Below, piece after piece: positions 1 to 64,000 of a stretch of DNA of 64,000 nucleotides. This DNA is from a virus. Its lineage: Duplodnaviria > Caudoviricetes. The translations under genes were made by a program, and so were the position numbers. Numbering within the stretch: position 1 is the first letter of the stretch; the number at the start of each line of letters is the position of its first letter. Location of the stretch: the IMG/VR virus record IMGVR_UViG_3300028603_000017, positions 96,001-160,000 of that record. One strand, given 5' to 3'. A model generated the notes under the pieces. It had not been told where the DNA came from and ran no database searches. It saw only the letters and a program-made list of their open reading frames with translations.

Positions 1-789
1 TTTGGTTATGAATACCTCTTCATACAAACGATCAACAATTTGTTTTTGCTCATCAGTAATGCTGGTACTGATGATCACATCTACCGGCTTAAAGGGTAGA
101 TCCATCATTTTCACATTTAGATTAAATTCTCCTAAATCAGGTTTCTTGATTTTAAGTGCTTCAAGAATTGGATTGACTTCCAAATCAATCTTTACGTAAA
201 GATTATAGGTATCGTCTGGATTAAAGAACACATCTACTTCATAAAAGGTATCTTGTACTTCAATATCTTCTACACCAGCAGATGTTTTAATTTGTACTGA
301 TGTGACAGGAAACTTAAATCTGTCTTTAATCATACCGTTATTAGCGATTTGACTAAAGTTAATAAAAGTCATTTCATCGATAGCGTTGGTTTGTTCAACG
401 GATCCATCAATACCTGCATTCTTTGATTTCTTTTTGAAAGTCATTGAGTAAGTAGGCTCTAGTCCATCTTTGACAGTCTTGCGTACTCTGACTTTACCTT
501 TTTGTGTTTTGATTTCCCATTGATCGTGATGCTCTTTAGCGCTAGCTAGTTTTAAACCATCAGGGTTTGTCATCTTAGCATAGAAAACAATTTCGTCTTC
601 TCGATGCGCTTGTTTTTCATCAGCAGACACTGCATTTTGCTGATGCTTAGCAATATCTTCTTTGGTAGTCGCTGTAGGATTGGGTGTGTCGCTGGTTTGA
701 CTAGCAGCTTCACTGACTTGATCAGCATTTGAAGCATCTTGATCTTCTTGCTCCATAGCTGCTTTTAGTAATCTTTTTTTGAAACTCAT
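1..789 (-). CDS. CYTH-like (triphosphate tunnel) domain protein with acidic N-terminal propeptide, probable head protein; runs off the window start and is absent from the ORF track
   Basis: Manual translation from ATG at 789: MSFKKRLLKAAMEQEDQD...HREDEIVFYAK...KVRVRK...YSMTFKKK...GMIKDRFKF...FYEVDVF...VKIDLEV, open to position 1. The ExE, RxR, KxR and EVD motifs are typical of the CYTH fold. Confidence 0.65.
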   Translation of the reverse strand, partial: MSFKKRLLKAAMEQEDQDASNADQVSEAASQTSDTPNPTATTKEDIAKHQQNAVSADEKQAHREDEIVFYAKMTNPDGLKLASAKEHHDQWEIKTQKGKVRVRKTVKDGLEPTYSMTFKKKSKNAGIDGSVEQTNAIDEMTFINFSQIANNGMIKDRFKFPVTSVQIKTSAGVEDIEVQDTFYEVDVFFNPDDTYNLYVKIDLEVNPILEALKIKKPDLGEFNLNVKMMDLPFKPVDVIISTSITDEQKQIVDRLYEEVFITK

Positions 790-796
790 TATATCC

Positions 797-1327
797 TCAA
801 TACGGTGATGATGGTGTATCCGTGAAAATTATTCGTAATACTTCTTGTAGAGTATTCATGATACCTGTTAAAGCACCATTTTCATCTAAGACACCTTTTT
901 GTAAGCTCATATAAGTAAAGATGCCTATAATCAATACGATAATACCAACAAGCACTATAGTTCCATAAAACTTTAGCTTGAATTGAAGATTATCTCTATT
1001 GACTTGGTGTCTTTCCTTATAACTGACTGGTCCTAAACTATCTAAGTTATATAGCTCAGGATCATTTTTTATAGTCATCATCATACCGAGTAGAACTCTA
1101 GCCTTATCTTCCTCACTTAAAGCTAGAAACCCTTTATAATAAATTTCTTTATTATCAATCAGTAAAGGCGAGTGTTCAGTAATATTGAATTCTCTTTTGT
1201 CAATACCTGGATCTAGTTGGGTACTGTCTCCAAATTCAAGATTAGACTCTTGTTCATCTTTTCCTAAATGAGAACCTATCTGAGATTTCGACTTATCTGA
1301 ATCACCTGTTAAGCTATCATTGCTCAT
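797..1327 (-). CDS. Membrane protein with a C-terminal TM helix; holin-like candidate in the lysis cluster
   Basis: One strong hydrophobic helix (FYGTIVLVGIIVLIIGIFTYM); directly downstream of the spanin pair. Confidence 0.45.
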   Translation of the reverse strand: MSNDSLTGDSDKSKSQIGSHLGKDEQESNLEFGDSTQLDPGIDKREFNITEHSPLLIDNKEIYYKGFLALSEEDKARVLLGMMMTIKNDPELYNLDSLGPVSYKERHQVNRDNLQFKLKFYGTIVLVGIIVLIIGIFTYMSLQKGVLDENGALTGIMNTLQEVLRIIFTDTPSSPY

Positions 1328-1676
1328 TTAACTCACGAATAGCGTTTTCCCTGTATTGCTTTAGAAACAATTCTTTTTGTTTAGCATTCCAAGTACGAGC
1401 GCCATCAATAGTGTTATTGCACACAGTCACAGTCTGGATCAAACCTTCGGTGTATTCAATCAACATCTTTTCTTTATCCGTAGCACTGGCTGCTTTATAT
1501 TTAGCTTGCTCAGGAGGAACAGGTTGTAAGCAATTGGGTAGCAAGTGATCAGGAATCACTGCCAACATTGTTCTGGTACGGTATTCAATTTTAGGCTCTT
1601 GCACAGTAGGATTGCTAACACAACCTACCATGAATACAGAAAAAGCAATAGTCAGTGGTGCAAAAATACGCTTCAT
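1317..1676 (-). CDS. Outer-membrane lipoprotein, o-spanin (Rz1-like)
   Basis: Lipoprotein signal MKRIFAPLTIAFSVFMVG|C, Pro-rich IPDHLLPNCLQPVPP, a second Cys and a helical C-terminus; follows the i-spanin candidate. Confidence 0.7.
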   Translation of the reverse strand: MKRIFAPLTIAFSVFMVGCVSNPTVQEPKIEYRTRTMLAVIPDHLLPNCLQPVPPEQAKYKAASATDKEKMLIEYTEGLIQTVTVCNNTIDGARTWNAKQKELFLKQYRENAIRELNEQ

Positions 1677-1702
1677 AATTCACCTATTATAATTAAATTG
1701 GG

Positions 1703-2287
1703 TTATTGTTTCTTTAAGATTTCACTACAAGTGTCAATAGATTCTTGCCTTGGTCTATTTGAGCTACAGTATGATTTCCAAATAGAATTTATCCTAAGCT
1801 CTGATAAAGCTTCAGGAATTTGTTCTGCTGCAATATTTTTTACTTCAGTAACAGTTTTGGTAGGAGAGCCTTTAGGAGCAGGTTTGGTTACTTTAACTGT
1901 TTTAGTCTCTTTAATGATCTCTTCTTGTTTTTTTCTATCTTCTTTGATATCTGTTAAAGTGGTTTTAGACTCTTCTTGAACCTTATTGACTTCACCAGTA
2001 ACTTCGTTGCTGATTTCTTCCGAAGCTTTAAGTAGCTTTATTTCATTTTCTAAACGCTCTTTCTCACCTTCTAGGTTTTGAATCTTAACATCTTGATCAT
2101 TGATTTGTTTTTTCTGATCTTCAACAGTTTGTACCAGCTCAGTATAAGACTTATAAGCATCTACAGCCTTAGAGCCTAACCATACAGCACCAAGAGCCAA
2201 TAGACCAATAACAATCCATTTAACGTAAGACATCCATCCTTTTGCTATAGAGCTAAAAGATAAAGCCAATAATTGCGATATTGACAT
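1703..2287 (-). CDS. Inner-membrane spanin (Rz-like)
   Basis: N-terminal TM helix, long coiled coil, C-terminal Cys pair; immediately upstream of the lipoprotein. Confidence 0.65.
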   Translation of the reverse strand: MSISQLLALSFSSIAKGWMSYVKWIVIGLLALGAVWLGSKAVDAYKSYTELVQTVEDQKKQINDQDVKIQNLEGEKERLENEIKLLKASEEISNEVTGEVNKVQEESKTTLTDIKEDRKKQEEIIKETKTVKVTKPAPKGSPTKTVTEVKNIAAEQIPEALSELRINSIWKSYCSSNRPRQESIDTCSEILKKQ

Positions 2288-2301
2288 AATTTACTTCCTA
2301 A

Positions 2302-2529
2302 TTACTTTTTAACATTAGGTTTAGGTTCTTCTAATTCAATCTTAGGTTCAGACTGAATAACGAATGTGCAATAAGACTCAACAGAATTTACTCTACGGTA
2401 GAGCTGATTTAAAGAACCTATAACCAAAAACTGACCAACAACAGAAAACAAAATTAAAGCAATTAATCCATTGACTTTCCAACGAAAGTGTTTCAAATGT
2501 ATACTTTCCTCAGTGTGATTTTCCAACAT
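2302..2529 (-). CDS. Small single-TM membrane protein
   Basis: 75 aa with one hydrophobic segment, co-oriented in the lysis cluster. Confidence 0.45.
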   Translation of the reverse strand: MLENHTEESIHLKHFRWKVNGLIALILFSVVGQFLVIGSLNQLYRRVNSVESYCTFVIQSEPKIELEEPKPNVKK

Positions 2530-2546
2530 AGTTACTTTTCCTTATT

Positions 2547-3119
2547 TCACTGATTAGAATTATCTTTTAAGTATTTGATCTGACAATACCCTACAGCTAA
2601 TGCGTCTATAGAGTGCTCGTCTAAATCTTTTAACTCAATATCCCCATTATAAGCTAAATCTGTTAGTTTCAATACAGATTCTTTCATTTTGTCTTTATCA
2701 GCATTACCAGCAGCGTGTACGCTGTTTTTAATACTACTAGGATCTATCATGAATAAAGGCTGCCAGACGCTGTATTCTATTACAGCGTCTTTTATCATTG
2801 ATAAAACTTCAACCAAAGGTTGAAACGCTCCTGGTCTTCTGGGATTAAAAAATGGAGACTCACAAGCTATTACGCTTGGTTGTATTTTATTGAAATATTC
2901 TAATAAACATTCTCTAAGTTTATATATTCGAGCAGTTCTATAAGAATGTATTTGTGCTAGCCAAGATCTTTCATTGACCATTTTACTGGCAATAATAGTA
3001 AAAGCTCTGGACTCTAGTATCTTAAATGTATCAAACTCTACTTTGTAAAGAGACACACCCAGTTTATCTGATCCAGGATCTATCCCTATTAAAGTAAAAT
3101 AGTTTTCATTGGTTTGCAT
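2547..3119 (-). CDS. ruvC: RuvC-like Holliday junction resolvase
   Basis: Motifs IGIDPGS, IACESPFF, GNADKDKM and HSIDALAVG carry the RuvC acidic tetrad. Confidence 0.9.
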   Translation of the reverse strand: MQTNENYFTLIGIDPGSDKLGVSLYKVEFDTFKILESRAFTIIASKMVNERSWLAQIHSYRTARIYKLRECLLEYFNKIQPSVIACESPFFNPRRPGAFQPLVEVLSMIKDAVIEYSVWQPLFMIDPSSIKNSVHAAGNADKDKMKESVLKLTDLAYNGDIELKDLDEHSIDALAVGYCQIKYLKDNSNQ

Positions 3120-3125
3120 AAATAA

Positions 3126-3161
3126 TAGACTCTATAGCCTATTGATAGGCTATAGAGTCTA
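3126..3161. terminator. Perfect intergenic palindrome (16-17 bp stem)
   Basis: TAGACTCTATAGCCTAT-TG-ATAGGCTATAGAGTCTA between two minus-strand genes. Confidence 0.6.
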
Positions 3162-3173
3162 GATGATTAAGGA

Positions 3174-4016
3174 TTATGACAGATACAGGGGCTCAGTAGC
3201 ACCCACGTCAAAGTTAGAATTAATACCACCATTGGTAAAGCGGATAGCGTGGAAAGTACTGATATGGGTACACACTTGAGCACCAATGATTTCAGTATAG
3301 TTAAATGATGCGCCTAAATAATCAGTTGCACCAATGACTTTATCAACACCAGCTACTAAACCTAGCTCTGAAATAATAGCGTAATCTTCACTACCGTAGA
3401 TAATGTTAGCAGCATTTTTAATTTCATCCATATCAAATTGATCTAGAATAAAACTAATAGGAGCGCTAGCTAATACAAAATCACCCGTGGTAGGAACAAC
3501 TTCACCAATTACAGTATCAGGAGGAGTAGGTGTGAGGTTACCTGCATTAGGAATAAAAGGATTCGTAGTTTCTACGTTGTTCTCAATATTCTTCAAAAGC
3601 ATCTGTGCCTGAACACCAGTCATATCCATACGACGAGCATAATAAGCAACATACTCATCGTTATCGATAGTGATGTTTTTCCTAAGACCATAACTGGCTC
3701 TGGTAGTCGCATCAATGTCGTTAGCTACAGGACGCAAAATGAACGGCAAGTGTGAGTATAAAGCAGCATCCGTAGGAGAATGTTGTAAAGGCTTAGGGAC
3801 AGGCAATGAATTGTTGCCTGAGACTTCCATCATGTGTCCACCATTACCAATGACAACATAACGCATCTTTTGCTCATCATTGACATTGAGTTCGTATGAT
3901 GGAGCAATATTAAATTTCTCATTAAGAGTTGTATATTCTTCTAGCTCATTGGGCACCCCAAGCAATTGAGATGTTTGAATTTTAGCACCGTATACAGTAC
4001 GGACAATAAGTTCCAC
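3174..4016 (-). CDS. Virion structural protein (phiKZ-like, tail/baseplate region)
   Basis: Family-like motifs TTLNEKF, IGNGGH, LYSHLPFILR and YVAYY; lies in the structural cluster. Confidence 0.6.
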   Translation of the reverse strand: MELIVRTVYGAKIQTSQLLGVPNELEEYTTLNEKFNIAPSYELNVNDEQKMRYVVIGNGGHMMEVSGNNSLPVPKPLQHSPTDAALYSHLPFILRPVANDIDATTRASYGLRKNITIDNDEYVAYYARRMDMTGVQAQMLLKNIENNVETTNPFIPNAGNLTPTPPDTVIGEVVPTTGDFVLASAPISFILDQFDMDEIKNAANIIYGSEDYAIISELGLVAGVDKVIGATDYLGASFNYTEIIGAQVCTHISTFHAIRFTNGGINSNFDVGATEPLYLS

Positions 4017-4102
4017 GATAAAAACTCCAGTTTATACTTCAAATAGATTTTTACTATAAGTATTTTTTTATATAGTAATTAAGAATTAATCAACTCAAAT
4101 AA

Positions 4103-6952
4103 TTAAGACCAGATGATTTGCTGACCATTATAGGAGTAACCAACGATCTTGTATTCAGCTTCACCTTCAGAATTTACTAAGCTAAAACCATTAAACAAAG
4201 ATCCTGGTAAATAAGGATGATGGTGAGGAGTTCTGCTTATCACATCTTTGACAAAGTTTAAAGAAGCCTTATCATGGACATACTCCATATCTGTTAGACT
4301 AATTTCTTCATTGTCATAAATAAAAGCATTAATAGATACTTCATCTTTGGTATAAATAAAAGCATCTAAAGATACACCAAACTGCAAATTAGTATCCATG
4401 TAGGTAGTACTAGCTGTAACTTTATTGGCAAAATACTTAAAAGCATTAGCTGGAGCTGTTCCAGCAAATAGCTTGAACAAGTTACCATCAGAGTCACCAG
4501 CAAAGTAATTGTAAGCATTGAGTACATTCTCACCTAAGTTAGGCAGCATTGCTTCTAATTGACCAGTAAGCAAAGTCCTAATTCTGGCATAGGTTTGATT
4601 AGGAATGAACTTATAGATAAATGAGTCTGTCTTTGGTTTATTAATAATAAACGTTTTAAAGCCAGGTAAATAGTTTTTCATCAAAAGCAGATTCAAATCA
4701 ATCTTGCCTTCTGATGGATCTGGCACAAACAGATTTTGCCAGACATCTTTGATAGACCACTTCTCTTGTTCTGTTAAATCGTTAAACGACTCATATTGAG
4801 GAAAAGCTAAGATATTCGTACTTTCATCAGGATTGACAAAAGTTTGATTAACCATTATTGTACCTAATCTGATAATATAGTTCTTTATGGTCTCTACTTT
4901 ACCAGGCCTGACTTTAACTGGAATATCTATTTCTTGATCTGCTGTTACAGATACATCTGTTTTAGGATCAATACCAATAGGCATTACGGGCACAATAATG
5001 TCTTCATTTTCCTGACTGACAACATTGGTAACGTAAGTATTGATAATCTCAGCTTCGTGATGAGCTATTTGTTTTGTTTTTAAATCATCTACACGAATAG
5101 CTGGCCAGCCTATCTTTCTGATAGTCCTAGAATTAATCTCTGTCAGTATTTGAATAGAATAGCTAGATAACTGCGTTAAAATAGCAGTCATAGCTTTTTG
5201 TAATTCAGACAGTTGTGTTTTGGTATAAAAGTCTCCACCTGTAGCATTCTTAAATATTTCTAGGTGCAAAGCTTCATACATGGCAGTATCGTAATTTGTC
5301 ATTACGATACCCTTAGCAGCTAACCATTGATCGTAAGAGTTATAATAAACACCTTCACGATCATTAATAATTTCTAGCGTATCTATTTCTTTGGTTTCAT
5401 ACAGGTTATCTACAATAGCCTGCATTTGACCACGCTTACCGTGGTTTTGCTCATTGGCTAAATAGATAGTCTGCGCTTTATGAGCAAAGTAAACATCTTT
5501 GACCAAATCACCAAAAGCTTCTACAGAGATATCTGGCAGCTGAGCTACCTTTGTGTCTATAAGCAATTGGATAAGATCATCTGGTACAGTCTCGTTATTA
5601 ACCAATTGTCTTAGATCGTCAACAGTTTGAGTTTCTATTCTGGTGGATCTAAATACACGCAATTTAGGTATTTTATCTAAATTAATACCCATTGACTTAC
5701 AGTAGCAATAAAACCAAAACACATAGCTATCAAAAGCATTTAGTGATCTGTCTACGGAAGTAACAGGATCTTTAAAACTAATAACAGCAGTGTATAGATT
5801 CTCAGAGGAGTTCCTTAACCAATGTCCTAATTTGATTTCGGTTAGGGTATAAGTCTCACTGTCACTATAGTCAACAATAGAAGATTCTAGATCTTTGGTT
5901 AAAACTACGCTAGATAAAGAGTTTTTAAACTTCTTATCTATTTGAGTTTGCGTATCAGCTATATATTCAGGATTACCTACTGTTAATAGTTTTTCTTTAT
6001 TAAGTAGCTCATCCAGATTGATTGTAGGTCTTGCTTTGGTTGTTTGAGAAAATACATCAGTAATACTTCTTCTTCTAAAAGAAGTATTAGAATAATAAGT
6101 AGATTCTAAATATGAGGTATCGTGCCTCATGGTGTATTCAGAAATTGGAATATTGCGCTCTGTCAATAAGCGATCAATTAGCCAATTAAGAATCTTATTC
6201 TTACCAGCATTTCTTTCAATAAAGCAAATGTTTCTATACAGGAACAATCTTTGCTTTAGATTAAGGTGATCTAGATATTGGTCTAGATAACCATGAGATG
6301 CTAAGTATTGCCTAACATGAAAACTGTGAGCTTCTCTTGTTTTACAGGCTTGTAATCTTAAATTCAGAATAAGAGGTATTAAGTGGAGATACATAATACC
6401 TAGATTAGCAGCAGCGTAAAGATCGTGAGCTTCATTGAACTGCTTATTATCCCATCTGAATTTATAGTTCTTAATCCAGTGCTCAATATTGAAAATGAGG
6501 TTTTCTTCATTTTCTTCTACTAAATATTCAGGATAAGCTAATACTGTACCATCTTCTGAATCAATCGCTTTATTAATATCCGCAGGATGCAAACAACCTA
6601 TAATGAATTGTTGCATATCGGGATAATTGGTAATTAACTCACGGTAATAGCGAGAGTTATACTTATAAGCATCTAGTGTTGCTGGGTGATTTATCAATGT
6701 CTGTCTATCAAATGTAATTTTCGATAGATCGTCCAATGATGTGATTTCTATAATAGGATCTGTAGGATGATACTGACCAGAAATATTAAGGTAATATTTC
6801 CATGTCGTTTTATCAAATGGGTCTGGCTCAGTACCATACAGCTCAGTGATTCTATTATTAATAACATCCGCTGAGCGTTCAGATTTTATTACGATTGTGC
6901 TAGCAAGCTCTATTACACTATCAATATATAGTTTGTAGTAATTTTGACTCAC
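4103..6952 (-). CDS. Large virion structural protein (phiKZ gp128-like), GTG start
   Basis: 949 aa; WKYYLNISGQYH, AHSFHVRQYLASHG and LFLYRNI motifs; divergent from the portal gene. Confidence 0.6.
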   Translation of the reverse strand: MSQNYYKLYIDSVIELASTIVIKSERSADVINNRITELYGTEPDPFDKTTWKYYLNISGQYHPTDPIIEITSLDDLSKITFDRQTLINHPATLDAYKYNSRYYRELITNYPDMQQFIIGCLHPADINKAIDSEDGTVLAYPEYLVEENEENLIFNIEHWIKNYKFRWDNKQFNEAHDLYAAANLGIMYLHLIPLILNLRLQACKTREAHSFHVRQYLASHGYLDQYLDHLNLKQRLFLYRNICFIERNAGKNKILNWLIDRLLTERNIPISEYTMRHDTSYLESTYYSNTSFRRRSITDVFSQTTKARPTINLDELLNKEKLLTVGNPEYIADTQTQIDKKFKNSLSSVVLTKDLESSIVDYSDSETYTLTEIKLGHWLRNSSENLYTAVISFKDPVTSVDRSLNAFDSYVFWFYCYCKSMGINLDKIPKLRVFRSTRIETQTVDDLRQLVNNETVPDDLIQLLIDTKVAQLPDISVEAFGDLVKDVYFAHKAQTIYLANEQNHGKRGQMQAIVDNLYETKEIDTLEIINDREGVYYNSYDQWLAAKGIVMTNYDTAMYEALHLEIFKNATGGDFYTKTQLSELQKAMTAILTQLSSYSIQILTEINSRTIRKIGWPAIRVDDLKTKQIAHHEAEIINTYVTNVVSQENEDIIVPVMPIGIDPKTDVSVTADQEIDIPVKVRPGKVETIKNYIIRLGTIMVNQTFVNPDESTNILAFPQYESFNDLTEQEKWSIKDVWQNLFVPDPSEGKIDLNLLLMKNYLPGFKTFIINKPKTDSFIYKFIPNQTYARIRTLLTGQLEAMLPNLGENVLNAYNYFAGDSDGNLFKLFAGTAPANAFKYFANKVTASTTYMDTNLQFGVSLDAFIYTKDEVSINAFIYDNEEISLTDMEYVHDKASLNFVKDVISRTPHHHPYLPGSLFNGFSLVNSEGEAEYKIVGYSYNGQQIIWS

Positions 6953-6980
6953 AATCTTCTACTCCAAAAGGTTTTCTCAT

Positions 6981-9629
6981 ATGACTTTAAAGAATGTTAT
7001 TTCAGCTGTCAACTCTAAAAAAGCAATACCGCATGTGGATTTAGTTGGTGACAGACCTGAGATTCCTGCCGCTATCAGTAAACTGATACTAGATCCAGAT
7101 AAGTCAGCCAGTTACGATAACAAAGGCAATAGAACAATATCAACAACAACTTCTACTGACTTTGTAGGTATTAGTAACGATATTGCTAATAGAGCCAGAG
7201 ATGCTGAAACTATTGTTGAGCTCTTTCCTGACATGGAATTGAGTGCTCAGATACTTATTTCGTCTATCCTATCTCCTAAGGATATGATGAATACTGAGCT
7301 TAATTTTATTTTGCAACCAGGATTAAAGGTATCAGAAATCTCAGCTCCTTTGATTGCCGAGCTAAAAGAATATTGTACCAAGGACTATAAAATTGAGCCT
7401 TTACTGCCAACAATACTCCGACGTATACTCTTTGAGTCAGGCTCTTACCCTGTGGCTGTAATACCTGAATCCAGTATTGATACAATTATCAATGGTCCTG
7501 CTGTGGCTAAAGAAAGTATTATGACCACACTTTCTAGCTACTCTGATCTAAATACTAAAACATTTAAACCTATTGGTATCTTAGGTCCTAGTGTTAAACA
7601 AGATACTGCATCACCGTCTTTGAAAGCTTCTTTAGAATCATTGGATGGTAACGGTTATCATGATTTGAATAGAACAGATAATACGATTGTCGGATTAGAA
7701 GTATTTGGTAATTTAATACCTAATGCTAAAAACAACACAGTTGTAACAGATAACTATAACTTACTCAAGTTACCGTTTGTTTTTGAGAAGCTAAAAGAAA
7801 AGACAATTAAGAATATAGTCTGTAAAGCTGCTGGTAAAGTTGTTGCTAATGAGAACTTTACCAAACTCACGGATTCTAGTTTAACTAATTTAATTTATAA
7901 GAATCCCAATAGAAACTCTACAAATATCATTAAAATCAAAACCAGTAATGAAACCAGTAGAGAAAATATTGGTGAGCCTTTGGTCATGCATTTACCTAGT
8001 GAAGCAGTTATCCCTGTATTCACACCAGGTAATGAAGAGCAACACGTAGGATATTTTGTTCTTTTAGATATGGAAGGCAATCCTGTTAGTAAAACTAACA
8101 TGGAAGGCGGTTATAATGATTTACAAAAGCGATTAAATTCTCAATCTACCAACATGAGCTCTGGTCTACTACAAAAAGCCAATATGCTCTTTGGTGATGA
8201 TTGTAAGTCTATTACACTGCAACAAGCTTCTCAAATCTATGCTGATATTATTGAAGCTGATCTGTTAGCTAGGTTAAGAAATGGTATCTATGGTAAAAAT
8301 CTCTCATTGGCTAAAAATCAAGAGATTTATAGACTCATGATGGCCAGAGCATTAAAGTCTCAATTTACTCAATTACTTTTTGTACCTATTGAGTTAATGA
8401 CCTATTATGCCTATAAGTTTGACAATCGCGGTATTGGTAAGAGCCTAAATGATGATTTGAGAATCTTAAACAGCATCCGTGCAATGGCTTTGTTTACCAA
8501 ATTAGCTGCTCAACTAAAAAATGCTATTGGTAGAACAGAAGTACAGCTAGAGTTAGATCCTAACGATCCTAGTCCTCAAACTACCATTGAAAAAGCTATT
8601 CACGAAATCACTCGTACCAGACAGCAAAACCTACCATTGGGCATTACTAGTCCCAGTGATTTAGCTGACTGGGTGCAAAAAGCCAATATGCAGTTTTCAT
8701 TTTCTAACCATCCAGGTTTGCCAGAAATGAAAATCAACTTCAATGAAGTCAATACCAACTACGTAGAACCTAGTACTGACTTAGAAGATGATTTGAGAAA
8801 ACGTGCTATTATGGCTGTAGGCTTAAATCCTGAAACTGTTGATAATGGTTTTTCAGCTGAATTTGCTACTACTATTGTAGAAAACAATATTCTGCTGAGT
8901 AAACGTGTATTACAAATTCAAGAAAAGTTCTTACCTTTGGTAACAGATAACATAAGAAAAGTTATCTCTAATGATGGTAGAGCTATTTATAAGCTTAAAG
9001 AAATTGTTTACAATAACTTTGACAAAGTCAAAGCTAACTTAAACGATGTTGAAGTAACAGACGAGAATAAAGACGTTATTGTTGATTTGTTGGTTCAAGA
9101 ATTCTTATCTAACTTTGAAGCAACGCTGCCTAAACCTAACAATATTACACTAGAAAACCAAATGACAGCGTACGATGTTTACGCTGACGCTATTGATAAA
9201 GTGCTGGATAACTTTATCAGCACTAACGTAATGCCCAGTACTTTGGTTGGTGAAGAGCTTAATCAAAAGGTAGAAGAAATTAAAACTGTTGTTAAACACG
9301 CATATCTGCGTAGATTCATGATTGACAACAATATCTTACCAGAACTCTTTGAGATGATGACTTACGATGATAAGGGTCTTCCTCTATTTGATCTGGAAGA
9401 TGTACAAAAGAACCATATTAACGATATGGCTAAAGCTATTATTAAACTATTTGATGCAGCCAAACCTATTGCAGAGGCTGCTACTAAAGATCTACAAAAC
9501 ACAGGTGTTTCTGAAGTAGATAGTACTACATCCACAGAAACCTCCAGTAATTCATCAACAAATGATGAAGATAAATCAGGTGGAGATAGTGATTTAGGTG
9601 GAGACGACTTTAATCTACCAGACTTTTAA
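6981..9629 (+). CDS. Portal protein (phiKZ gp129-like)
   Basis: 882 aa; LFPDMELSAQILISSILSPKDM and GYFVLLD motifs; acidic tail; size and head-to-head synteny match phiKZ-type portals. Confidence 0.65.
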   Translation: MTLKNVISAVNSKKAIPHVDLVGDRPEIPAAISKLILDPDKSASYDNKGNRTISTTTSTDFVGISNDIANRARDAETIVELFPDMELSAQILISSILSPKDMMNTELNFILQPGLKVSEISAPLIAELKEYCTKDYKIEPLLPTILRRILFESGSYPVAVIPESSIDTIINGPAVAKESIMTTLSSYSDLNTKTFKPIGILGPSVKQDTASPSLKASLESLDGNGYHDLNRTDNTIVGLEVFGNLIPNAKNNTVVTDNYNLLKLPFVFEKLKEKTIKNIVCKAAGKVVANENFTKLTDSSLTNLIYKNPNRNSTNIIKIKTSNETSRENIGEPLVMHLPSEAVIPVFTPGNEEQHVGYFVLLDMEGNPVSKTNMEGGYNDLQKRLNSQSTNMSSGLLQKANMLFGDDCKSITLQQASQIYADIIEADLLARLRNGIYGKNLSLAKNQEIYRLMMARALKSQFTQLLFVPIELMTYYAYKFDNRGIGKSLNDDLRILNSIRAMALFTKLAAQLKNAIGRTEVQLELDPNDPSPQTTIEKAIHEITRTRQQNLPLGITSPSDLADWVQKANMQFSFSNHPGLPEMKINFNEVNTNYVEPSTDLEDDLRKRAIMAVGLNPETVDNGFSAEFATTIVENNILLSKRVLQIQEKFLPLVTDNIRKVISNDGRAIYKLKEIVYNNFDKVKANLNDVEVTDENKDVIVDLLVQEFLSNFEATLPKPNNITLENQMTAYDVYADAIDKVLDNFISTNVMPSTLVGEELNQKVEEIKTVVKHAYLRRFMIDNNILPELFEMMTYDDKGLPLFDLEDVQKNHINDMAKAIIKLFDAAKPIAEAATKDLQNTGVSEVDSTTSTETSSNSSTNDEDKSGGDSDLGGDDFNLPDF

Positions 9630-9633
9630 GCAG

Positions 9634-9672
9634 CATAGTAGCTACAGGGGTAATCCCCTGTAGCTACCTATG
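9634..9672. terminator. CATA...TATG-flanked hairpin between convergent genes
   Basis: CATA-GTAGCTACAGGGG-TAAT-CCCCTGTAGCTAC-CTATG. Confidence 0.7.
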
Positions 9673-9677
9673 TCGTC

Positions 9678-10310
9678 TTACGTATTTTGGGCTAAGTTCT
9701 TTTGAACAATGAAATCTTCTAGAGCTCTTATCTTTAGTCTAGCTGAAGCTAACTCGTCTTTTAGCTGAGCCAGTTGCATATAAGTTGTATTTTCTATTTC
9801 TATCTTACCTTGTCTCATTGCTTTAATAGCTTCATGATCAGCTGTTTTTACCATAGCAGACTTTGATAGAGACACTACTCTAATATCAGGTCTAATACCT
9901 AAATTAGAGTAAATAACGTCAGATAGAATTTCATTAAGAATAGATAAATCAAACGATTCTTCTATAGGACCCATATCTATAGCATAAGCCATACGTCTGT
10001 AGGGTACACCACCACTATCAGGATAAGCATCTAATTGAGATGACGGAACATAAAGCCAATCAGCTTTTTCGCTATAGAGCCCTACAATAGAGATATCGTT
10101 TTTCTTATCTTCTTCTAAAGTAACTGAAGTCAATCCATAAGGCGTATAGTAAGTAGCCAATACGTCTACGCCAGAGCCAATGAGCTCAGATATCTTTCTT
10201 ATGGATTTACATTGGTAAATAGCTTGTGTATTTACCATCGTTGATATTGGGGTTTTAAATTTATAAACCCCAATAGCATTTAATGCTGGTAAAAATTCAC
10301 TCATATTCAA
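9678..10310 (-). CDS. Conserved jumbo-phage hypothetical or structural protein
   Basis: 210 aa with a C-terminal coiled coil; 4-bp overlap with the upstream gene. Confidence 0.5.
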   Translation of the reverse strand: MNMSEFLPALNAIGVYKFKTPISTMVNTQAIYQCKSIRKISELIGSGVDVLATYYTPYGLTSVTLEEDKKNDISIVGLYSEKADWLYVPSSQLDAYPDSGGVPYRRMAYAIDMGPIEESFDLSILNEILSDVIYSNLGIRPDIRVVSLSKSAMVKTADHEAIKAMRQGKIEIENTTYMQLAQLKDELASARLKIRALEDFIVQKNLAQNT

Positions 10311-11608
10311 ACATCATTAGACTTTGCATAGATTAAGAATTGAATACCGTCATGATTTCTAGTAATCCAGGTTTTGTTGTACCTGGTAATACGCCTGGTG
10401 TGGGTAGGTAGCTCTGCATATTGCTCTTCATTTTCAGCAATAATAATCATTTCTTCTAACACAATAGCAAACGCTTGTGTTTTCTTAGACATTCTAGAAA
10501 AGTCTTGACTAGAAGTACCTACGTTAATCAAATCTGGATATACATCTGTTAGTGCATACAAATCGTTGATATTATCTTGACCTGATAGACTGTGAATAGT
10601 CAAAGATCTATATGGCACAGTAAGACATTGCAGATAGTTTTCAACATGCTCAGAATCGATATCGTTATAGAAATCAACCATTTTATTGAGCATTTGCCTA
10701 ACATTAGAGATAGGTGAATAAATACCTGCTTGTGTCGTTCTATCAGGAATAGCTTGCTCTAGCCAAGATGGAATCAGAGTAAACTCTGTGGTCATAAATA
10801 GAGCAGGTAAGGTTTGACGCCATTCTTCTAAAGAAACAACACCTACTTGAGCTAATTGAGCAATAATGTTTTCTTTGATGATATCAGGATTATCACCAGC
10901 TGCGCCATAAACAATAGCGTACCAAGTTACACTAAAAGTCCTATTAGGCTGAAGCAAATTAATAAGCGTATAAGTCTGTGCTCTTAAGATAGTTTCAGGA
11001 TATCCATCTTTTAACTGAGCAATCAGCTCCATTGTCTTGACATGAGTTCTATCGTCTAATGCAGCTTGCGTGACAGAAGGCTCTCTCATCAAATCCATTA
11101 AATCATCAACAGGATTGAGAATAGCTATTTCATAATCGTCATACTGGCGCTTAAACGCTTGATCAGAAAACCATATCTTGATTCTATTGTCGCCACCAGA
11201 TAAAACCGAATTATTCCAAGATATCCATTCAGGCATACTAAGGGTAGCTGTGCTAACCATAGGACCTGTTTCCATATCAAATATCAGATTAGGAAATTGA
11301 TTAAATAGATCATTAGCAATATCTTGGGTTGTTACGTTCTGTCCCATTTGACGAGAATACGTAACAGCTCTGTGTGCTACTTGCAGCACATGCTCACTAT
11401 ATGAAGGAACAACTGCAATTTGTTGATTGTTATTTTGTCTGCTGGTAAAACTGATAAAACTAATACCAGGAGCATAATCTCCCATATAGTACCCTTTCTC
11501 CTTAGAGAAAGTAGCACAGTATGTTGAGAGTTCTCCAATCATGGAAGTAACGCCAACCACATTATTGATTTGATCGTCAATTTTAATAAAACCACTGAGT
11601 TTATACAT
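10307..11608 (-). CDS. Virion structural protein (phiKZ-like)
   Basis: 433 aa; GELST, IKIWFSDQAF.QYD.YEI and TEF.LIP.W motifs. Confidence 0.55.
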   Translation of the reverse strand: MYKLSGFIKIDDQINNVVGVTSMIGELSTYCATFSKEKGYYMGDYAPGISFISFTSRQNNNQQIAVVPSYSEHVLQVAHRAVTYSRQMGQNVTTQDIANDLFNQFPNLIFDMETGPMVSTATLSMPEWISWNNSVLSGGDNRIKIWFSDQAFKRQYDDYEIAILNPVDDLMDLMREPSVTQAALDDRTHVKTMELIAQLKDGYPETILRAQTYTLINLLQPNRTFSVTWYAIVYGAAGDNPDIIKENIIAQLAQVGVVSLEEWRQTLPALFMTTEFTLIPSWLEQAIPDRTTQAGIYSPISNVRQMLNKMVDFYNDIDSEHVENYLQCLTVPYRSLTIHSLSGQDNINDLYALTDVYPDLINVGTSSQDFSRMSKKTQAFAIVLEEMIIIAENEEQYAELPTHTRRITRYNKTWITRNHDGIQFLIYAKSNDV

Positions 11609-11678
11609 ATTTTAGCCTTGATATGCTGCTAATCATTTACGATCAATTAGATGAGATCATAAATAATCAAAATGAATT

Positions 11679-11984
11679 ATGCCCTTCGGATCGATAATGT
11701 CTATTATTTCGTTCTTGAAGGAATTGGTATTTGGTAAGAAAAGATACACCAATGATACTATTCCTAATAAGATAAGAAAAACGATTGTATTTGCTATTAT
11801 TGTTATATCTCTTACAGTCAATTATTTTACAGTACCTAAACTATTTACTATCACTAACGCTTATGTTAGGATAAAAGAAGTTAACAAGATACTAGAGCAA
11901 AGACTGCAAGAATCAGAAAAATGTGAACATACACTAGAATCTGTTAAAAGGTGGTTAACCGTTTGTGAAGCTAGAAATCCATAG
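11679..11984 (+). CDS. Small membrane protein (TM plus coiled coil)
   Basis: Hydrophobic IVFAIIVISLTVNYF followed by a coiled coil with two Cys. Confidence 0.45.
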   Translation: MPFGSIMSIISFLKELVFGKKRYTNDTIPNKIRKTIVFAIIVISLTVNYFTVPKLFTITNAYVRIKEVNKILEQRLQESEKCEHTLESVKRWLTVCEARNP

Positions 11985-12039
11985 GGGAAAAATATAAACT
12001 AACACAATTATTTGTCTAAAGATAATATAAATTTCCTCT

Positions 12040-13530
12040 ATGAGCGCTCAAAATACTGAAGAATCTACATACGATAACGCGTCAGATCGCGTTGACGGAA
12101 TGGTCATTTATACCGATGGTGGCTCTAGACCCAATGGTAAATACATGGGTTGGGGTATTCATGGTTATTCTTATAAAGACGTAATACCTAAAAAAGGTAC
12201 AGGCAATCCTACTCATTACCCTAGTAGTTGTGGTTATTTACCCAAATCAGATAAAAAAGAAGGTTCTAGCAAAACAGAAGTCACACCTATCAATTATTTT
12301 GATGGGTATGGCTGTACGCTAGAATATGGCACAAATAACCTAGCTGAGATACTGGCTGCTAAACTAGCTACTGAAAAAGCTATAGATATCAATCCTAAAA
12401 AACTATTGATCAGATCTGATTCTGAATATGTCATTAAAGGATCTACAGACTTTAGTTACCATTGGGTAAAGAACAATTGGAAAAAGCCTGATGGCTCACC
12501 AGTGCCTAATGCACCTTATTGGAAAAAGCTACTAGCTAACTATGATGTCCTCAGAAATAATGGATGCGATATTAAGATAGAGTGGGTTAAAGGTCACTCT
12601 GATTTCTTAGGCAATCAAATTGCTGATAGATTAGCCACTGTTGGTGTGATGGGTTCTACCAACTTAGATAGCAAAGAACAAGTTGATATTTCTCCAGCTG
12701 AAGGCTATTGGAAGAACACTGTTAATAAGCATCCTTTCTTTTGCTTTAAGACATGTTACTTTACGACTTTATCCAAAGGTCAAAATAAAGGTGAATACTT
12801 TATTGGTGAGCAAGATAAAGACGTTGAATTTATTGGTAAAAGAAAATCGGATGGATCTTACGCAGTCTTTTATCTGAAAGAGCCTGAGCCTATTGTTGAT
12901 TTGGTTAGAAAGTATCAGACTGAATTAACAGGGGATTTTGATAATATTTGTCTATTAAGACTAAACTATCTATTTACACACCACGTCTATACTTTCATTG
13001 AAAAGTATGGTAAAAATGCTATCGTTAAGAAATTTAACGATAAGATAGATTTGTGGACTACTGACAAAGAGCCTTTAACCAAAGAGTTAGTTCCTCCACG
13101 TATTGCTCAGAGATCTATTGATGCTCTGAGCAATATCAAAGATATCTTACTAAAATATAAAGCTGGAACATTAGAGGTAGGTAAATACAACATTGTTAAT
13201 CTTAACCATATCTTTTACGAAACGAAAGAAACTGTTAAGAAAAAAGAAACAATAACGACTACTCATCTAAAATCTAGTATTGGTTCTGGATTTAATAGCT
13301 TTAATGTAGATATCGATATTGGTGGTAAGTTTTATAAGGTAATTCTCAGCTTAGGTATTGATTTGCCTAATAGAAATACTTTAAAAGCTTTAGAAGACAA
13401 TAGTATCAAAATCAATTTAATATGGTGGTATGATTCAGATAAAGTCATTCGATACGCTACCATTATTGAATACAAAGAAGATTACGGTATTTGGGCAGGT
13501 TACTACTCCAATATGGTCTTTTTAGATTAA
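12040..13530 (+). CDS. rnhA: Ribonuclease HI with phage-specific C-terminal extension (phiKZ gp155-like)
   Basis: IYTDGG, TNNLAE, IRSDSEYV and WVKGHSDFLGNQIADRLA are the RNase HI catalytic motifs. Confidence 0.9.
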   Translation: MSAQNTEESTYDNASDRVDGMVIYTDGGSRPNGKYMGWGIHGYSYKDVIPKKGTGNPTHYPSSCGYLPKSDKKEGSSKTEVTPINYFDGYGCTLEYGTNNLAEILAAKLATEKAIDINPKKLLIRSDSEYVIKGSTDFSYHWVKNNWKKPDGSPVPNAPYWKKLLANYDVLRNNGCDIKIEWVKGHSDFLGNQIADRLATVGVMGSTNLDSKEQVDISPAEGYWKNTVNKHPFFCFKTCYFTTLSKGQNKGEYFIGEQDKDVEFIGKRKSDGSYAVFYLKEPEPIVDLVRKYQTELTGDFDNICLLRLNYLFTHHVYTFIEKYGKNAIVKKFNDKIDLWTTDKEPLTKELVPPRIAQRSIDALSNIKDILLKYKAGTLEVGKYNIVNLNHIFYETKETVKKKETITTTHLKSSIGSGFNSFNVDIDIGGKFYKVILSLGIDLPNRNTLKALEDNSIKINLIWWYDSDKVIRYATIIEYKEDYGIWAGYYSNMVFLD

Positions 13531-13539
13531 AATCCAAAT

Positions 13540-13605
13540 GGTATAGATTTTACAATCTTGTTACATAGCTAGTAACCTTTTGTAAAGATCTTACTGTTTT
13601 TATTT
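13540..13605 (+). terminator. Bulged hairpin plus U-rich tail after RNase H
   Basis: AGATTTTACA..GTTAC-loop-GTAAC..TGTAAAGATCT followed by GTTTTTATTT. Confidence 0.4.
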
Positions 13606-13663
13606 CTTACTAACACTTACTGTTAATGAAAAAAGACTACTTCAAAATGGAAGGAGCCTTATC

Positions 13664-14134
13664 ATGAACACCGAACATCCATCAAAACAGCGCAAACCTA
13701 AGATGGTAGGTAAATTGCTCACTAAGGTACTATTTAAGCTACCTAATAGAACAAAGCGTTTGATATTTGTAAGTTCATTTTTAGCTCATATCCAAAATTG
13801 TAACTCAACAGACAAAGCAATTATCTCTAAACTAAACACATTACTGCATCTGAGCAGTGATGATAAAGCACTCGTGTGGCCTATGCAGCTACATGAAAAG
13901 ATTTGGGGTGATATTAAAATAGAGAAGATTTTACATGATAAAGGTATCGAAATATCTGATATCGACAAAATAGCTCATGTACAATTCATGTCTCGTAAAG
14001 TACGCCTGTTAAGCGAAGATATCGTTAAAGCCATGCCTGAATGGCTAAAATACGATAGCAATACTCGCATGAGAGGGGATATAATGAAACTATTCAATAA
14101 TCTTGGAGATATCCTGCAACCTACCGCAGCCTAA
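13664..14134 (+). CDS. Conserved hypothetical protein
   Basis: 156 aa with a strong GGAG RBS upstream. Confidence 0.55.
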   Translation: MNTEHPSKQRKPKMVGKLLTKVLFKLPNRTKRLIFVSSFLAHIQNCNSTDKAIISKLNTLLHLSSDDKALVWPMQLHEKIWGDIKIEKILHDKGIEISDIDKIAHVQFMSRKVRLLSEDIVKAMPEWLKYDSNTRMRGDIMKLFNNLGDILQPTAA

Positions 14135-14156
14135 TTCTTATCGTAAACAACAGCGA

Positions 14157-14195
14157 CATAGCTCCAGTACTGGCTAGCCAGTACTGGAGTGTATG
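14157..14195. terminator. CATA...TATG-flanked hairpin between convergent genes
   Basis: CATA-GCTCCAGTACTGGC-TA-GCCAGTACTGGAGT-GTATG. Confidence 0.7.
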
Positions 14196-14202
14196 CTGCT
14201 AA

Positions 14203-14754
14203 TTACTTTTTAGCTTTAACTTCTTCTAGCTTTGCTTTGATAGCTTCAAGACCAGTGTTGAGTTTACTTGAGAATTTCTTAAGATCTTCACCTAAGTTCT
14301 CTAGTGTAGGATAATGCTTAGAGTCTTTGTTGATAGAGTGTTTCTTACAAATAGCTTCTACACCAATCTTTACGAAGTCAGCATAGGCTTCTTGAGCCAA
14401 CTTTGCGTCATGAGCTTTTTCTACAGCCGCTTGCAAAGCTTCAAGAGCAGCAATAGATTCTAGACCTGAAGAGATCTCTTGTTCGTAAAATTGCTTCTCA
14501 GCATCACCTTCGTCTTGATTGTCAACAATTACGCCAGCACCTACTACATCAACACTACCAGTTTCTTGTTCAACATCACCAACAATTTTAGAATCGATAA
14601 TGGTGTCGGTAGCAGGAGCTGTCTCATCAACAACGGTTGTACTAGTCTCTACAGGTGCTTCGCTAGTAGCGACGGTAGACTCTTCGTTAGGTTTTACTTC
14701 TTCTTCGATTTGCTCTAAAGAAGCTTGGATATTAAAACGTTTAGCGAAACTCAT
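14203..14754 (-). CDS. Acidic inner-head protein, probable prohead-protease substrate
   Basis: Several S/A/G-x-E sites (ASLE, SGLE, AALE, TGLE) and an acidic N-terminal region. Confidence 0.55.
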   Translation of the reverse strand: MSFAKRFNIQASLEQIEEEVKPNEESTVATSEAPVETSTTVVDETAPATDTIIDSKIVGDVEQETGSVDVVGAGVIVDNQDEGDAEKQFYEQEISSGLESIAALEALQAAVEKAHDAKLAQEAYADFVKIGVEAICKKHSINKDSKHYPTLENLGEDLKKFSSKLNTGLEAIKAKLEEVKAKK

Positions 14755-15605
14755 TTCAGTAGATCCTCTGTAATAGTGTCCTCCATGTTGGGGACAATGT
14801 TGAAAATTGTAATTAGTTTAAAGTAAACAATTGCAATTGCCTCAGCGCACTTAGCTACCGCATAGGAGCCTTCTGAAAGTGATTTTAAGGCTTCAGGAGA
14901 AAGACTTTGAATTCTATCGCCTTCAATTTGTTTGATGACAGAATCCAATAGTTCAGAGATTTGCTCAATCTCAGTTTTGATTTTCTTAATATCTAAAGTC
15001 TTAAAACTAGGATTAAGTCTTTGATACTCAGTAAATACTTTTTTAACTTCTTGAGGGTTTTCAAAAACACTCTCAAATGGTTGATAAGCTATGTGAGAGC
15101 CAGAGTCAAACAATTGAGCAATATCGCTGACTAGCTTTTGTGTATCATTAGTCGTTTTATTTGCTACTTTTGTCATATCCAGTAAAGATTTCTTTGCATC
15201 TTTATTGGTAACAAAGTTCGCCAAATACTTTTTATATTCTTGAATATAAGGCAGTAATTGAGAATTAATGACAGTCAAAGATGTGTCTACTACACCAAAT
15301 GTTTTTAAGAGATTTCCTCTATAACCTTCTGGCGTATTTAGTCTTACAGACTTGAGTTTTTCATAATCTGTTTTAGAAACTATGTCTAGTATAATATATT
15401 GAGATTTCGTAAATTCTTTCTTTTTGACAGTTTTACTAAAATCTACTGCACTAATTAAAGAATTAAAACTCTTTACAATAGAGGGAAAGTATTGTTTTGC
15501 CAGTTGAGTAGCATTAGCAATAAAGCTAGCTTCTAGAGCAATAGCTTCCATTGCAGTGCTATAACTCACCATTGCTGGCTCAGGTTGCATGGTCAGTTTA
15601 CGCAT
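14751..15605 (-). CDS. Virion head protein (phiKZ gp153-like)
   Basis: N-terminal TAMEAIALEA cleavage-type motif and PEG motif; divergent from the recombinase, as in phiKZ. Confidence 0.55.
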   Translation of the reverse strand: MRKLTMQPEPAMVSYSTAMEAIALEASFIANATQLAKQYFPSIVKSFNSLISAVDFSKTVKKKEFTKSQYIILDIVSKTDYEKLKSVRLNTPEGYRGNLLKTFGVVDTSLTVINSQLLPYIQEYKKYLANFVTNKDAKKSLLDMTKVANKTTNDTQKLVSDIAQLFDSGSHIAYQPFESVFENPQEVKKVFTEYQRLNPSFKTLDIKKIKTEIEQISELLDSVIKQIEGDRIQSLSPEALKSLSEGSYAVAKCAEAIAIVYFKLITIFNIVPNMEDTITEDLLK

Positions 15606-15725
15606 TATATCGCCTTAATAGAATTCTGTGAAGATAATTAAAATCACTTCTATACCATTTAATTGGATTTTTTACTGGCTAAGTTAATTGATTGTAACAT
15701 ATTCTAACCAAACCCAATTCTTATT

Positions 15726-17162
15726 ATGGATCTGAGACCTAAATTTAACACAACACCACCTGTTAAAGTGATGTTTAATATTGGTGCTTGCATGGATATT
15801 CCTACGGGTGAATATTTAACAGGTAAATATGGAGAGAGTATTTTAAATGGTGGATTAGGTTTTGTTACAGGTATGGTAGGTACTGGTAACAACTTTAAAT
15901 CCACCATCAGTCACTATATGGTTTTATCTGCCATGAGTAAGATTTGGTGGTCAGTTAAATCTGCTCTATCTACTTATGATACTGAAATTAATATCCATGA
16001 ATCTCGTCTTAAATATTTCGTTAATCAGTTTCCTGAATTCGAAGGAATGGATCTGATTGACAACAGCTATTGGATTATTACTGACAGATCTAAGTACTAT
16101 GCCAATGAGTGGTATGAGATCTATAAGGAGCACTTGAAAGACAAAGTCAAGAATGCTGACAAGTATTCGGTTGTCACACCTTTCTTAGATAGAGACAAAA
16201 ACAATCTTAAGATCATTGCGCCTACTTTTACAGAAGTCGATAGTTTCTCCAGATTTGAAACTGAAGATGTAGGTAAGCTCCAAGATGATAACGAGTTAGG
16301 TGAGTCTGGTGGTAATACTATCCACATGCGACAAGGTCTAGCTAAAAAGCGTTTCTTGATGGAAGCACCTACTTTGACAGCCAGCTCTTACAACTACCTG
16401 ATATTAACAGCTCATGTAGGTAAAGAAATTCAGATGGCCACTGGTCCTATGGCTCCGCCTCCTACCAAGAAATTGCATTATCTCAAGAATGGTGATAAGC
16501 TCAAAGGTGTCACGGACGATTTCTTTTTCTTAACACATAACTGCTGGCAGGCTGTTAAGACCGAGATCTTGATGAATCAAAACACCAAAGCACCTGAGTA
16601 TCCTAAAGATGCAAACGATGATTTGGCAGGTGATACCGATTTGAATGCTGTGACTCTTAGACAGCTCAGGAGCAAGTCAGGTCCGTCAGGCTATCAGATT
16701 GAAGTTATTGTGTCTCAGAGAGACGGCGTACTACCTTCTATGACTGAGTTTCACAATATCAAAAACTCTGGTAGATTTGGTATTTCTGGTACATTACAAC
16801 ACTACAGTCTAGATCTATATCCTGATAAGAAAGTACAAAGAACAACCGTACGATCTGTCATTGATAGTGATCCTAAATTTCGCAGAGCTTTGAATATTAC
16901 CTCAGAACTGCTTCAGATCTATAACTTCTACAATCATTACGAGGAAGGCTTTGTTTGCTCTCCTAAGGTATTGTACGACGATCTGAAAGAAAAAGGTTAT
17001 GATTGGGATATTCTACTACAAACTCGTTCGTATTGGACGATTAATAATGATAAGCATCCTGTACCGTTTCTCTCTACTATGGACTTGCTAAATATGCGAG
17101 CAGGTACCTATCATCCCTATTGGTTAGATTCTGATAAGAAAACTATTAAGAAACCCAAATGA
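15726..17162 (+). CDS. uvsX: UvsX/RecA-like recombinase (phiKZ gp152-like)
   Basis: Walker A GTGNNFKST, YDTE, Walker B-like EVDSFS, LTAHVG and RSKSGPSG. Confidence 0.8.
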   Translation: MDLRPKFNTTPPVKVMFNIGACMDIPTGEYLTGKYGESILNGGLGFVTGMVGTGNNFKSTISHYMVLSAMSKIWWSVKSALSTYDTEINIHESRLKYFVNQFPEFEGMDLIDNSYWIITDRSKYYANEWYEIYKEHLKDKVKNADKYSVVTPFLDRDKNNLKIIAPTFTEVDSFSRFETEDVGKLQDDNELGESGGNTIHMRQGLAKKRFLMEAPTLTASSYNYLILTAHVGKEIQMATGPMAPPPTKKLHYLKNGDKLKGVTDDFFFLTHNCWQAVKTEILMNQNTKAPEYPKDANDDLAGDTDLNAVTLRQLRSKSGPSGYQIEVIVSQRDGVLPSMTEFHNIKNSGRFGISGTLQHYSLDLYPDKKVQRTTVRSVIDSDPKFRRALNITSELLQIYNFYNHYEEGFVCSPKVLYDDLKEKGYDWDILLQTRSYWTINNDKHPVPFLSTMDLLNMRAGTYHPYWLDSDKKTIKKPK

Positions 17163-17509
17163 ATAACGAACCTCAACCCCAAATAGCAGAGCCTGTACCT
17201 GTTACTTACGATATTTGTTTAATTGAGCATGTCTCTAATAAACTAAGATCTGTAGGTCTGATTCAACAATGTAATGAAGCTTTCTTAGCTCATCCATTAA
17301 TTGCTGATTCTATTGGTAAAGATCCTTTTACACAAAGAAATAATCTTAATATTTACTTTCTATACCAGCTAGCTAGTTATGGCTCAGAGAGTATGGAAGC
17401 TAGATACTGCTTAATCAATGATGGGAAAGTCAGAGAATGGGCAAGACTATTCGACACTCAGGTCCTACCATTTCTGATCAGCAAGAATTTACCAAAAGTT
17501 ATTCACTGA
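17159..17509 (+). CDS. Conserved hypothetical protein
   Basis: 116 aa with an ATGA overlap with the recombinase. Confidence 0.55.
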   Translation: MNNEPQPQIAEPVPVTYDICLIEHVSNKLRSVGLIQQCNEAFLAHPLIADSIGKDPFTQRNNLNIYFLYQLASYGSESMEARYCLINDGKVREWARLFDTQVLPFLISKNLPKVIH

Positions 17510-17823
17510 GTAGAATCATTGTTTTAAAGTCTTTCTTGGAGATACATATAGGCACTATAGAGTATCTCCAATTAAGAAACCATATTAACGATTTGTCAGA
17601 TGAACCTACTGTTTTTATTGTTAAAGATAAAGACAAAAAATCACTAAATACTGCAAAAACAATTAGCTCTAGAGTAGACGTATTGAGTTTAGATGAAATA
17701 AAACAATTGAACAAACACAGCACTACAGTTTTGTTTGTAACCGGTAAATATACTCCTAAGGTACAGAAAATAATTGAAATCATCTGTAACAGAGTATTGT
17801 CTAAATCAATATTGGTAGTGTAA
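17437..17823 (+). CDS. Hypothetical protein (true start probably downstream of 17509)
   Basis: Fills the gap in a co-directional operon; start codon uncertain. Confidence 0.35.
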   Translation: MGKTIRHSGPTISDQQEFTKSYSLSRIIVLKSFLEIHIGTIEYLQLRNHINDLSDEPTVFIVKDKDKKSLNTAKTISSRVDVLSLDEIKQLNKHSTTVLFVTGKYTPKVQKIIEIICNRVLSKSILVV

Positions 17824-17825
17824 TT

Positions 17826-18491
17826 ATGGCAAATCGTAAAGCTGCTCAGGCATTTATTCTAGAGTATATTGAAAAATTAATGCCTAATAGCCAAAATACA
17901 AAGATCTATTCTGATATGTTCAGTAAAATGACTGATTCAGAATTTGATGCTTTCATGATGAAATTAAAGGAAGGTAAATCTAACTTAGCTATTATTGCTC
18001 CTAACTTTGGTAAACAAAAACTAAAGGTAGAGAGAAATTTACAAATAGCTAAAGAGTTAGGTCATAACTTCTTCCAAAGAATCTGGATTGATGGTAAAGG
18101 TGAAAGACCCAAATACCTCACACCTATTCCTTATATGGTAGTGGACCTTCCTTTGAGAAGACAAGCTCAGCTGCTTATTAAAAAGATTTCTATTCCTGAA
18201 GACAATAAAACTATTGATGGTTTGACTGGTCAACCCACTGGTAGTTCTAAGGGATCAAAGATCTCTTATCCCGAAATTCAAGTATTAGCTGCTATGGGTC
18301 TAGACGACAGCTTGCTAGAGCTGTTAAAGTTCAGAGGTGGTGATACCAAAGGCTTTATCGCAATGAATAAGATGATCAGTTTGCGAGGTGGTGTGAGTTT
18401 AAGAGCTATTGAAAGATTTGCTGGTGGAGTCGAGTCTACCAAGACACTAAAAGCATTTCTGACATCCATGCATCTATCTAATACGCTATAA
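17826..18491 (+). CDS. Virion RNA polymerase beta subunit, C-terminal part (phiKZ gp149-like)
   Basis: IDGLTGQPTGSSKGSKISYPEIQVLAAMG...LLELLKFRGGD parallels the bacterial beta C-terminal TQQPLGG..G.RFGEME..AL.A.G...L.E region. Confidence 0.85.
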   Translation: MANRKAAQAFILEYIEKLMPNSQNTKIYSDMFSKMTDSEFDAFMMKLKEGKSNLAIIAPNFGKQKLKVERNLQIAKELGHNFFQRIWIDGKGERPKYLTPIPYMVVDLPLRRQAQLLIKKISIPEDNKTIDGLTGQPTGSSKGSKISYPEIQVLAAMGLDDSLLELLKFRGGDTKGFIAMNKMISLRGGVSLRAIERFAGGVESTKTLKAFLTSMHLSNTL

Positions 18492-18494
18492 GCA

Positions 18495-19286
18495 ATGAAT
18501 GAGCAGATAAAAGGAATTTATATTGATTTAGACTCTATCTACGATACGCGACTTGGTTGTATTGCTGAGGTAGATCCTGAGTTGGTAAAGCTTGCTTTAG
18601 ATCAAGGATATCTAGATAGAAGAGCTGATAACTTTTCTTTTCTAAAGAATGAGACTTTTAAAGAGCTTTATAATAGTCGAAATATTGATACATTAAGAGT
18701 ATCTCCTTACACACAAATCTTTGACATACTTAATGCAGCTTGCAATAAGATGCTAAAGAATGCTATAGACTCTCCTGATCTTACAGGCGTAAAGCTCTAC
18801 ATCAATATTCATCCTTATAAATTATCGGATGAAGAAGCTAGTGATTTACTGGACTTGGTGGTGACCAGAACAAACAAACTAGTTCAGGTACAAATTGTTG
18901 ATTATTCTCAAGAAGAGCTGACATTCAGTCTTTGTAGAAAGTACTTTGATATTTTATTCATGTATGACTACAATAGCTTCTTAGAATATAACGTAGTTAA
19001 GAATGAGCACAAAAAAAGCACTCTTTACGATAGAATGTTAATTGCTCCTGAGATTTACTATAGGGAATTTTCTAAAACAGAGCTAGACGCTATGTATAGA
19101 AAAAATCCACTGATTAGTGGAAAGTCTATAGCTGACATTATGAAAATGACTGCATCTCCTGTAGTCATTTTAGAATTAATTGAAGCTAAACATTTCTCTG
19201 TAGACACTGAGCTTTATAAAAACGACTTTTATAAATCAGCTGAAAATCCTTCTGAGCAAACAGAATCTGACGTAAATGAGGCATAG
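18495..19286 (+). CDS. Conserved phiKZ-family protein with HAD-like N-terminal DxD motif
   Basis: IYIDLDSIYDTRLG, INIHPYKLS and FMYDY. Confidence 0.5.
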   Translation: MNEQIKGIYIDLDSIYDTRLGCIAEVDPELVKLALDQGYLDRRADNFSFLKNETFKELYNSRNIDTLRVSPYTQIFDILNAACNKMLKNAIDSPDLTGVKLYINIHPYKLSDEEASDLLDLVVTRTNKLVQVQIVDYSQEELTFSLCRKYFDILFMYDYNSFLEYNVVKNEHKKSTLYDRMLIAPEIYYREFSKTELDAMYRKNPLISGKSIADIMKMTASPVVILELIEAKHFSVDTELYKNDFYKSAENPSEQTESDVNEA

Positions 19287-19321
19287 CTGCCTAGCCAGCT
19301 CAATGCTGGCTAGGCAGTATG
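19282..19321. terminator. CATA...TATG-flanked hairpin between convergent genes
   Basis: CATAG-CTGCCTAGCCAGC-TCAAT-GCTGGCTAGGCAG-TATG. Confidence 0.7.
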
Positions 19322-19326
19322 ACGCA

Positions 19327-19758
19327 TTAGTCTTGCGTTGGTTTTGTAAAATGTTGTTTAGCAAAATCTTCGTAGGTAGTTGTAGAAGTACCTTGTATTA
19401 ATTCGTCAGGACTAACGGATGGCAGCTCAAAGCCATTAGGTATCTCAGGAATAGCTACATCATCACTAGGCGCATGCTGAACTTCAGAAACCTTTAGCGA
19501 TTTAAGTAAGTGCGCTACTACACCGGCAGCACCAGCAATATTAGAATTGGCTTTCTCATCGGCCTTAATTCTCTTATTAGTTAAAGCTGCTCTGTCCATA
19601 TCAGAGAGCACACCAGCTAATGTGGATATTTCCTTAATATCTTTAGGGACTTCCCCTCTTTCCATCATTGAGCTAACAATCTTCTTTCTAATACCGTGGG
19701 TATAGGATAAGATTTGGTCTTCGTTGATGGGCTCATTGTTTTGGACTTCTTGTTCCAT
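19327..19758 (-). CDS. Conserved helical hypothetical protein
   Basis: 143 aa; helical hairpin with LSDMDRAAL..KRIK. Confidence 0.55.
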   Translation of the reverse strand: MEQEVQNNEPINEDQILSYTHGIRKKIVSSMMERGEVPKDIKEISTLAGVLSDMDRAALTNKRIKADEKANSNIAGAAGVVAHLLKSLKVSEVQHAPSDDVAIPEIPNGFELPSVSPDELIQGTSTTTYEDFAKQHFTKPTQD

Positions 19759-19856
19759 AGCAAAAAAACCTTCAGATGTTAAATTTATTTTTATTGTTCA
19801 TCACATGTAGTGATGCAAAAATAATAGATCATATATCATACTAATAGATAGGAAAT

Positions 19857-20378
19857 ATGTTTGATTCTATTAGAAAACTATTAGAGGATATAAAGAAAAG
19901 ACTATCTGTCTGGCTAATGAATCATTTTGTCTTCAAAGATAGTGATCCTTTAGTTAGGCAAGGTAGAACCTATATCCAGATGATTGATATGTTAGATTTA
20001 TCTAAAATCAACATTGGATTAAATTCCACTAATGAAAATATATATTCACCTAACGGTAATATCAAAACTGATGTAGAGGACTTAGCAAAGTTTATTAGTC
20101 AGATCAAGAACTTTAAAAATCAGAATTTAACATCTGCTTTTTTAGCTACTAATTCAGAGAATTTTAATATATCGAACTATTATACTACTGAAGAAAAGAA
20201 ACTGATAGACATTGTTGTCTATACCAAAAAACTCACGCAATATGCGTTAGAGTTAATCAAAATATACGAGGAGCTGTTATCGAGTAAAGATAGTGCTGAC
20301 GTTTATAAATTACATATCGTTAAAAAAGTTATTAACGAGTTACTACCATTACTAAGAGGATTATCCTCTATGAAATAA
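19857..20378 (+). CDS. Hypothetical protein
   Basis: 173 aa with an AGGA RBS. Confidence 0.5.
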   Translation: MFDSIRKLLEDIKKRLSVWLMNHFVFKDSDPLVRQGRTYIQMIDMLDLSKINIGLNSTNENIYSPNGNIKTDVEDLAKFISQIKNFKNQNLTSAFLATNSENFNISNYYTTEEKKLIDIVVYTKKLTQYALELIKIYEELLSSKDSADVYKLHIVKKVINELLPLLRGLSSMK

Positions 20379-20385
20379 ATAAAAT

Positions 20386-20970
20386 ATGTCTGTCAAAGCC
20401 AAACGCAGAGCTAAGGCTCACGAGATACGCGGAACAAATGCTAGAGCTGTGCTCTCTAAACTGTTTCGCCGAATGTTGGTGTATGTAGCAGGTACCGTAA
20501 ATATCACAGAAGACAATATAGATAAAATCCCAATTGAGACTGCTACGTTCTTGGATCAAATGGTATCCAGTGGACGCTATGAGCAGCTCATGGTTAACTT
20601 TGTAAAAGATCCTAGAAACTGTATTCCTGACAGTAAGAAACTACAATCCAGCGCTAGAGGTAACTTACAAAAAGAGTTACTTAACTCTGGTATGAGCTGG
20701 AAAGTCTTTATCAAAGGAATGAGGTTTTTAGGTTTGGTTGGAATAGATATTCAAATCACAGCACATCACGCTAATGGTAAGAAGTCTATCCATAAGGAAC
20801 ATGTCAACTTAGGAAAACATATTGTACCTACAGGTATAATTACAACACCTACTAATGAGTTAGGCGGTCGCTTTCCTACTCCTCAACCTAGAATTGCTCC
20901 TTCGGATGAATTGAATAAAGATGTCAGCAGAGCCTGGGATATCAGTAACAGAAATAATAAAGATATTTAA
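20386..20970 (+). CDS. Conserved basic hypothetical protein
   Basis: VLSKLFRR and SSARGNLQKELL..MSWKVFIKGMRFL. Confidence 0.55.
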   Translation: MSVKAKRRAKAHEIRGTNARAVLSKLFRRMLVYVAGTVNITEDNIDKIPIETATFLDQMVSSGRYEQLMVNFVKDPRNCIPDSKKLQSSARGNLQKELLNSGMSWKVFIKGMRFLGLVGIDIQITAHHANGKKSIHKEHVNLGKHIVPTGIITTPTNELGGRFPTPQPRIAPSDELNKDVSRAWDISNRNNKDI

Positions 20971-21409
20971 CCACTCTTTGGATAACGAGTTAAAAGTTCG
21001 TTATATCAATGAGCAGGACATTAAGCAAGAGATAGCTTTGCAGATTATAAAGCTATCTAAGATTTTGAGGCTATCAACTCTATTTACGAGAAATGGCTTA
21101 GAGTATATCACGGATTTCTTAGAAAAAGATCCGAAGTTCTTTAACTTCATCATTGATCTTACTGACGTATTTACCTTTAGGATTTGCGACATTAAGGATT
21201 TTGATGTAGAAAATAAATTGATAAAAGCTATCGCTGTATCAGCTTCATACAAATCTGATAAAAGCGATTTTGTGCTTTTTGGTGATAAATATAACAACAA
21301 CTTTTCATCTGTTCCTGATATTGTAGATGTGATTAAACACAATAGGTGGCTTATTTCTATCGCAATGATCAGATTCTTAGATGACCCTGAATCTATTGAG
21401 AAGAAATAA
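20921..21409 (+). CDS. Hypothetical protein
   Basis: 162 aa in a co-directional operon. Confidence 0.5.
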   Translation: MSAEPGISVTEIIKIFNHSLDNELKVRYINEQDIKQEIALQIIKLSKILRLSTLFTRNGLEYITDFLEKDPKFFNFIIDLTDVFTFRICDIKDFDVENKLIKAIAVSASYKSDKSDFVLFGDKYNNNFSSVPDIVDVIKHNRWLISIAMIRFLDDPESIEKK

Positions 21410-21466
21410 TTATTCTCAATTTTCTTTTCTACTCTCAAGCCGTAAATATACTCAAGAGTTAAGACA

Positions 21467-22594
21467 ATGTCAAAGTACAATAGCGATAAAAATTCTGGTA
21501 AGAAGCATCAAAACCGTGAGCAAGGCCAAGGCTATTTTCAACAGCGTCGCCCCTTTAATCCTGCTTTCTCCGATAAGCTAAAAGGATTTAAGCCTAACAA
21601 TCACGTCAACTCGCTACCACGTCTGACAGACTATGATGGAGATGGGATTGATCACATCAATATCTATCATCGTCCTGAGACACCCCTAGGAAGGATTTTA
21701 TCTCCCTTTAACGAATCTCTTCCTTTCATTGATCGGTTCTTCGGTAAGTTTAAGTCTCGCCAAGGTCTGTATAACTATCTGCTCTCAGCCAATGGTGATG
21801 AAGCATTTAGGACCATGAACGCGAACTATATGCGTATTTACGCTGCTGAGCGTGCAAATATGCGTCCTTACTATCCTAACCTGAAATACTTCATGGCTAC
21901 TTCCCTGTGGAAGCAGATCAAGAATCAGGAGGAAATTCTAGAGCTGATCAAAGACAACCAATTACCTTTTGATGCTTACTATACTCACAATTACGTCGAA
22001 GATGGCAAAGTCTCTAAGATTAAGGCTCGACCAAATAGTGTAGGTGTTTGGCTAGTATCTATTGTCAATGTGATCTCGGATGCTGTTAAGAAAGGTGTTG
22101 AGCCTAACTTTGATAGATTCATTGATCGCGCTGAAGAGCTTAAGAAACTAGAAGACAAGATTGTCTCTGACTATGTAGCGCCTGCTGAGCCTGAGCAAAA
22201 ACAAGCACCGAAGGCTAAAAAGCAAAAGTTCAAGAAGGATAAGACAGTGCAAGAGCTGAAAGTTGACGACAAAGTCGCTGAAGCAATCATCAATGTTACG
22301 GACGCTAATGCGCTAACTAATACTGAAGGCTTGGTATCTGGCGTAACGAGTCCTGAAGAAGTAGCTCAGATTGCTAATGAAGCTATTACGGAAACCATTG
22401 TTGAGGATACGCTTAATGCTGTTAATGCTGTAGCACAAACTGACTCTACTGTGGCTGTCGATGAATCTTCTGATAACACTCAAGCTGTTCAAGAACAAGC
22501 TGGAACTGAGGCAACTCAAGCTCCAACTGAACAAAAACCTGATGCTGTTATCGTTGAAGATATTAACAAATCGGTGTTTTTGCCGAATGTATAA
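21467..22594 (+). CDS. Conserved jumbo-phage protein (DGIDHINIY family) with disordered basic N-terminus and acidic C-terminus
   Basis: Core motif DGIDHINIY...TPLGRILS...FGKFKS.QGLYNYL and LPFDAYY; low-complexity flanks. Confidence 0.55.
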   Translation: MSKYNSDKNSGKKHQNREQGQGYFQQRRPFNPAFSDKLKGFKPNNHVNSLPRLTDYDGDGIDHINIYHRPETPLGRILSPFNESLPFIDRFFGKFKSRQGLYNYLLSANGDEAFRTMNANYMRIYAAERANMRPYYPNLKYFMATSLWKQIKNQEEILELIKDNQLPFDAYYTHNYVEDGKVSKIKARPNSVGVWLVSIVNVISDAVKKGVEPNFDRFIDRAEELKKLEDKIVSDYVAPAEPEQKQAPKAKKQKFKKDKTVQELKVDDKVAEAIINVTDANALTNTEGLVSGVTSPEEVAQIANEAITETIVEDTLNAVNAVAQTDSTVAVDESSDNTQAVQEQAGTEATQAPTEQKPDAVIVEDINKSVFLPNV

Positions 22595-22627
22595 TATCCA
22601 AAGTGTCTAATTAAGTGACTCTTTAAT

Positions 22628-22670
22628 CATACTAGGATACTGGGGGTCATCCCCCAGTATCCTAGCTATG
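22628..22670. terminator. CATA...TATG-flanked hairpin
   Basis: CATA-CTAGGATACTGGGGG-TCA-TCCCCCAGTATCCTAG-CTATG followed by a T-run. Confidence 0.7.
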
Positions 22671-22702
22671 TCCATATTTTTTTTTTTGTTTAAGGAAAAG
22701 CA

Positions 22703-23893
22703 ATGAGTGGAAAGCTTATTGAAACTACTTTCCAAACAGGACCAGACGATGATCTAGCTGCTGTTGATGTATATGAAGGCGGCGGTGGTGTAGAAAACAC
22801 CTATGACGATAAGCGAGCTCAAGCTATTGACAATATGGATATTGTTGGTGCTAGTGGCTCTAACAGTACCCAAGAAAGCTTTGCACCAGCTGGTGAAACT
22901 GGTTTTGACAATAGTGCTTTTGCTTCTCCTGAAGCTTTTGCTCGTATGGCAGGGGATACCAGTGCGTTAGTAGGTTATTTAAATAATCTATCTAATGCAG
23001 CTAAAGCATTATTTAATTTACGCCCTAGCCAATCTAGCGTTAGTGTTGGCTCTAATTCAGTAAAGCCTGTTGCTAATATAAAAGATATAAAAGCTGTTGT
23101 TAATATTATTAATAACTTATCCAGTAATAATTTTGATAATAAAGTAATTGATAAAGGCGCTAGCCAACAACTTATTACTAGTGCAGCAGTAACGGCTAGT
23201 AATAATGGTATTCATGGTGCTTATCAAGCACTGGTTAAGAATCCTAATTTAGACAGAACAGTATTAACAGATAGTGCTATTGATGCTATTGAGCAAACTG
23301 TTGCTGTTGGTAATTTAGGGATAGCTTTGGATGTTAGTCAGACAGAATTAATGGCTACCGTCATAGAAAAATCTCCTGCTATTATACAAGCTATTTTATC
23401 AACACCTACTTTAGTTGATATCAGTGAAAAAGATTCTGGTAAAGTATTTGGTACATTTTTAGACTCTTTTAATGCAGCTAATCCTAATTGGAATAAAACA
23501 ACCATCAATAATAATGAAATTACTGATTTAAAAGAATACAGTCTATCTAGGACAATGAGAGATTTGCTGTACAGTCAAGTCCTGAGTTTGCCCTTAACAG
23601 TTTATAAAGGAACCGATAGAACGCCTAACTCATCTATTGATTATGAATTAGATGATTTAACAAACGTTGATATTGTTCAAGCTATATATGGTAGTGATGT
23701 TTCTATAGAAACCATTAGTGAAATGAGTGCGCTGTGGAATAGTCCTGAGCATCAAAATAATATCAATAATCACAAATCCAGTAGCGATATGTATATTGGG
23801 TCTTTATTTAATAAACTAAGTGTGCAAGAAAGTATTGATAAACATTTTAGTTATATCAATGCCAAAACAAATTCGTTGGTATATAGAGCATAG
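22703..23893 (+). CDS. Virion structural protein (tail region)
   Basis: N-terminal TFQTGPDDDLAAVDVY; next to the gp182/gp181-like genes. Confidence 0.5.
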   Translation: MSGKLIETTFQTGPDDDLAAVDVYEGGGGVENTYDDKRAQAIDNMDIVGASGSNSTQESFAPAGETGFDNSAFASPEAFARMAGDTSALVGYLNNLSNAAKALFNLRPSQSSVSVGSNSVKPVANIKDIKAVVNIINNLSSNNFDNKVIDKGASQQLITSAAVTASNNGIHGAYQALVKNPNLDRTVLTDSAIDAIEQTVAVGNLGIALDVSQTELMATVIEKSPAIIQAILSTPTLVDISEKDSGKVFGTFLDSFNAANPNWNKTTINNNEITDLKEYSLSRTMRDLLYSQVLSLPLTVYKGTDRTPNSSIDYELDDLTNVDIVQAIYGSDVSIETISEMSALWNSPEHQNNINNHKSSSDMYIGSLFNKLSVQESIDKHFSYINAKTNSLVYRA

Positions 23894-23896
23894 AGT

Positions 23897-23935
23897 CATA
23901 GCTCCAGGTAGGACTAGTCCTACCTGGAGCGTATG
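23897..23935. terminator. CATA...TATG-flanked hairpin between convergent genes
   Basis: CATA-GCTCCAGGTAGGAC-TA-GTCCTACCTGGAGC-GTATG; nearly identical to 55955-55993. Confidence 0.7.
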
Positions 23936-23938
23936 CTG

Positions 23939-26053
23939 TTAATAAATAGGAATATCTCCAAACAAACCTGATCTTAGGTTTGTAGTACCATCTCTTTGAG
24001 CACCTTTAAATAAAATATCTAGGATACCAACTTGGTCTCTGATAAACTGAGCTACTCTGGCTTTAGAAAGCATTTGTTCCATTTGACGAGTCTTTTGAGC
24101 CGAACGTAATCTAAACTTGGCTGATGTATACATTTGGTCATATAGACCAACAGAGCCTAAAATATTGATATAGTCTTGATAAATACTTTCATCATCAAAT
24201 AAGTCTGTTGGTACAATAGCGCTTCCAATAGCTTCTAAGAAAGTCTTATTAGCAATAGGCATAGCCATAATAGGAGACAGATCAGCTACTGAGAAAGTAA
24301 CATCTATTCTCATAGCATCGCCATGCTTATTAAAGCCTAAATTAGAAGTACCTCTATCAATAGATAAAGAATCTATAATGCCTAAACGAGTTTGCTGCCT
24401 ACCTCTATCGTAAAGCTGTACAATAAAAGGTGATGTATAAGACTGCTTACCCGTCATCATGGGTAAAGCTCCCGCCAACAACATACACAGCGGAATATAA
24501 ATATTGGTCATTTGGGAAATAGGATTCCCATACGGACTCATCAAGTTGATCGTATAATTGGCTTTAGGTAAATTAGCAATAGAATTTTCCCAGTTCTTAG
24601 GAATAATCGTAAAAGCTTTACCAGCCAAAGCCATTAGACCACCAATATTTAAACTATCTAAAGCTCCTTCAACCATACCTTTGACGGCTCCAATTGTGCC
24701 TTGGAGCATGTCACCAACAACATTACCACCAATCATATTACCGCCAGCTGTAGCAAATGATAGTGCTTTATTGGATGCTACAGTACTGTTAAACTTATTA
24801 GCGAGATCATTATCTACAGTGTTGTTGGTAAATGATTCTTGTACTGGACCTGTAGAGTTTACTCTGAATGTAGCAAACGCTGCACCATCGTCGTACTCAC
24901 TGGCTAAATAATCGCCCCAACCACTAGGCTCTGGTGCTTTAGTGCCGTCAGGATTTACTTTTAAACTTCTTTCGAAATCAACAGATTTTTCTTTATCAGT
25001 CCAATTATTGGTAGGAGCAGTTAGCCACTTATTTAAAAGATTAGCTAACGTTCCTCTATCACCAGGATTGGTATTGGCTTTATCTAAACTGAATTTAGCT
25101 ACAAAACCACTGACACTCTGAGTTCCATCACTGATAGTTCCATCAGTAGATGCATCAAACTCTTCGTTGAGTCTTTTGTCTAAAGCATTTTTCATTCTCT
25201 GGCCGCGACCAGATAGTGAGACTACATCAATACCGCCAGTATCAGAAAATATAGTCGGCATCATGAGAGCCATATCGTCCATAGCAGCTTGATCTATCTT
25301 ATAGTTATTTCCCATGAATTGCGAGCTACTGCTTTCTAATTCATCAGGAAACAAACCACGCCTAATAGCTATTTGGTTAACCATATTGTTAACAGCTAAC
25401 CAATATGTTGGCATTGTTGGTTTAAAATAATAAAAGCTACTGGTAGGCTTATTAAAAGCAAAACGTAAAGCATTACCAACAAGACTACCTAATACCAAAG
25501 GCCATGTAACCAGATAGGTTACCATACCTAATAGGCTACCTAAAGATCTAAAAAAACCTTGATCTAACCTACCTGTTCTCGCCATCGTTGCAGCACGATT
25601 GTCAAAGAACCCCGTAAAGAAAGTCAACATAGAGTTAAACTGTGGTACACCAAAACGCATATGGATAACCTGAGCAGTATCGTCTAATGCTTCGCTATAA
25701 TAGTGTCCCATACCCGTTTGGTGGCTATTAGCAGATACACTTAAATCTGTTCTTTGTGCTAGAAACCCTTTAACAGGAAAATCAGCATATTTTGTAAACT
25801 GTGGTCTAGGATTAATCACATAGTGTCCACCAGCGCTGGAGTCTTGAAACTTAAAATGTGCTGATGTAAAAGTTCTATTAATCTTTTCTTCTTCTGTTAC
25901 AGCTCCAGATAAAATCATAAAGGATTGTTTAATCCAATTCGAATCTCTTTCTTTATCTAAGGCTTCAGCTTCAAACTGTCTTTTATTGCTGATGAGTTTT
26001 TGTGCTTTTAATTCTGGAGACTCTTCAGTAGCATGCATGTATGATGTAGTCAT
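23939..26053 (-). CDS. Virion tail/baseplate hub protein (phiKZ gp182-like)
   Basis: INPRPQFT.YAD, GMGHYYSEA.DD, RFGVPQFNS, SPYGNP and SYTSPF; downstream of the gp181-like gene. Confidence 0.65.
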   Translation of the reverse strand: MTTSYMHATEESPELKAQKLISNKRQFEAEALDKERDSNWIKQSFMILSGAVTEEEKINRTFTSAHFKFQDSSAGGHYVINPRPQFTKYADFPVKGFLAQRTDLSVSANSHQTGMGHYYSEALDDTAQVIHMRFGVPQFNSMLTFFTGFFDNRAATMARTGRLDQGFFRSLGSLLGMVTYLVTWPLVLGSLVGNALRFAFNKPTSSFYYFKPTMPTYWLAVNNMVNQIAIRRGLFPDELESSSSQFMGNNYKIDQAAMDDMALMMPTIFSDTGGIDVVSLSGRGQRMKNALDKRLNEEFDASTDGTISDGTQSVSGFVAKFSLDKANTNPGDRGTLANLLNKWLTAPTNNWTDKEKSVDFERSLKVNPDGTKAPEPSGWGDYLASEYDDGAAFATFRVNSTGPVQESFTNNTVDNDLANKFNSTVASNKALSFATAGGNMIGGNVVGDMLQGTIGAVKGMVEGALDSLNIGGLMALAGKAFTIIPKNWENSIANLPKANYTINLMSPYGNPISQMTNIYIPLCMLLAGALPMMTGKQSYTSPFIVQLYDRGRQQTRLGIIDSLSIDRGTSNLGFNKHGDAMRIDVTFSVADLSPIMAMPIANKTFLEAIGSAIVPTDLFDDESIYQDYINILGSVGLYDQMYTSAKFRLRSAQKTRQMEQMLSKARVAQFIRDQVGILDILFKGAQRDGTTNLRSGLFGDIPIY

Positions 26054-26078
26054 ACGGCTCCTTATTTCAGTTGTCCGT

Positions 26079-26123
26079 GATAGTAGCAGACTATAGTGGT
26101 TTAACCACTATAGTCTGCCTATG
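26079..26123. terminator. Intergenic hairpin (GATA...TATG variant)
   Basis: GCAGACTATAGTGGTT-T-AACCACTATAGTCTGC-CTATG. Confidence 0.65.
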
Positions 26124-26131
26124 CTGTTTAT

Positions 26132-29100
26132 TTATGAAACTGCAACAGGTGCTGTAGGCATTCGAGCAGTAGGTCTGCTCGGTGCTCTAGAGTTCTTAGC
26201 AGTATTGAGTGTTTCAGGCTCTGGCTTCTTTGTCGTCTCAGGCTGTGGTGCTTTATTGACTAAATTAACGATATTGGTTTTAATATCCTTAAGTGTCGTT
26301 AAAGTCTCAGTCTGTACGTTCAAGGAAGACTTTAGAGTCTCATGCATAGATGACACAGAATTATTGAGCTGTGTACTAATTGCTATTTGAGAATCTATTT
26401 GTGGTCTACTAGACCTATTGATAGTTTCTCTATTTCTTTTCATAATAGATGCAAATTCATCTGCATCAGGTTTTAAATCGCCTGGTCTATAAGTAGGATT
26501 AACAGCTGTTCCAGGTGTTGGTTTGGTCTTTTCTACAGAGCTAGCATAACCAGGTCCAACATTTGCAGCTTTAGAATCCGTATATGTTTTAACAGCTTCT
26601 CTAGCAGAAGTCGCTGTCTGTACTGTTTTTGGTTTTTCAATAGCTGTAGCTACAGTATCGGCAGGAGTGTTGTTAGCTGCTTCATAATGAGAGTTAAATC
26701 TACCCTTTTGATACTCTACGAAATTAACTGGTGTCATACCAGGCTTCATTCCGTTAAGCTGCATAGCTCTTAGAGTAGCGGGAGATGCTTCACCAGTTTT
26801 AACAGCTTTGATAAAGCCTGGACCGATATTGTGCATCATATATAAGTTTTCACCTGATACTTCCAAACCACTCTTAGTTAGCATATCAGCATTTTTCTTA
26901 GCCAATAATGCAGTCGCTAGGGTATTGATCCTTTTATCATACCTAGGATCTTCTGATGTTCTAAAACGTTTACCTATCTTGGTCATTCCTATTTCTTGAC
27001 CTTCGGGTGTTTTAGCTAAAGCATCCCAAGTACCTTGTGTAAACTGTCCTACACCAATAGCGCCAGTAGGTGACATTTGGTTATCCCAACCAGCTTCCAT
27101 CTTAACGAAGCCTCTGAGGACTTTTTCATCCATACCGTACTTTTGAGCAGCTTCAGTAATATATCCATCAATATCTTCACCAAATCCTTGGAAAGATCCT
27201 TTTGATTTAAACCTATTGCCAGACTGGATACTGGCAGGTTTTGGCTGAGTAACTTGTGGTTTAGGTGTTTGTGCTCTATCCCATTTACCAGTAGTTTCAG
27301 CACTAGAATCTGTTGCAACAGGCGGTGTAGGTTGATTGGCTTGTTGGTTAGCTACTTGTTGTTTGTTAGCTTGACTGGTAGGTTTACCATTATTTTTAGC
27401 TTGAACAACAGCGTCTTCAACAGCTTGCTCAGCTGTTGTTTTGGTAGCTATTTTATCTTCAGGTAGTTTGCTGTCTTTTGCTTTAGATTCTAAGAAAGTA
27501 ATATTGTCATTAACAATCGTAGAATTCATACCTATCGTGTAACCAGTCCAAGGACTTTGGTTAACCACCCAAACACCCATGGTAGTACTGATAGCTTTAG
27601 CAATATCTAGCTTTTGCTGATTAGATAGTCTTGTTTCATCTATAGATGCTTTACCAGCACCTATTGATTGTCTGACCAAACCAACATAGTTTAAGTATAC
27701 AGGCAAGAATCTTTGTTGGAACCAAATACTCCAGTTAGAAGCATTAGGAGAGTTTAAGTCAGTAATACCAAACTCAGATCCTATTAAACTTAATACTTTA
27801 CCAGCATCGGCATTAAAATAAGCTTTATTCTCAGAATCAAAAGTAATATCACCAAGTAAGTCTTTTTCTAGCTTTCTTAGTGTATTAACTTTAGATCTTT
27901 CCATTTCTGTTAGACCATATGTTTTAAATCTAACAGCTTCTAAAGCAGTTACTGTAGGTTTAAATATATTAAGTACGTAATTACTAGCTGATTTAATAAT
28001 CTGTCCGTGTAATGCAGCAAACGGAGTAATTAGTCCTAACGCAAATCTACCTGGAGCTGTCAACACATTTAGTGTCTTTTTAAGTTTATCAGCAAACCAA
28101 CCTATTTGTTTAGGTTGTTCTACAGGCGTTATTGATTTAGCTTTATCTTCATTAGATACTGCTCCAGCTATAGCGCTAGCTGTGCCTGCTGTAACAGCAC
28201 CTTCTGTTACTATTTTTTCAGCATATTTCTTAGCAGGATCTTTAGATTCCTTTTCAGCTTGTTCTTTGGCTTCTTTCAAAGCCAGATCTCCATAGTAGTC
28301 TACTAGCTTATGATCGGCTCGTAATTGAGTTTTCTTAAAAGGTGAGACCAAACTAGAATAATTGACTTTAGCTTCTTTAGCTAAACCAATATAAGTTTCT
28401 TTGTCCTTACCATCGAGTTTATCAACATCACTTAATGGTACCTTTGCATTAATTTTATTCAATGCAGTCAAATGAGCAGAATATACAGGCTTGAACCTAT
28501 TGGAGAACCAATAAGACCATTCTTCTATTTTCTTAACATTATCTCGCTTGGTATCTTCTGGATTGATGTCAAATATCTTAAGTAGTTTAGTGACCAATAC
28601 ATCATCAATATCAAAAGTAACTTGATCTTCTGATGTTTTGGTATATTTAAGCATTTGGTTTTCTAGCTCAACAATCTTAGGTACTTCTTCAGCTTCATCG
28701 ATAGAAAGACCGTATTGAGCCATTCTCATCTTGACCAGATTAGAATATTCTTTCTTAGTAAAGTACTTATAAGCTTTATAAGCACCATAGCCGGCTAGAC
28801 CTACACCTATGGCAGTTAACGTAACGGGTGATGTCAGGACAGCTCCTATACCGCCTAATATAGCAGGTACCGCTGCTCCTAGGGTGGACATTGCTCCACC
28901 CATCATCGGTAGAGCTTTAGCCAATCCCCACATACCTGCTTTACCTAAAGCGCCAATACCTTTTAGACCAAGTCCAGCAGTTTTACCTAAGACAGTGCCA
29001 GCAGTACGTAATACGCCTTTTTTACCAACTGATCTAACCAGGTTTTTTAGTTTACCTAATTTGCCTTTTGGTTTCCTGCGTCTTCTTTTTTTACTAGGCT

Positions 29101-32100
29101 CTCCAGTAGTAACATCGATATCGACACCATCCCCGTCTTCGTCTTCATCGTCGTCACCAAAGCCTAATAAACCCATAATACTGTCTTTAGCACCTTTTAC
29201 TTTACCTAGTAGTCTATCAATAGCGTTTTGTCTACCAGGTTTTACAGTCGTATTTACTCTTTCTTTCTTTTTAGACTCACTGTCTTCATCCTTAGACGAA
29301 AATTGATCTTGCCAACTACCGTCTCTATCACCATCACCATCTCTATCTGAGAAATGAGATTTATCAACAGGTAGTCGCTCGTCTAGTATATTTCTTATTT
29401 GCTCTAGAACTTCAATAGACTTCTTACCGCCAGTACCACCATTTAAAGCATCTAAGACACCTTGGAAGAAATTACCAGCCTGATTAAGGCCTCCAGCCAT
29501 AGCGTCAGTAACAAACTTACCTGCTTTTAAAATAGATCTACCTACCCATTTTACAGCACCTACACCAAAACCAAATAGTTTCATCATAGGTGTTTTAATA
29601 GGTTTTCCATCTACATCTACTAAGCCTTGCTTTAATTGATCTAGAGTCAATACATATTGCTTAGGATTCTTAGCATCCATTATTGGACCATCTATTTCAG
29701 ACGGTTTAAATATTGGTTTGCCTGTTCTCTCAGAGATATATCCGCCTGTTCGCATGATAGATGCTAAGAGAATAGGTTTATCATCTCCCTTGAGGTAGAT
29801 ATCGATAGGTTGGTCTAATAGATCAAGAGCTTTTTTCCTGACCCAATTAACTGCTTTGAATGCTCCAGTCCAACCAGCTATTGTTGCATTATAGGTAAGC
29901 TTACTATAATCAAGTACTTTACCACCTAACCATTTGGTTAGTTTAATAAATGAACCTGATCTAGAATCTTTGGTATAAGCATTAGGCATTTCATCTAAAG
30001 ACAAAATAACTTCACCAGATTCATCTACTATATCGCCTTGGAGTTTTTCTAAATCTCCAAATCTATAAATAGGTTTTTTAGTAACAGAATCAAAATACCT
30101 ACCAGCTCTTAGAGCTGCTGCTTTAAGGCGAGGTTTATTTTCACCTTCTATGTAGATATCTTTAATGAGTACTTTATTGGCTGCCCAGTTTAAAGCTTTA
30201 CCAGCTGTCTTAAATGAAAATCCAGCTGATTTCAAAGACAACTTAGTACCCATCTTAGCAGACCGCAGAGCAGCTTTATTCACAGGCTTTATAAACTTAT
30301 TCCAAGCAAAACTACCTAGTTTACCAAAAGAGCCTTTTAAGTTATTAAAGAAAGTATCTTTAACAAATCCTTGACTTTCTGGATCAAAACCTCCAGGCAT
30401 TCCAGTATTAGGATCTTTGATAAATAGTGCTGGTAGCTTTTCTATTAGATAGTTTTCTATTCTCTCTAGAATCGTATTGGTATTTTGGACTTCTTCTTTA
30501 ACACCAGTATCTACAAGAGTTTTATCTAAAGCTGTTAAAGTTTCAACATTTTGCCTGACAAAACCAGTAAACTCTTTTTGGTTTTCTTTATGTAGCTCTA
30601 AAAAGTCTTTTAGAGAATTAGAGTTATCTGATAGAGTATTTGTAATTCTCTCTACGATTTCTTCTATTCTAGAATCAACAGGCACTGAAGCTGTTTGTGT
30701 AGGTATAATACTAGCTGGTTTGTCAAAGCTTTGGTTTATAGTGTCTTTAGTAGACTGAGGTTTCCTATCACCAATAAAACCACCAGCTGTATAACTTCTT
30801 AAGACATTATCAATATTGACAGCTGTACCTTCTTCATTGAGCAAACCTAGGTTTCTAAGTTCATCATAATAACCAGCATTAACCAGTTTTTGTATTTCAC
30901 TGGCGGGATTATATAAAGATCTACCAATTCTAGAAGTAGATTCATTTAACTTATTTCTTTTTTCTTTGTAATTATCTTTATCGTTCAAGTCACCAAAGTA
31001 TTGTCTAAATACACTTAGAACTTGTTTGATTTGATCATCATCCAAAGCCGCTCTATCAAAGAAAGATTTAGATGTGAGTCTTTCAGGAGATAGTCTTCTT
31101 TTATTGTACTTATCTCTGGTCATGATATCCATGACAGCGTTCTTTTGCTCTTCCGAGAGCTTGCCTTCAGGATCTATTGTTCTAAAGATATCTTGCTTAT
31201 TGTCTTCATGAGACTTAATAGATCCTTGAGGAATGAGTTTATCTATCAAAGATCTTCTCATACCTTCAGCTGACTTGAATTTATTATTATAAGGATCATA
31301 GCTGGTAAGACCAATAGATTCGTCACCCGTTCTAAGTACTTGAATCTCTCTTAAGATTCTAGATAGATAACCAGGAATAATTTCATTGATAGACTTGCTA
31401 TTTCTATTATTCCAAAAAGTTGGTTGTAATCCATTTTCTAAAGCATCCGCTTGAATAGACGCATCGGCTCTTTGGTTACCTATGATATCTTTTCCGATAT
31501 TTTTAAGACCAGCTTTGAGCCAGTTGTCTTCATAATCGTATTTATTAACATATTCAGTTGCCATCTCAGGCAAATTACTTAATACATACTTAGCTTCTTC
31601 AGAAATCTTTCTAACTTTAGGTGATTTTTCTAATTGTTTTCTTATTTTACCACCGAGTTTTCTGCCACCATATTGGATAGCTTCTTCTGTACCCATGGTG
31701 GCTAAGATTTCTCTCCAGCCAGGACCGCCTTCCATATCTCCAGCTGAGCTACCCATTTCTGCACCCATAGCGGCAGCTGATGTAGCTTCTTTGAAGATAT
31801 CGGTATATTCTCTTATTTTAACGCCTAGGTTTTTAAAAGCTTTATTTAAAAAAGAATGCGTAGTACCAAACAAAGACTCCATAGCCTTTGTTTTGATCAT
31901 ATCCTTAAATCTTTCTGAATCCTTTATTTTAACGTATTCAGGTAAAGCTGTGTTCTTTGTTATCTTTTGGAAGTAAGTATCTGATAGAGCTGAGAGTTTC
32001 TTATTTTCTTCTAATAGATCTAATTGAGCAAAATAAGAGCGATACTGTAATTCTAAAGATTTCTTTTGATAAGCTTGCGTTATCTTTTCTTGATAACTCA

Positions 32101-32707
32101 CTAAACTATTGATACCTATCTTAATATCGTTAAATAAAGACTTATTGTCTTTATGTCTAACAATTTCAATAGATTCCTTAATAGCGTCTTTAGCATCTTG
32201 CTCTTTTTTCTGTTCTTCTTGATTTTGAGCTAAGCTAGAGAAAACATCACCTACTTCAATAGCGATGTTTCTATTTCTAGTGGTTTCTTTGTCTTCTTGA
32301 CTAAAACCTTTGAATTTATAACCTTCAGCCCATTCCTTGATAGATTTAAGGACATCTTTTGATCTCTTAAACTTCTGAGGAATGATATTATCGGTAGTTT
32401 TTGCTATCTGAGCAATACTTGGTTTTATTTCCTGAACGGCTTTATTGTATAGCTGGCTGGTGTTATTTCCAACGACATTATACAGATCTTCTGCCTCTGC
32501 ATAGACAGGCGGCATAGATTCTCTGATCAATCTTCTGATCAGACTAGTATTTCTAAAAGAAGAGCTTACACCTTCTTTAATACCTGATAGGATTTGTTGC
32601 TCTGGCGTTCTATCTTTATTAGCATCACCAAAATCAAAATCAAAATCCGGCAAGTCTAATTCATTGTCCAGATCTATTTTGTCTGAACCAATTTTTTGCT
32701 TGGCCAT
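26132..32707 (-). CDS. Giant tail protein with C-terminal lytic transglycosylase (phiKZ gp181-like; tape-measure/cell-puncturing protein)
   Basis: 2191 aa, helical, with a Gly/Ala hydrophobic segment; C-terminal SLT motif VKMEAGW...TGAIGVGQFTQGTW...LYMMHNIG; divergent from the vRNAP beta' gene. Confidence 0.8.
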   Translation of the reverse strand: MAKQKIGSDKIDLDNELDLPDFDFDFGDANKDRTPEQQILSGIKEGVSSSFRNTSLIRRLIRESMPPVYAEAEDLYNVVGNNTSQLYNKAVQEIKPSIAQIAKTTDNIIPQKFKRSKDVLKSIKEWAEGYKFKGFSQEDKETTRNRNIAIEVGDVFSSLAQNQEEQKKEQDAKDAIKESIEIVRHKDNKSLFNDIKIGINSLVSYQEKITQAYQKKSLELQYRSYFAQLDLLEENKKLSALSDTYFQKITKNTALPEYVKIKDSERFKDMIKTKAMESLFGTTHSFLNKAFKNLGVKIREYTDIFKEATSAAAMGAEMGSSAGDMEGGPGWREILATMGTEEAIQYGGRKLGGKIRKQLEKSPKVRKISEEAKYVLSNLPEMATEYVNKYDYEDNWLKAGLKNIGKDIIGNQRADASIQADALENGLQPTFWNNRNSKSINEIIPGYLSRILREIQVLRTGDESIGLTSYDPYNNKFKSAEGMRRSLIDKLIPQGSIKSHEDNKQDIFRTIDPEGKLSEEQKNAVMDIMTRDKYNKRRLSPERLTSKSFFDRAALDDDQIKQVLSVFRQYFGDLNDKDNYKEKRNKLNESTSRIGRSLYNPASEIQKLVNAGYYDELRNLGLLNEEGTAVNIDNVLRSYTAGGFIGDRKPQSTKDTINQSFDKPASIIPTQTASVPVDSRIEEIVERITNTLSDNSNSLKDFLELHKENQKEFTGFVRQNVETLTALDKTLVDTGVKEEVQNTNTILERIENYLIEKLPALFIKDPNTGMPGGFDPESQGFVKDTFFNNLKGSFGKLGSFAWNKFIKPVNKAALRSAKMGTKLSLKSAGFSFKTAGKALNWAANKVLIKDIYIEGENKPRLKAAALRAGRYFDSVTKKPIYRFGDLEKLQGDIVDESGEVILSLDEMPNAYTKDSRSGSFIKLTKWLGGKVLDYSKLTYNATIAGWTGAFKAVNWVRKKALDLLDQPIDIYLKGDDKPILLASIMRTGGYISERTGKPIFKPSEIDGPIMDAKNPKQYVLTLDQLKQGLVDVDGKPIKTPMMKLFGFGVGAVKWVGRSILKAGKFVTDAMAGGLNQAGNFFQGVLDALNGGTGGKKSIEVLEQIRNILDERLPVDKSHFSDRDGDGDRDGSWQDQFSSKDEDSESKKKERVNTTVKPGRQNAIDRLLGKVKGAKDSIMGLLGFGDDDEDEDGDGVDIDVTTGEPSKKRRRRKPKGKLGKLKNLVRSVGKKGVLRTAGTVLGKTAGLGLKGIGALGKAGMWGLAKALPMMGGAMSTLGAAVPAILGGIGAVLTSPVTLTAIGVGLAGYGAYKAYKYFTKKEYSNLVKMRMAQYGLSIDEAEEVPKIVELENQMLKYTKTSEDQVTFDIDDVLVTKLLKIFDINPEDTKRDNVKKIEEWSYWFSNRFKPVYSAHLTALNKINAKVPLSDVDKLDGKDKETYIGLAKEAKVNYSSLVSPFKKTQLRADHKLVDYYGDLALKEAKEQAEKESKDPAKKYAEKIVTEGAVTAGTASAIAGAVSNEDKAKSITPVEQPKQIGWFADKLKKTLNVLTAPGRFALGLITPFAALHGQIIKSASNYVLNIFKPTVTALEAVRFKTYGLTEMERSKVNTLRKLEKDLLGDITFDSENKAYFNADAGKVLSLIGSEFGITDLNSPNASNWSIWFQQRFLPVYLNYVGLVRQSIGAGKASIDETRLSNQQKLDIAKAISTTMGVWVVNQSPWTGYTIGMNSTIVNDNITFLESKAKDSKLPEDKIATKTTAEQAVEDAVVQAKNNGKPTSQANKQQVANQQANQPTPPVATDSSAETTGKWDRAQTPKPQVTQPKPASIQSGNRFKSKGSFQGFGEDIDGYITEAAQKYGMDEKVLRGFVKMEAGWDNQMSPTGAIGVGQFTQGTWDALAKTPEGQEIGMTKIGKRFRTSEDPRYDKRINTLATALLAKKNADMLTKSGLEVSGENLYMMHNIGPGFIKAVKTGEASPATLRAMQLNGMKPGMTPVNFVEYQKGRFNSHYEAANNTPADTVATAIEKPKTVQTATSAREAVKTYTDSKAANVGPGYASSVEKTKPTPGTAVNPTYRPGDLKPDADEFASIMKRNRETINRSSRPQIDSQIAISTQLNNSVSSMHETLKSSLNVQTETLTTLKDIKTNIVNLVNKAPQPETTKKPEPETLNTAKNSRAPSRPTARMPTAPVAVS

Positions 32708-32776
32708 ACTTAGATATACTTACGTTATAAAAATTAATAAACTTCACACAATTTCAGCTGATCCATTGGAACCACT

Positions 32777-34835
32777 ATGAGTGATTTCGCAGTTCCCTTT
32801 AATATTTATCTACTAAACCTCACTCCTGATAAGTTAGCAGGTATGATACCTGTGACTTCTTTGGATATATTTGAGGGTATGTCCAGGAATTTACATAATG
32901 ACGGTCTTTTCTCTATACCTATCTTTGGTAGAATCGGCTCTCCAGCTCGCACAAGCCGATATAGCTACATCGATATCAAGGTACCAATATTTCACCCAAC
33001 AATATATCGATCTTTGCTACAACTCAAGAGTCTTTATGGAGAAATCTTACAAGGCAAATCTTACGCTATTTGGAATGATGAAGTAAAAGACTTTGTTAAA
33101 TCATCTCAGTTAGATGGTGAAACAGGGTTTGAGTTCTTTGTTACGCATTGGAAAGATATCGTCTTTGAGTCTAGACCGAGTGACTTAAGAGCTAAAAATA
33201 TTGAGCTAATCGATAAGTACAAAGACATTGCTTTAATGGATAAAGTTATCGTAATGCCTGCTGGCTATAGAGATATTGAGATTGAAGACGATAGAATTAC
33301 CGTAAATGAAATCAACGATCTCTATAAAAAGCTCTTAAGAGTATCCAATACCATCTTACCTATTACAGTAAAAGACGATATTGAAATGCTCAATGGTGCT
33401 AGATACAGTATGCAAAATACATTCAATCAAATCTACGATATGATTGAGTCTATGATCAAAGGTAAGAAAAAGCTCATGATGGGTAAATGGGCTAGCCGTA
33501 AAATCTTTAACGGCACCAGAAACGTGATTACGTCTTCTGATATTCGCTCAGATGAATTAAATGCTCCCAATAACGTAGGTTTTAACGACACTATTTGTGG
33601 TCTATACCAATACATTAAAGCAACCCTGCCTTTAGCTATTGCTAAACTACGTACTGGTTTTCTAAGCAATGTCTTTGTATCTGCACAGTCACCTGCTTAC
33701 TTAACAGATAAAAAGACACTCAAGAAAGTAGAAGTTAAAATAGATAACGATGTCTTTGACAGATGGATGAGTGATGAAGGACTAGAAAAAGTCATTAGTC
33801 TATTTTCAGAAGAATCTATCAGACACGACTATTTAGAAGTCAATGATCACTATATTGGCTTAGTATATAAAGGACCTGGTGTCTTTAAATTCTTCCAAGA
33901 TATAGATGAGTTACCTGAAGAATATAGTAAGGACGATGTTTATCCGATTACTTTCACGGAACTCATTTACGGCTCTGTATACCATGACGCTCATTTATAC
34001 CCAGCTCTAGTGACACGGTATCCTGTCACTGGGTTTGGTAGTATCTATGTCTCTAATATCTATCTAAAGCCTACTCTTAAGGTAGAGAAAAGAGCTCCCT
34101 TAGGAGATGATTGGCAAATAGATCCCTATAAACCTATTGCTTATAACTTTCCTACTAAATCTGATTTCGTAAATGCGATGTCTCCTAGTCCGAGTAAATT
34201 ACAAAATCTCGGAGCTGATAATCGAATGGTATTTTCTTAATTTATTCATAGAACACTATGTTTAAAAGGTATGTTTACGTAAACATATTTGAAACTGTAG
34301 TGGGTTTCAAGAAAATCCAATCGTTTTGTCCTACCTTACAGTAATGTAAGGATAGAATCTCCTTTAATTGCTAGAAAGCCCTTAGAGCTTAACTACCACT
34401 GCGAGCAGTAATGCAAAGCGACAGCTCTACCTAATTGGTAAAGCCATGGTTTGAAAAGTGTTAAGATTGGGTAACCAGCAGCGAAGCTACCCTAATAGGT
34501 AGAACGTTCAACGATCAACCCTTTAGCAAGGTGTACACTCAAGTGAGTGGAAATGGGGAGCTACCTGTTATGCAGGTAGAAGATATGATCTACTCTATAT
34601 GGAAACATATAGCAGGCTATTGTGCCGGACTAAGATTAACGACCTTAGTTGAATACATAGGTTTGATGGAGATACTTGTTCACTAAATATTCTCTATTCT
34701 GATGAAAGTATAAGTGAGACTAGAAAATACATGCAATCTGCTAAGTATTACGTAGGCTCTAATGGTAAGATTAACTTTAGCGCTGAGACTGATACTACTA
34801 AATTCGTTTTACACAATCTAACATCGGATGTTTAA
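32777..34835 (+). CDS. rpoC: Virion RNA polymerase beta' catalytic subunit (phiKZ gp180-like), spliced join(32777..34219,34662..34835), 538 aa
   Basis: DGLFS.PIFG, GTRNVIT and TRYPV motifs. Exon 1 ends ...NLGAD and exon 2 starts FDGDTCS..., restoring the catalytic ADFDGD motif in frame. Confidence 0.9.
34220..34661 (+). ncRNA. Group I intron 1 (IA2-like, 442 nt, no endonuclease ORF) in the DFDGD motif
   Basis: P AATTGCTAGAAA, Q AACCAGCAGC, R GTTCAACGATCA, S AAGATATGATCT (P7 GATCA/TGATC). Exon-terminal U34219 pairs with G34328; terminal G34661; P2 with GTAA loop; P9 hairpin. Confidence 0.92.
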
Positions 34836-37800
34836 TATGGCAGCTCCTGCTATACCCTTTGAGAGTTACTATAGAAAAAACGGCCTAAGATCTCCTCAGT
34901 ATCTGATGGCTCCTAGGATGCCTAGTATTGAAAGCTTCTTTTTCCCTAAAGACTCTATTCACCATTATGTTGTTTATGATGGTGTGTCTAAGCATCCTGC
35001 TAGTGATGAGTACTTTTACAGAGATATTCAAAAGAAGATCTTTGTACAACATATTCCTGATATCAAAGATAATAAAGGCTCTCCTAGAAAATTAGCTATT
35101 CCTGTGATGCCTATGATTAGGGAATTTCACATCAGGAATAAAAGGTTTAGATTACTAGAAAAGCTCTCTAGTGTCAAGGATGAAAATACTTTAGTTACAA
35201 TTAACTATGGTTTTGCTCCTGTAGGATACAAATACGTAAAGTCTTTTTATGCTAACTACTACAAGTGGTGGAATATTGAAAAGACACTTTGGAGTACTTT
35301 AGATAGCATTACCAAAGAAAGTAATCGACAAAACTTTATCTTTACCAACTTACCTAAGACTTTACCTAGTGTATCTCGTCTTAATATGTTTTCTGATACT
35401 TTTAATCAGGAGATGGTAAAGCGGTTTAATACACCCGAATCTCTATTTCTATTAGAGATGTGGAAGTGGCTATCTGCTGAGAATAGAGGTAATTCTATCA
35501 TTGGCAACATGGGTCATAACCAATTAAAGAAAATTAATATTGTCATACAAGAATCTGGACGATATATATTGGTTAATCTAGGTGAGTTAAATAGCTGGAG
35601 AGCAGAAACTACTGATGTACCAGAGCAAAAGATACGGATTGACTCTAGTGCTTTACAAAAGCGATTCCTAAGAATGTTGATGACATTAATGGAAAACCGC
35701 ACTGTAGTAGACGCTCAATTGGTAGATGATGAAGTAGATGGTAATATTCCAGATACACCTATCGATAGCGATCCAGACCTGAGTGATCTAGATAGTCTAG
35801 AAAAAGATACTACCACTCCCACATCTGCACCATATGTAGATACAGATGCAGATATGGTAGCTGGTAAAGGCGATTTTATCAATCTGGATGAGAAAGACAG
35901 TGAAGTTAAAGAATTAACCAAAGCTGAGAAAATCAATGAATTAATTGATAATCTGGATAATGACCTACAGGCATTAGAGATTATTGAAAATGAAAAAGAC
36001 AATATTCTACTGGATGAGGAAATAGAAGATAAGAAGATTTCTAAAGAAATCTCTATCAGTCATTCAGATAAAGCTATTGAATTTGATTTCTTTAATAAAG
36101 AACTCAATCCTGAAGACAGAATTGTTAATCTCTGTAATGAATTAGCTGACGATGGGTTAATGACAGCTAGTGAATATAGGCGTTTAACCAATAATGCTGA
36201 TAATTATAAACGCTTGCCTAGTCCGTACGATAGTGGAAAATCATTAGCTGAATTTGGTGAAATTAAACCAGAAGAGATAGCTATTACTGAATCTGCTAAA
36301 ACAGTAGACAGGAACACCATTATTGATAAGACCATGTTATCATCTAGTCTATTAGACTTTGATGAAAGATACATTAAAAATATCTTACCTAAAGATATTG
36401 TCAATATGGTAACAGCTGCCCAAAATGCTGGATTCATTATATCTAAATACGAAGTAGAGCCTATTGAAGATATTCTAGGTAAATACGAATCTCACACTGT
36501 TCGCATTGCTCCTATTCAAGGTCAACCTAGTACTCTACGATTTAAGATACCTAAGGTTGAGGAAGACGGTGTTTATGTTAGCTCAGGTATCCGCTATAGG
36601 CTTCGTAAACAGCGGTTTGACCTTCCTATTCGTAAGATATCTCCAGATCGTGTTGCTCTATCGTCCTACTATGGTAAAACTCTAGTTACTCGCAGCGATA
36701 AGAAAGTTAATGATTACGGAGCATGGCTATCTAAAAACATAATTGCCAAAGCTATTGATAATACTGATCCTAATGTGATCAACTTATCTGCTGGTGATGT
36801 ATTTGTTAACGATGTAAACTTACCTAGAAGTTATACAGCTATTTCAATGGCTATTAGAGGATTTACCTCTAATGGATTTAACTTTAACTTTGATTATAAT
36901 AATAGAGTTGAGTTCTTTGGTCAGGAAAACATTGACAAGTATGAAAAAAATGGCTATACATTAGTAGCAGATAATGCTACTAATGAGTTTTTGGTCATTG
37001 ATCAAAATAATGTTCTATATAAAGTAGCTAACGATACTTTAGATCCAGTAGGTTCTATTGAATCCTTTATTGGTTTAGATATTGCTAATGCTCCTGTAGA
37101 CTTTGCTCAAATTAAAGTATTTGGCAAAAATATACCTCTGGTATTAATATTGGGCTATATGTACGGATTAGAAAATCTAATCAATGTACTAAAAGCCGAT
37201 GTCCGTAGAGTCTCTAGTGGTCAAAGACAGAATCTGCAAGAACACGAATACGCTATTGCTTTCAGTGATGAAACTCTGATCTTTAGCAAAGATGACGAAT
37301 TAGCTGCTATGATATTCTCTGGTTTTAGAGAATATGCTAAACATATCAGAAATTATTCTGTTTATACTTTCGATAAACCTAACGTTTATTTGAATGTATT
37401 AGAATCTAATGGAATTGGTATTAGGTACTTAAGAGAAGTAGATTTAATGGACAAAATGTTCGTTGATCCTATTACTAAAGAAATTTTAGTAGAGATGAAA
37501 GAACCTACTACTTTCAGAGGCTTGATTGTCAGAGCTGCCCAGCTGCTACTCAAAGACGCTCATCCGGATGCTTTAGATATGCAGTTCATGCGTATTAAGG
37601 GCTATGAGAGATTTGCTGGTGCTATATATGCTGAGTTAGTTAATTCCGTTAGAGAACATAACTCTAAAGCTGGTAAAGCTAATCAACAGATTGAATTACA
37701 TCCTTATGCTGTTTGGAAGAGGATTACGGCAGATCCTAGTATTAACTTAGTATCTGATATCAATCCGATTGAAAACTTAAAACAACAAGAAGCAGTTACT

Positions 37801-39768
37801 TATTCTGGTACAGGCGGTAGAGTATCTCGCTCGATGACAAAATCTTCTAGAGCTTATCACCCTAACGATATGGGTGTAATCTCTGAAGCTACTGTTGATA
37901 GTTCCGACGTAGCTATTAATACCTATACTTCTGCTGATCCTCAATTCGTATCACTACGAGGTAGGGCTAAGAAATATAACTTTGATGAACAAAATCCTAC
38001 TGCTGTACTAAGCACTAGCGCTTTAACTGCTGTAGGTAGTGATAGTGACGACCCCAAGCGCGTATTGACTTGCGCATTCTTCTCTAATTGCTGGAAACCC
38101 CTAAAACTAGTTAAACTACTGCGAGCAGTAATGCAAAGCGAATGTTTAAAAATTAACTAGATGTTACAATGGGCAATCAGCAGCTAAGCTGGCTGTTTAA
38201 CAGGCAGAAAGTTCAACGACTAGTCGAAAGACGTACATTCAATCGAATGGAAATGGGAAGACTACTTATTTAAGTAGAAGATATAGTCTGGCCTATATGG
38301 AAACATATAGCTGCGCGTAATGGCGCGAAACTACGCAATTGTATTAAGTTAAGACATTTAATACATTAGATAACGTAGTTTGAACACTCGCAAAATTTTA
38401 TTAATATTCAGAATACTCATTCGACTGCTTGTAGTGGATATATGCAAGCTCCTGTGCGTACTGGATATGAATCAGTCTTGGGTCAAAGAACTTCTGATCT
38501 ATTTTGTTATTCTGCTAGACAGAAAGGCAAAGTTATATCTAAGAAAGATAATAGTATTCTAATCGAATACGAAGACGGCACTCAAAAAGGAATACAGTTA
38601 GGTAGACGCTTTGGCGCAGCAGCTGGTCTAACTATTGCTCACAATGTTGTTAGCGATATGAAAGTAGGTCAAGAATTCAATCGTGGCGATATCATTGCTT
38701 ATAACGACGGATTCTTTGAAAAGGATATACTCAATCCTGATAATGTTATTTTAAAAAATGCTGTTCTAGCTAAAACCGTTTTATGGGAGTCTACTCAGAC
38801 TCATGAGGACGCTAGCAGTATTTCTAGGAAACTAGCTGATAAGCTTAGTACTAAAATTACTAAGGTCAAACAAGTTGTTATTAGCTTTGAACAAGAAGTT
38901 AAAGATATCTTAAAGCCTGGTAGTGACGTAGAGCATCAAACAATTCTATGTACAATTGAAGATCCCTTGACTTCAGGTGCTGGACTATTTGATGAAAGTA
39001 CTTTATCTACATTAAAAATGTTTAGCAATCAAACACCTCAAGCTAAAACAAAAGGTGTGTTAGAGAAGATTGAAGTTTTCTATAATGGCGAAAAAGAAGA
39101 CATGAGTGACAGCTTAAGAGCATTGGCTGACGCTGGTGATAGAGCTTTGGCTAGTCAATTCAGGTCTTTGGGTAAGCGCCCAATGACAGGTCAGGTAGAT
39201 GAGGGTTACCGTATTGACGGAGATCCTTTACAGTTAGATCACTTAGTTATTAAGTTTTATCTAACGACTGATGTGTCAGCAGGTGTTGGTGATCGACTTG
39301 GTCCTATTTGTTAGTAATAGCAAAATAGATTTCTCCTTAATTGCTGGGAACTCCTACTTCAGTAGGACAATCAGCAGCCGAACTATCTACTTATAGATAG
39401 AGGGTTCAACGACTATCCCCTAACCAGGGAGTACACTCAAGTGAGTGGAAACAGGAGACTGCCTGTATAACAGGCAGAAGATATAGTCTGCTCTGTATAG
39501 TAATATACAGCAGTACCTTATGGTACGGATAAGGATTAACGACCCTTATTGAACACACAGGAAAGGCGTTTTCGCTAATCAAATGAAGACCGTATTCTCT
39601 GAAGTTATGGATTACGAGATGAGAACAGAGTCTGGTGAAGAGATCGATGCTGTTTTCGGACAGAAGTCTATTGATGATCGTATTGTGTTGTCTGCCTTAA
39701 CAATTGGTACAACAAATACACTGCTTGATGTGATTGCTAAAAAAGCAGTCAAGATTTACGAAAGCTAA
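34828..39768 (+). CDS. rpoB: Virion RNA polymerase beta subunit (phiKZ gp178-like), spliced join(34828..38063,38393..39293,39562..39768), about 1447 aa (alternative start 34837)
   Basis: TYSGTGGR, YHPNDMGVISEATVDS, DDPKRV|NFINIQ, QTHEDAS and GD|KGVFANQMKT; the three ORF-track fragments join in frame. Confidence 0.88.
38064..38392 (+). ncRNA. Group I intron 2 (329 nt, lacks P2, no ORF), predicted terminal A instead of G
   Basis: P AATTGCTGGAAA, Q AATCAGCAGC, R GTTCAACGACTA, S AAGATATAGTCT. P1 GCGU/GCGC with U38063.G38072. The exact 3' boundary is inferred. Confidence 0.88.
39294..39561 (+). ncRNA. Group I intron 3 (268 nt, compact, no ORF) in the beta GDK motif
   Basis: P AATTGCTGGGAA, Q AATCAGCAGCC, R GTTCAACGACTA, S AAGATATAGTCT; U39293.G39301; terminal G39561; splicing gives GDKGVFANQMKT. 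Confidence 0.92.
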
Positions 39769-39770
39769 AT

Positions 39771-39965
39771 ATGAACGATAACCGTAAAATAACAGAAGCG
39801 TCTGTTTGCACCTTAGGGAATGCAGCAGATGTGGTTGCTAGAGTGATTCTTAATATTGCTGGTAATGATATTTCTACTAAACTCAGTGGAACTAACATGA
39901 CCATGAATTCTGTTAAGGAGCTGGCTTTGGCTAGATTTAATCTTAACCTGAGTAAGAAAGCGTAA
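39771..39965 (+). CDS. Small conserved hypothetical protein
   Basis: 64 aa with 2-nt spacing to both neighbours. Confidence 0.55.
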   Translation: MNDNRKITEASVCTLGNAADVVARVILNIAGNDISTKLSGTNMTMNSVKELALARFNLNLSKKA

Positions 39966-39967
39966 AA

Positions 39968-41395
39968 ATGATTGATAAAAGCTCTTTTGAAAAAGCACTA
40001 GGTGTAGCTAACATCTTTGCAGCTAAGGGCTTGGCAATCGTGCCAGAGGAGGGAACTCCTCTGGCTCAACTGGTTGGTACTACCAATCTGGTTGGTCAAT
40101 TGCCAACATATAGCTCTGAAACAGAATTTGTAGCTGAGGACAGCATTATTCTGTCTATGGTATCTGAGAACGAAACCCATGATGCTTTGTATGACGATTA
40201 CGTCAATGCTCTATCAACTGGTTTATCGTTTCAAATCAATAATGCTAGGAATATTATCAATCCTATCATCAACGAAGCTGTTGAAGCTATCAAAAAGTAT
40301 GTCGCTGAAAACAATACTAGCGCTTATTCTTTTGAATTGATTCAAAAAGATATTCCTACTCCTTTACAAAACGACAGCTTTGTACAAGAAGTCACTAAAA
40401 ATGATGGTGGCAGTTTTGTACAGCCTCGTGGTCGTATTACTATTCGTGATGTAAGCGATATTGCAGGTATTACTGAAAAGCTAGTGACTGGCTCTGAAAT
40501 CTTTGACAGCTCTGTCAAGGAGTGGATCGATAATAAGGGTGAAGCCTTTATTGTAGATCTATGGAAAAAGACATTTGCTTCCGTACATGAAGGTCCGTAT
40601 CAAACTCTACCTGAGTTAATGGATATCTTTAAGGGTCCTGATGCTTTAGATAACGCTTTGTTTGTTTATCTAGTATCTAGAAAACTCATGGATGATGCTC
40701 CTGAATACGCTAACATGTCGTTAGCTAATTGGAGAGAGACTGTTAGAGATTATATCAATAACAGTGCTAAAACCATTACGCGTGAGATTTCCATGGGTCA
40801 AACCATGACCAGTAATAAGACTTTAGTGACTAGAGTTGATTTCAATAACAAAGTTGTTATTGTAAACGGTCCTGTGTATCGGGATTATATTGCTACTGGT
40901 GGTAAGAACGAAATCATCTTTGGCGCTATTGTAAGTGATGAAGTTCCTTATAGCTTAGGTGTTATTCTGGCTAATCCTGAAAAGTATCAAAAGGCTTGGG
41001 ATAGCTACGCCAGCATCAATAAAGCGTCTCTGAGAGCTAAAGCTTTTGCTAGCTTTAAAGAAGCTTGTGAATTTGTACTGGTAGGACAACTCAATTCTCT
41101 GGCTGAATTTGAACAAGAAAAATTCAACGAAAACTCTGCCTTTAGAGACACTATTGTCGCTAGCTATAAAAACCTGATCAAACACCTGTATATTGAAGAT
41201 ATGAACAATATCTACCATACAGTGATGAAATTGGTTTGTAACGGTAGATTTCCTTATACAGACGCGTATCGTTTCTTAGACGCTATGAACGATATTGCTA
41301 AGGATAATCCTGAGCTAGATCCTAGAGAAGCCGCTACTGTAGCGACTATTGAATATATTAGCGATCACATGGCTGATCAAATGAAGCTGGTATGA
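39968..41395 (+). CDS. Conserved phiKZ-family protein (gp177-like by synteny)
   Basis: 475 aa between vRNAP beta and the protease operon. Confidence 0.55.
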   Translation: MIDKSSFEKALGVANIFAAKGLAIVPEEGTPLAQLVGTTNLVGQLPTYSSETEFVAEDSIILSMVSENETHDALYDDYVNALSTGLSFQINNARNIINPIINEAVEAIKKYVAENNTSAYSFELIQKDIPTPLQNDSFVQEVTKNDGGSFVQPRGRITIRDVSDIAGITEKLVTGSEIFDSSVKEWIDNKGEAFIVDLWKKTFASVHEGPYQTLPELMDIFKGPDALDNALFVYLVSRKLMDDAPEYANMSLANWRETVRDYINNSAKTITREISMGQTMTSNKTLVTRVDFNNKVVIVNGPVYRDYIATGGKNEIIFGAIVSDEVPYSLGVILANPEKYQKAWDSYASINKASLRAKAFASFKEACEFVLVGQLNSLAEFEQEKFNENSAFRDTIVASYKNLIKHLYIEDMNNIYHTVMKLVCNGRFPYTDAYRFLDAMNDIAKDNPELDPREAATVATIEYISDHMADQMKLV

Positions 41396-42117
41396 ATATA
41401 AAATCTCTTGTTAGGGATAGTGCTAAAGTATTTGCTGCCTTGCAAGAAATGAATGATGGTAAAGTAGTAGCGAAGCAGGATTGTAAGATTTATATTCCTG
41501 CTCGCTTTACTGAAAGAGGCTTAGCAGAACTAGGAGCTACAGATACTTACATCGTAGGTATCTGTAGCATCGTAGTCGATAGCTTTTATGCCGTCATGAA
41601 TGTTTGTGCTATGGTACGTATTGAGCCAGACGATATCAATCGTATCAAAATACAAGGTGACGAATACATTGAGTTTACTTTCTCTAAAGGCTCAACGATT
41701 ATAACGACTTTAGATCTGGTTAAGAATGACCAATTGGTTTATCGTATTTACGATGAAATCATATCTAAGGGTAGAGTGCCTTGGTACATGAGTTACAATG
41801 ACTTAGGTCATATCTTTGATACAGCCAAACATCACGCTGGTGCTAATATTGGTGAAAACCCTGAAGTCACTAAACTGATTGTTTCTATGATTGCTAGAGA
41901 TAGAAACGATAAATCTAAATATTATCGCACAGTAGCTCAAGAGCCTGATGTATTAAAGAAATATCCTCCTACCTTTATTGCTTTGAAGTCTGTGATTTAT
42001 GCTGCTACCAACACTTTGAATAAGTTAGCTGGCAGTTACTTCTCTACAGGCGTAGTATCTGCATTAGTAGAGCCAACTACTCGCAGTGAGCGAATTGACA
42101 CCATATTGAGAAGGTGA
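41392..42117 (+). CDS. Conserved phiKZ-family protein (gp176-like by synteny)
   Basis: KGRVPWYM and ATNTLNKLAGSYF; immediately upstream of the protease. Confidence 0.6.
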   Translation: MNIKSLVRDSAKVFAALQEMNDGKVVAKQDCKIYIPARFTERGLAELGATDTYIVGICSIVVDSFYAVMNVCAMVRIEPDDINRIKIQGDEYIEFTFSKGSTIITTLDLVKNDQLVYRIYDEIISKGRVPWYMSYNDLGHIFDTAKHHAGANIGENPEVTKLIVSMIARDRNDKSKYYRTVAQEPDVLKKYPPTFIALKSVIYAATNTLNKLAGSYFSTGVVSALVEPTTRSERIDTILRR

Positions 42118-42158
42118 TAAAATGTTATGAATAAATTCAATAACAAAGGCTAAGTGTC

Positions 42159-42923
42159 ATGAATGTTAAATTTGCTTGTACGCAATTAGCATCCAGTGGT
42201 AAGAAAGGTATTTTAGTACCGGATGAAAACGGTTATTACACAATGCCTGTTGGAGGCTTAAATGTCTTCAATAGTGCAGGTATGTATTATACTGCTGTCG
42301 GTGCTAAAGAGTTATTTGAAGGATCTAGCCAACTTATGCGTCGTGTTAAGCGCGGTGCATTAAGAGGTGAAGTAGGTCATCCTCAAAAACAACCTCGCCA
42401 ATCGGATGATGATTATTTAATGAGAATTCTAACCATTGACGAAAAGAATGTGTGTGCGCACTTTTCTGAATTGTGGTTAGACTTTGATAACTATAAAGAT
42501 ATCGATGGTAAACCCATGATTGCCATTATGGGTAAAGTTGCTCCCAGTGGTCCCTTTGGTGCAATGCTAAAGGCTTCTTTTGATAATCCCAAAGAAAACG
42601 TTTGTTTCTCTATCCGTAGTTTAACGGAAGATGTGTATAAGCGTGGTATTTGGGAGAGGACTTTAAGAAACGTAGTCACGTTCGACTATGTTAATGAGCC
42701 TGGTATTCATATTGCTGAAAAATATAAATCCACAGCCCTAGAAGGTTTTGGTGTGGAAACTCTGGTAGAAAAACCCATTACCAGAAACCAGCTAAAAAGA
42801 GCTATCACATCAGGTAGTGCTTCAACAGCTGCTTTGGAGAGTATTTCGCTTACCCCTGCGGAACTCTTCAGATCCTTAGGATGGTCGCTAGAAAGCGATA
42901 CTCCTTTCTCCTCAAAATGGTGA
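42159..42923 (+). CDS. Prohead (head maturation) protease (phiKZ gp175-like)
   Basis: LRGEVGHP (His), FSIRS (Ser), TFDYVNEPGI (Asp); C-terminal TALE and AALE candidate self-cleavage sites. Confidence 0.88.
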   Translation: MNVKFACTQLASSGKKGILVPDENGYYTMPVGGLNVFNSAGMYYTAVGAKELFEGSSQLMRRVKRGALRGEVGHPQKQPRQSDDDYLMRILTIDEKNVCAHFSELWLDFDNYKDIDGKPMIAIMGKVAPSGPFGAMLKASFDNPKENVCFSIRSLTEDVYKRGIWERTLRNVVTFDYVNEPGIHIAEKYKSTALEGFGVETLVEKPITRNQLKRAITSGSASTAALESISLTPAELFRSLGWSLESDTPFSSKW

Positions 42924-42964
42924 CATATTGGCTATAGGGTTCACAAGACCCTATAGCTTTTATG
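42924..42964 (+). terminator. CATA...TATG-flanked hairpin
   Basis: CATATT-GGCTATAGGGTT-CACAA-GACCCTATAGCT-TTTATG. Confidence 0.65.
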
Positions 42965-42992
42965 TTGATTTGATTTCAAATTAATATAAACT

Positions 42993-43000
42993 CATATTAC
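42993..43000 (+). promoter_or_regulatory. Candidate early (vRNAP) promoter core CATATTAC
   Basis: One mismatch to the phiKZ early motif TATATTAC; AT-rich upstream; precedes a non-structural gene; same octamer at 58464. Confidence 0.45.
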
Positions 43001-43094
43001 AATACTGGAATGTAATTACAATATTCGTGTAAAAATTACTTTACCTAACCATTATTGTGTAATATTCATTTTCTTTAAAGGACATTTTAAATTC

Positions 43095-43691
43095 ATGGAA
43101 TCCGTTTCCCTTAACGGCAAAGTTTACGGTCTAGACAAAGTTCTGGCTCTGGTTTCTCAATCTGCCAAAACGAATTATAATAAAGAACAGATTGCTGAAC
43201 TCAAGTCACTTGATACAGCTGTAATCAGTGACAAAACCAAACATCTAATCATTACGCCATTTGAAGGCGTAAATGTCGTCCTAGTCAAACCTAGCAATTA
43301 CGAAGAACAAATTGCTAAGGATAATGTGTCTGTTGCGTTTTACAGTAAGTTTCTGATAAAGAAACTCAATACTGAAAACGTGATTATCGATACAGCTCCT
43401 ATTGACAATCGTCCTCGATACGATAATCGAGATCGTTATGATCGCAATGATCGTCCTCGTACATATGAGCGCAGAGATGGTTATAGATCTGATAATCGAA
43501 ATGACACTAGGAATGACTCTAGGAGCTTTGATAGGAATCCTCGTCCTGCCATGAATCGCAGCTACGACAGCAGAGCGCCACAAAGCTCTGCTCCTAACAA
43601 TGGATTCAATAACAGCTCAAGACCACCACAAAGACCAAGACTATTTGATACTCCTCGCCCGAGTGTCAACCGAGAATCTCGTCAGCAATGA
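43095..43691 (+). CDS. Hypothetical protein with Arg/Asp/Asn-rich disordered C-terminal half
   Basis: RYDNRDRYDRNDRPRTYERRDGYRSDNRND... tail; AGGA RBS. Confidence 0.6.
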   Translation: MESVSLNGKVYGLDKVLALVSQSAKTNYNKEQIAELKSLDTAVISDKTKHLIITPFEGVNVVLVKPSNYEEQIAKDNVSVAFYSKFLIKKLNTENVIIDTAPIDNRPRYDNRDRYDRNDRPRTYERRDGYRSDNRNDTRNDSRSFDRNPRPAMNRSYDSRAPQSSAPNNGFNNSSRPPQRPRLFDTPRPSVNRESRQQ

Positions 43692-43795
43692 CTAGATAAA
43701 GACTACATACCTTAGTTCGCTATAGAGTCCTAGGGTGTGTAGTTTACTAACCAGGTAGAGATACCTATTTCAATTGAAACAAGGAAAGTTATATA

Positions 43796-44257
43796 ATGAG
43801 CAAGATCAAAGACGAAGTTAGCAGCCTGGCAGAAAAGCTCGGTAAGTCCTTTACCATTGACAAGAGCTCTGGCAAAGCAGAAGTCTCTGGTGATCCCTTC
43901 AAGGAGAACATGCCTGAAGGTATTACAGAAGAGCAAATCAAGTCGGTTGACGATTATCGCTATACTTTCATTGCAGCTACTGGCAAAGCTGTTGGTGAAG
44001 CTGCGGTGGCAGCAATGGCTAGCAATAAAAAGCTAGAAGCTGTTGAAGCTGCCTTCGGTATTGGCAACAAAGCAGAAGTCACTCACGAAGTACTTCGCAC
44101 AAAGACGGTATTTAACCCGTCTACCAAAGAAGAAACCACTAAGTATGGTGCTATGACCACCAAGGTCAAGACCGTACTGGACAATCAAAAGACGGGCCAA
44201 ATTGGTGCTGTTCGTGCATCAATTGGTGAGCTGGCTGTCTCCAAGCTGGCTAAGTAA
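43796..44257 (+). CDS. Conserved, probably abundant phiKZ-family protein
   Basis: 153 aa, AAGGA RBS, Lys/Ala-rich, GC-richer codon usage. Confidence 0.6.
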   Translation: MSKIKDEVSSLAEKLGKSFTIDKSSGKAEVSGDPFKENMPEGITEEQIKSVDDYRYTFIAATGKAVGEAAVAAMASNKKLEAVEAAFGIGNKAEVTHEVLRTKTVFNPSTKEETTKYGAMTTKVKTVLDNQKTGQIGAVRASIGELAVSKLAK

Positions 44258-44269
44258 GTCTTAAAGCCA

Positions 44270-44314
44270 CATAGGCTACAGTCATGATACCATTACGGTA
44301 TCATGACTGCTATG
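44270..44314. terminator. CATA...TATG-flanked hairpin
   Basis: CATAGGCTA-CAGTCATGATACC-ATTAC-GGTATCATGACTG-CTATG. Confidence 0.65.
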
Positions 44315-44358
44315 CTGGTAAAACAAATCATTTGAGAGCATAGGGCTCTACTTTTGTC

Positions 44359-44919
44359 TTGTCTTTTATTTTTGTGGTAATGTCCAATATATTAAACGAA
44401 TTACAAAACCCATCCGCTAGGATACCCAATAGCGAGATGATTGACATCAAAAAGGTAAAGGAAGAAATCTTTTTGATAAAGAAGAACTTTGATCAATACC
44501 ACAATAAAGCTTCTGTAGTTAAAACAGCTAGAGAATTCTTTATCGGAACGATTGATAAATATGACTGCAAAGACAGTCATTTAAAGGGACATAGGAATCC
44601 CAATCAAGTTGTAGAACAATATCATTTAAAGCATAAAAACTTTGATGTTGCTCTAACCATTAAAACTTATACACCTGCATCTGTTATCAGTGCTGATGTC
44701 ATGAATGTTAAAAGCATTCAGCAACTCAATCAGTTCATTGAAAAAGCAAAACCTTATTTCGGTCAAGAGTTTATGATTTATATCAGGAACTTTTGCCATA
44801 GCCTTATTACTTCAGCAGTAGACCATAAGTTTGACTGTTATACTGAAGAAGGTGAATTTTCATTTAGGTTTAGCGTACCTACTGCTAAACTCAATGTTGA
44901 GCTACTATTACTCAATTGA
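44359..44919 (+). CDS. Hypothetical protein (start uncertain, probably ATG near 44380)
   Basis: About 180 aa ORF between two hairpins. Confidence 0.45.
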   Translation: MSFIFVVMSNILNELQNPSARIPNSEMIDIKKVKEEIFLIKKNFDQYHNKASVVKTAREFFIGTIDKYDCKDSHLKGHRNPNQVVEQYHLKHKNFDVALTIKTYTPASVISADVMNVKSIQQLNQFIEKAKPYFGQEFMIYIRNFCHSLITSAVDHKFDCYTEEGEFSFRFSVPTAKLNVELLLLN

Positions 44920-44922
44920 CAA

Positions 44923-44959
44923 CATACTCCCACTAGCCATTAGGCTAGTGGGAGCTATG
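44923..44959. terminator. CATA...TATG-flanked hairpin between convergent genes
   Basis: CATA-CTCCCACTAGCC-ATTA-GGCTAGTGGGAG-CTATG. Confidence 0.7.
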
Positions 44960-44974
44960 CTGCTTATTTATTTT

Positions 44975-46654
44975 TTATGCTTCGTAAATAGGCATACCAG
45001 AAGTACCTAGGAGGACATCACCTGCTGGTGTTCTTTGAATCCACTCAATGAATAGAGTATCGTTGATAGTAAGACCGCTAGCAATAGTCAATAAGTCATT
45101 CCAAGCAGATACTGGGAATTCATAGCGAGCACTACCTACCACAATAGCAAAGAAGTTAGGCGTAGGTGCCTTGATTTCTCGCTTATTGTCGTATAGAGGT
45201 TTGGTATTGAAATACAGACGCTCTAACCACTCGTTAAGAGAAGTAGCACCTGTTCTTAAATTAATACGTGTAGCAGTAGCTGATAAGAGAGTTACTCTAG
45301 CAGCAATGTCTACACCATACGGATTAACTTGTGTAGGATCAAATTTAATGGTCCAGTTAGTAGTTCTAGCAGTACCAGGCTCTTTAAGCAATACATCCAC
45401 ATTCTGAATATAGATATATGAGCTAAAGGACGGAGATACATCTCTTAGATTGACTCTAACACTCAGAGGCTGTGTAACACCTAAGGTAGTGCCATTAAAG
45501 GACTGAGATGGTGAATTGTAAGAAATGAACGGAGTTACATCAAAAGATATATCTCTATCCAGATTATACATAAACCAACGCAGAGAATATCCTGTTACTT
45601 CATCTACCCATTCAGGATAACAGAACAGCTTAACAGAGAAAGCACCTACTTGGTTGGTAGTCACTAGTTTATAGGGAGCTACAACAAACTTACCATCACC
45701 AGATACAGCACCATAAGCTGTTTCATTAGAATCTAGCGTATAAGATAAGACCAAATTAACTTGCTGACCTACTACGGTAGCTACATATCTTTCTAAACCT
45801 AAGATCTTAAACTTAGAATTATCTACAGGCATCTCTAGTTTAGTGCCATCAGAGTAATGGACTACACCTGTCATATTAAACGCTTGTAGCGGAATATTGA
45901 TAGGATACTCTAGGGTATTAGAATCAGTTTGTGACAGGAATGGTGACTTCAGAGAAATATGGGAAACATATTTCTGAGAAACATTGACACTCCTGATGAA
46001 AGAGGTATTTTCTACCAATAGTTGTTGTTTAGAGACAACATGTCCTTCATCATCATAAATAACTGCTGTAACAACTTCGTTGTCTGGTAGTTGTTGGTTG
46101 GTATAAGCTACCGACACTGTCTTGATAGAGTAGTTCGTATGTGAATCTATGGCTACTAACTCTAGTGGAATATTCTGAGTTAAGAATGTACCATTTTGAT
46201 CATATAAGAACGCAATGACTTCACCAGCTGTAGATAAAGTAGAGCCTCTGAAGATCTTACAGTAACTAGCCATTGTACCAGCTACTCTTAGACGTGTGTC
46301 TACAGCCAACACATGAGGCGTTACAGAAGTATCTAGATAGATACGGTAAGTATCGGCTTGTGTGCCAGGTCCTACACCTACGAGTCTGTCAGTAATAGAA
46401 ATATTACCGGATGATCCAGGCCTGGTAATAGGCAGCAGCGTAGGTATTAGTGTAACTTCATCTATTGCTGAAACAATATAAGTAATGAAATCTTCTGTAT
46501 CTTCTACGTAATCGCCTATCTTAGGAACATACCTTTTGTAGCCTACCGTACCGTCATAAATTTCTTTAAGATTCCACCAGCACCATCTGGCTGTTGGATC
46601 ATATACTGGAACTATGCCGTCGGTTCCAGTAATACCTGCTGTTGATATTGGCAT
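44975..46654 (-). CDS. Virion baseplate/structural protein (phiKZ gp26-like)
   Basis: 559 aa, beta-rich; third gene of the operon divergent from the sheath gene. Confidence 0.6.
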   Translation of the reverse strand: MPISTAGITGTDGIVPVYDPTARWCWWNLKEIYDGTVGYKRYVPKIGDYVEDTEDFITYIVSAIDEVTLIPTLLPITRPGSSGNISITDRLVGVGPGTQADTYRIYLDTSVTPHVLAVDTRLRVAGTMASYCKIFRGSTLSTAGEVIAFLYDQNGTFLTQNIPLELVAIDSHTNYSIKTVSVAYTNQQLPDNEVVTAVIYDDEGHVVSKQQLLVENTSFIRSVNVSQKYVSHISLKSPFLSQTDSNTLEYPINIPLQAFNMTGVVHYSDGTKLEMPVDNSKFKILGLERYVATVVGQQVNLVLSYTLDSNETAYGAVSGDGKFVVAPYKLVTTNQVGAFSVKLFCYPEWVDEVTGYSLRWFMYNLDRDISFDVTPFISYNSPSQSFNGTTLGVTQPLSVRVNLRDVSPSFSSYIYIQNVDVLLKEPGTARTTNWTIKFDPTQVNPYGVDIAARVTLLSATATRINLRTGATSLNEWLERLYFNTKPLYDNKREIKAPTPNFFAIVVGSARYEFPVSAWNDLLTIASGLTINDTLFIEWIQRTPAGDVLLGTSGMPIYEA

Positions 46655-46667
46655 TTTATTTCCCGAA

Positions 46668-49250
46668 TTAAGCTATTATGAGAAATGGTGATAGCGATAC
46701 CAGTCCTCTGGTATAAGTTCTATTGATCAAATCAATAAACCGATACGTATTAAGAGGAACACCTAATACCACGCTATACGCATGTGGATGAATGATCACA
46801 TAACGATCATCTACTGCTTGTTCTTCCTGAGTAGGATCAAACTTAAGCAGATATTCATATTGTTTACAGATTCTAAGTGCTTCAGCTTTATTGTGGATTT
46901 TATCCTCAATAATCAATACTGAGTTGACTAAATCGTGCAATATCTTAGCTATAAAAGGAGAATAGATAGGGTATCTATTTTCAATAGCTGTAGGAGCAGG
47001 TCTGGGAGGCTGAGGTATTTTCTTAGATAAATAATCCGATACGATATTATCAATCTCTACAGACTTATTCCTAAGTGTATAAGTATCATCTACAGCAATG
47101 CCTCTTAGAGGAACAACAATGTCCTTAATCTGATAAGGTTTACCATTTAGAGGATCTAATGTTGATACACCAGAGTGAAATTCAGAAAAAACTAAATCAT
47201 CTCTGGTCTTTAAATCACCATCCATTGTAATTCTAAGCACCTTATCATCTCTGATGTTGTATCTGTAGTTATTTGATAAAACACCATGCTCCACAAAACC
47301 TACATCATTGATTTCATTGAGCTGTAGCTCTTTAGTACAAAAACCAGTAAACCTGACATGAACATCCTGAGCTTCATTCAAAGGATCAATAAGGTATTCT
47401 TTATTATTGATAATGATTTCAGGAAACTGTAGTACATAGTCGAGATTTCTGATCAGAGACTTACCATTAAGAAACACATCTATTTCTCCCATAGGCACTT
47501 GCATGACCCAGTTCGATATAGTGTTATTTCTATTTTGTAAATGATTGAGCGTTAGTTTTAATTGACCGCCTTCAAAAGATACTTGAGTATCATAAGCTAG
47601 AAAATGGGAATTAAATCTAACCATTGGATAATTGGTAGGATTTTCATCTAACCAATGAATTCTACCATTATCTAAAGAATACTTGCCTTCAGCTTCAGTA
47701 ATATCAATGAAGTTATTATCAGGAGAGCCAGCTACTCTTTTGCACTGATATACTCTAAAGTCATATTCTCTCACATAAGGTGTTGATGTAAAGCCGTATG
47801 TCTCATTGAGAATATTTCCACCTTTACCACCAATGAATTCAACCAAGGCAGCATCTTGGCTAGCGCACATGTATCTAGTGCCGTGTGAGTGAAAGTGCCA
47901 TCCAATCATCTTACCATTGGTGTCATACTCGTAAGCTGTACATCCCTTTTGCAACACATATGGAACATTAGCTGCTTTTAAGCCTGAAAAGATGTAAGTT
48001 TCACTAGGTGTATTACCAGAGATAAAACTAATACCATTATACCCGTAACCGTCTTGCACCATTGTTCTGGTAATACTGTTAGAGGTAGAACGCATGATTC
48101 TGGTATAGTCTGAATTCTCTAGAACCTCAGCTCTCCAGTTAGATACAGTCGAGTCAATACCTAACATAGCTTTGGCTATGTCTTCATCTTGCATTCTATA
48201 CAGTTCATGAATTCTATTATTCTCGTAAATCAAAGACCTTTGATAGCCTGATTTACGGATATGTAGTCTTAAATAAATCTGATCAGATGTAATAACTTCA
48301 CCAGCTTGAGCTAAAGACTGAAGTTTAGACATATATCTAACCACATATTGAACTACAGCAGAGTAGTCTCTATGGGTTAAATTCCTAAAAGAATCTGCAT
48401 TGTTCTTATGATAGAATAATCCTGAGTGTCTATCAGAGCCTTCATCTTTTAATACAAAGACATCGATATCGTCTTGATAATCAATAGTTCCATTATCCTC
48501 ACCAGCATAATGGAGCATGTATTTTCTTTTAGCGTCTAAGATAGATTCAAAGGTTAAAAGATCGGATACTAAGAAATCAACAACTTTATAAATAGATGAA
48601 TCATAAACAAATTCAGCTGTATCACCAACAGCAACATTAACCAGATCAATCTTATCGACTTTTAGTCCATTTACAAAAGCATAAGTCTGACCTTCTAGTG
48701 CTGTGTAGTCATCATAATCTGATTGTAAATCCAATATGTCTTGGGTAGAAGTTATTTTTGTACCTTTGACAAATATAAAGTCATCTGTATTATGAGCTCT
48801 TTCAGTGACGAAATATTCATTAGAATAAAGTCTTAAATAAATATTATCTTCGTTAAACCTAAAAGGTATATTGTCGTTTCTTTTGATAGCTACCAATAGG
48901 TTTCTATTTTGAGTATAGCAATAAAAAGATTCAAAGCGAGGTAGCTGAACACCATCTACATTGTAAATATCACAAACAAGCTTTTGGATATTGCAAGCTG
49001 ACTCAAAACTCATCCATTCACCAACCTTAGGATAAAGTCCTAAAATGAGAGGATGGATCTGACCTATTTGAAATAAATGCCAAGTAGAGTTTTGGTCTGG
49101 TAAAGCCATATAGTTCCAAAGAACCTTAAATTGTTTCTTGGCTCCACCGTATGGTGTTATCTTAGCTAACTCAAATATAGCTTGAGTATCTTGATCAGGT
49201 GTGCACCAAACATTTTTTAGTGCGTGATCTCGTAAAAAATCATAGGCCAC
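46668..49250 (-). CDS. Virion baseplate/structural protein (phiKZ gp27-like)
   Basis: NVWCTPDQD.Q, IDYQDDID, THRDYS and FLNGKSLI..LDY motifs; GTG start. Confidence 0.65.
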   Translation of the reverse strand: MAYDFLRDHALKNVWCTPDQDTQAIFELAKITPYGGAKKQFKVLWNYMALPDQNSTWHLFQIGQIHPLILGLYPKVGEWMSFESACNIQKLVCDIYNVDGVQLPRFESFYCYTQNRNLLVAIKRNDNIPFRFNEDNIYLRLYSNEYFVTERAHNTDDFIFVKGTKITSTQDILDLQSDYDDYTALEGQTYAFVNGLKVDKIDLVNVAVGDTAEFVYDSSIYKVVDFLVSDLLTFESILDAKRKYMLHYAGEDNGTIDYQDDIDVFVLKDEGSDRHSGLFYHKNNADSFRNLTHRDYSAVVQYVVRYMSKLQSLAQAGEVITSDQIYLRLHIRKSGYQRSLIYENNRIHELYRMQDEDIAKAMLGIDSTVSNWRAEVLENSDYTRIMRSTSNSITRTMVQDGYGYNGISFISGNTPSETYIFSGLKAANVPYVLQKGCTAYEYDTNGKMIGWHFHSHGTRYMCASQDAALVEFIGGKGGNILNETYGFTSTPYVREYDFRVYQCKRVAGSPDNNFIDITEAEGKYSLDNGRIHWLDENPTNYPMVRFNSHFLAYDTQVSFEGGQLKLTLNHLQNRNNTISNWVMQVPMGEIDVFLNGKSLIRNLDYVLQFPEIIINNKEYLIDPLNEAQDVHVRFTGFCTKELQLNEINDVGFVEHGVLSNNYRYNIRDDKVLRITMDGDLKTRDDLVFSEFHSGVSTLDPLNGKPYQIKDIVVPLRGIAVDDTYTLRNKSVEIDNIVSDYLSKKIPQPPRPAPTAIENRYPIYSPFIAKILHDLVNSVLIIEDKIHNKAEALRICKQYEYLLKFDPTQEEQAVDDRYVIIHPHAYSVVLGVPLNTYRFIDLINRTYTRGLVSLSPFLIIA

Positions 49251-49256
49251 AGCTTA

Positions 49257-50213
49257 TCAGTCCTCGTTAATTAGTGATACCAAAGATCTGACAAAATCGT
49301 TTTCTCCCTTAGAACCTAGGTATCTGTAGGCTATTTTAGAGATAACAGTATTTTTGTAAGACTTCTCAGTAAATGCAGCATATACCAAAGCTATCCAGGT
49401 AGGAGGATGCTCCAGAGCAACGGCGATCATCTCTCTAGCATTAGTACCAAACCAACTGGCAATTAGCAAGTTAACCAAAATACCTTCTTCGAAAGCTTGT
49501 AGTCTGTTGTTCTCAGTAATTTCTTTAACTTGAGCACAAAAGTCTTTAATACCAGTCATAGGAGCTATTTTAGAAAAGACTTCTTCTACCAATATAGCTG
49601 GAAATCTTAAAGACTTCATGGTTGAGGCTGTTAGTCTATTAACCTCACCACTATCGAGTTCCTCTCTAGGAATAAATAAAGAATAGTAGTAATAGCAAGC
49701 TATAATAGCAATAATGGCTTGATCTCTAGCAGATAGTCCAAAGCGTTTAGAGACAGATTCAGATATCCAATGAGCAAATACTGCCATAGGTACAAATGAA
49801 ATCTCTCTTAGAGTTAAAGGATTTTTATCAATCCAAATAAGATTGGTAGCCATTCTAAGCTTGGCTAGAGATAGCTCCATCCTGTTTCTGATCCTAAGAG
49901 CTTCATCTGTGATATCTTGATTCATCGCATTTTTATTATAAATGGCGAACGGTCTAATATCTATACATAAAGCTTTTTCATCCCTTTCAGCCAAATCTAC
50001 TAAAATAGGATGATTGAAAAAAGGTATCTGAGCTTCTGAATCAGTCTGACCTGCTACAAACCAAGGAATGGTTTTATAATCATTTTCTTGAATAAGACCA
50101 TAAGTGTGGTGAAAAGCTCCATCTCTGATAGCAGATTCTTGGATAGCTTTGATCACTTTATGCATCTGAAAAGACTTACCTACGGTAGTATCGTACGCTG
50201 TGCGGTAGAACAT
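49257..50213 (-). CDS. Virion structural protein (phiKZ gp28-like)
   Basis: TAYDTT, IP.F.HP and VALEHPPTW; divergent from the sheath gene. Confidence 0.6.
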   Translation of the reverse strand: MFYRTAYDTTVGKSFQMHKVIKAIQESAIRDGAFHHTYGLIQENDYKTIPWFVAGQTDSEAQIPFFNHPILVDLAERDEKALCIDIRPFAIYNKNAMNQDITDEALRIRNRMELSLAKLRMATNLIWIDKNPLTLREISFVPMAVFAHWISESVSKRFGLSARDQAIIAIIACYYYYSLFIPREELDSGEVNRLTASTMKSLRFPAILVEEVFSKIAPMTGIKDFCAQVKEITENNRLQAFEEGILVNLLIASWFGTNAREMIAVALEHPPTWIALVYAAFTEKSYKNTVISKIAYRYLGSKGENDFVRSLVSLINED

Positions 50214-50548
50214 TAGTATTTCTCTTTTCTTAAAATTACAAAAAATATTTACAGTTTTAATGATATTTAATGGCTGAATTCTTATTCTATGTTATCTTAT
50301 AAGACTTCAAAGGTGACACTTTTATTATTCATGTCTTAAAAGTAAACTGTAAATTTATATAGAGAGTTATTTGCTCTTATTAACAATATCTAGTGATATA
50401 AGCAAAAACTAATCACATAATTTTGTTAAATCTATTCGAATACTAGTTTTCTAGGGATTTGAGTCAAGATAATAAGGCAAGCAAATAATTGCTCTGATAT
50501 GGATGACTCAGATCCTGGACTTCATTTCTTTTATTGCAAGGAAATAAC

Positions 50549-52672
50549 ATGACCGCGACTACAATCGTTAATGCGGCTCCGATGATTATTCAAAGAGGTA
50601 CTCAGGATCTGAGTACGCGGCAAGTATCACGAGAGCCTGAAGCGATCCCTACTCACCTACCTAAAGCTTATATCTATGCCCAAAAGGGTCTGACTACTCC
50701 TCAGCTGGTGGTCGGTGGTTCTCTGGTTTCTATGTATGGTGCTGATACTTTTGACGAACGTCTTCAGTATGCAAACCATGCGACTGTGATGGTTAATATC
50801 ATCAACGCTGAAGGCAATGCTCAAATGGTAGAACGTATTGTACCTGCGGATGCAAATCCCGCAGCCAATATGCTGCTATCTCTGGATATCCTGCCTACCA
50901 AGGTAATTGATTATCAGCGTAACTCGGACGGCAGTATTGCTACTGACGTTAATGGTGATCCTATTCCTCTGTTAGATGGAAATGATGATCCTATTGAGAT
51001 AGACGGCTACAAGATGAAGTGGGTAGTTTCTAACTACTCCGACCAAACCGGTGAAGACAACTTTGGTCTAATGACCGTTGTAGCTGGTGATCAAAGTGAT
51101 GGTGGCACTCAATCTCAACGCTATCCTATCCTACAGTTTAAAGCCAGCTCTCAAGGCGCTTGGGGTAATAACGTAGGTTTCCGTATGTGGGCTCCTACCA
51201 AGCAAACTGGTTTTGGTATCTCAGATCGTCTGCTGGCTGAAGAGAAGGTTTATCCTTATCGCGTCTCTGTGATTACTCGCACTAATGAATTCACGACTCC
51301 TAAGGTTGTCGAAAACCTCTATGGCGAGCAATCTGTTGAAGTTGCTCTAAAGAGTGGCGTTATTGATCCTGCTACTGATAAGGAGCTGTTCATTGGTGAG
51401 CACTTCCTGTCTTACTACCAGAACTTTACGGATGTGAACTATCCTCCTCTGGTTGGTGATATCGGTGAGATCTACGTTTACGAAAACAATATTGCTACTG
51501 TTCAAGCGATGCTGTATGCTGCTGAATGGGATTATATTGAAGCTAGCTCTACACCTGGTGATATCCAAGAAGACTTCACAGGTGCTGATGATGAAGAGTA
51601 TCTTTACAACATCGTCTCTGGTGTAGCCAGCTCTGGCTATCCTTACCATACTCTGGCGTGGGACACTACTGCTGGCGCTGTGGCTATGGGTGTGAGTACC
51701 AACATATTCCTCAATGGTGGCTCTGATGGTACCATGAACGATACTGACTTTGCTGCTTCTGTATCTGAGCGTGTTGCTGAATATAATAATGTTAACAGCG
51801 AGTTGCTTGATATTGCTCAGAATGTGGAATCTGTGATCTATGACTCTGGCTTCCCGCTAGAGACTAAGTACGATCTACTGAACTTCATCGCTATCCGTAA
51901 AGACACTTTCGTCAACCTAGGTACACACACGGTTGGTGAACGTCAGATGACCGCCAGTGAAGAAAACGCTACTGCTATTGCTTTACGTACTCGCGCACAG
52001 CTGTTCCCAGAATCTGATTACTTCGGCACGCCTGTTTGCCGAGCTATGATCATGGGTCGCAGTGGTGTACTGCGTAGTCGTCAGTACAAGCAGCGTGTTC
52101 CTGCTACCTTTGAGATTGCTCAAAAGTCAGCTCGCTACATGGGTGCTGGTAATGGTCGCTGGAAGAATGGTTTTAACTTTGATGGTGGTCCTGGTCACAT
52201 CGTTGAATCTCTAAAGGACATCAACGTGGTTTATACACCTGCTGCTGCACGTAACCGTGATTGGGATGCAGGTCTGAACTGGATTATCCGTTATGACCGC
52301 TCTAGCCTGTGCATTCCTAGTCTACAGACTGTTTACAGCAATGATACTTCAGTGCTGAATAACTATCTGACTGCTATGGCTATTTGTGAGATCAATAAGG
52401 TAACGGATCGTGCATGGCGTTACTTCACAGGTGTCTCTAACCTGACCAACGCACAGTTGGCTGAGCGTGTAGATAACTTCATCTTAGAGCGTCTGAATGG
52501 TCGCTTTGATGGTCGGTTCATCTTTGACTCTGTCACTTCGTTCACTCAAGCTGACCTTGAGCGCGGTTACAGCTGGACTACCGCTGTTAAGATCTGGGCA
52601 GCGAATATGAAGACTGTAATGACCACGTACGTTCAATCTTACCGTCTGGACGACTACGAGGCAACCGCTTAA
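50549..52672 (+). CDS. Tail sheath protein (phiKZ gp29-like); ATG at 50549 preferred
   Basis: About 707 aa; PTHLP, GGSDGTM, IYDSGF and FPESDYFGTPVCRA; AAGGA RBS before 50549; followed by the tube gene. Confidence 0.88.
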   Translation: MTATTIVNAAPMIIQRGTQDLSTRQVSREPEAIPTHLPKAYIYAQKGLTTPQLVVGGSLVSMYGADTFDERLQYANHATVMVNIINAEGNAQMVERIVPADANPAANMLLSLDILPTKVIDYQRNSDGSIATDVNGDPIPLLDGNDDPIEIDGYKMKWVVSNYSDQTGEDNFGLMTVVAGDQSDGGTQSQRYPILQFKASSQGAWGNNVGFRMWAPTKQTGFGISDRLLAEEKVYPYRVSVITRTNEFTTPKVVENLYGEQSVEVALKSGVIDPATDKELFIGEHFLSYYQNFTDVNYPPLVGDIGEIYVYENNIATVQAMLYAAEWDYIEASSTPGDIQEDFTGADDEEYLYNIVSGVASSGYPYHTLAWDTTAGAVAMGVSTNIFLNGGSDGTMNDTDFAASVSERVAEYNNVNSELLDIAQNVESVIYDSGFPLETKYDLLNFIAIRKDTFVNLGTHTVGERQMTASEENATAIALRTRAQLFPESDYFGTPVCRAMIMGRSGVLRSRQYKQRVPATFEIAQKSARYMGAGNGRWKNGFNFDGGPGHIVESLKDINVVYTPAAARNRDWDAGLNWIIRYDRSSLCIPSLQTVYSNDTSVLNNYLTAMAICEINKVTDRAWRYFTGVSNLTNAQLAERVDNFILERLNGRFDGRFIFDSVTSFTQADLERGYSWTTAVKIWAANMKTVMTTYVQSYRLDDYEATA

Positions 52673-52677
52673 TTAAT

Positions 52678-52701
52678 GACTAGGGACTACGGTCCCTGGT
52701 C
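52678..52701 (+). promoter_or_regulatory. cUACGg tetraloop hairpin between sheath and tube genes
   Basis: GACTAGGGAC-TACG-GTCCCTGGTC with no U-tract; possible mRNA stabiliser or processing site. Confidence 0.5.
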
Positions 52702-52733
52702 TAATGATTAATTTTCTCAAGGATATAACAATC

Positions 52734-53609
52734 ATGGCTACACGCGTCACCGAAGCACTGCTAGAAGGTCGTGCATTTTCTCGTGGCACCACACAACCTA
52801 TGCTGGACCCCTCATATGGTGGTCAGATGGGTTACTCTCCTGATCTGAGAGAATGGGTGTCTAACGCCAATTACGTTCGTCGTAACGTATTTGGTCTACT
52901 GCTAGAAGCTCCTAAGGCTTTTAGTCGTCTAACTGATAAGAACCCTGATATCTGGGTACGCGCTTTGCGAGCTCTCGTAGAGCTGCATCCCCGCAGTATC
53001 GAGGGTCTGAACGCAGGTCTGACTGTTGAGACCGCTGAAACCCCTGTGGGTGGTGGTGGTGAGCAACAAGAAGAATTCGTTAACGTTACTCGTGCTCGCT
53101 CTACGCCTACTTTTACGTGGGATGAGAAGTACGGTATGCCTATCCAGACGTTCCTCTATAACTGGATTACTTACGCACTGATGGATCCTGAATCTAAGGT
53201 GGCTAACGTAGGTACTCTAGCGAGCGGTTGGCCTGACGATATGCTACCGGACCAGTACGCAATGACGATGATCTTCATTGAACCTGATCCTACACACCGT
53301 AAGGTTGTTAAGAGTTGGCTATGCACCAATATGTTCCCTAAGGGTACTGGTGATATCATTGGATCGCGTGATCTGACTTCTGCTTTGAATCTGCAACAGA
53401 TCAATGTGGAATTCACCGCTCTGACTCAGTTTGGTCTGGGTGTTAACCAGCTGGCTCAACGTCTGTTGGATCAAATTAACATCACCAATGCTAACCCCTA
53501 CTTCCGTCCTGCTTTCGCTCAAGAAATCAGTGCAGACGTGGCTGCTGCTACCGCTACCGGCTACGAAGCAAAGGTGGAAGACCTGGGCAATACTGCTATT
53601 TCTGCTTAA
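52734..53609 (+). CDS. Tail tube protein (phiKZ gp30-like); ATG at 52734 preferred
   Basis: About 291 aa; GGQMG, YVRRN, IEGLNAGL, FIEPDPT and WLCTNMFPK; AAGGA RBS. Confidence 0.85.
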   Translation: MATRVTEALLEGRAFSRGTTQPMLDPSYGGQMGYSPDLREWVSNANYVRRNVFGLLLEAPKAFSRLTDKNPDIWVRALRALVELHPRSIEGLNAGLTVETAETPVGGGGEQQEEFVNVTRARSTPTFTWDEKYGMPIQTFLYNWITYALMDPESKVANVGTLASGWPDDMLPDQYAMTMIFIEPDPTHRKVVKSWLCTNMFPKGTGDIIGSRDLTSALNLQQINVEFTALTQFGLGVNQLAQRLLDQINITNANPYFRPAFAQEISADVAAATATGYEAKVEDLGNTAISA

Positions 53610-53617
53610 ATAGTAGA

Positions 53618-53663
53618 CATATCCTATACTCTAGAGTATTATCTCTAGAGTATAGGACTTATG
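53618..53663. terminator. CATA...TATG-flanked hairpin
   Basis: CATA-TCCTATACTCTAGAG-TATTAT-CTCTAGAGTATAGGA-CTTATG. Confidence 0.7.
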
Positions 53664-53738
53664 TCGTTATATTTAAAAAAGTATATTAAATAAATATAAT
53701 ATTGATATTACATATTTTTGTAAATAAGGAAAATTACA

Positions 53739-55946
53739 ATGATATTATTCTTAGATGATTGGAAGAAGTATCCGTCAGCTATTATTAATCTAGAGACAAC
53801 TAATGATAGCTGGATTAAGATTGTTAGTATCTATAAAGAGATGGGAATTAAAAACCATGCTTTTCCACTGGCTTTGGTAGATAGATCTTTGGTAGGTATA
53901 GATCCTTTTGATCCTGAGATTAGTTTAGAAAACCAAATTAGAGTAGCAGCTGAATGTAAAATCAATCCATGGTTTTACTTTAGAGAAATAGCTAGAGTAG
54001 GTGGTAGCGATGATGTTGTGGCAAATAAGTTCCAAGCCAATAGAGGTAACGTTTCTTTATTTTGGTCTTTTTTTAACCACATTACCTATATGCTTATTCA
54101 AATTCGTCAAACAGGTAAATCGTTTTCTACAGATACCTTAATGACTTATTTGTTAAATATTCGCTGTGTCAATACTCAAATTAACTTATTGACAAAAGAC
54201 GATACCCTCAGAAGTGAGAACTTAAACAGACTAAGAGATATTGCTGATGAATTACCTTTTTATTTAAAACAAAGAGGAAAAGGTGATATTAGCAATACTG
54301 AAGAATTATCAATTAAGTCTTTAGGTAATAAGTACCGTGGTCATTTACCGCAGAAATCTCCTAAAATGGCTTTGAACGTAGGTCGTGGTTTAACTTCACC
54401 TATCTTCCAAATTGATGAAGCACCATTCCAGCCTAATATCGAAATATCGATGCCTGCTGCTTTGGCAGGCGGCACTGCTGCTAGAGATAGAGCAGAAAAA
54501 AATGGAGACCCATGGGGCACTATTGTCACCACAACAGCTGGTAAACGAGACGATAGAGACGGTAAGTATATTTATAACTGGATGCTAGAGGCTGCTGAAT
54601 GGACTGAAAGGTTTCTAGATTGTAAAGATAGAAATGAACTAGAAGAGATGGTTAGAAGACATTCTCGCTCTGGTACTCTACGGATTAATGGTACGTTTAA
54701 TCATTTACAGTTAGGTAAAGATGATAAGTGGCTTAAAAAGGCTCTTGAGGATGCTGGTGCTACGGGTGAGGCTGCTGATAGAGACTTTTTCAATATTTGG
54801 ACAGCAGGCACGCAACTGTCTCCACTATCGACTGATGTGTTAGAGATGATCAGAAAGAGCTATATTGCACCACTGTACAACAGTATTTCTAAAATAGGTG
54901 GATACATCACCAGATGGTATATTCCTGAAAATCAGATAGAAACCATCATGAGAACTAGAAAGACTATAGCAACACTAGATACCAGTGACGCCAGTGGTGG
55001 TGATGATATTTCTCTGATTATTGAAGATGTAGAATCTGGCGAAGTATTAGCAGCAGGTACATTTAATGAAACTAATCTTATTAAGTTTGCACAATGGTTG
55101 GCATTTGAGTGGATTGTTAAGTATGAAAACTTAACAATGATTATTGAGCGCAGATCCTCAGGTGTGGCTATACTCGATTATTTGCTCTATATTTTACCTA
55201 ATGAAAATATAGATCCCTTTAAAAGATTATTTAATACCATTGTTCAAAACGCTGGTGAGGATCCACAAAGATACAATGAAATCTGTCAACCTCTATTTAG
55301 AAGAAGTTCAGATATTTATGAAAAATATAAAAAGAGTTTTGGCTTTGCTACTAGTGGCTCTGGTATGACTAGTAGAACAGAACTATATTCTTCCATATTA
55401 AGAGGTATGGCTAACAACGTTGGTGACAGAATTAGAGACTTAACCACAATTAACCAGATTACTGGTCTAGTTATTAGAAATGGTAGAGTTGATCACCAAG
55501 AAGGTGAGCACGACGATATGGTTGTTGCACGTCTTCTTGGTTATTGGTTCCTTACAATGGGTAAAAACTTACACCATTATGGTATTAATAGTAAACTTAT
55601 TTACACACACCTTAATACCAATAATAATGTTAAGCTCAATCCTTACGAAGAATATCAAATGGCTCAACAGCAATCTATTCGTTTACAAATGGATCAATTA
55701 CTAAATGAATTAAAAACTGTAAAAGATGAGTTTATTGCTGCTAAAATAGAAAAACAAATCAGAGCTTTAAATAATAATATTATCTTACAGGAAAATGAAA
55801 AGTTTTCTGTAGATGAGCTCATTAATTCCATTAGAGATAGTAAAAGAGATAGAGTAGTTAGAAACTATTTTAACAGAAGCTCAGACGCATACACTCAAAT
55901 GTCTGGTATAGCAGCTCCTGTAGATCCTACTAGAATATTCTTTTAA
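53739..55946 (+). CDS. terL: Terminase large subunit (phiKZ gp25-like)
   Basis: Walker A IRQTGKS, Walker B FQIDE, coupling motif TTTAG, nuclease LDTSDASG, IIERRSSG and HDDMV. Confidence 0.9.
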   Translation: MILFLDDWKKYPSAIINLETTNDSWIKIVSIYKEMGIKNHAFPLALVDRSLVGIDPFDPEISLENQIRVAAECKINPWFYFREIARVGGSDDVVANKFQANRGNVSLFWSFFNHITYMLIQIRQTGKSFSTDTLMTYLLNIRCVNTQINLLTKDDTLRSENLNRLRDIADELPFYLKQRGKGDISNTEELSIKSLGNKYRGHLPQKSPKMALNVGRGLTSPIFQIDEAPFQPNIEISMPAALAGGTAARDRAEKNGDPWGTIVTTTAGKRDDRDGKYIYNWMLEAAEWTERFLDCKDRNELEEMVRRHSRSGTLRINGTFNHLQLGKDDKWLKKALEDAGATGEAADRDFFNIWTAGTQLSPLSTDVLEMIRKSYIAPLYNSISKIGGYITRWYIPENQIETIMRTRKTIATLDTSDASGGDDISLIIEDVESGEVLAAGTFNETNLIKFAQWLAFEWIVKYENLTMIIERRSSGVAILDYLLYILPNENIDPFKRLFNTIVQNAGEDPQRYNEICQPLFRRSSDIYEKYKKSFGFATSGSGMTSRTELYSSILRGMANNVGDRIRDLTTINQITGLVIRNGRVDHQEGEHDDMVVARLLGYWFLTMGKNLHHYGINSKLIYTHLNTNNNVKLNPYEEYQMAQQQSIRLQMDQLLNELKTVKDEFIAAKIEKQIRALNNNIILQENEKFSVDELINSIRDSKRDRVVRNYFNRSSDAYTQMSGIAAPVDPTRIFF

Positions 55947-55954
55947 CTAAGCAT

Positions 55955-55993
55955 CATAGCTCCAGGTAGGGATTACCCTACCTGGAGCGTATG
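55955..55993. terminator. CATA...TATG-flanked hairpin between convergent genes
   Basis: CATA-GCTCCAGGTAGGG-ATTA-CCCTACCTGGAGC-GTATG. Confidence 0.7.
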
Positions 55994-56002
55994 TCGTTTA
56001 AT

Positions 56003-56392
56003 TTAAGCAGTATCCAAATCAGCATTGAGCAAATCAATGTAGGCTTCAATAAAAAACTCTCGCCTGCTACTTTCTTTCATGAAAATAGGAAAGAGTTTAG
56101 GAAAAAAGACTACTTTCTTTAAACTGTCTTTGAGTTTATCGGTAGCTAAATCATTATTAGCTGAATATAGCTGATAAACAGAAAACTCATAATTAGGTAC
56201 TAGTTTATGATGATTAACAATCAAATAGTTTTTCTTCTTACAATAAAAGTGAATTTCAACACCTTTAACAGTCCTAGCTACCATAGTAGATAAATCTGAA
56301 TCTGTGTAAGTAACTTCTTTGACTGAATGATTTTTATAAGTACCGAATAAAAAGTAATAAACAATAGATAAGAATCTAATAATTATTGCCAT
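56003..56392 (-). CDS. Hypothetical protein with hydrophobic N-terminus
   Basis: 129 aa in an operon. Confidence 0.45.
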   Translation of the reverse strand: MAIIIRFLSIVYYFLFGTYKNHSVKEVTYTDSDLSTMVARTVKGVEIHFYCKKKNYLIVNHHKLVPNYEFSVYQLYSANNDLATDKLKDSLKKVVFFPKLFPIFMKESSRREFFIEAYIDLLNADLDTA

Positions 56393-56396
56393 ATTC

Positions 56397-57632
56397 TTAC
56401 CTAGAATAATAGTTCATTGTCATAGCTCGTATGACAATATACAAAAGAAGTCCAGTCTTTAAACTGGCAATCATATTTTCATTTTTAGTAGAAGTAGCTT
56501 TTCTAACGATATTTTGAGCAAAGTCTCTAATCCTCAAGAGATTGACATCTGTTGATTTAGAGGACATATAGATACCTTTGAGTCTAGCTATTAAACTAGC
56601 AATATCTGTTGATTCTTTATAAACTGTTCTGCTATTGCTAAGATAAGCAAAAGCATGTGTTAAAGTCTCTTCTACTAAAATATCTACTTCCTTAGAAGAT
56701 AGATATTTAGAATTAACGGAACACCAAGACAGAGTCTCTAAAAATAACTTAGGGCTCATGGTGTGCATAATTTTGACAACCACATCCACCAAGTCTTGTT
56801 TGATAAAAGAGTTTTTATCAATAATGACAGAATTAAGGTAAGTAATGTATTTGGATAGATTTCTAGTAGAATCCTTTAAAGATTCCTCTCCATCAAAATC
56901 CATGACTGAAGACGTTGATTTAATTCTACCGCCCAAAGCTTTGACTTTCATCAACTCTCCCGTGATATTCTTGATCATATCACGAATTCTGCCTTGAGCA
57001 TCATTGATCATGTAAATAATCGCATTATCATCGGTAAAGTACTTAAACGTATTACCATGCAATTGATCGTCTGCAATCAAGTCTTTAACTCTGGCTTCTA
57101 GCGTAGCATACCAAGATCCATAACGCTTTATAGCATACTTCTTAGACAGTTGAGCATAAGTAGCTTCTGCTAAAGACTTTTCTACTGGATACCTATAATA
57201 CCTAAACAAAAGCGAAGTCACAAACTTATAATAAAGAATCAAACCACAATCGATCATGGCTTTTTCTTTTTGCTTTTGATTTAGGTAAGGTGAATTCCTA
57301 AACGAGTGTATTAACCACATGCAAATATGGTTAAAGATAGATGTCGATACATGAAACTTTGGATTGATGATAGGTATCTTTAAAAGCTCTTCTTCTAAAT
57401 ATACATCATCAGCTTCTAGTATGTCTGTAAACCACCTGTCCTCATCTTGGGAGGTAAACCTGACAATATGTACACCTGTCAGGTTACCACCGAAGAAAGC
57501 TAAATGATCTTCATTCTTATTGACAAAACTCGTTTGAAAGTCGTGAATCTTTTTTGCTAATTTTTCATCAAACTTTAAGTGTGATAAGTTATTATCAAAC
57601 AAAGCTTTGATTGCACCAGCCCCACGACTCAT
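56397..57632 (-). CDS. Virion structural protein (phiKZ gp32-like)
   Basis: FFGGNLTGVH, ATYAQLS.KYAIK.YGSW and LLYIVIRA motifs. Confidence 0.6.
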   Translation of the reverse strand: MSRGAGAIKALFDNNLSHLKFDEKLAKKIHDFQTSFVNKNEDHLAFFGGNLTGVHIVRFTSQDEDRWFTDILEADDVYLEEELLKIPIINPKFHVSTSIFNHICMWLIHSFRNSPYLNQKQKEKAMIDCGLILYYKFVTSLLFRYYRYPVEKSLAEATYAQLSKKYAIKRYGSWYATLEARVKDLIADDQLHGNTFKYFTDDNAIIYMINDAQGRIRDMIKNITGELMKVKALGGRIKSTSSVMDFDGEESLKDSTRNLSKYITYLNSVIIDKNSFIKQDLVDVVVKIMHTMSPKLFLETLSWCSVNSKYLSSKEVDILVEETLTHAFAYLSNSRTVYKESTDIASLIARLKGIYMSSKSTDVNLLRIRDFAQNIVRKATSTKNENMIASLKTGLLLYIVIRAMTMNYYSR

Positions 57633-57634
57633 TA

Positions 57635-58381
57635 TTATTCCCCTTTAGAGCGCTTTTTAAGCCATTGTACGAGGTTTTCAAACCCAATGACTACTGGGAT
57701 ACCCCTGACCTCAAAATAACTCTCTGTGGCTCTAGAAAACTTATCAGAGATATTGTACGCATTGATCTTAGAGACATTGCTAAAATCAATATATTCCATA
57801 ATCGGGCCGACTTGTCCATCAGCACCTAGCTCAGGTCCTACAAAGACTATAAACTCTTTACCAGCATTTTTAACTCTTTCATGAGAAGCTTCAATGACTT
57901 CTATTTCAGAATCAATTACGCTATCTTTGCCCATTACAGAATAAATGACTGCTTTAGGTGACTGTACGATATCCATATTGGCAGGCACTATTCTTAAGCC
58001 TGAGATATCTATCGTATCATCATTTTCTTTATTTTCAATAGCTGCTAGCTGAGTCGCTAGTATAGAGTCAATAGCAGCAGACTCAAAAGCTTTAGATAAA
58101 CTATTGAACTCATCGTCTTCAATAGGCTTTTTAGCAAAATACACATTCAAAGCCTGTGTATATATATTGGACAAAGGTCCATCCATGACAATAGTGTCTT
58201 TAACACCTTGTCCTTCATCATAAGTAAATTCAATCTGGTCATCGCTAGAATTAGCTACTGCTGCATTAGATCCTGCTGATCCAGAGCAAGTAGCACATTC
58301 TTCTAAACCAATACCGAGCAGTTTCATGGTTTGGTTATCCTTACTTAGTAAAATATAGTGTCCAGTATATCTACCAAACAC
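57635..58381 (-). CDS. Probable head protein, protease substrate (start may be the downstream ATG, MKLLGIGLEE)
   Basis: MDGPLS.IYTQALN motif; IGLE, AFES and ATES sites. Confidence 0.5.
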   Translation of the reverse strand: MFGRYTGHYILLSKDNQTMKLLGIGLEECATCSGSAGSNAAVANSSDDQIEFTYDEGQGVKDTIVMDGPLSNIYTQALNVYFAKKPIEDDEFNSLSKAFESAAIDSILATQLAAIENKENDDTIDISGLRIVPANMDIVQSPKAVIYSVMGKDSVIDSEIEVIEASHERVKNAGKEFIVFVGPELGADGQVGPIMEYIDFSNVSKINAYNISDKFSRATESYFEVRGIPVVIGFENLVQWLKKRSKGE

Positions 58382-58463
58382 TATGTTAAGAATTTTGTTG
58401 ATAGCTATTATAATTAGTGAATAATACCATCACAAATAATTTCAGCTAAAATACTTTTAACCA

Positions 58464-58471
58464 CATATTAC
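58464..58471 (+). promoter_or_regulatory. Candidate early promoter core CATATTAC
   Basis: TTTTAACCA-CATATTAC upstream of two small non-structural genes; matches 42993. Confidence 0.45.
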
Positions 58472-58530
58472 CAAAGCGATATCATTTCAAGCATGATTAA
58501 ATTCACTTGTATTTCTAAAGGAAGAAATTT

Positions 58531-58863
58531 ATGTGGTTGATTATCAAGCAAACTGAACTAGATAGTGAGATCTTTACAATTCTAAGATCTGATATTGCTG
58601 ATAAGTATATCAAAATCCTAATCAGAGACTTACAAGCTAATCCTAAACTCAAGTTTGATAACAAACCTATTGGTGTAGGAAAATTCGTAGCACTAAAAGT
58701 CAATAACTCGGCAGATGATCTCATAACACAATGCTCTGACCTAGATCATAATTCTAACGCCGTAATAGAATTTACTGAACAAATAATCAAACGTATTCAT
58801 AACGAAACTATAGCTAAAGATCTCACATCCTCTCTTATCTCTAAACTCAAAGCTAAAGCCTAA
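58531..58863 (+). CDS. Hypothetical protein
   Basis: 110 aa with an AAGGA RBS. Confidence 0.5.
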   Translation: MWLIIKQTELDSEIFTILRSDIADKYIKILIRDLQANPKLKFDNKPIGVGKFVALKVNNSADDLITQCSDLDHNSNAVIEFTEQIIKRIHNETIAKDLTSSLISKLKAKA

Positions 58864-58865
58864 TT

Positions 58866-59249
58866 ATGTTCAGTATTGCTTACAAAATCCAAGAATATGG
58901 TGAAGTCGTCTTTTGTGACAATAGTGACAATATTGTTGTTCTTATCCTAACTCAACTTGAACACTATCTCAAAGGAGAGTATTTTAACCCTCCTATCAAA
59001 CCTATCAAGCAATTTCATATCGGTTGGAGTAAAACCAATACAATCGATATTGTCTTTCAATTCAATACCGACCTCATTGAATCACCTGCTAAGTTAATCC
59101 CAGCCATTAAACAACAGCTAGAGCTTTATCACAAAACACCAGTATCTGACGCGCAACCTTACACATATCCTGGAACAGATAAAGTTAGTCCATCAGCTTT
59201 TACTTTTTCATTCCCAATTAGAGTAAATACCTCTAATTGTTCAGACTAA
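58866..59249 (+). CDS. Hypothetical protein
   Basis: 127 aa, 2 nt after the previous stop. Confidence 0.5.
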   Translation: MFSIAYKIQEYGEVVFCDNSDNIVVLILTQLEHYLKGEYFNPPIKPIKQFHIGWSKTNTIDIVFQFNTDLIESPAKLIPAIKQQLELYHKTPVSDAQPYTYPGTDKVSPSAFTFSFPIRVNTSNCSD

Positions 59250-59265
59250 TTAAGAATTAAACTGT

Positions 59266-59321
59266 CATACTCTCCTACTACCTCAACAAGGTAGTAGGAG
59301 TAATCTATTCTTTTGTTTTTT
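59266..59321 (+). terminator. Rho-independent terminator-like hairpin with U-tract
   Basis: CTCCTACTACCT-CAACA-AGGTAGTAGGAG followed by TTCTTTTGTTTTTT. Confidence 0.65.
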
Positions 59322-59905
59322 GATTTAAACTAGATTTAAGAGCTTTAAATGATAAACCTATACCTATTCATCAATTGTAATAGTTTTAGTCTTTATAATC
59401 CTTCTAATCGATTTTAAAATAGGTTTTATGAGTTCAGTAGACTAAATTCTTAGATTCTTTAATAATATCTATTAGCCTAACCTACCTACTAGTCTTTACC
59501 AGTAGAGTTTTACTAATCTCTTTATTTTTTCATCTAGATCTTCTTTTAATCTCTTAATCTGTTTTAGCATCATAATAGCTAGGTAGTACATACTACCTAG
59601 CTTTATACTCTATTTTATTAATCAAGAATAGTATTGATAGTTAATATATTTTTTTCCGTCTATAGTAGGGGCTGCGCCCCTACGACAGCGCTATTAATGC
59701 GTTCTTATTAGTTATTCAGTTTATATACAATGTTTATTGGCATTATAGATATACAGATATAACTTAGCTTCGCACAACCATAGGGTAGGTAGGACAACTG
59801 GGGAAAAAGTTTTTGACAACATGGTCGAGATGTAAGCCCAGTCAGATCCTACACTCACTAACTTTTTCCATAACATATATAGTTAATAAAATAATTACTT
59901 ACTAT

Positions 59906-60262
59906 CTAACAATAACTCCTACTCTTACTCCTGTTATAGACTCTTCTCTCAAACCTATCTTTACAATAACTCTTATTACAGGACTTAATCTCATTAGGTA
60001 ACCATTGAAGATTACCAATATTGTCACATCCTCCACAAGCTAGAGGTATGACATGATCAATAGCAAATCCAGGACAGCTAACAGAGTGCTTACCTGTACT
60101 AGGGCAGGGATAGAGTTTAACAAAGTCTCTTAACACTTTAGTATCTCTTAATATCCTACCTCTATCATCTCTTTGGATATTGTTACATATCCTAGGATCT
60201 ATTATATCTTGAGCTTCTGTAGATATTGGTAATAACAGTAATATCAATAGCAAATACTTCAT
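59906..60262 (-). CDS. Signal-peptide-bearing, Cys-rich HNH nuclease (118 aa; ATG at 60262 preferred)
   Basis: MKYLLLILLLLPISTEA|Q signal peptide; PCPSTG...CPGFAIDHVIPLACGGCDNIGNLQWL HNH motif. Confidence 0.75.
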   Translation of the reverse strand: MKYLLLILLLLPISTEAQDIIDPRICNNIQRDDRGRILRDTKVLRDFVKLYPCPSTGKHSVSCPGFAIDHVIPLACGGCDNIGNLQWLPNEIKSCNKSYCKDRFERRVYNRSKSRSYC

Positions 60263-60277
60263 AGTCACTTTCACTAA

Positions 60278-60315
60278 CATATACTCCAGGTAGCTTATCA
60301 CTACCTGGAGCTATG
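60278..60315. terminator. CATA...TATG-flanked hairpin
   Basis: CATATA-CTCCAGGTAG-CTTATCA-CTACCTGGAG-CTATG. Confidence 0.65.
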
Positions 60316-60321
60316 ATGGTT

Positions 60322-62388
60322 TTAGATAATATATTCTTTTTCAACTAACTCTTCAAAAGAGATATGGAATTCATTATTAGGATCTAGATTAGAGATATGA
60401 ATATCTTCTACTCCTATAGCTTCATTGGCTATAGCTCCAGACTCCTCAATCACAAAGGGAGACTCTATTCCCATAATACTGGATACCTGAGATTGAGACC
60501 ACTTTAGAATATCTACAGTCCTGGTAGATAGATTAGGTTTAGATCCAGTATCTAGCATAGCGATATAAACATAAGGCTGAGTCGTCTGACCTAATCTATT
60601 AATTCTAGATATAGCTTGCTGCAATACATAATCCCTAAAGGGTGTATTAATCAGTATCATAGTGTCTGCCATAACCAAAGGTACAGCAGTAGATAAACTA
60701 GGATACGTAGCTATTAGAGGATTGATATTCTTATCCTTTTCAAAGCTAGAGATAATGCTAGGCAATTTAGCATTGGTCTTAGCATAGACTACAGCAGGTT
60801 GTAATTCTAGTTTAGTTGTAATCTCTTTAGCTTTTTCTACGACTTCTACATAGCTAGTAAATACGACTGTCTTTTTAGTAGTAGATTCTATTATTTTGAT
60901 ATAGTCAATATTCTCAGCAACAGCTTTAGCACATTCCATACGTTTTTTACCTAGTATTCTGCCTAGGCATTCACCTTGTACTTTTAAGTGCATGTATTTA
61001 ACGACAGATTTACTGGCATCAAACTTGGCTCTGGTTTCTTTATCTAGTGTAGGATTGATGTATTGCTTTTCAAACTTATTACAATAAGCTGTATCTTGGA
61101 TATCGTATTGAATACCAGGGTTCTTATTGAAAAACTTTACTAAGTCTAGGTATCTTTTGAATTCTCTTTCTTCAGTTGTAGACCTAATAGTCTTTTCATA
61201 GACCTTTAAAGCATCGTAATAGTCTGTTTCAAAGGCTTTGTAGTTAGACTTGTAGTATTTGATACGCTCTTCAATAAAAGCTACCATATCAGCTTTTACA
61301 GCGTCTAAGGTGTATTGATCAGAATCTTTAGCTTGTACTAAGATATTCTCCATAATAGGAGGATCTAGATTTAAAGCTTTCTTTTCTACTTTATGAGTAA
61401 CGATATTGAGTCTATTAGATAGAATATCTAAAGCTTTCTTAGCATCTTTACCATAAAGCTTTTTATACTTCTCTATTAAAGAATTATTGAAGTTCTTATC
61501 AATAGTCCTAAATAGAGGAATAGTCTCAGATCCCATAGCCTTAATAGGTGTACCACTCATCCAGAGAATATGCTCAGACTTAGTAGCGTCTGTTAGGTCA
61601 ATAAAGTACCTGGTGCGTTGAGAAGTGATTTCATTGAGGTTATGGCATTCATCTAGGATAATACCTATCTTCTTATTAGGTAGCTTTTTAGCTAGCTCTA
61701 GAGCTTTGTATAAAGCCTCGTAGTGGAAAATTAGGTATTTCTGATTACCATAGGGACTACCAGAGCTAGATACCCAGCAAGTCTCAGGCTTTTTGAATTC
61801 ACCCTTATCCGGACTAGCAATTGTTTTATACCAGACATCCCATACAGCGTTATTGGGACATATAACAAAAACAGTGTCTACCTCTAGCATTTCCATCAAA
61901 GCAACAGCAGTTAGAGTCTTTCCCCCACCAGCAGCAGCTGCAAGCAAATATCCTTTTAGATCGTATTTAGGTACAATCTGATCATATTTAGCGAAGAAAT
62001 CATTTTGATGAGGTAGTGGAGTCTTCCAGAACTTATTTAACTTAGAGTAGTTTAAGATAGGATTGTGTTCCTGATCTATATTAGACAGAAACGTACTTTC
62101 CTTTAAAGCATCAATGATGGATTGAGCAGTCTTCTTACTAGTACCTAGTCTTTTCTTAGAGTTAATAATAGTCTCTAGAGTATATAGTAAGTCTATAGCA
62201 AAGAAAGTAGGTATACTAAAGGAGTGTCTCGTTATCTTGTTGAACATGAAGTTCGAGATACGGTTAGTTCTCCAGATATTATTAATATCGTTTTGGATAA
62301 AGTAACCAGGCACACCAGATACAATAATCTCATCAAGTGTTTGCTCAGCCTTTATATTACCAAATAGTCTACGTACAGCGGAAAACAT
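60322..62388 (-). CDS. SF2 (DExH) helicase, probably virion-associated (phiKZ gp203-like)
   Basis: AAAGGGKT, ILDECHN, MSGTP, VFTSY and QAISRINRLGQ. Confidence 0.85.
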   Translation of the reverse strand: MFSAVRRLFGNIKAEQTLDEIIVSGVPGYFIQNDINNIWRTNRISNFMFNKITRHSFSIPTFFAIDLLYTLETIINSKKRLGTSKKTAQSIIDALKESTFLSNIDQEHNPILNYSKLNKFWKTPLPHQNDFFAKYDQIVPKYDLKGYLLAAAAGGGKTLTAVALMEMLEVDTVFVICPNNAVWDVWYKTIASPDKGEFKKPETCWVSSSGSPYGNQKYLIFHYEALYKALELAKKLPNKKIGIILDECHNLNEITSQRTRYFIDLTDATKSEHILWMSGTPIKAMGSETIPLFRTIDKNFNNSLIEKYKKLYGKDAKKALDILSNRLNIVTHKVEKKALNLDPPIMENILVQAKDSDQYTLDAVKADMVAFIEERIKYYKSNYKAFETDYYDALKVYEKTIRSTTEEREFKRYLDLVKFFNKNPGIQYDIQDTAYCNKFEKQYINPTLDKETRAKFDASKSVVKYMHLKVQGECLGRILGKKRMECAKAVAENIDYIKIIESTTKKTVVFTSYVEVVEKAKEITTKLELQPAVVYAKTNAKLPSIISSFEKDKNINPLIATYPSLSTAVPLVMADTMILINTPFRDYVLQQAISRINRLGQTTQPYVYIAMLDTGSKPNLSTRTVDILKWSQSQVSSIMGIESPFVIEESGAIANEAIGVEDIHISNLDPNNEFHISFEELVEKEYII

Positions 62389-62392
62389 TTAA

Positions 62393-63205
62393 TTACCTCA
62401 TACCACCAATATTGAGCTTTAGAAATCTCTCAAAAGTTTCTCTATCATTCATGAATGCTACCTTGGTCCACTTTTCTGTTAGGAAAGTACGGTATAATTC
62501 ATTAGCGTCAGAATAGCCTTCTATGATCTGTCTGACCACACCTATTTCTTGACCACCATAGAGCTGACCTTTATCTAGTGTTACTATGTATTCATTATAG
62601 ATATAAGCTTTTACAGCCAATACACACATATCACAAAAGACAGGTATGCTCCTGAGCTGTAAATGAGATAAAGCCTCGTCATTACTTAAAATACATCTTA
62701 AGTAACCAAAACCTATAGGAGGAGCTGTATCTCTTACCATAATGGTATTTTCACCAATAAGTTGTACCTTAGCTGTACTTACTGGTGGTATAGGCATATG
62801 GCTATTCATCATAGCTTGACCTAATTGTAGGGAAGGTGTGACGCTACAAACATCATAGCCAGTATTACCAGCAATAGCTAAAGCAGCAGCTGAAGTAATA
62901 TAACTCACTGCAATAGCTGCTGTAATGGTTCTGTTTTGTGTTCTTTCTTTAGGGATATAATACACTGTAGTGTATGTATTGGTCATCTCCTGAGGAACAC
63001 CACTTAAGTCAATAAATACTTCATCCCCACCTACTAAGTCACAATCGACCATGACTCTGGCTCTAATGACTTTATTGGTGATTTGCTCTTCTAAAGATAC
63101 TGGAGTATTTCTCCAGCTATGTGTTGTGTTATGAAAGACTAGATTCAGCACTTCTCTAGGGATACTGTACCTAATCTCATCAATAGCCTTTTTAATGGGA
63201 TTCAT
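62393..63205 (-). CDS. Conserved virion structural protein
   Basis: MNPIKKA...IPREVL...VI.ARV.VDCDLVGG and LAVKAYIYN; in an operon with the helicase. Confidence 0.55.
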   Translation of the reverse strand: MNPIKKAIDEIRYSIPREVLNLVFHNTTHSWRNTPVSLEEQITNKVIRARVMVDCDLVGGDEVFIDLSGVPQEMTNTYTTVYYIPKERTQNRTITAAIAVSYITSAAALAIAGNTGYDVCSVTPSLQLGQAMMNSHMPIPPVSTAKVQLIGENTIMVRDTAPPIGFGYLRCILSNDEALSHLQLRSIPVFCDMCVLAVKAYIYNEYIVTLDKGQLYGGQEIGVVRQIIEGYSDANELYRTFLTEKWTKVAFMNDRETFERFLKLNIGGMR

Positions 63206-63257
63206 GGTTCTAAATGCTAATTAAAAAACTATCAGTCATACATTATAGCTCTGACTA

Positions 63258-63972
63258 CATGGAGTCAAAGACTAACTTTTAACTAATTTGAGGACAATAA
63301 TGTTGCGTTTTATTCTTCTTTCACTCATGTCATTTCTGATGGCTATTCCTGCAATCGCTAGGGATAAAGACCCTATTGCTGAAATGATTGCTGTTATTCA
63401 TGAAAAACAAGCTGTGGCTGAGTGGATTATTCAAAGAACAAGAAATAAAGTCGATTATAATTACGCTATCGGTATTGTCGATACTGTTTATGACAAAGCC
63501 TATAAACAAGGCGTAGATCCCCTAGTCGTTATTGGGATGATTTCTAAGGAATCTATGTTCAGACCTAAAGCTAAGTCTGGATATGGAGCTGTTGGCTTGA
63601 TGCAAGTCGTTCCTAGGTTTCACCAAGACAAGATCAAAAAGCGCAATATTTACAATAAGGAAGTTAATATTGAGGTAGGTGTCAAAGTGCTCTTTGATTG
63701 TCTTAAGAATAGAAAAACAGTCAAAGGAGCACTGAATTGCTATTCTGGTGGCGCCAGAGGCTATGCTGAATACGTGCAAGCCAGGCATAAAGAAATTAAG
63801 CAGGCCATTATTTTGAATCTGTTTAACAACAATCAAAAGATCAATGTGGATTATGCTTACCACAAACCTCTTAGAGAGCCTAGGACTACAAGTCCCCTGT
63901 ATGCTGGGATTTAAATACGTAAGCTACTAATTTATAGGTAGCTAATAAATCAAAGCTATCTTTGACTCCATG
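63258..63972. repeat. Inverted repeat pair (63258-63279 / 63952-63972) flanking the SLT gene
   Basis: CATGGAGTCAAAGA (63258-63271) is the exact reverse complement of TCTTTGACTCCATG (63959-63972) and extends to about 21 bp with one bulge. Confidence 0.7.
63300..63914 (+). CDS. Soluble lytic transglycosylase with N-terminal signal peptide (endolysin candidate); ATG at 63300 preferred
   Basis: MLRFILLSLMSFLMAIPAIA signal; ISKES.F.PKAKS..GAVGLMQV, NIEVG and ALNCYSGG motifs; GAGGA RBS. Confidence 0.85.
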   Translation: MLRFILLSLMSFLMAIPAIARDKDPIAEMIAVIHEKQAVAEWIIQRTRNKVDYNYAIGIVDTVYDKAYKQGVDPLVVIGMISKESMFRPKAKSGYGAVGLMQVVPRFHQDKIKKRNIYNKEVNIEVGVKVLFDCLKNRKTVKGALNCYSGGARGYAEYVQARHKEIKQAIILNLFNNNQKINVDYAYHKPLREPRTTSPLYAGI

Positions 63973-64000
63973 AAAAGATATTCCAAGGTTATGATTGTGG

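Follow-up and report, generated by a model that had tools for sequence, protein, structure and literature searches.

The window is a 64,000-nucleotide stretch that corresponds to positions 96,001-160,000 of a 261 kb phage genome (IMG/VR record IMGVR_UViG_3300028603_000017). The part of the window studied here probably consists of two neighbouring virion RNA polymerase (RNAP) genes, beta'-N and beta, that are split by three introns, an assignment that was judged jointly with the mobile-intron reading developed below. All exons and introns lie on the plus strand. Exon 1 of the beta'-N gene (32777..34219) features 481 codons ending in LGAD, matches phrog_2986 with an E-value of 1.5e-180, aligns by tblastn with residues 7-484 of FLC9 gp41, and is syntenic with phiKZ gp180. 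Exon 2 (34662..34835) runs from FDGDTCS to LTSDV in 57 codons plus a stop and aligns with residues 485-538 of FLC9 gp41 and 485-540 of RP31 ORF039. The rejoined product reads LGADFDGDT across the junction, so that the (N)ADFDGD metal-binding motif of beta'-N is present. The beta gene, a homologue of phiKZ gp178, features three exons. Exon 1 (34828..38061) matches phrog_3148 with an E-value of 0 and aligns with residues 2-1146 of FLC9 gp40; its start is the ATG at 34828 or at 34837, and its end is C38061 or U38063. Exon 2 (38391..39293), which runs from (Q)NFINIQNTHS to AGVGD, covers phrog_3148 positions 1072-1356 and residues 1147-1447 of FLC9 gp40, and is 41% identical to phiKZ gp178 and 43-61% identical to four IMG/VR relatives. 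Exon 3 (39562..39768), from KGVFANQMKT to KIYES, has 68 codons plus a stop, covers phrog_3148 positions 1362-1421, and shows 69% identity to residues 1447-1514 of FLC9 gp40. Searches of the exon sequences against Pfam and PDB sequences returned nothing useful, with no match in either for beta'-N, and the genes were therefore identified with PHROGs and hhalign. The hhalign comparison of the beta-gene family with E. coli RpoB gave a probability of 88.8% (E 2.5e-6, 354 columns, RpoB 653-1107) and pairs the DDPKR of beta with D674-D675-A-N-R678 and GDK with D1064-K1065 of RpoB.

All three introns match the Rfam group I intron model RF00028 (Intron_gpI) over its full length, positions 1-253, with scores above the gathering cut-off of 50 bits. 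Intron 1 (34220..34661, 442 nt) scores 60.1 bits at 34285-34612 and splits beta'-N at GAD/FDGD, where the slash within a protein motif marks the insertion point. Intron 2 (38062..38390, or alternatively 38064-38392; 329 nt) scores 78.8 bits at 38007-38310 and splits beta after DDPKR or DDPKRV. Intron 3 (39294..39561, 268 nt) scores 81.6 bits at 39247-39510 and splits beta at GD/K. The exon junctions come from tblastn searches in which FLC9 gp41/gp40 and RP31 ORF039/038, homologues that have no introns, served as queries; these placed them at 34219 to 34662, about 38061-64 to 38391-94, and 39293 to 39562; removing the introns restores a continuous frame that matches the intron-less homologues in all three cases. 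Introns 1 and 3 follow the splice-site rules, with 5' splice sites after U34219 and U39293 and terminal guanosines at G34661 and G39561. For intron 2 there are two in-frame options, U38063 with terminal A38392 and C38061 with terminal G38390, both 329 nt long, and each violates one canonical rule (U.G at the 5' site or the terminal G). The ligated exons would read CGC/CAA AAT with terminal G38390 and CGC GT/A AAT with terminal A38392. A 5' splice site at U38070 was rejected because there is no guide sequence between U38070 and P3. In P7, intron 1 differs from introns 2 and 3 by a double compensatory change (GAUCA/UGAUC against GACUA/UAGUC). Stop-free frames reach at most 65, 39, and 51 codons in introns 1, 2, and 3, respectively, and thus none of the three can encode an endonuclease. 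The RF00028 matches and the stop-free frames bear out the first-pass annotation, which described three introns of these lengths lacking a homing endonuclease ORF. It had also placed them in the most conserved motifs, and nucleotide conservation among intron-less relatives, measured in 30-nt windows, agrees: in beta'-N only one peak exceeds that at the intron 1 site (top 0.9%), and in the beta gene the sites of introns 2 and 3 rank within the top 2.9% and 3.0%, respectively.

The genome encodes a homologue of chimallin, the nuclear shell protein (phiKZ gp54), at genome positions 167,632-169,293 (E 1.9e-30, 28% identity, residues 14-577). On the basis of this homologue the source phage appears to be a phiKZ-like, chimallin-encoding jumbo phage that is Chimalliviridae-like, that is, nucleus-forming. 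A megablast search of GenBank phages with the RNAP region returned no match. The whole genome carries five introns, and every one of them lies in a catalytic motif of an RNAP, either the virion enzyme or the nvRNAP.

The three introns are predicted to self-splice. In four RNA-labelled runs, a single contig of 51.7 kb and several short contigs run unspliced across the exon-intron borders and none skips an intron; these contigs most likely represent DNA carry-over, or else precursor. In phiKZ, likewise, the predicted introns showed no splicing in a published long-read transcriptome (PMC10914365). Strains of this phage in other metagenomes, among those sampled, all retain the three introns with few changes within them; landfill, wastewater, and sludge are among the sources of this phage. 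No intron-less allele turned up when IMG/VR was scanned for exact patterns of the three predicted spliced junctions, and the intron 2 junction was likewise not found in JGI metagenomes; such absence is weak evidence. Since intact catalytic motifs of the virion RNAP would, from the gene structure, require all three splicing events, it could be argued that these events control when, or how much, packaged polymerase is made, and growth state is known to affect how phage group I introns splice (cited in PMC10914365). However, most relatives make the same enzyme intron-free, and intron number among them ranges from 0 to 6, a pattern of parasites rather than of a conserved control device. A regulatory role is therefore regarded as highly improbable.

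The insertion sites were mapped against 74 related IMG/VR loci together with phiKZ, PhiPA3 (from the literature), and LucasX. Across the 74 loci insertions recur at identical nucleotide positions, and Rfam scans of 21 intron-bearing loci revealed 30 group I intron matches within these insertions. The ORFs tested in long insertions were HNH_3 proteins in 10 of 10 cases, with or without NUMOD1, NUMOD4, or I-HmuI-like domains, and the ORF of locus L014 is of the same kind. Introns bearing I-HmuI-like HNH_3/NUMOD endonucleases are found in relatives at exactly the intron 1 site, including phiKZ gp180/gp179, while LucasX has an ORF-less intron there. The GD/K site of intron 3 is occupied in 12 related loci, and in L014 and L083 HNH_3/NUMOD introns lie at exactly this position, with HNH ORFs at 1444-2634 of L014 and 7961-9190 of L083. 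The intron 2 position is shared only with L028 and L046 among the relatives, and the L028 intron retains a decayed endonuclease, a 92-residue remnant. The mapping called for by the first-pass annotation thus gave endonuclease-bearing introns at the sites of introns 1 and 3 and a decayed one at that of intron 2. At a further site directly after DD, the position of PhiPA3 gp210, HNH-bearing introns are present in 11 surveyed loci and ORF-less introns in 7 more; the L036 ORF at 5658-6695 is an example of an enzyme from this site. The ribozymes from all sites form one family with cores that are about 70-80% identical, and BLAST comparisons intermix the insertion sites, with no clean site-specific clades. 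Apart from a block of about 1.26 kb, the GD/K introns of L063 and L069, which are ORF-less, and of L083, which carries an HNH ORF, share 94-98% identity, and the exons of these phages are at least 97% identical. This comparison, along with the L028 remnant, suggests from sequence that the endonuclease is a separable module.

These observations argue that the three introns are probably endonuclease-less, ribozyme-only members of one mobile group I intron family. The family would home into a few highly conserved sites, namely D/FDGD, DD/, DDPKRV/, GD/K, and one more that is empty here. The three introns would have lost the endonuclease gene or never acquired it; a history of loss can be proposed, and presence and absence alone fit either loss or later gain. 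The introns may persist for two reasons: they would excise from the pre-mRNA, making the catalytic motifs whole again, and a viable loss would have to be a base-perfect deletion within an essential active-site codon. Occupied sites would no longer contain the intron-less target sequence, and for this reason most cognate endonucleases that co-infecting relatives bring in probably leave these alleles uncut. Resistance of this kind is likely a by-product of occupation rather than a demonstrated reason for retention.

ORF-less or endonuclease-defective group I introns are found in phage Twort orf142 and T4 nrdB, including several small self-splicing introns in one essential phage gene. Those introns reside in other host genes, whereas here endonuclease-bearing siblings are documented at the same sites in relatives. 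The closest counterpart of intron 1 is in phiKZ, where gp180, gp179, and an unannotated 3' exon beginning with FDGD reproduce the same gene and the same GAD/FDGD insertion point. The synteny is also the same, with a giant virion protein on the other strand followed by beta'-N and beta, and the phiKZ ribozyme belongs to the same family as intron 1, including a GATTAACGAC hairpin near the 3' end. The phiKZ intron holds a 357-residue HNH_3 ORF; intron 1 has none, but it has about 100 extra non-coding nucleotides after the 5' splice site. The intron of PhiPA3 gp211/gp210/gp209, described by Birkholz et al. (Science 2024), is inserted directly after DD in virion RNAP beta, and gp210 interferes with the virion RNAP beta gene of phiKZ, blocking virion production (PMC11620839). 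Intron 2 resembles it in being a group I intron in the DD(A/P)(N/K)R motif of virion RNAP beta, equivalent to E. coli RpoB D675, but it lies 11 nt downstream of the gp210 site (after DDPKR or DDPKRV) and has no endonuclease gene. The relatives' intron ORFs share the HNH_3 plus NUMOD architecture of I-HmuI and I-HmuII, as well as I-BasI, from the DNA polymerase introns of SPO1-like phages, with weak matches to an I-HmuI NUMOD-like domain; the biology, competition among co-infecting phages, is alike and the target gene is different.

An alternative that builds on this competition, raised in the first-pass annotation, is that selection keeps the ORF-less introns since their presence removes the sequences that homing endonucleases from co-infecting jumbo phages recognise. 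Without the introns, such enzymes would nick the virion RNAP genes and stop virions from being made, in the manner of PhiPA3 gp210 against phiKZ. The idea outlives its own refuting condition, because relatives do have endonuclease-carrying introns that target these sites, and the L014 intron lies between exons that differ from those of this phage at only 2 of 24 nt around GD/K. The chimallin homologue places the phage in the group in which gp210-type interference was demonstrated (PMC11620839), and the confinement of all five introns to RNAP catalytic motifs and the failure to find an intron-less allele point the same way. Retention for protection is not supported, however; a selfish homing cycle accounts for the same observations. 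The related premise that insertion disrupts homing sites is true of some enzymes and not of others: I-PfoP3I cannot cut intron-plus DNA, but I-HmuI and I-HmuII, the type enzymes for the architecture of the relatives' endonucleases, cleave DNA whether or not it contains the intron (PMC3428280), which makes it less safe to assume that an intron by itself confers immunity. Twin introns 9-12 nt apart, found in L046, L056, and this phage's own nvRNAP gene, indicate that a neighbouring site stays open, so PhiPA3-type enzymes, whose site is 11 nt upstream of intron 2, are not necessarily blocked by it. Additionally, the endonuclease-bearing relatives are only 39-55% identical in RNAP protein, and about 40 of 64 related lineages have no intron at any of four sites. 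Selection for protection is accordingly considered unlikely.

It had also been proposed that the introns are mobilised in trans by free-standing endonucleases. The ORF-less introns would then still spread by means of an enzyme encoded elsewhere, either the phage's own free-standing HNH or the enzyme of a co-infecting relative that cuts a third phage's intron-less allele. The genome does contain one free-standing HNH_3 ORF of 189 residues (genome positions 223,976-224,545), and ORF-less and ORF-bearing copies of one intron in near-identical phages, as at GD/K, are what a shared endonuclease would be expected to produce. However, this ORF is about 90 kb from the RNAP genes, lacks NUMOD-type DNA-binding modules, and, apart from the HNH motif, does not significantly resemble any of the intron endonucleases (best blastp E 0.05). 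Searches of the genome for GIY-YIG, LAGLIDADG_3, NUMOD1, and NUMOD4 were negative, and tblastn of the relatives' intron endonucleases against the 261-kb genome gave no match. PF01844 yielded only a sub-threshold match, in a secreted-looking 131-residue ORF. In LucasX, LUCX_6, which lies between the two RNAP genes, was rejected as an endonuclease, as it weakly resembles phiKZ internal head proteins. For the phage's own genes, whose sole HNH_3 is unrelated and NUMOD-less, the proposal is poorly supported, and mobilisation in trans as a whole is considered quite improbable.

Read as ribozyme-only members of a mobile family, the introns make this phage a further case of a known pattern, endonuclease-free group I introns at RNAP catalytic motifs. 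One consequence concerns annotation, in which such phages routinely have their beta'-N and beta genes cut off at the intron, phiKZ gp180 included. The survey maps where introns home in the virion RNAP genes of uncultured chimalliviruses, with at least four to six hot spots, and it adds matched introns with and without an endonuclease gene from near-identical phages as well as twin introns that flank micro-exons of 9-12 nt. A broader and doubtful proposition is that in nucleus-forming phages that fight by means of imported homing nucleases, ribozyme-only introns, five in this genome, are maintained by selection in the catalytic codons of both RNAPs as domesticated shields; if this were true, such introns would erase nuclease targets without the cost of carrying a nuclease. 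The survey material would suit a clean test of the question posed by the work of Birkholz et al. (2024), whether intron endonucleases are weapons and bare introns are shields.

The first-pass annotation described three endonuclease-free introns in conserved motifs of the virion RNA polymerase (RNAP) genes, and this observation is confirmed. The Rfam group I intron model gives three full-length matches above cut-off in 32777-39768, all on the plus strand, exon/intron junctions were set by comparison with intron-less homologues, and none of the introns holds an endonuclease-sized ORF, the longest stop-free frame being at most 65 codons. Intron 1 (34220-34661, 442 nt) splits GAD/FDGD in gene A (exons 32777-34219 and 34662-34835), with the 5' exon ending in ...GCT GAT and the 3' exon starting with TTT GAT GGA GAT.... 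The second exon of gene A has 57 codons and runs into the start of gene B (34828-39768), where intron 2 (329 nt) follows DDPKR or DDPKRV and intron 3 (39294-39561, 268 nt) splits GVGD/KGVF. The P7 pairing is GAUCA/UGAUC in intron 1, whereas it is GACUA/UAGUC in introns 2 and 3; because the change is double compensatory, it argues for a maintained ribozyme fold. Nucleotide-level conservation was scored in 30-nt windows over codon-aligned intron-less alleles (46 for gene A, 36 for gene B). The intron 1 site is the second-highest conservation peak in gene A (top 0.9% of windows), and the intron 2 and intron 3 sites fall in the top 2.9% and 3.0% of gene B windows, respectively.

The virus record is 261,198 bp in length with completeness judged at 95%, and the window covers its bases 96,001-160,000. 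Genes A and B lie side by side on the plus strand and match PHROG 2986 and PHROG 3148, both named 'RNA polymerase beta subunit', with the gene B match spread over three separate ORFs. Gene A is assigned as the beta' N-terminal subunit because intron 1 splits the beta' metal-binding motif. Sequence searches of Pfam and PDB gave no matches for either gene, which indicates very divergent proteins. The closest cultured relatives are Burkholderia phage FLC9 (45% amino acid identity), Xanthomonas phage LucasX, and the Ralstonia phages RP12 and RP31, followed by more than 300 phiKZ-like jumbo phages. Homologues in several relatives are annotated in GenBank as virion-associated RNAP subunits, and the order of an opposite-strand giant virion protein, gene A and gene B is common to the relatives and to phiKZ gp181/gp180/gp178. 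The genome encodes a chimallin homologue (E 1.9e-30), and the phage is therefore grouped with the nucleus-forming phages. A profile of 24 intron-less gene B relatives aligns with E. coli RpoB 653-1107 (hhalign 88.8%, E 2.5e-6), placing DDPKR on D674-D675-A-N-R678 and GDK on D1064-K1065. K1065 belongs to the lysines to which the initiating nucleotide can be cross-linked.

Metagenomes of 11 studies, covering landfill, wastewater, sludge, compost, and bioreactors, contain the same sequence (window 33900-39800), with 79-100% of sampled words found, and an identical 30.5-kb contig comes from a different IMG sample. Every compared strain from those metagenomes keeps all three introns, and spliced-junction patterns found no intron-less allele in IMG/VR for any of the three introns or in JGI metagenomes for intron 2.

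The intron 2 junction departs from that of its counterparts at the same position in two related loci, L028 and L046, which start after the GT of a Val codon, end in a terminal G followed by N-AAT-TTT, and are canonical at both splice-site rules. The window reads CGC GT/ATTGAC on the 5' side and ...GAACACTCG CA AAATTTT on the 3' side, and in 38056-38078 and 38380-38400 no in-frame junction meets both the U.G and the terminal-G rules. Pairing U38063 with G38390 was ruled out, as the reading frame is lost. One in-frame candidate, U38063 with terminal A38392 (predicted product KRVNF), would preserve U.G pairing and leave 6 nt after GAAYA, the spacing found in introns 1 and 3. The other, C38061 with terminal G38390 (predicted product KRQNF), would keep the terminal G, with the GCGC guide sequence read in an alternative register. 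Since the frame downstream of intron 2 is conserved, one in-frame option, or something unusual, must operate.

An IMG/VR profile search gave 74 loci, onto which FLC9 gp41 and gp40, the intron-less homologues of genes A and B, were aligned, revealing four recurrent insertion regions. Site A (D/FDGD) is occupied in 15 loci, 12 of them with an endonuclease ORF; the DD motif (site B2) in 20, 11 with an endonuclease ORF; and GD/K (site B3) in 13, two with an endonuclease ORF. Site B1, after ...KQRGD, is empty in the window and holds insertions in eight loci, two with an ORF of a different family. Rfam confirmed that most insertions contain group I introns, and by BLAST the ribozymes from all sites form one family. 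All tested ORFs of long insertions are HNH_3, mostly with NUMOD1, NUMOD4 or I-HmuI-like modules. The B1 introns of L012 (3613-5070) and L028 (3027-4502) encode 485-491 aa ORFs with repeated treble-clef/DUF723-like units, not HNH_3. The HNH_3 ORFs in the D/FDGD introns of L063 (1719-2816), L064 (1718-2815), and L066-L070 (~10-1130) lie on the minus strand, antisense to the host gene, and the L063 intron has one HNH_3 ORF per strand. Site B2 comprises two positions: B2a, directly after DD, holds most of the relatives' insertions and the PhiPA3 gp210 intron (PMC11620839), and B2b, 11 nt downstream, is the position of intron 2, of the L028 intron and, in L046, of the second intron of a tandem pair. 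The L028 B2b intron (637 nt) contains a 92-aa remnant that clusters with HNH endonucleases.

At the intron 1 site, LucasX also has an ORF-less intron, whereas phiKZ holds an endonuclease-bearing form. In phiKZ (NC_004629, L089 8159-9786, minus strand), gp180 ends in ...LGAD and is followed by the HNH_3 protein gp179, an RF00028 match of 92 bits, and, before gp178, an exon starting FDGDTVSF that is missing from the RefSeq annotation. A long-read transcriptome reported no splicing at the gp179 intron (PMC10914365).

All five group I introns of the genome interrupt RNAP genes. The two beyond introns 1-3, also ORF-less, lie at 171,280-171,800 of the full record (L004 about 1279-1790; RF00028 78.9 and 93.7 bits) and flank a 12-13-nt micro-exon, GATTTTGACGGTG (DFDG), in a third RNAP gene, that of the non-virion beta'-N subunit (phrog_2987), which adjoins the chimallin gene outside the window; thus all five are in RNAP catalytic motifs. 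Locus L046 has six ORF-less group I introns in genes A and B (1718-2533, 4490-4856, 6322-7000, 7900-8191), so the window is not extreme in intron number. Its tandem pairs surround a 12-nt FDGD micro-exon and the 11-nt micro-exon CCAAAACGAGT (P-K-R plus GT).

The suggestion that free-standing endonucleases outside the window mobilise the introns in trans finds little support in this genome. The whole genome has one clear HNH_3 ORF, free-standing at 223,976-224,545 (189 aa, phrog_15471), but its protein lacks NUMOD modules and does not significantly resemble any of the relatives' intron endonucleases. The tail of the protein is Cys-rich and helix-turn-helix-like, and its gene has gene-poor surroundings. 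Tblastn of all relatives' intron ORFs gave no real match in the genome, and no GIY-YIG, LAGLIDADG_3, NUMOD1, or NUMOD4 domain was found in it. Within the window, a minus-strand 131-aa ORF (59906-60301) with a signal-peptide-like N-terminus has a weak, sub-threshold HNH/HNH_5 match.

The introns were also proposed to protect the RNAP genes from homing endonucleases of rival phages, and the sequence comparisons partly support that they may do so. The idea survives because relatives carry cognate endonucleases at the same sites; however, I-HmuI and I-HmuII, type enzymes of the HNH_3/NUMOD architecture, also cleave DNA that contains the intron (PMC3428280). Twin introns separated by 9-12 nt occur in L046 (B2 and A), in L056 (A), and in the non-virion RNAP gene of this genome, so one intron leaves the neighbouring site open and intron 2 need not protect against PhiPA3-type enzymes. 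Moreover, all of these introns are missing from about 40 of the 64 related lineages. Given these three points, retention for protection is a possible but less probable reading.

The endonuclease behaves as a separable module. In L063, L069, and L083, whose flanking exon is at least 97% identical, the GD/K intron is ORF-less in the first two (7901-8268, 368 nt; 7901-8254, 354 nt) and is 1613 nt in L083 (7901-9513), with a 409-aa HNH ORF. The three introns are 94-98% identical outside a ~1.26 kb block beginning about 20 nt after the intron start. Within the same clusters, some members have an empty B2 site and others carry an endonuclease-bearing insertion there; the elements thus come and go over short time scales. 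The simplest account of introns 1-3 is a homing cycle, in which an HNH-driven intron family would invade conserved RNAP codons, the endonuclease gene would later decay or be deleted, and the bare ribozyme would persist in these codons because only its exact excision is viable.

What the first reader, a model, noticed from the sequence alone, without database searches (positions are those of the whole stretch)
38055..38400. Group I intron in an essential vRNAP beta gene that appears to end in A instead of the near-universal omega-G
Seen in sequence: (1) the only canonical P1 puts the 5' splice site after U38063 (G38060-C38075, C38061-G38074, G38062-C38073, U38063.G38072); (2) from there the reading frame is restored only if the 3' exon starts at 38393 (GT|A AAT TTT, giving DDPKRVNFINIQ), so the last intron base is A38392; (3) the 3' ends align with equal length from the conserved GAA: GAATACATAGG (intron 1), GAACACACAGG (intron 3), GAACACTCGCA (intron 2); (4) the P9.0 pair covaries, with J7/9 CT pairing with AG in introns 1 and 3 and GC pairing with GC in intron 2; (5) the 3' exon AA can form P10 with UU38070-38071. 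The P7 G-binding pair is still canonical. Using the nearby G38390 would frameshift into a stop at 38562. Established: terminal G is almost invariant, and a natural omega-A intron is known in Coxiella burnetii 23S rRNA with impaired splicing. Inference: slow or alternative 3' splice-site choice could throttle vRNAP production or need a helper factor.
Basis: partly seen in the sequence, partly recalled or inferred. Interest (0 to 1): 0.9.

Follow-up and report, generated by a model that had tools for sequence, protein, structure and literature searches.

The report
Phage group I intron ending in A
A self-splicing intron in an essential RNA polymerase gene of an uncultured giant phage ends in A where nearly all such introns need a G, yet the gene is clearly still in use, so this looks like a rare natural exception (one other is known, in Coxiella) to a basic rule of this ribozyme class.

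Summary
Window 38064-38392 is a 329-nt group I intron with no ORF (Rfam RF00028, 78.8 bits). It sits in the PhiKZ-gp178-type virion RNA polymerase beta gene of a 261-kb uncultured jumbo phage.

- **Junction:** protein homology leaves exactly one codon (Val) across the gap, split GU|A. The last intron base is therefore A38392.
- **Relatives:** thirteen introns at the same codon in related phages all have G at the homologous place. P1 (U.G after the GU), P10 and P9.0 covary across them. In the window all three helices put the 3' splice site after A38392.
- **Not an error:** nine other assemblies from at least 7 samples carry the same A.
- **Gene in use:** within that population, downstream-exon SNPs are 7 of 10 synonymous in the spliced frame and 1 of 10 in each other frame. 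In-frame splicing must therefore work.
- **Ribozyme core:** the G-binding pair is canonical. The only visible change is a P9.0 of two G-C pairs.

No RNA data could be obtained. A splice shifted by 2 nt (C38061/G38390, giving Gln) is less parsimonious but not excluded. Known precedent: Coxiella Cbu.L1917. As far as I know this would be the first case in a phage protein-coding gene.

The parts
34828..38063 (+). Exon A of the virion RNA polymerase beta gene (PhiKZ gp178 homologue); ends with the first two bases (GU) of a conserved Val codon
   Evidence: tblastn to FLC9/RP12/FLC1-1B/LucasX beta proteins; PHROG 3148 profile 4-1053; phiKZ-like hits annotated as virion-associated; PMC11620839 for gp178 = vRNAP beta
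38060..38063 (+). P1 exon strand; 5' splice site after U38063 (U.G wobble with G38072)
   Evidence: the same 4-bp P1 with covarying guide sequence in 10 same-site introns
38064..38392 (+). Group I intron 2, 329 nt, no ORF, with P7.1/P7.2 (IA-like); last base is A
   Evidence: RF00028 78.8 bits, gathering score 50; boundaries
38070..38075 (+). Internal guide: 38072-38075 pair with the 5' exon (P1); 38070-38071 pair with A38394 and A38393 (P10)
38216..38222 (+). P7 5' strand; bulged C38217; G38218 belongs to the G-binding pair G38218-C38288
   Evidence: cmscan alignment, coordinates; the same arrangement occurs in introns 1 and 3
38284..38289 (+). P7 3' strand
38291..38292 (+). J7/9 nucleotides 2-3 (G, C): P9.0 partners of C38391 and G38390
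38293..38310 (+). P9 hairpin with GAAA loop
38314..38327 (+). P9.1 hairpin
   Evidence: RNAfold of 38311-38392
38328..38381 (+). P9.2, carrying an extra internal hairpin that relatives lack; the only intron SNP in the population (A38337G) lies here
38382..38392 (+). 11-nt 3' tail: 38390-38391 form P9.0, and A38392 sits at the place of omega-G
   Evidence: identical in 9 other assemblies
38393..39293 (+). Exon B; A38393 completes the Val codon; under purifying selection in this frame within the omega-A population
39294..39561 (+). Group I intron 3 (268 nt), ends in G39561
39562..39768 (+). Exon C of the beta gene
   Evidence: the joined CDS is 1447 codons plus a stop with no internal stop
34220..34661 (+). 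Group I intron 1 (442 nt) in the upstream beta' gene, splitting the ADFDGD motif; ends in G34661

Best explanation
Window 38064-38392 is a genuine IA-type group I intron in the virion RNA polymerase beta gene of a jumbo phage, and an A (A38392) occupies the place of the terminal omega-G. The first step is ordinary: exogenous G attacks after U38063 of the U.G pair in P1. For exon ligation, the 3' splice site is positioned by helices rather than by the terminal base. These are a P9.0 of two G-C pairs (G38291-C38391, C38292-G38390), which also ties up the nearby G38390, and a P10 (A38393-U38071, A38394-U38070). Ligation joins GU to A and restores the conserved Val codon.

Shown here: the homologous omega position is A; the A is real and fixed in the population; the downstream exon is translated in the spliced frame.

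Inferred: the junction actually used is U38063|A38393; ligation is slower than in the omega-G relatives; the GC/GC P9.0 partly compensates.
For: - Protein homology leaves exactly one codon across the gap. That residue is Val in 75 of 83 uninterrupted homologue clusters and 61 of 71 viral loci.
- Thirteen other introns at the same codon end in G at the homologous place (12 with boundaries set by protein homology, plus L023 by alignment). So do all 12 classified introns at the neighbouring Asp-Asp site.
- P1 covaries with the exon and keeps the U.G at the GT. The first P10 pair covaries with exon +1.
- The P9.0 register is supported by 33 of 36 pairs against 17 +/- 3 in shuffles, and it places omega at 38392.
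- The closest relative, L023, has G at the aligned position, with the same 11-nt tail length.
- Nine other assemblies from at least 7 samples have the identical tail, with 7-26 SNPs elsewhere in the gene.
- SNPs in exon B are 7 synonymous to 3 non-synonymous in the spliced frame and 1 of 10 synonymous in either other frame. P = 0.001-0.013.
- Relative to L023, both P9.0 positions changed to give two G-C pairs.
- Precedent: the title of Raghavan et al. 2007, cited in PMC3428280, says one Coxiella 23S intron lacks the canonical omega-G. From my own knowledge it ends in A and still splices.
Against:
- The G-binding pair shows no compensating change (G38218-C38288 is canonical). From my own knowledge of Tetrahymena omega mutants, A should bind poorly.
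- G38390 lies two bases upstream.
- The P1 helix slipped by 2 nt is the minimum-energy form in isolation (-7.6 against -4.6 kcal/mol).
- P10 is weaker than in L023.
Confidence: 0.66

Rival explanations
1. Both splice sites are shifted 2 nt upstream. P1 forms in the slipped register (38058-38061 with 38072-75), so cleavage follows C38061 opposite G38072. G38390 then serves as a normal omega-G, and the exons join CGC|CAA, giving Arg-Gln-Asn in frame.
For: - The slipped P1 is 3 kcal/mol more stable in isolation, helped by the AAG Lys codon.
- G38390 is available and the product stays in frame.
- One distant homologue (L219) naturally encodes Pro-Lys-Arg-Gln-Asn-Phe.
- Purifying selection on exon B fits this frame equally well.
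Against: - It needs a C-G pair instead of U.G at the cleavage site, which none of the 10 same-site introns examined has.
- P9.0 would form only 1 of 2 pairs in the family register.
- The first P10 pair would be C.U.
- The tail would be 9 nt instead of 11 nt.
- The C38292/G38390 double change would be left unexplained.
- Gln occurs in only 1 of about 150 homologues.
- L019, an omega-G relative with the same AAGCGCGT exon, also has a non-canonical minimum-energy fold, yet it must splice canonically.
Confidence: 0.13
2. The intron cannot complete exon ligation alone. It depends on a phage or host factor, such as a chaperone or maturase, or on 3' hydrolysis followed by RNA ligase repair. Alternatively most transcripts are mis-spliced at G38390 and only a minority are productive, so vRNAP beta output is throttled.
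For: - The G-binding site is canonical while omega is A.
- A competing G lies 2 nt upstream.
- From my own knowledge, vRNAP is needed only in few copies per virion.
- Protein-assisted group I splicing is common (PMC3984707).
Against: - No ORF lies in the intron and no candidate factor was identified.
- G38390 is sequestered in P9.0.
- Nothing here measures splicing efficiency.
Confidence: 0.12
3. A38392 is a sequencing or assembly error, or the gene is dead in a defective phage.
For: Metagenome-assembled record; an omega-A would be expected to be deleterious.
Against: - The tail is identical in nine further assemblies from IMG, JGI, ENA and Logan samples that differ by 7-26 SNPs in the gene.
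- Synonymous SNPs are in excess in both exon A (23:10) and exon B (7:3).
- The joined CDS has no internal stop.
Confidence: 0.02

Closest known systems
Coxiella burnetii 23S rRNA intron Cbu.L1917 (Raghavan et al. 2007, J Bacteriol 189:6572; cited in PMC3428280)
   Same: A natural group I intron that lacks the canonical omega-G. From my own knowledge it ends in A, has a normal G-binding site, still splices with reduced efficiency, and is fixed in all strains.
   Different: It lies in an rRNA gene of a bacterium, belongs to a different subgroup and sits at a different insertion site. The intron here is in a phage protein-coding gene, where the exact junction sets the reading frame. It has close omega-G relatives at the same site that show the change directly, and a P9.0 strengthened to two G-C pairs.
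PhiPA3 gp210 intron in the vRNAP beta gene (Birkholz et al. 2024, PMC11620839)
   Same: A group I intron in the same gene family (PhiKZ gp178 homologues), in the same conserved active-site stretch.
   Different: The PhiPA3 intron sits immediately after the two Asp codons and encodes an HNH homing endonuclease. The window's intron is 11 nt further downstream, inside the Val codon, and has no ORF. The Asp-Asp site is occupied in 22 of 120 homologue clusters here, and every intron I could delimit there ends in G.
Phage IA2 group I introns (T4 td/nrdB/sunY, Twort orf142)
   Same: Small phage introns with P7.1/P7.2, inserted in conserved codons of essential genes. From my own knowledge, the 3' splice site is set by P9.0, P10 and omega-G. 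Several introns can occur in one gene.
   Different: All of those end in G.
Engineered Tetrahymena omega (G414) mutants and the G264-C311 to A-U specificity switch (Michel 1989; Been and Perrotta 1991; from my own knowledge)
   Same: An A at omega paired with the same nucleoside-binding site that serves both steps.
   Different: In the engineered case A is accepted only when the P7 pair is changed to A-U. Here the P7 pair stays G-C, so there is no specificity switch.

Membership tests
Group I intron (Rfam RF00028) | Conserved catalytic core P3-P9 fits the covariance model | tested here: met
   78.8 bits against a gathering score of 50, full model 1-253
Group I intron (Rfam RF00028) | P1 between the 5' exon and the internal guide, with a U.G wobble at the 5' splice site | tested here: met
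   U38063.G38072; the 4-bp P1 covaries with the exon in 10 same-site introns
Group I intron (Rfam RF00028) | G-binding G-C pair in P7 next to a bulged nucleotide | tested here: met
   G38218-C38288 with bulged C38217, the same as in introns 1 and 3
Group I intron (Rfam RF00028) | Terminal guanosine (omega-G) as the last intron nucleotide | tested here: not met
   A38392 sits at the position that is G in 13 same-site relatives and in the four other introns of this genome
Group I intron (Rfam RF00028) | P9.0 and P10 bring the 3' splice site to the active site | tested here: met
   P9.0 GC/GC and a 2+2 bp P10 in the family registers
Group I intron (Rfam RF00028) | Self-splicing with guanosine in vitro or in vivo | not testable with these tools
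   No RNA data. The indirect evidence is purifying selection on the downstream exon in the spliced frame.
Natural omega-A group I introns (Coxiella Cbu.L1917 type) | A at omega combined with an unchanged G-binding pair, fixed in the natural population | tested here: met
Natural omega-A group I introns (Coxiella Cbu.L1917 type) | Splicing still occurs but is less efficient than in an omega-G revertant | not testable with these tools
   Needs in vitro kinetics of the wild type against A38392G
Subgroup IA (IA2-like) | Extra P7.1/P7.2 hairpins between P7 and P3' | tested here: inconclusive
   Two small hairpins at about 38223-38232 and 38236-38249, read by eye; no subgroup-specific model was run

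The most novel reading that the evidence does not exclude
The intron splices in two in-frame registers: U38063|A38393 through omega-A, and C38061|C38391 through the slipped P1 and G38390. One gene would then yield two vRNAP beta isoforms, Val or Gln, at a residue next to the conserved Asp-Asp-x-Lys-Arg active-site stretch. The ratio would be set by P1 slippage and P9.0 strength. That would be alternative splicing by a group I ribozyme that recodes an active-site-adjacent residue.
Probability: 0.08. Interest if true: 0.85.

Novelty: new member of a known kind. Interest (0 to 1): 0.58.

Why it matters
The terminal G is one of the few near-invariant nucleotides of group I introns, because it occupies the single guanosine-binding site during exon ligation. 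A natural omega-A intron that is fixed in a wild phage population and sits in an essential gene gives a ready-made system for asking how far P9.0 and P10 can replace omega-G recognition. Close omega-G relatives at the very same codon serve as built-in controls.

Three further points follow.
- **Frame as read-out:** every alternative junction has a reading-frame consequence.
- **Expression control:** slow splicing may be used to limit expression of a virion enzyme.
- **Annotation:** all ten assemblies of this phage have the gene called as a truncated 1104-1110 aa ORF plus a 290 aa ORF. A pipeline that insists on omega-G would pick G38390 and predict a frameshift.

Tried and rejected
No read-level or RNA evidence was obtained and read laying was not used.
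- **megablast against phage records** found nothing.
- **PDB sequence search and Pfam** gave no hits for this divergent polymerase.
- **An intron-specific pattern in metagenome contigs** and a spliced-junction pattern covering both candidate junctions in metagenome and viral contigs found nothing.
- **A survey of 120 IMG/VR introns sharing the P9.2 loop module** could not be used to count omega variants. The tail length varies (G at +7, +8 or +9) and exon junctions were not defined there.
- **An automatic classification of L216/L218** picked a false 5' motif. It was corrected.
- **The Coxiella papers themselves (PMC2045182, PMC3187410)** are not held. Details about that intron rest on my memory and on the title cited.

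Readings considered and rejected:
- U38063 joined after G38390 with a +1 ribosomal frameshift or transcriptional slippage. There is no slippery context and the homopolymers are only 4 nt long.
- Independent translation of the 290-aa ORF from M38442. This would lose the conserved Asn-Phe-x-x-Ile-Gln segment.
- Downstream G38411 as omega. The product would be out of frame.

Full report
**What is there.**
The window is G000:C1:96001-160000 of a 261-kb IMG/VR virus record. Rfam finds three group I introns in the window, at 34285-34612, 38007-38310 and 39247-39510, all above the gathering score. Two more lie elsewhere in the genome. The model ends at P9, so the true ends had to come from the host genes.

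The gene from 34828 to 39768 is a jumbo-phage RNA polymerase beta subunit (PHROG 3148, E = 0).
- Its nearest cultured relatives are Burkholderia phage FLC9 and Ralstonia phage RP12, at about 62-64% identity over the 220 residues before the intron.
- phiKZ-like hits are annotated as virion-associated beta.
- The Asp-Asp motif lies at about residue 1075, matching D1072 of PhiKZ gp178, the vRNAP beta subunit (PMC11620839).

**Junction from the protein.**
tblastn of four intron-less homologues aligns their residues continuously. The alignment runs up to the Val encoded at 38062-38064, resumes at 38394, and breaks once more at 39296/39562. The PHROG profile is matched at 4-1053 by exon A and at 1055-1354 by exon B, so one position is missing.

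The only way to supply a Val codon is GU (38062-38063) plus A38393. The intron is therefore 38064-38392 and ends in A. The equivalent reading 38065-38393 also ends in A. The joined CDS is 1447 codons with no internal stop.

**Is Val required?**
- Among the 120 best homologue clusters, 83 are uninterrupted here: Val 75, Thr 7, Ala 1.
- Among 71 viral loci with this motif, the counts are Val 61, Ala 8, Leu 1, Gln 1.
- The single Gln (L219: Pro-Lys-Arg-Gln-Asn-Phe) shows that Gln is not impossible.

**Comparative anatomy of the same insertion site.**
Twelve of the 120 clusters stop right after the GT of this Val codon and 22 stop right after Asp-Asp. I retrieved DNA for same-site introns from Logan, ENA and IMG/VR.
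- L017, L019, L020, L021, L029, L030, L031, L216/217/218, L224, L225, L167 and L215 have both ends.
- L023 and L028 are cut by a contig end.

With boundaries set by the protein, every one of the 12 complete introns ends in G. The closest relative of the window's intron, L023, has G at the aligned position and the same 11-nt tail length.

Three helices behave consistently across the family.
- **P1:** in all 10 introns examined it is a 4-bp helix ending in U.G at the GT, and the guide sequence covaries with the exon.
- **P10:** the first pair covaries with the first exon base, A-U in four introns including the window and C-G in three, with one exception.
- **P9.0:** taken as J7/9 nucleotides 2-3 against omega-1 and omega-2, it forms 33 of 36 possible pairs in 18 introns, with seven paired types among the nine combinations. 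Shuffles give 17 +/- 3 (0 of 5000 reach 33), and sliding omega by 1-3 nt gives 16-19. These introns are related, so the shuffle count is not a probability. The number of different pair types is what makes the register credible.

In the window, P9.0 is G38291-C38391 and C38292-G38390. This places omega at 38392 and ties up G38390. With G38390 as omega, only one of the two pairs would form.

**Not an error, not a dead gene.**
Nine further assemblies carry the identical tail and exon start. They differ from the window by 7-26 SNPs in the 4.9-kb gene and by at most one SNP in the intron, A38337G in the P9.2 insert. Their sources are:
- IMG 3300014206
- JGI 3300044603
- ENA ERZ27247361
- Logan SRR29050547
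- Logan SRR29823645, SRR29823651 and SRR29823655
- Logan SRR28867356 and SRR28867358

All of them have the A, so these SNPs arose on an omega-A background.
- Exon A has 23 synonymous and 10 non-synonymous SNPs.
- Exon B, downstream of the intron, has 7 and 3 in the spliced frame, but only 1 of 10 is synonymous in either other frame.
- With an expected synonymous fraction of 0.22-0.31, the chance of 7 or more synonymous SNPs out of 10 is 0.001-0.013.

The downstream exon is therefore translated in the frame that an in-frame splice gives. This excludes an artefact, a pseudogene, and the frameshifting junction as the productive one. It does not distinguish the two in-frame junctions.

**The ribozyme itself.**
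The P7 pair next to the bulged nucleotide, G38218-C38288, is canonical and identical to that of introns 1 and 3 and of L023. J6/7 and J8/7 are unchanged apart from one J6/7 base. There is no A-U switch of the kind that, from my own knowledge of Tetrahymena work, lets an A be accepted.

The visible difference from L023 is in P9.0. The J7/9 U became C, and omega-2/omega-1 UU became GC, turning a weak P9.0 into two G-C pairs. I read this as compensation, but that is inference. P10 is somewhat weaker than in L023.

**The rival junction.**
Joining C38061 to C38391 also keeps the frame (Arg-Gln-Asn) and would use G38390 as a normal omega-G.
- For it: the P1 helix slipped by two bases is the minimum-energy form of the isolated hairpin (-7.6 against -4.6 kcal/mol). 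In six of the eight introns folded the canonical register is the minimum. L219 shows a natural Gln.
- Against it: a C-G instead of U.G at the cleavage site; half a P9.0; no first P10 pair; a 9-nt tail; an insertion site shifted relative to 13 relatives; and the unexplained C38292 change. L019, an omega-G relative with the same AAGCGCGT exon, also has a non-canonical minimum-energy fold and yet must splice canonically.

I put this rival at about 0.13, and omega-A use at about 0.66. Most of the remainder goes to factor-dependent or mostly unproductive splicing (about 0.12), with about 0.02 for an error or a dead gene.

**What is known.**
The general mechanism and the roles of P1, P10 and omega-G are as reviewed in PMC3984707. 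A natural intron lacking omega-G is on record for Coxiella burnetii 23S rRNA (the title of Raghavan et al. 2007, cited in PMC3428280). The papers themselves are not held. That the Coxiella intron ends in A and splices less well is from my memory.

Group I introns in the vRNAP beta gene of chimalliviruses are known from PhiPA3, inserted after the two Asp codons and carrying an HNH endonuclease (PMC11620839). The window's intron is at a second site 11 nt downstream and has no ORF. I found no report of an omega-A intron in a phage or in a protein-coding gene, but the literature search was limited.

**Verdict.**
The interpretation that the intron ends in A is the most parsimonious one. The mechanism (helix-guided ligation with a poor omega) and any regulatory role remain inferences that need RNA data. 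The finding is a new member of a very rare, already described kind.

Noticed in passing
L167:3151-3829 and L215:3151-4660 (IMG/VR contigs 3300042566_001512 and 3300036546_000129): Both neighbouring insertion sites are occupied at once. One group I intron follows Asp-Asp and a second lies inside the Val codon, leaving an 11-nt mini-exon (CCAAAACGAGT) between two ribozymes. Both downstream introns end in G.
   Followed up: partly
homologues of window 38050-38064: This short active-site stretch of vRNAP beta is an intron hot spot. Of the 120 best homologue clusters, 22 are interrupted right after Asp-Asp (the PhiPA3 gp210 site) and 12 after the GT of the Val codon. All 12 classified Asp-Asp-site introns end in G.
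   Followed up: partly
G000:C1:171309-171773 = L001:1269-1733 (outside the window): Two tandem group I introns lie in another RNA polymerase subunit gene (PHROG 2987). They are separated by a very short exon beginning GATTTTGACGGTGG (Asp-Phe-Asp-Gly-Gly). Both tails end in G. All five introns of this genome therefore lie in RNA polymerase genes.
   Followed up: partly
window 34220-34661: Intron 1 splits the catalytic Ala-Asp-Phe-Asp-Gly-Asp motif of the upstream beta' gene. The 57-codon second exon (34662-34835) is missed by ORF calling. P7 is GAUCA/UGAUC instead of GACUA/UAGUC.
   Followed up: partly
window 38336-38373: P9.2 of intron 2 carries an extra hairpin of about 30 nt in place of the UUAACGA loop module found in introns 1 and 3 and in more than 117 IMG/VR contigs. 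The only intron SNP in the population (A38337G) lies here.
   Followed up: no
L219:4520-4560 (IMGVR_UViG_3300037010_001482): A distant homologue encodes Gln (CAA) where almost all others have Val, directly after an Asp-Asp-site intron. The following bases, CAAAATTTTATT, are identical to window 38391-38402.
   Followed up: partly
window 34828-38160 and 38442-39314: All ten assemblies of this phage have the beta gene called as a truncated 1104-1110 aa ORF that reads 32 codons into the intron, plus a separate 290-aa ORF. The gene is systematically mis-annotated in public protein sets.
   Followed up: yes
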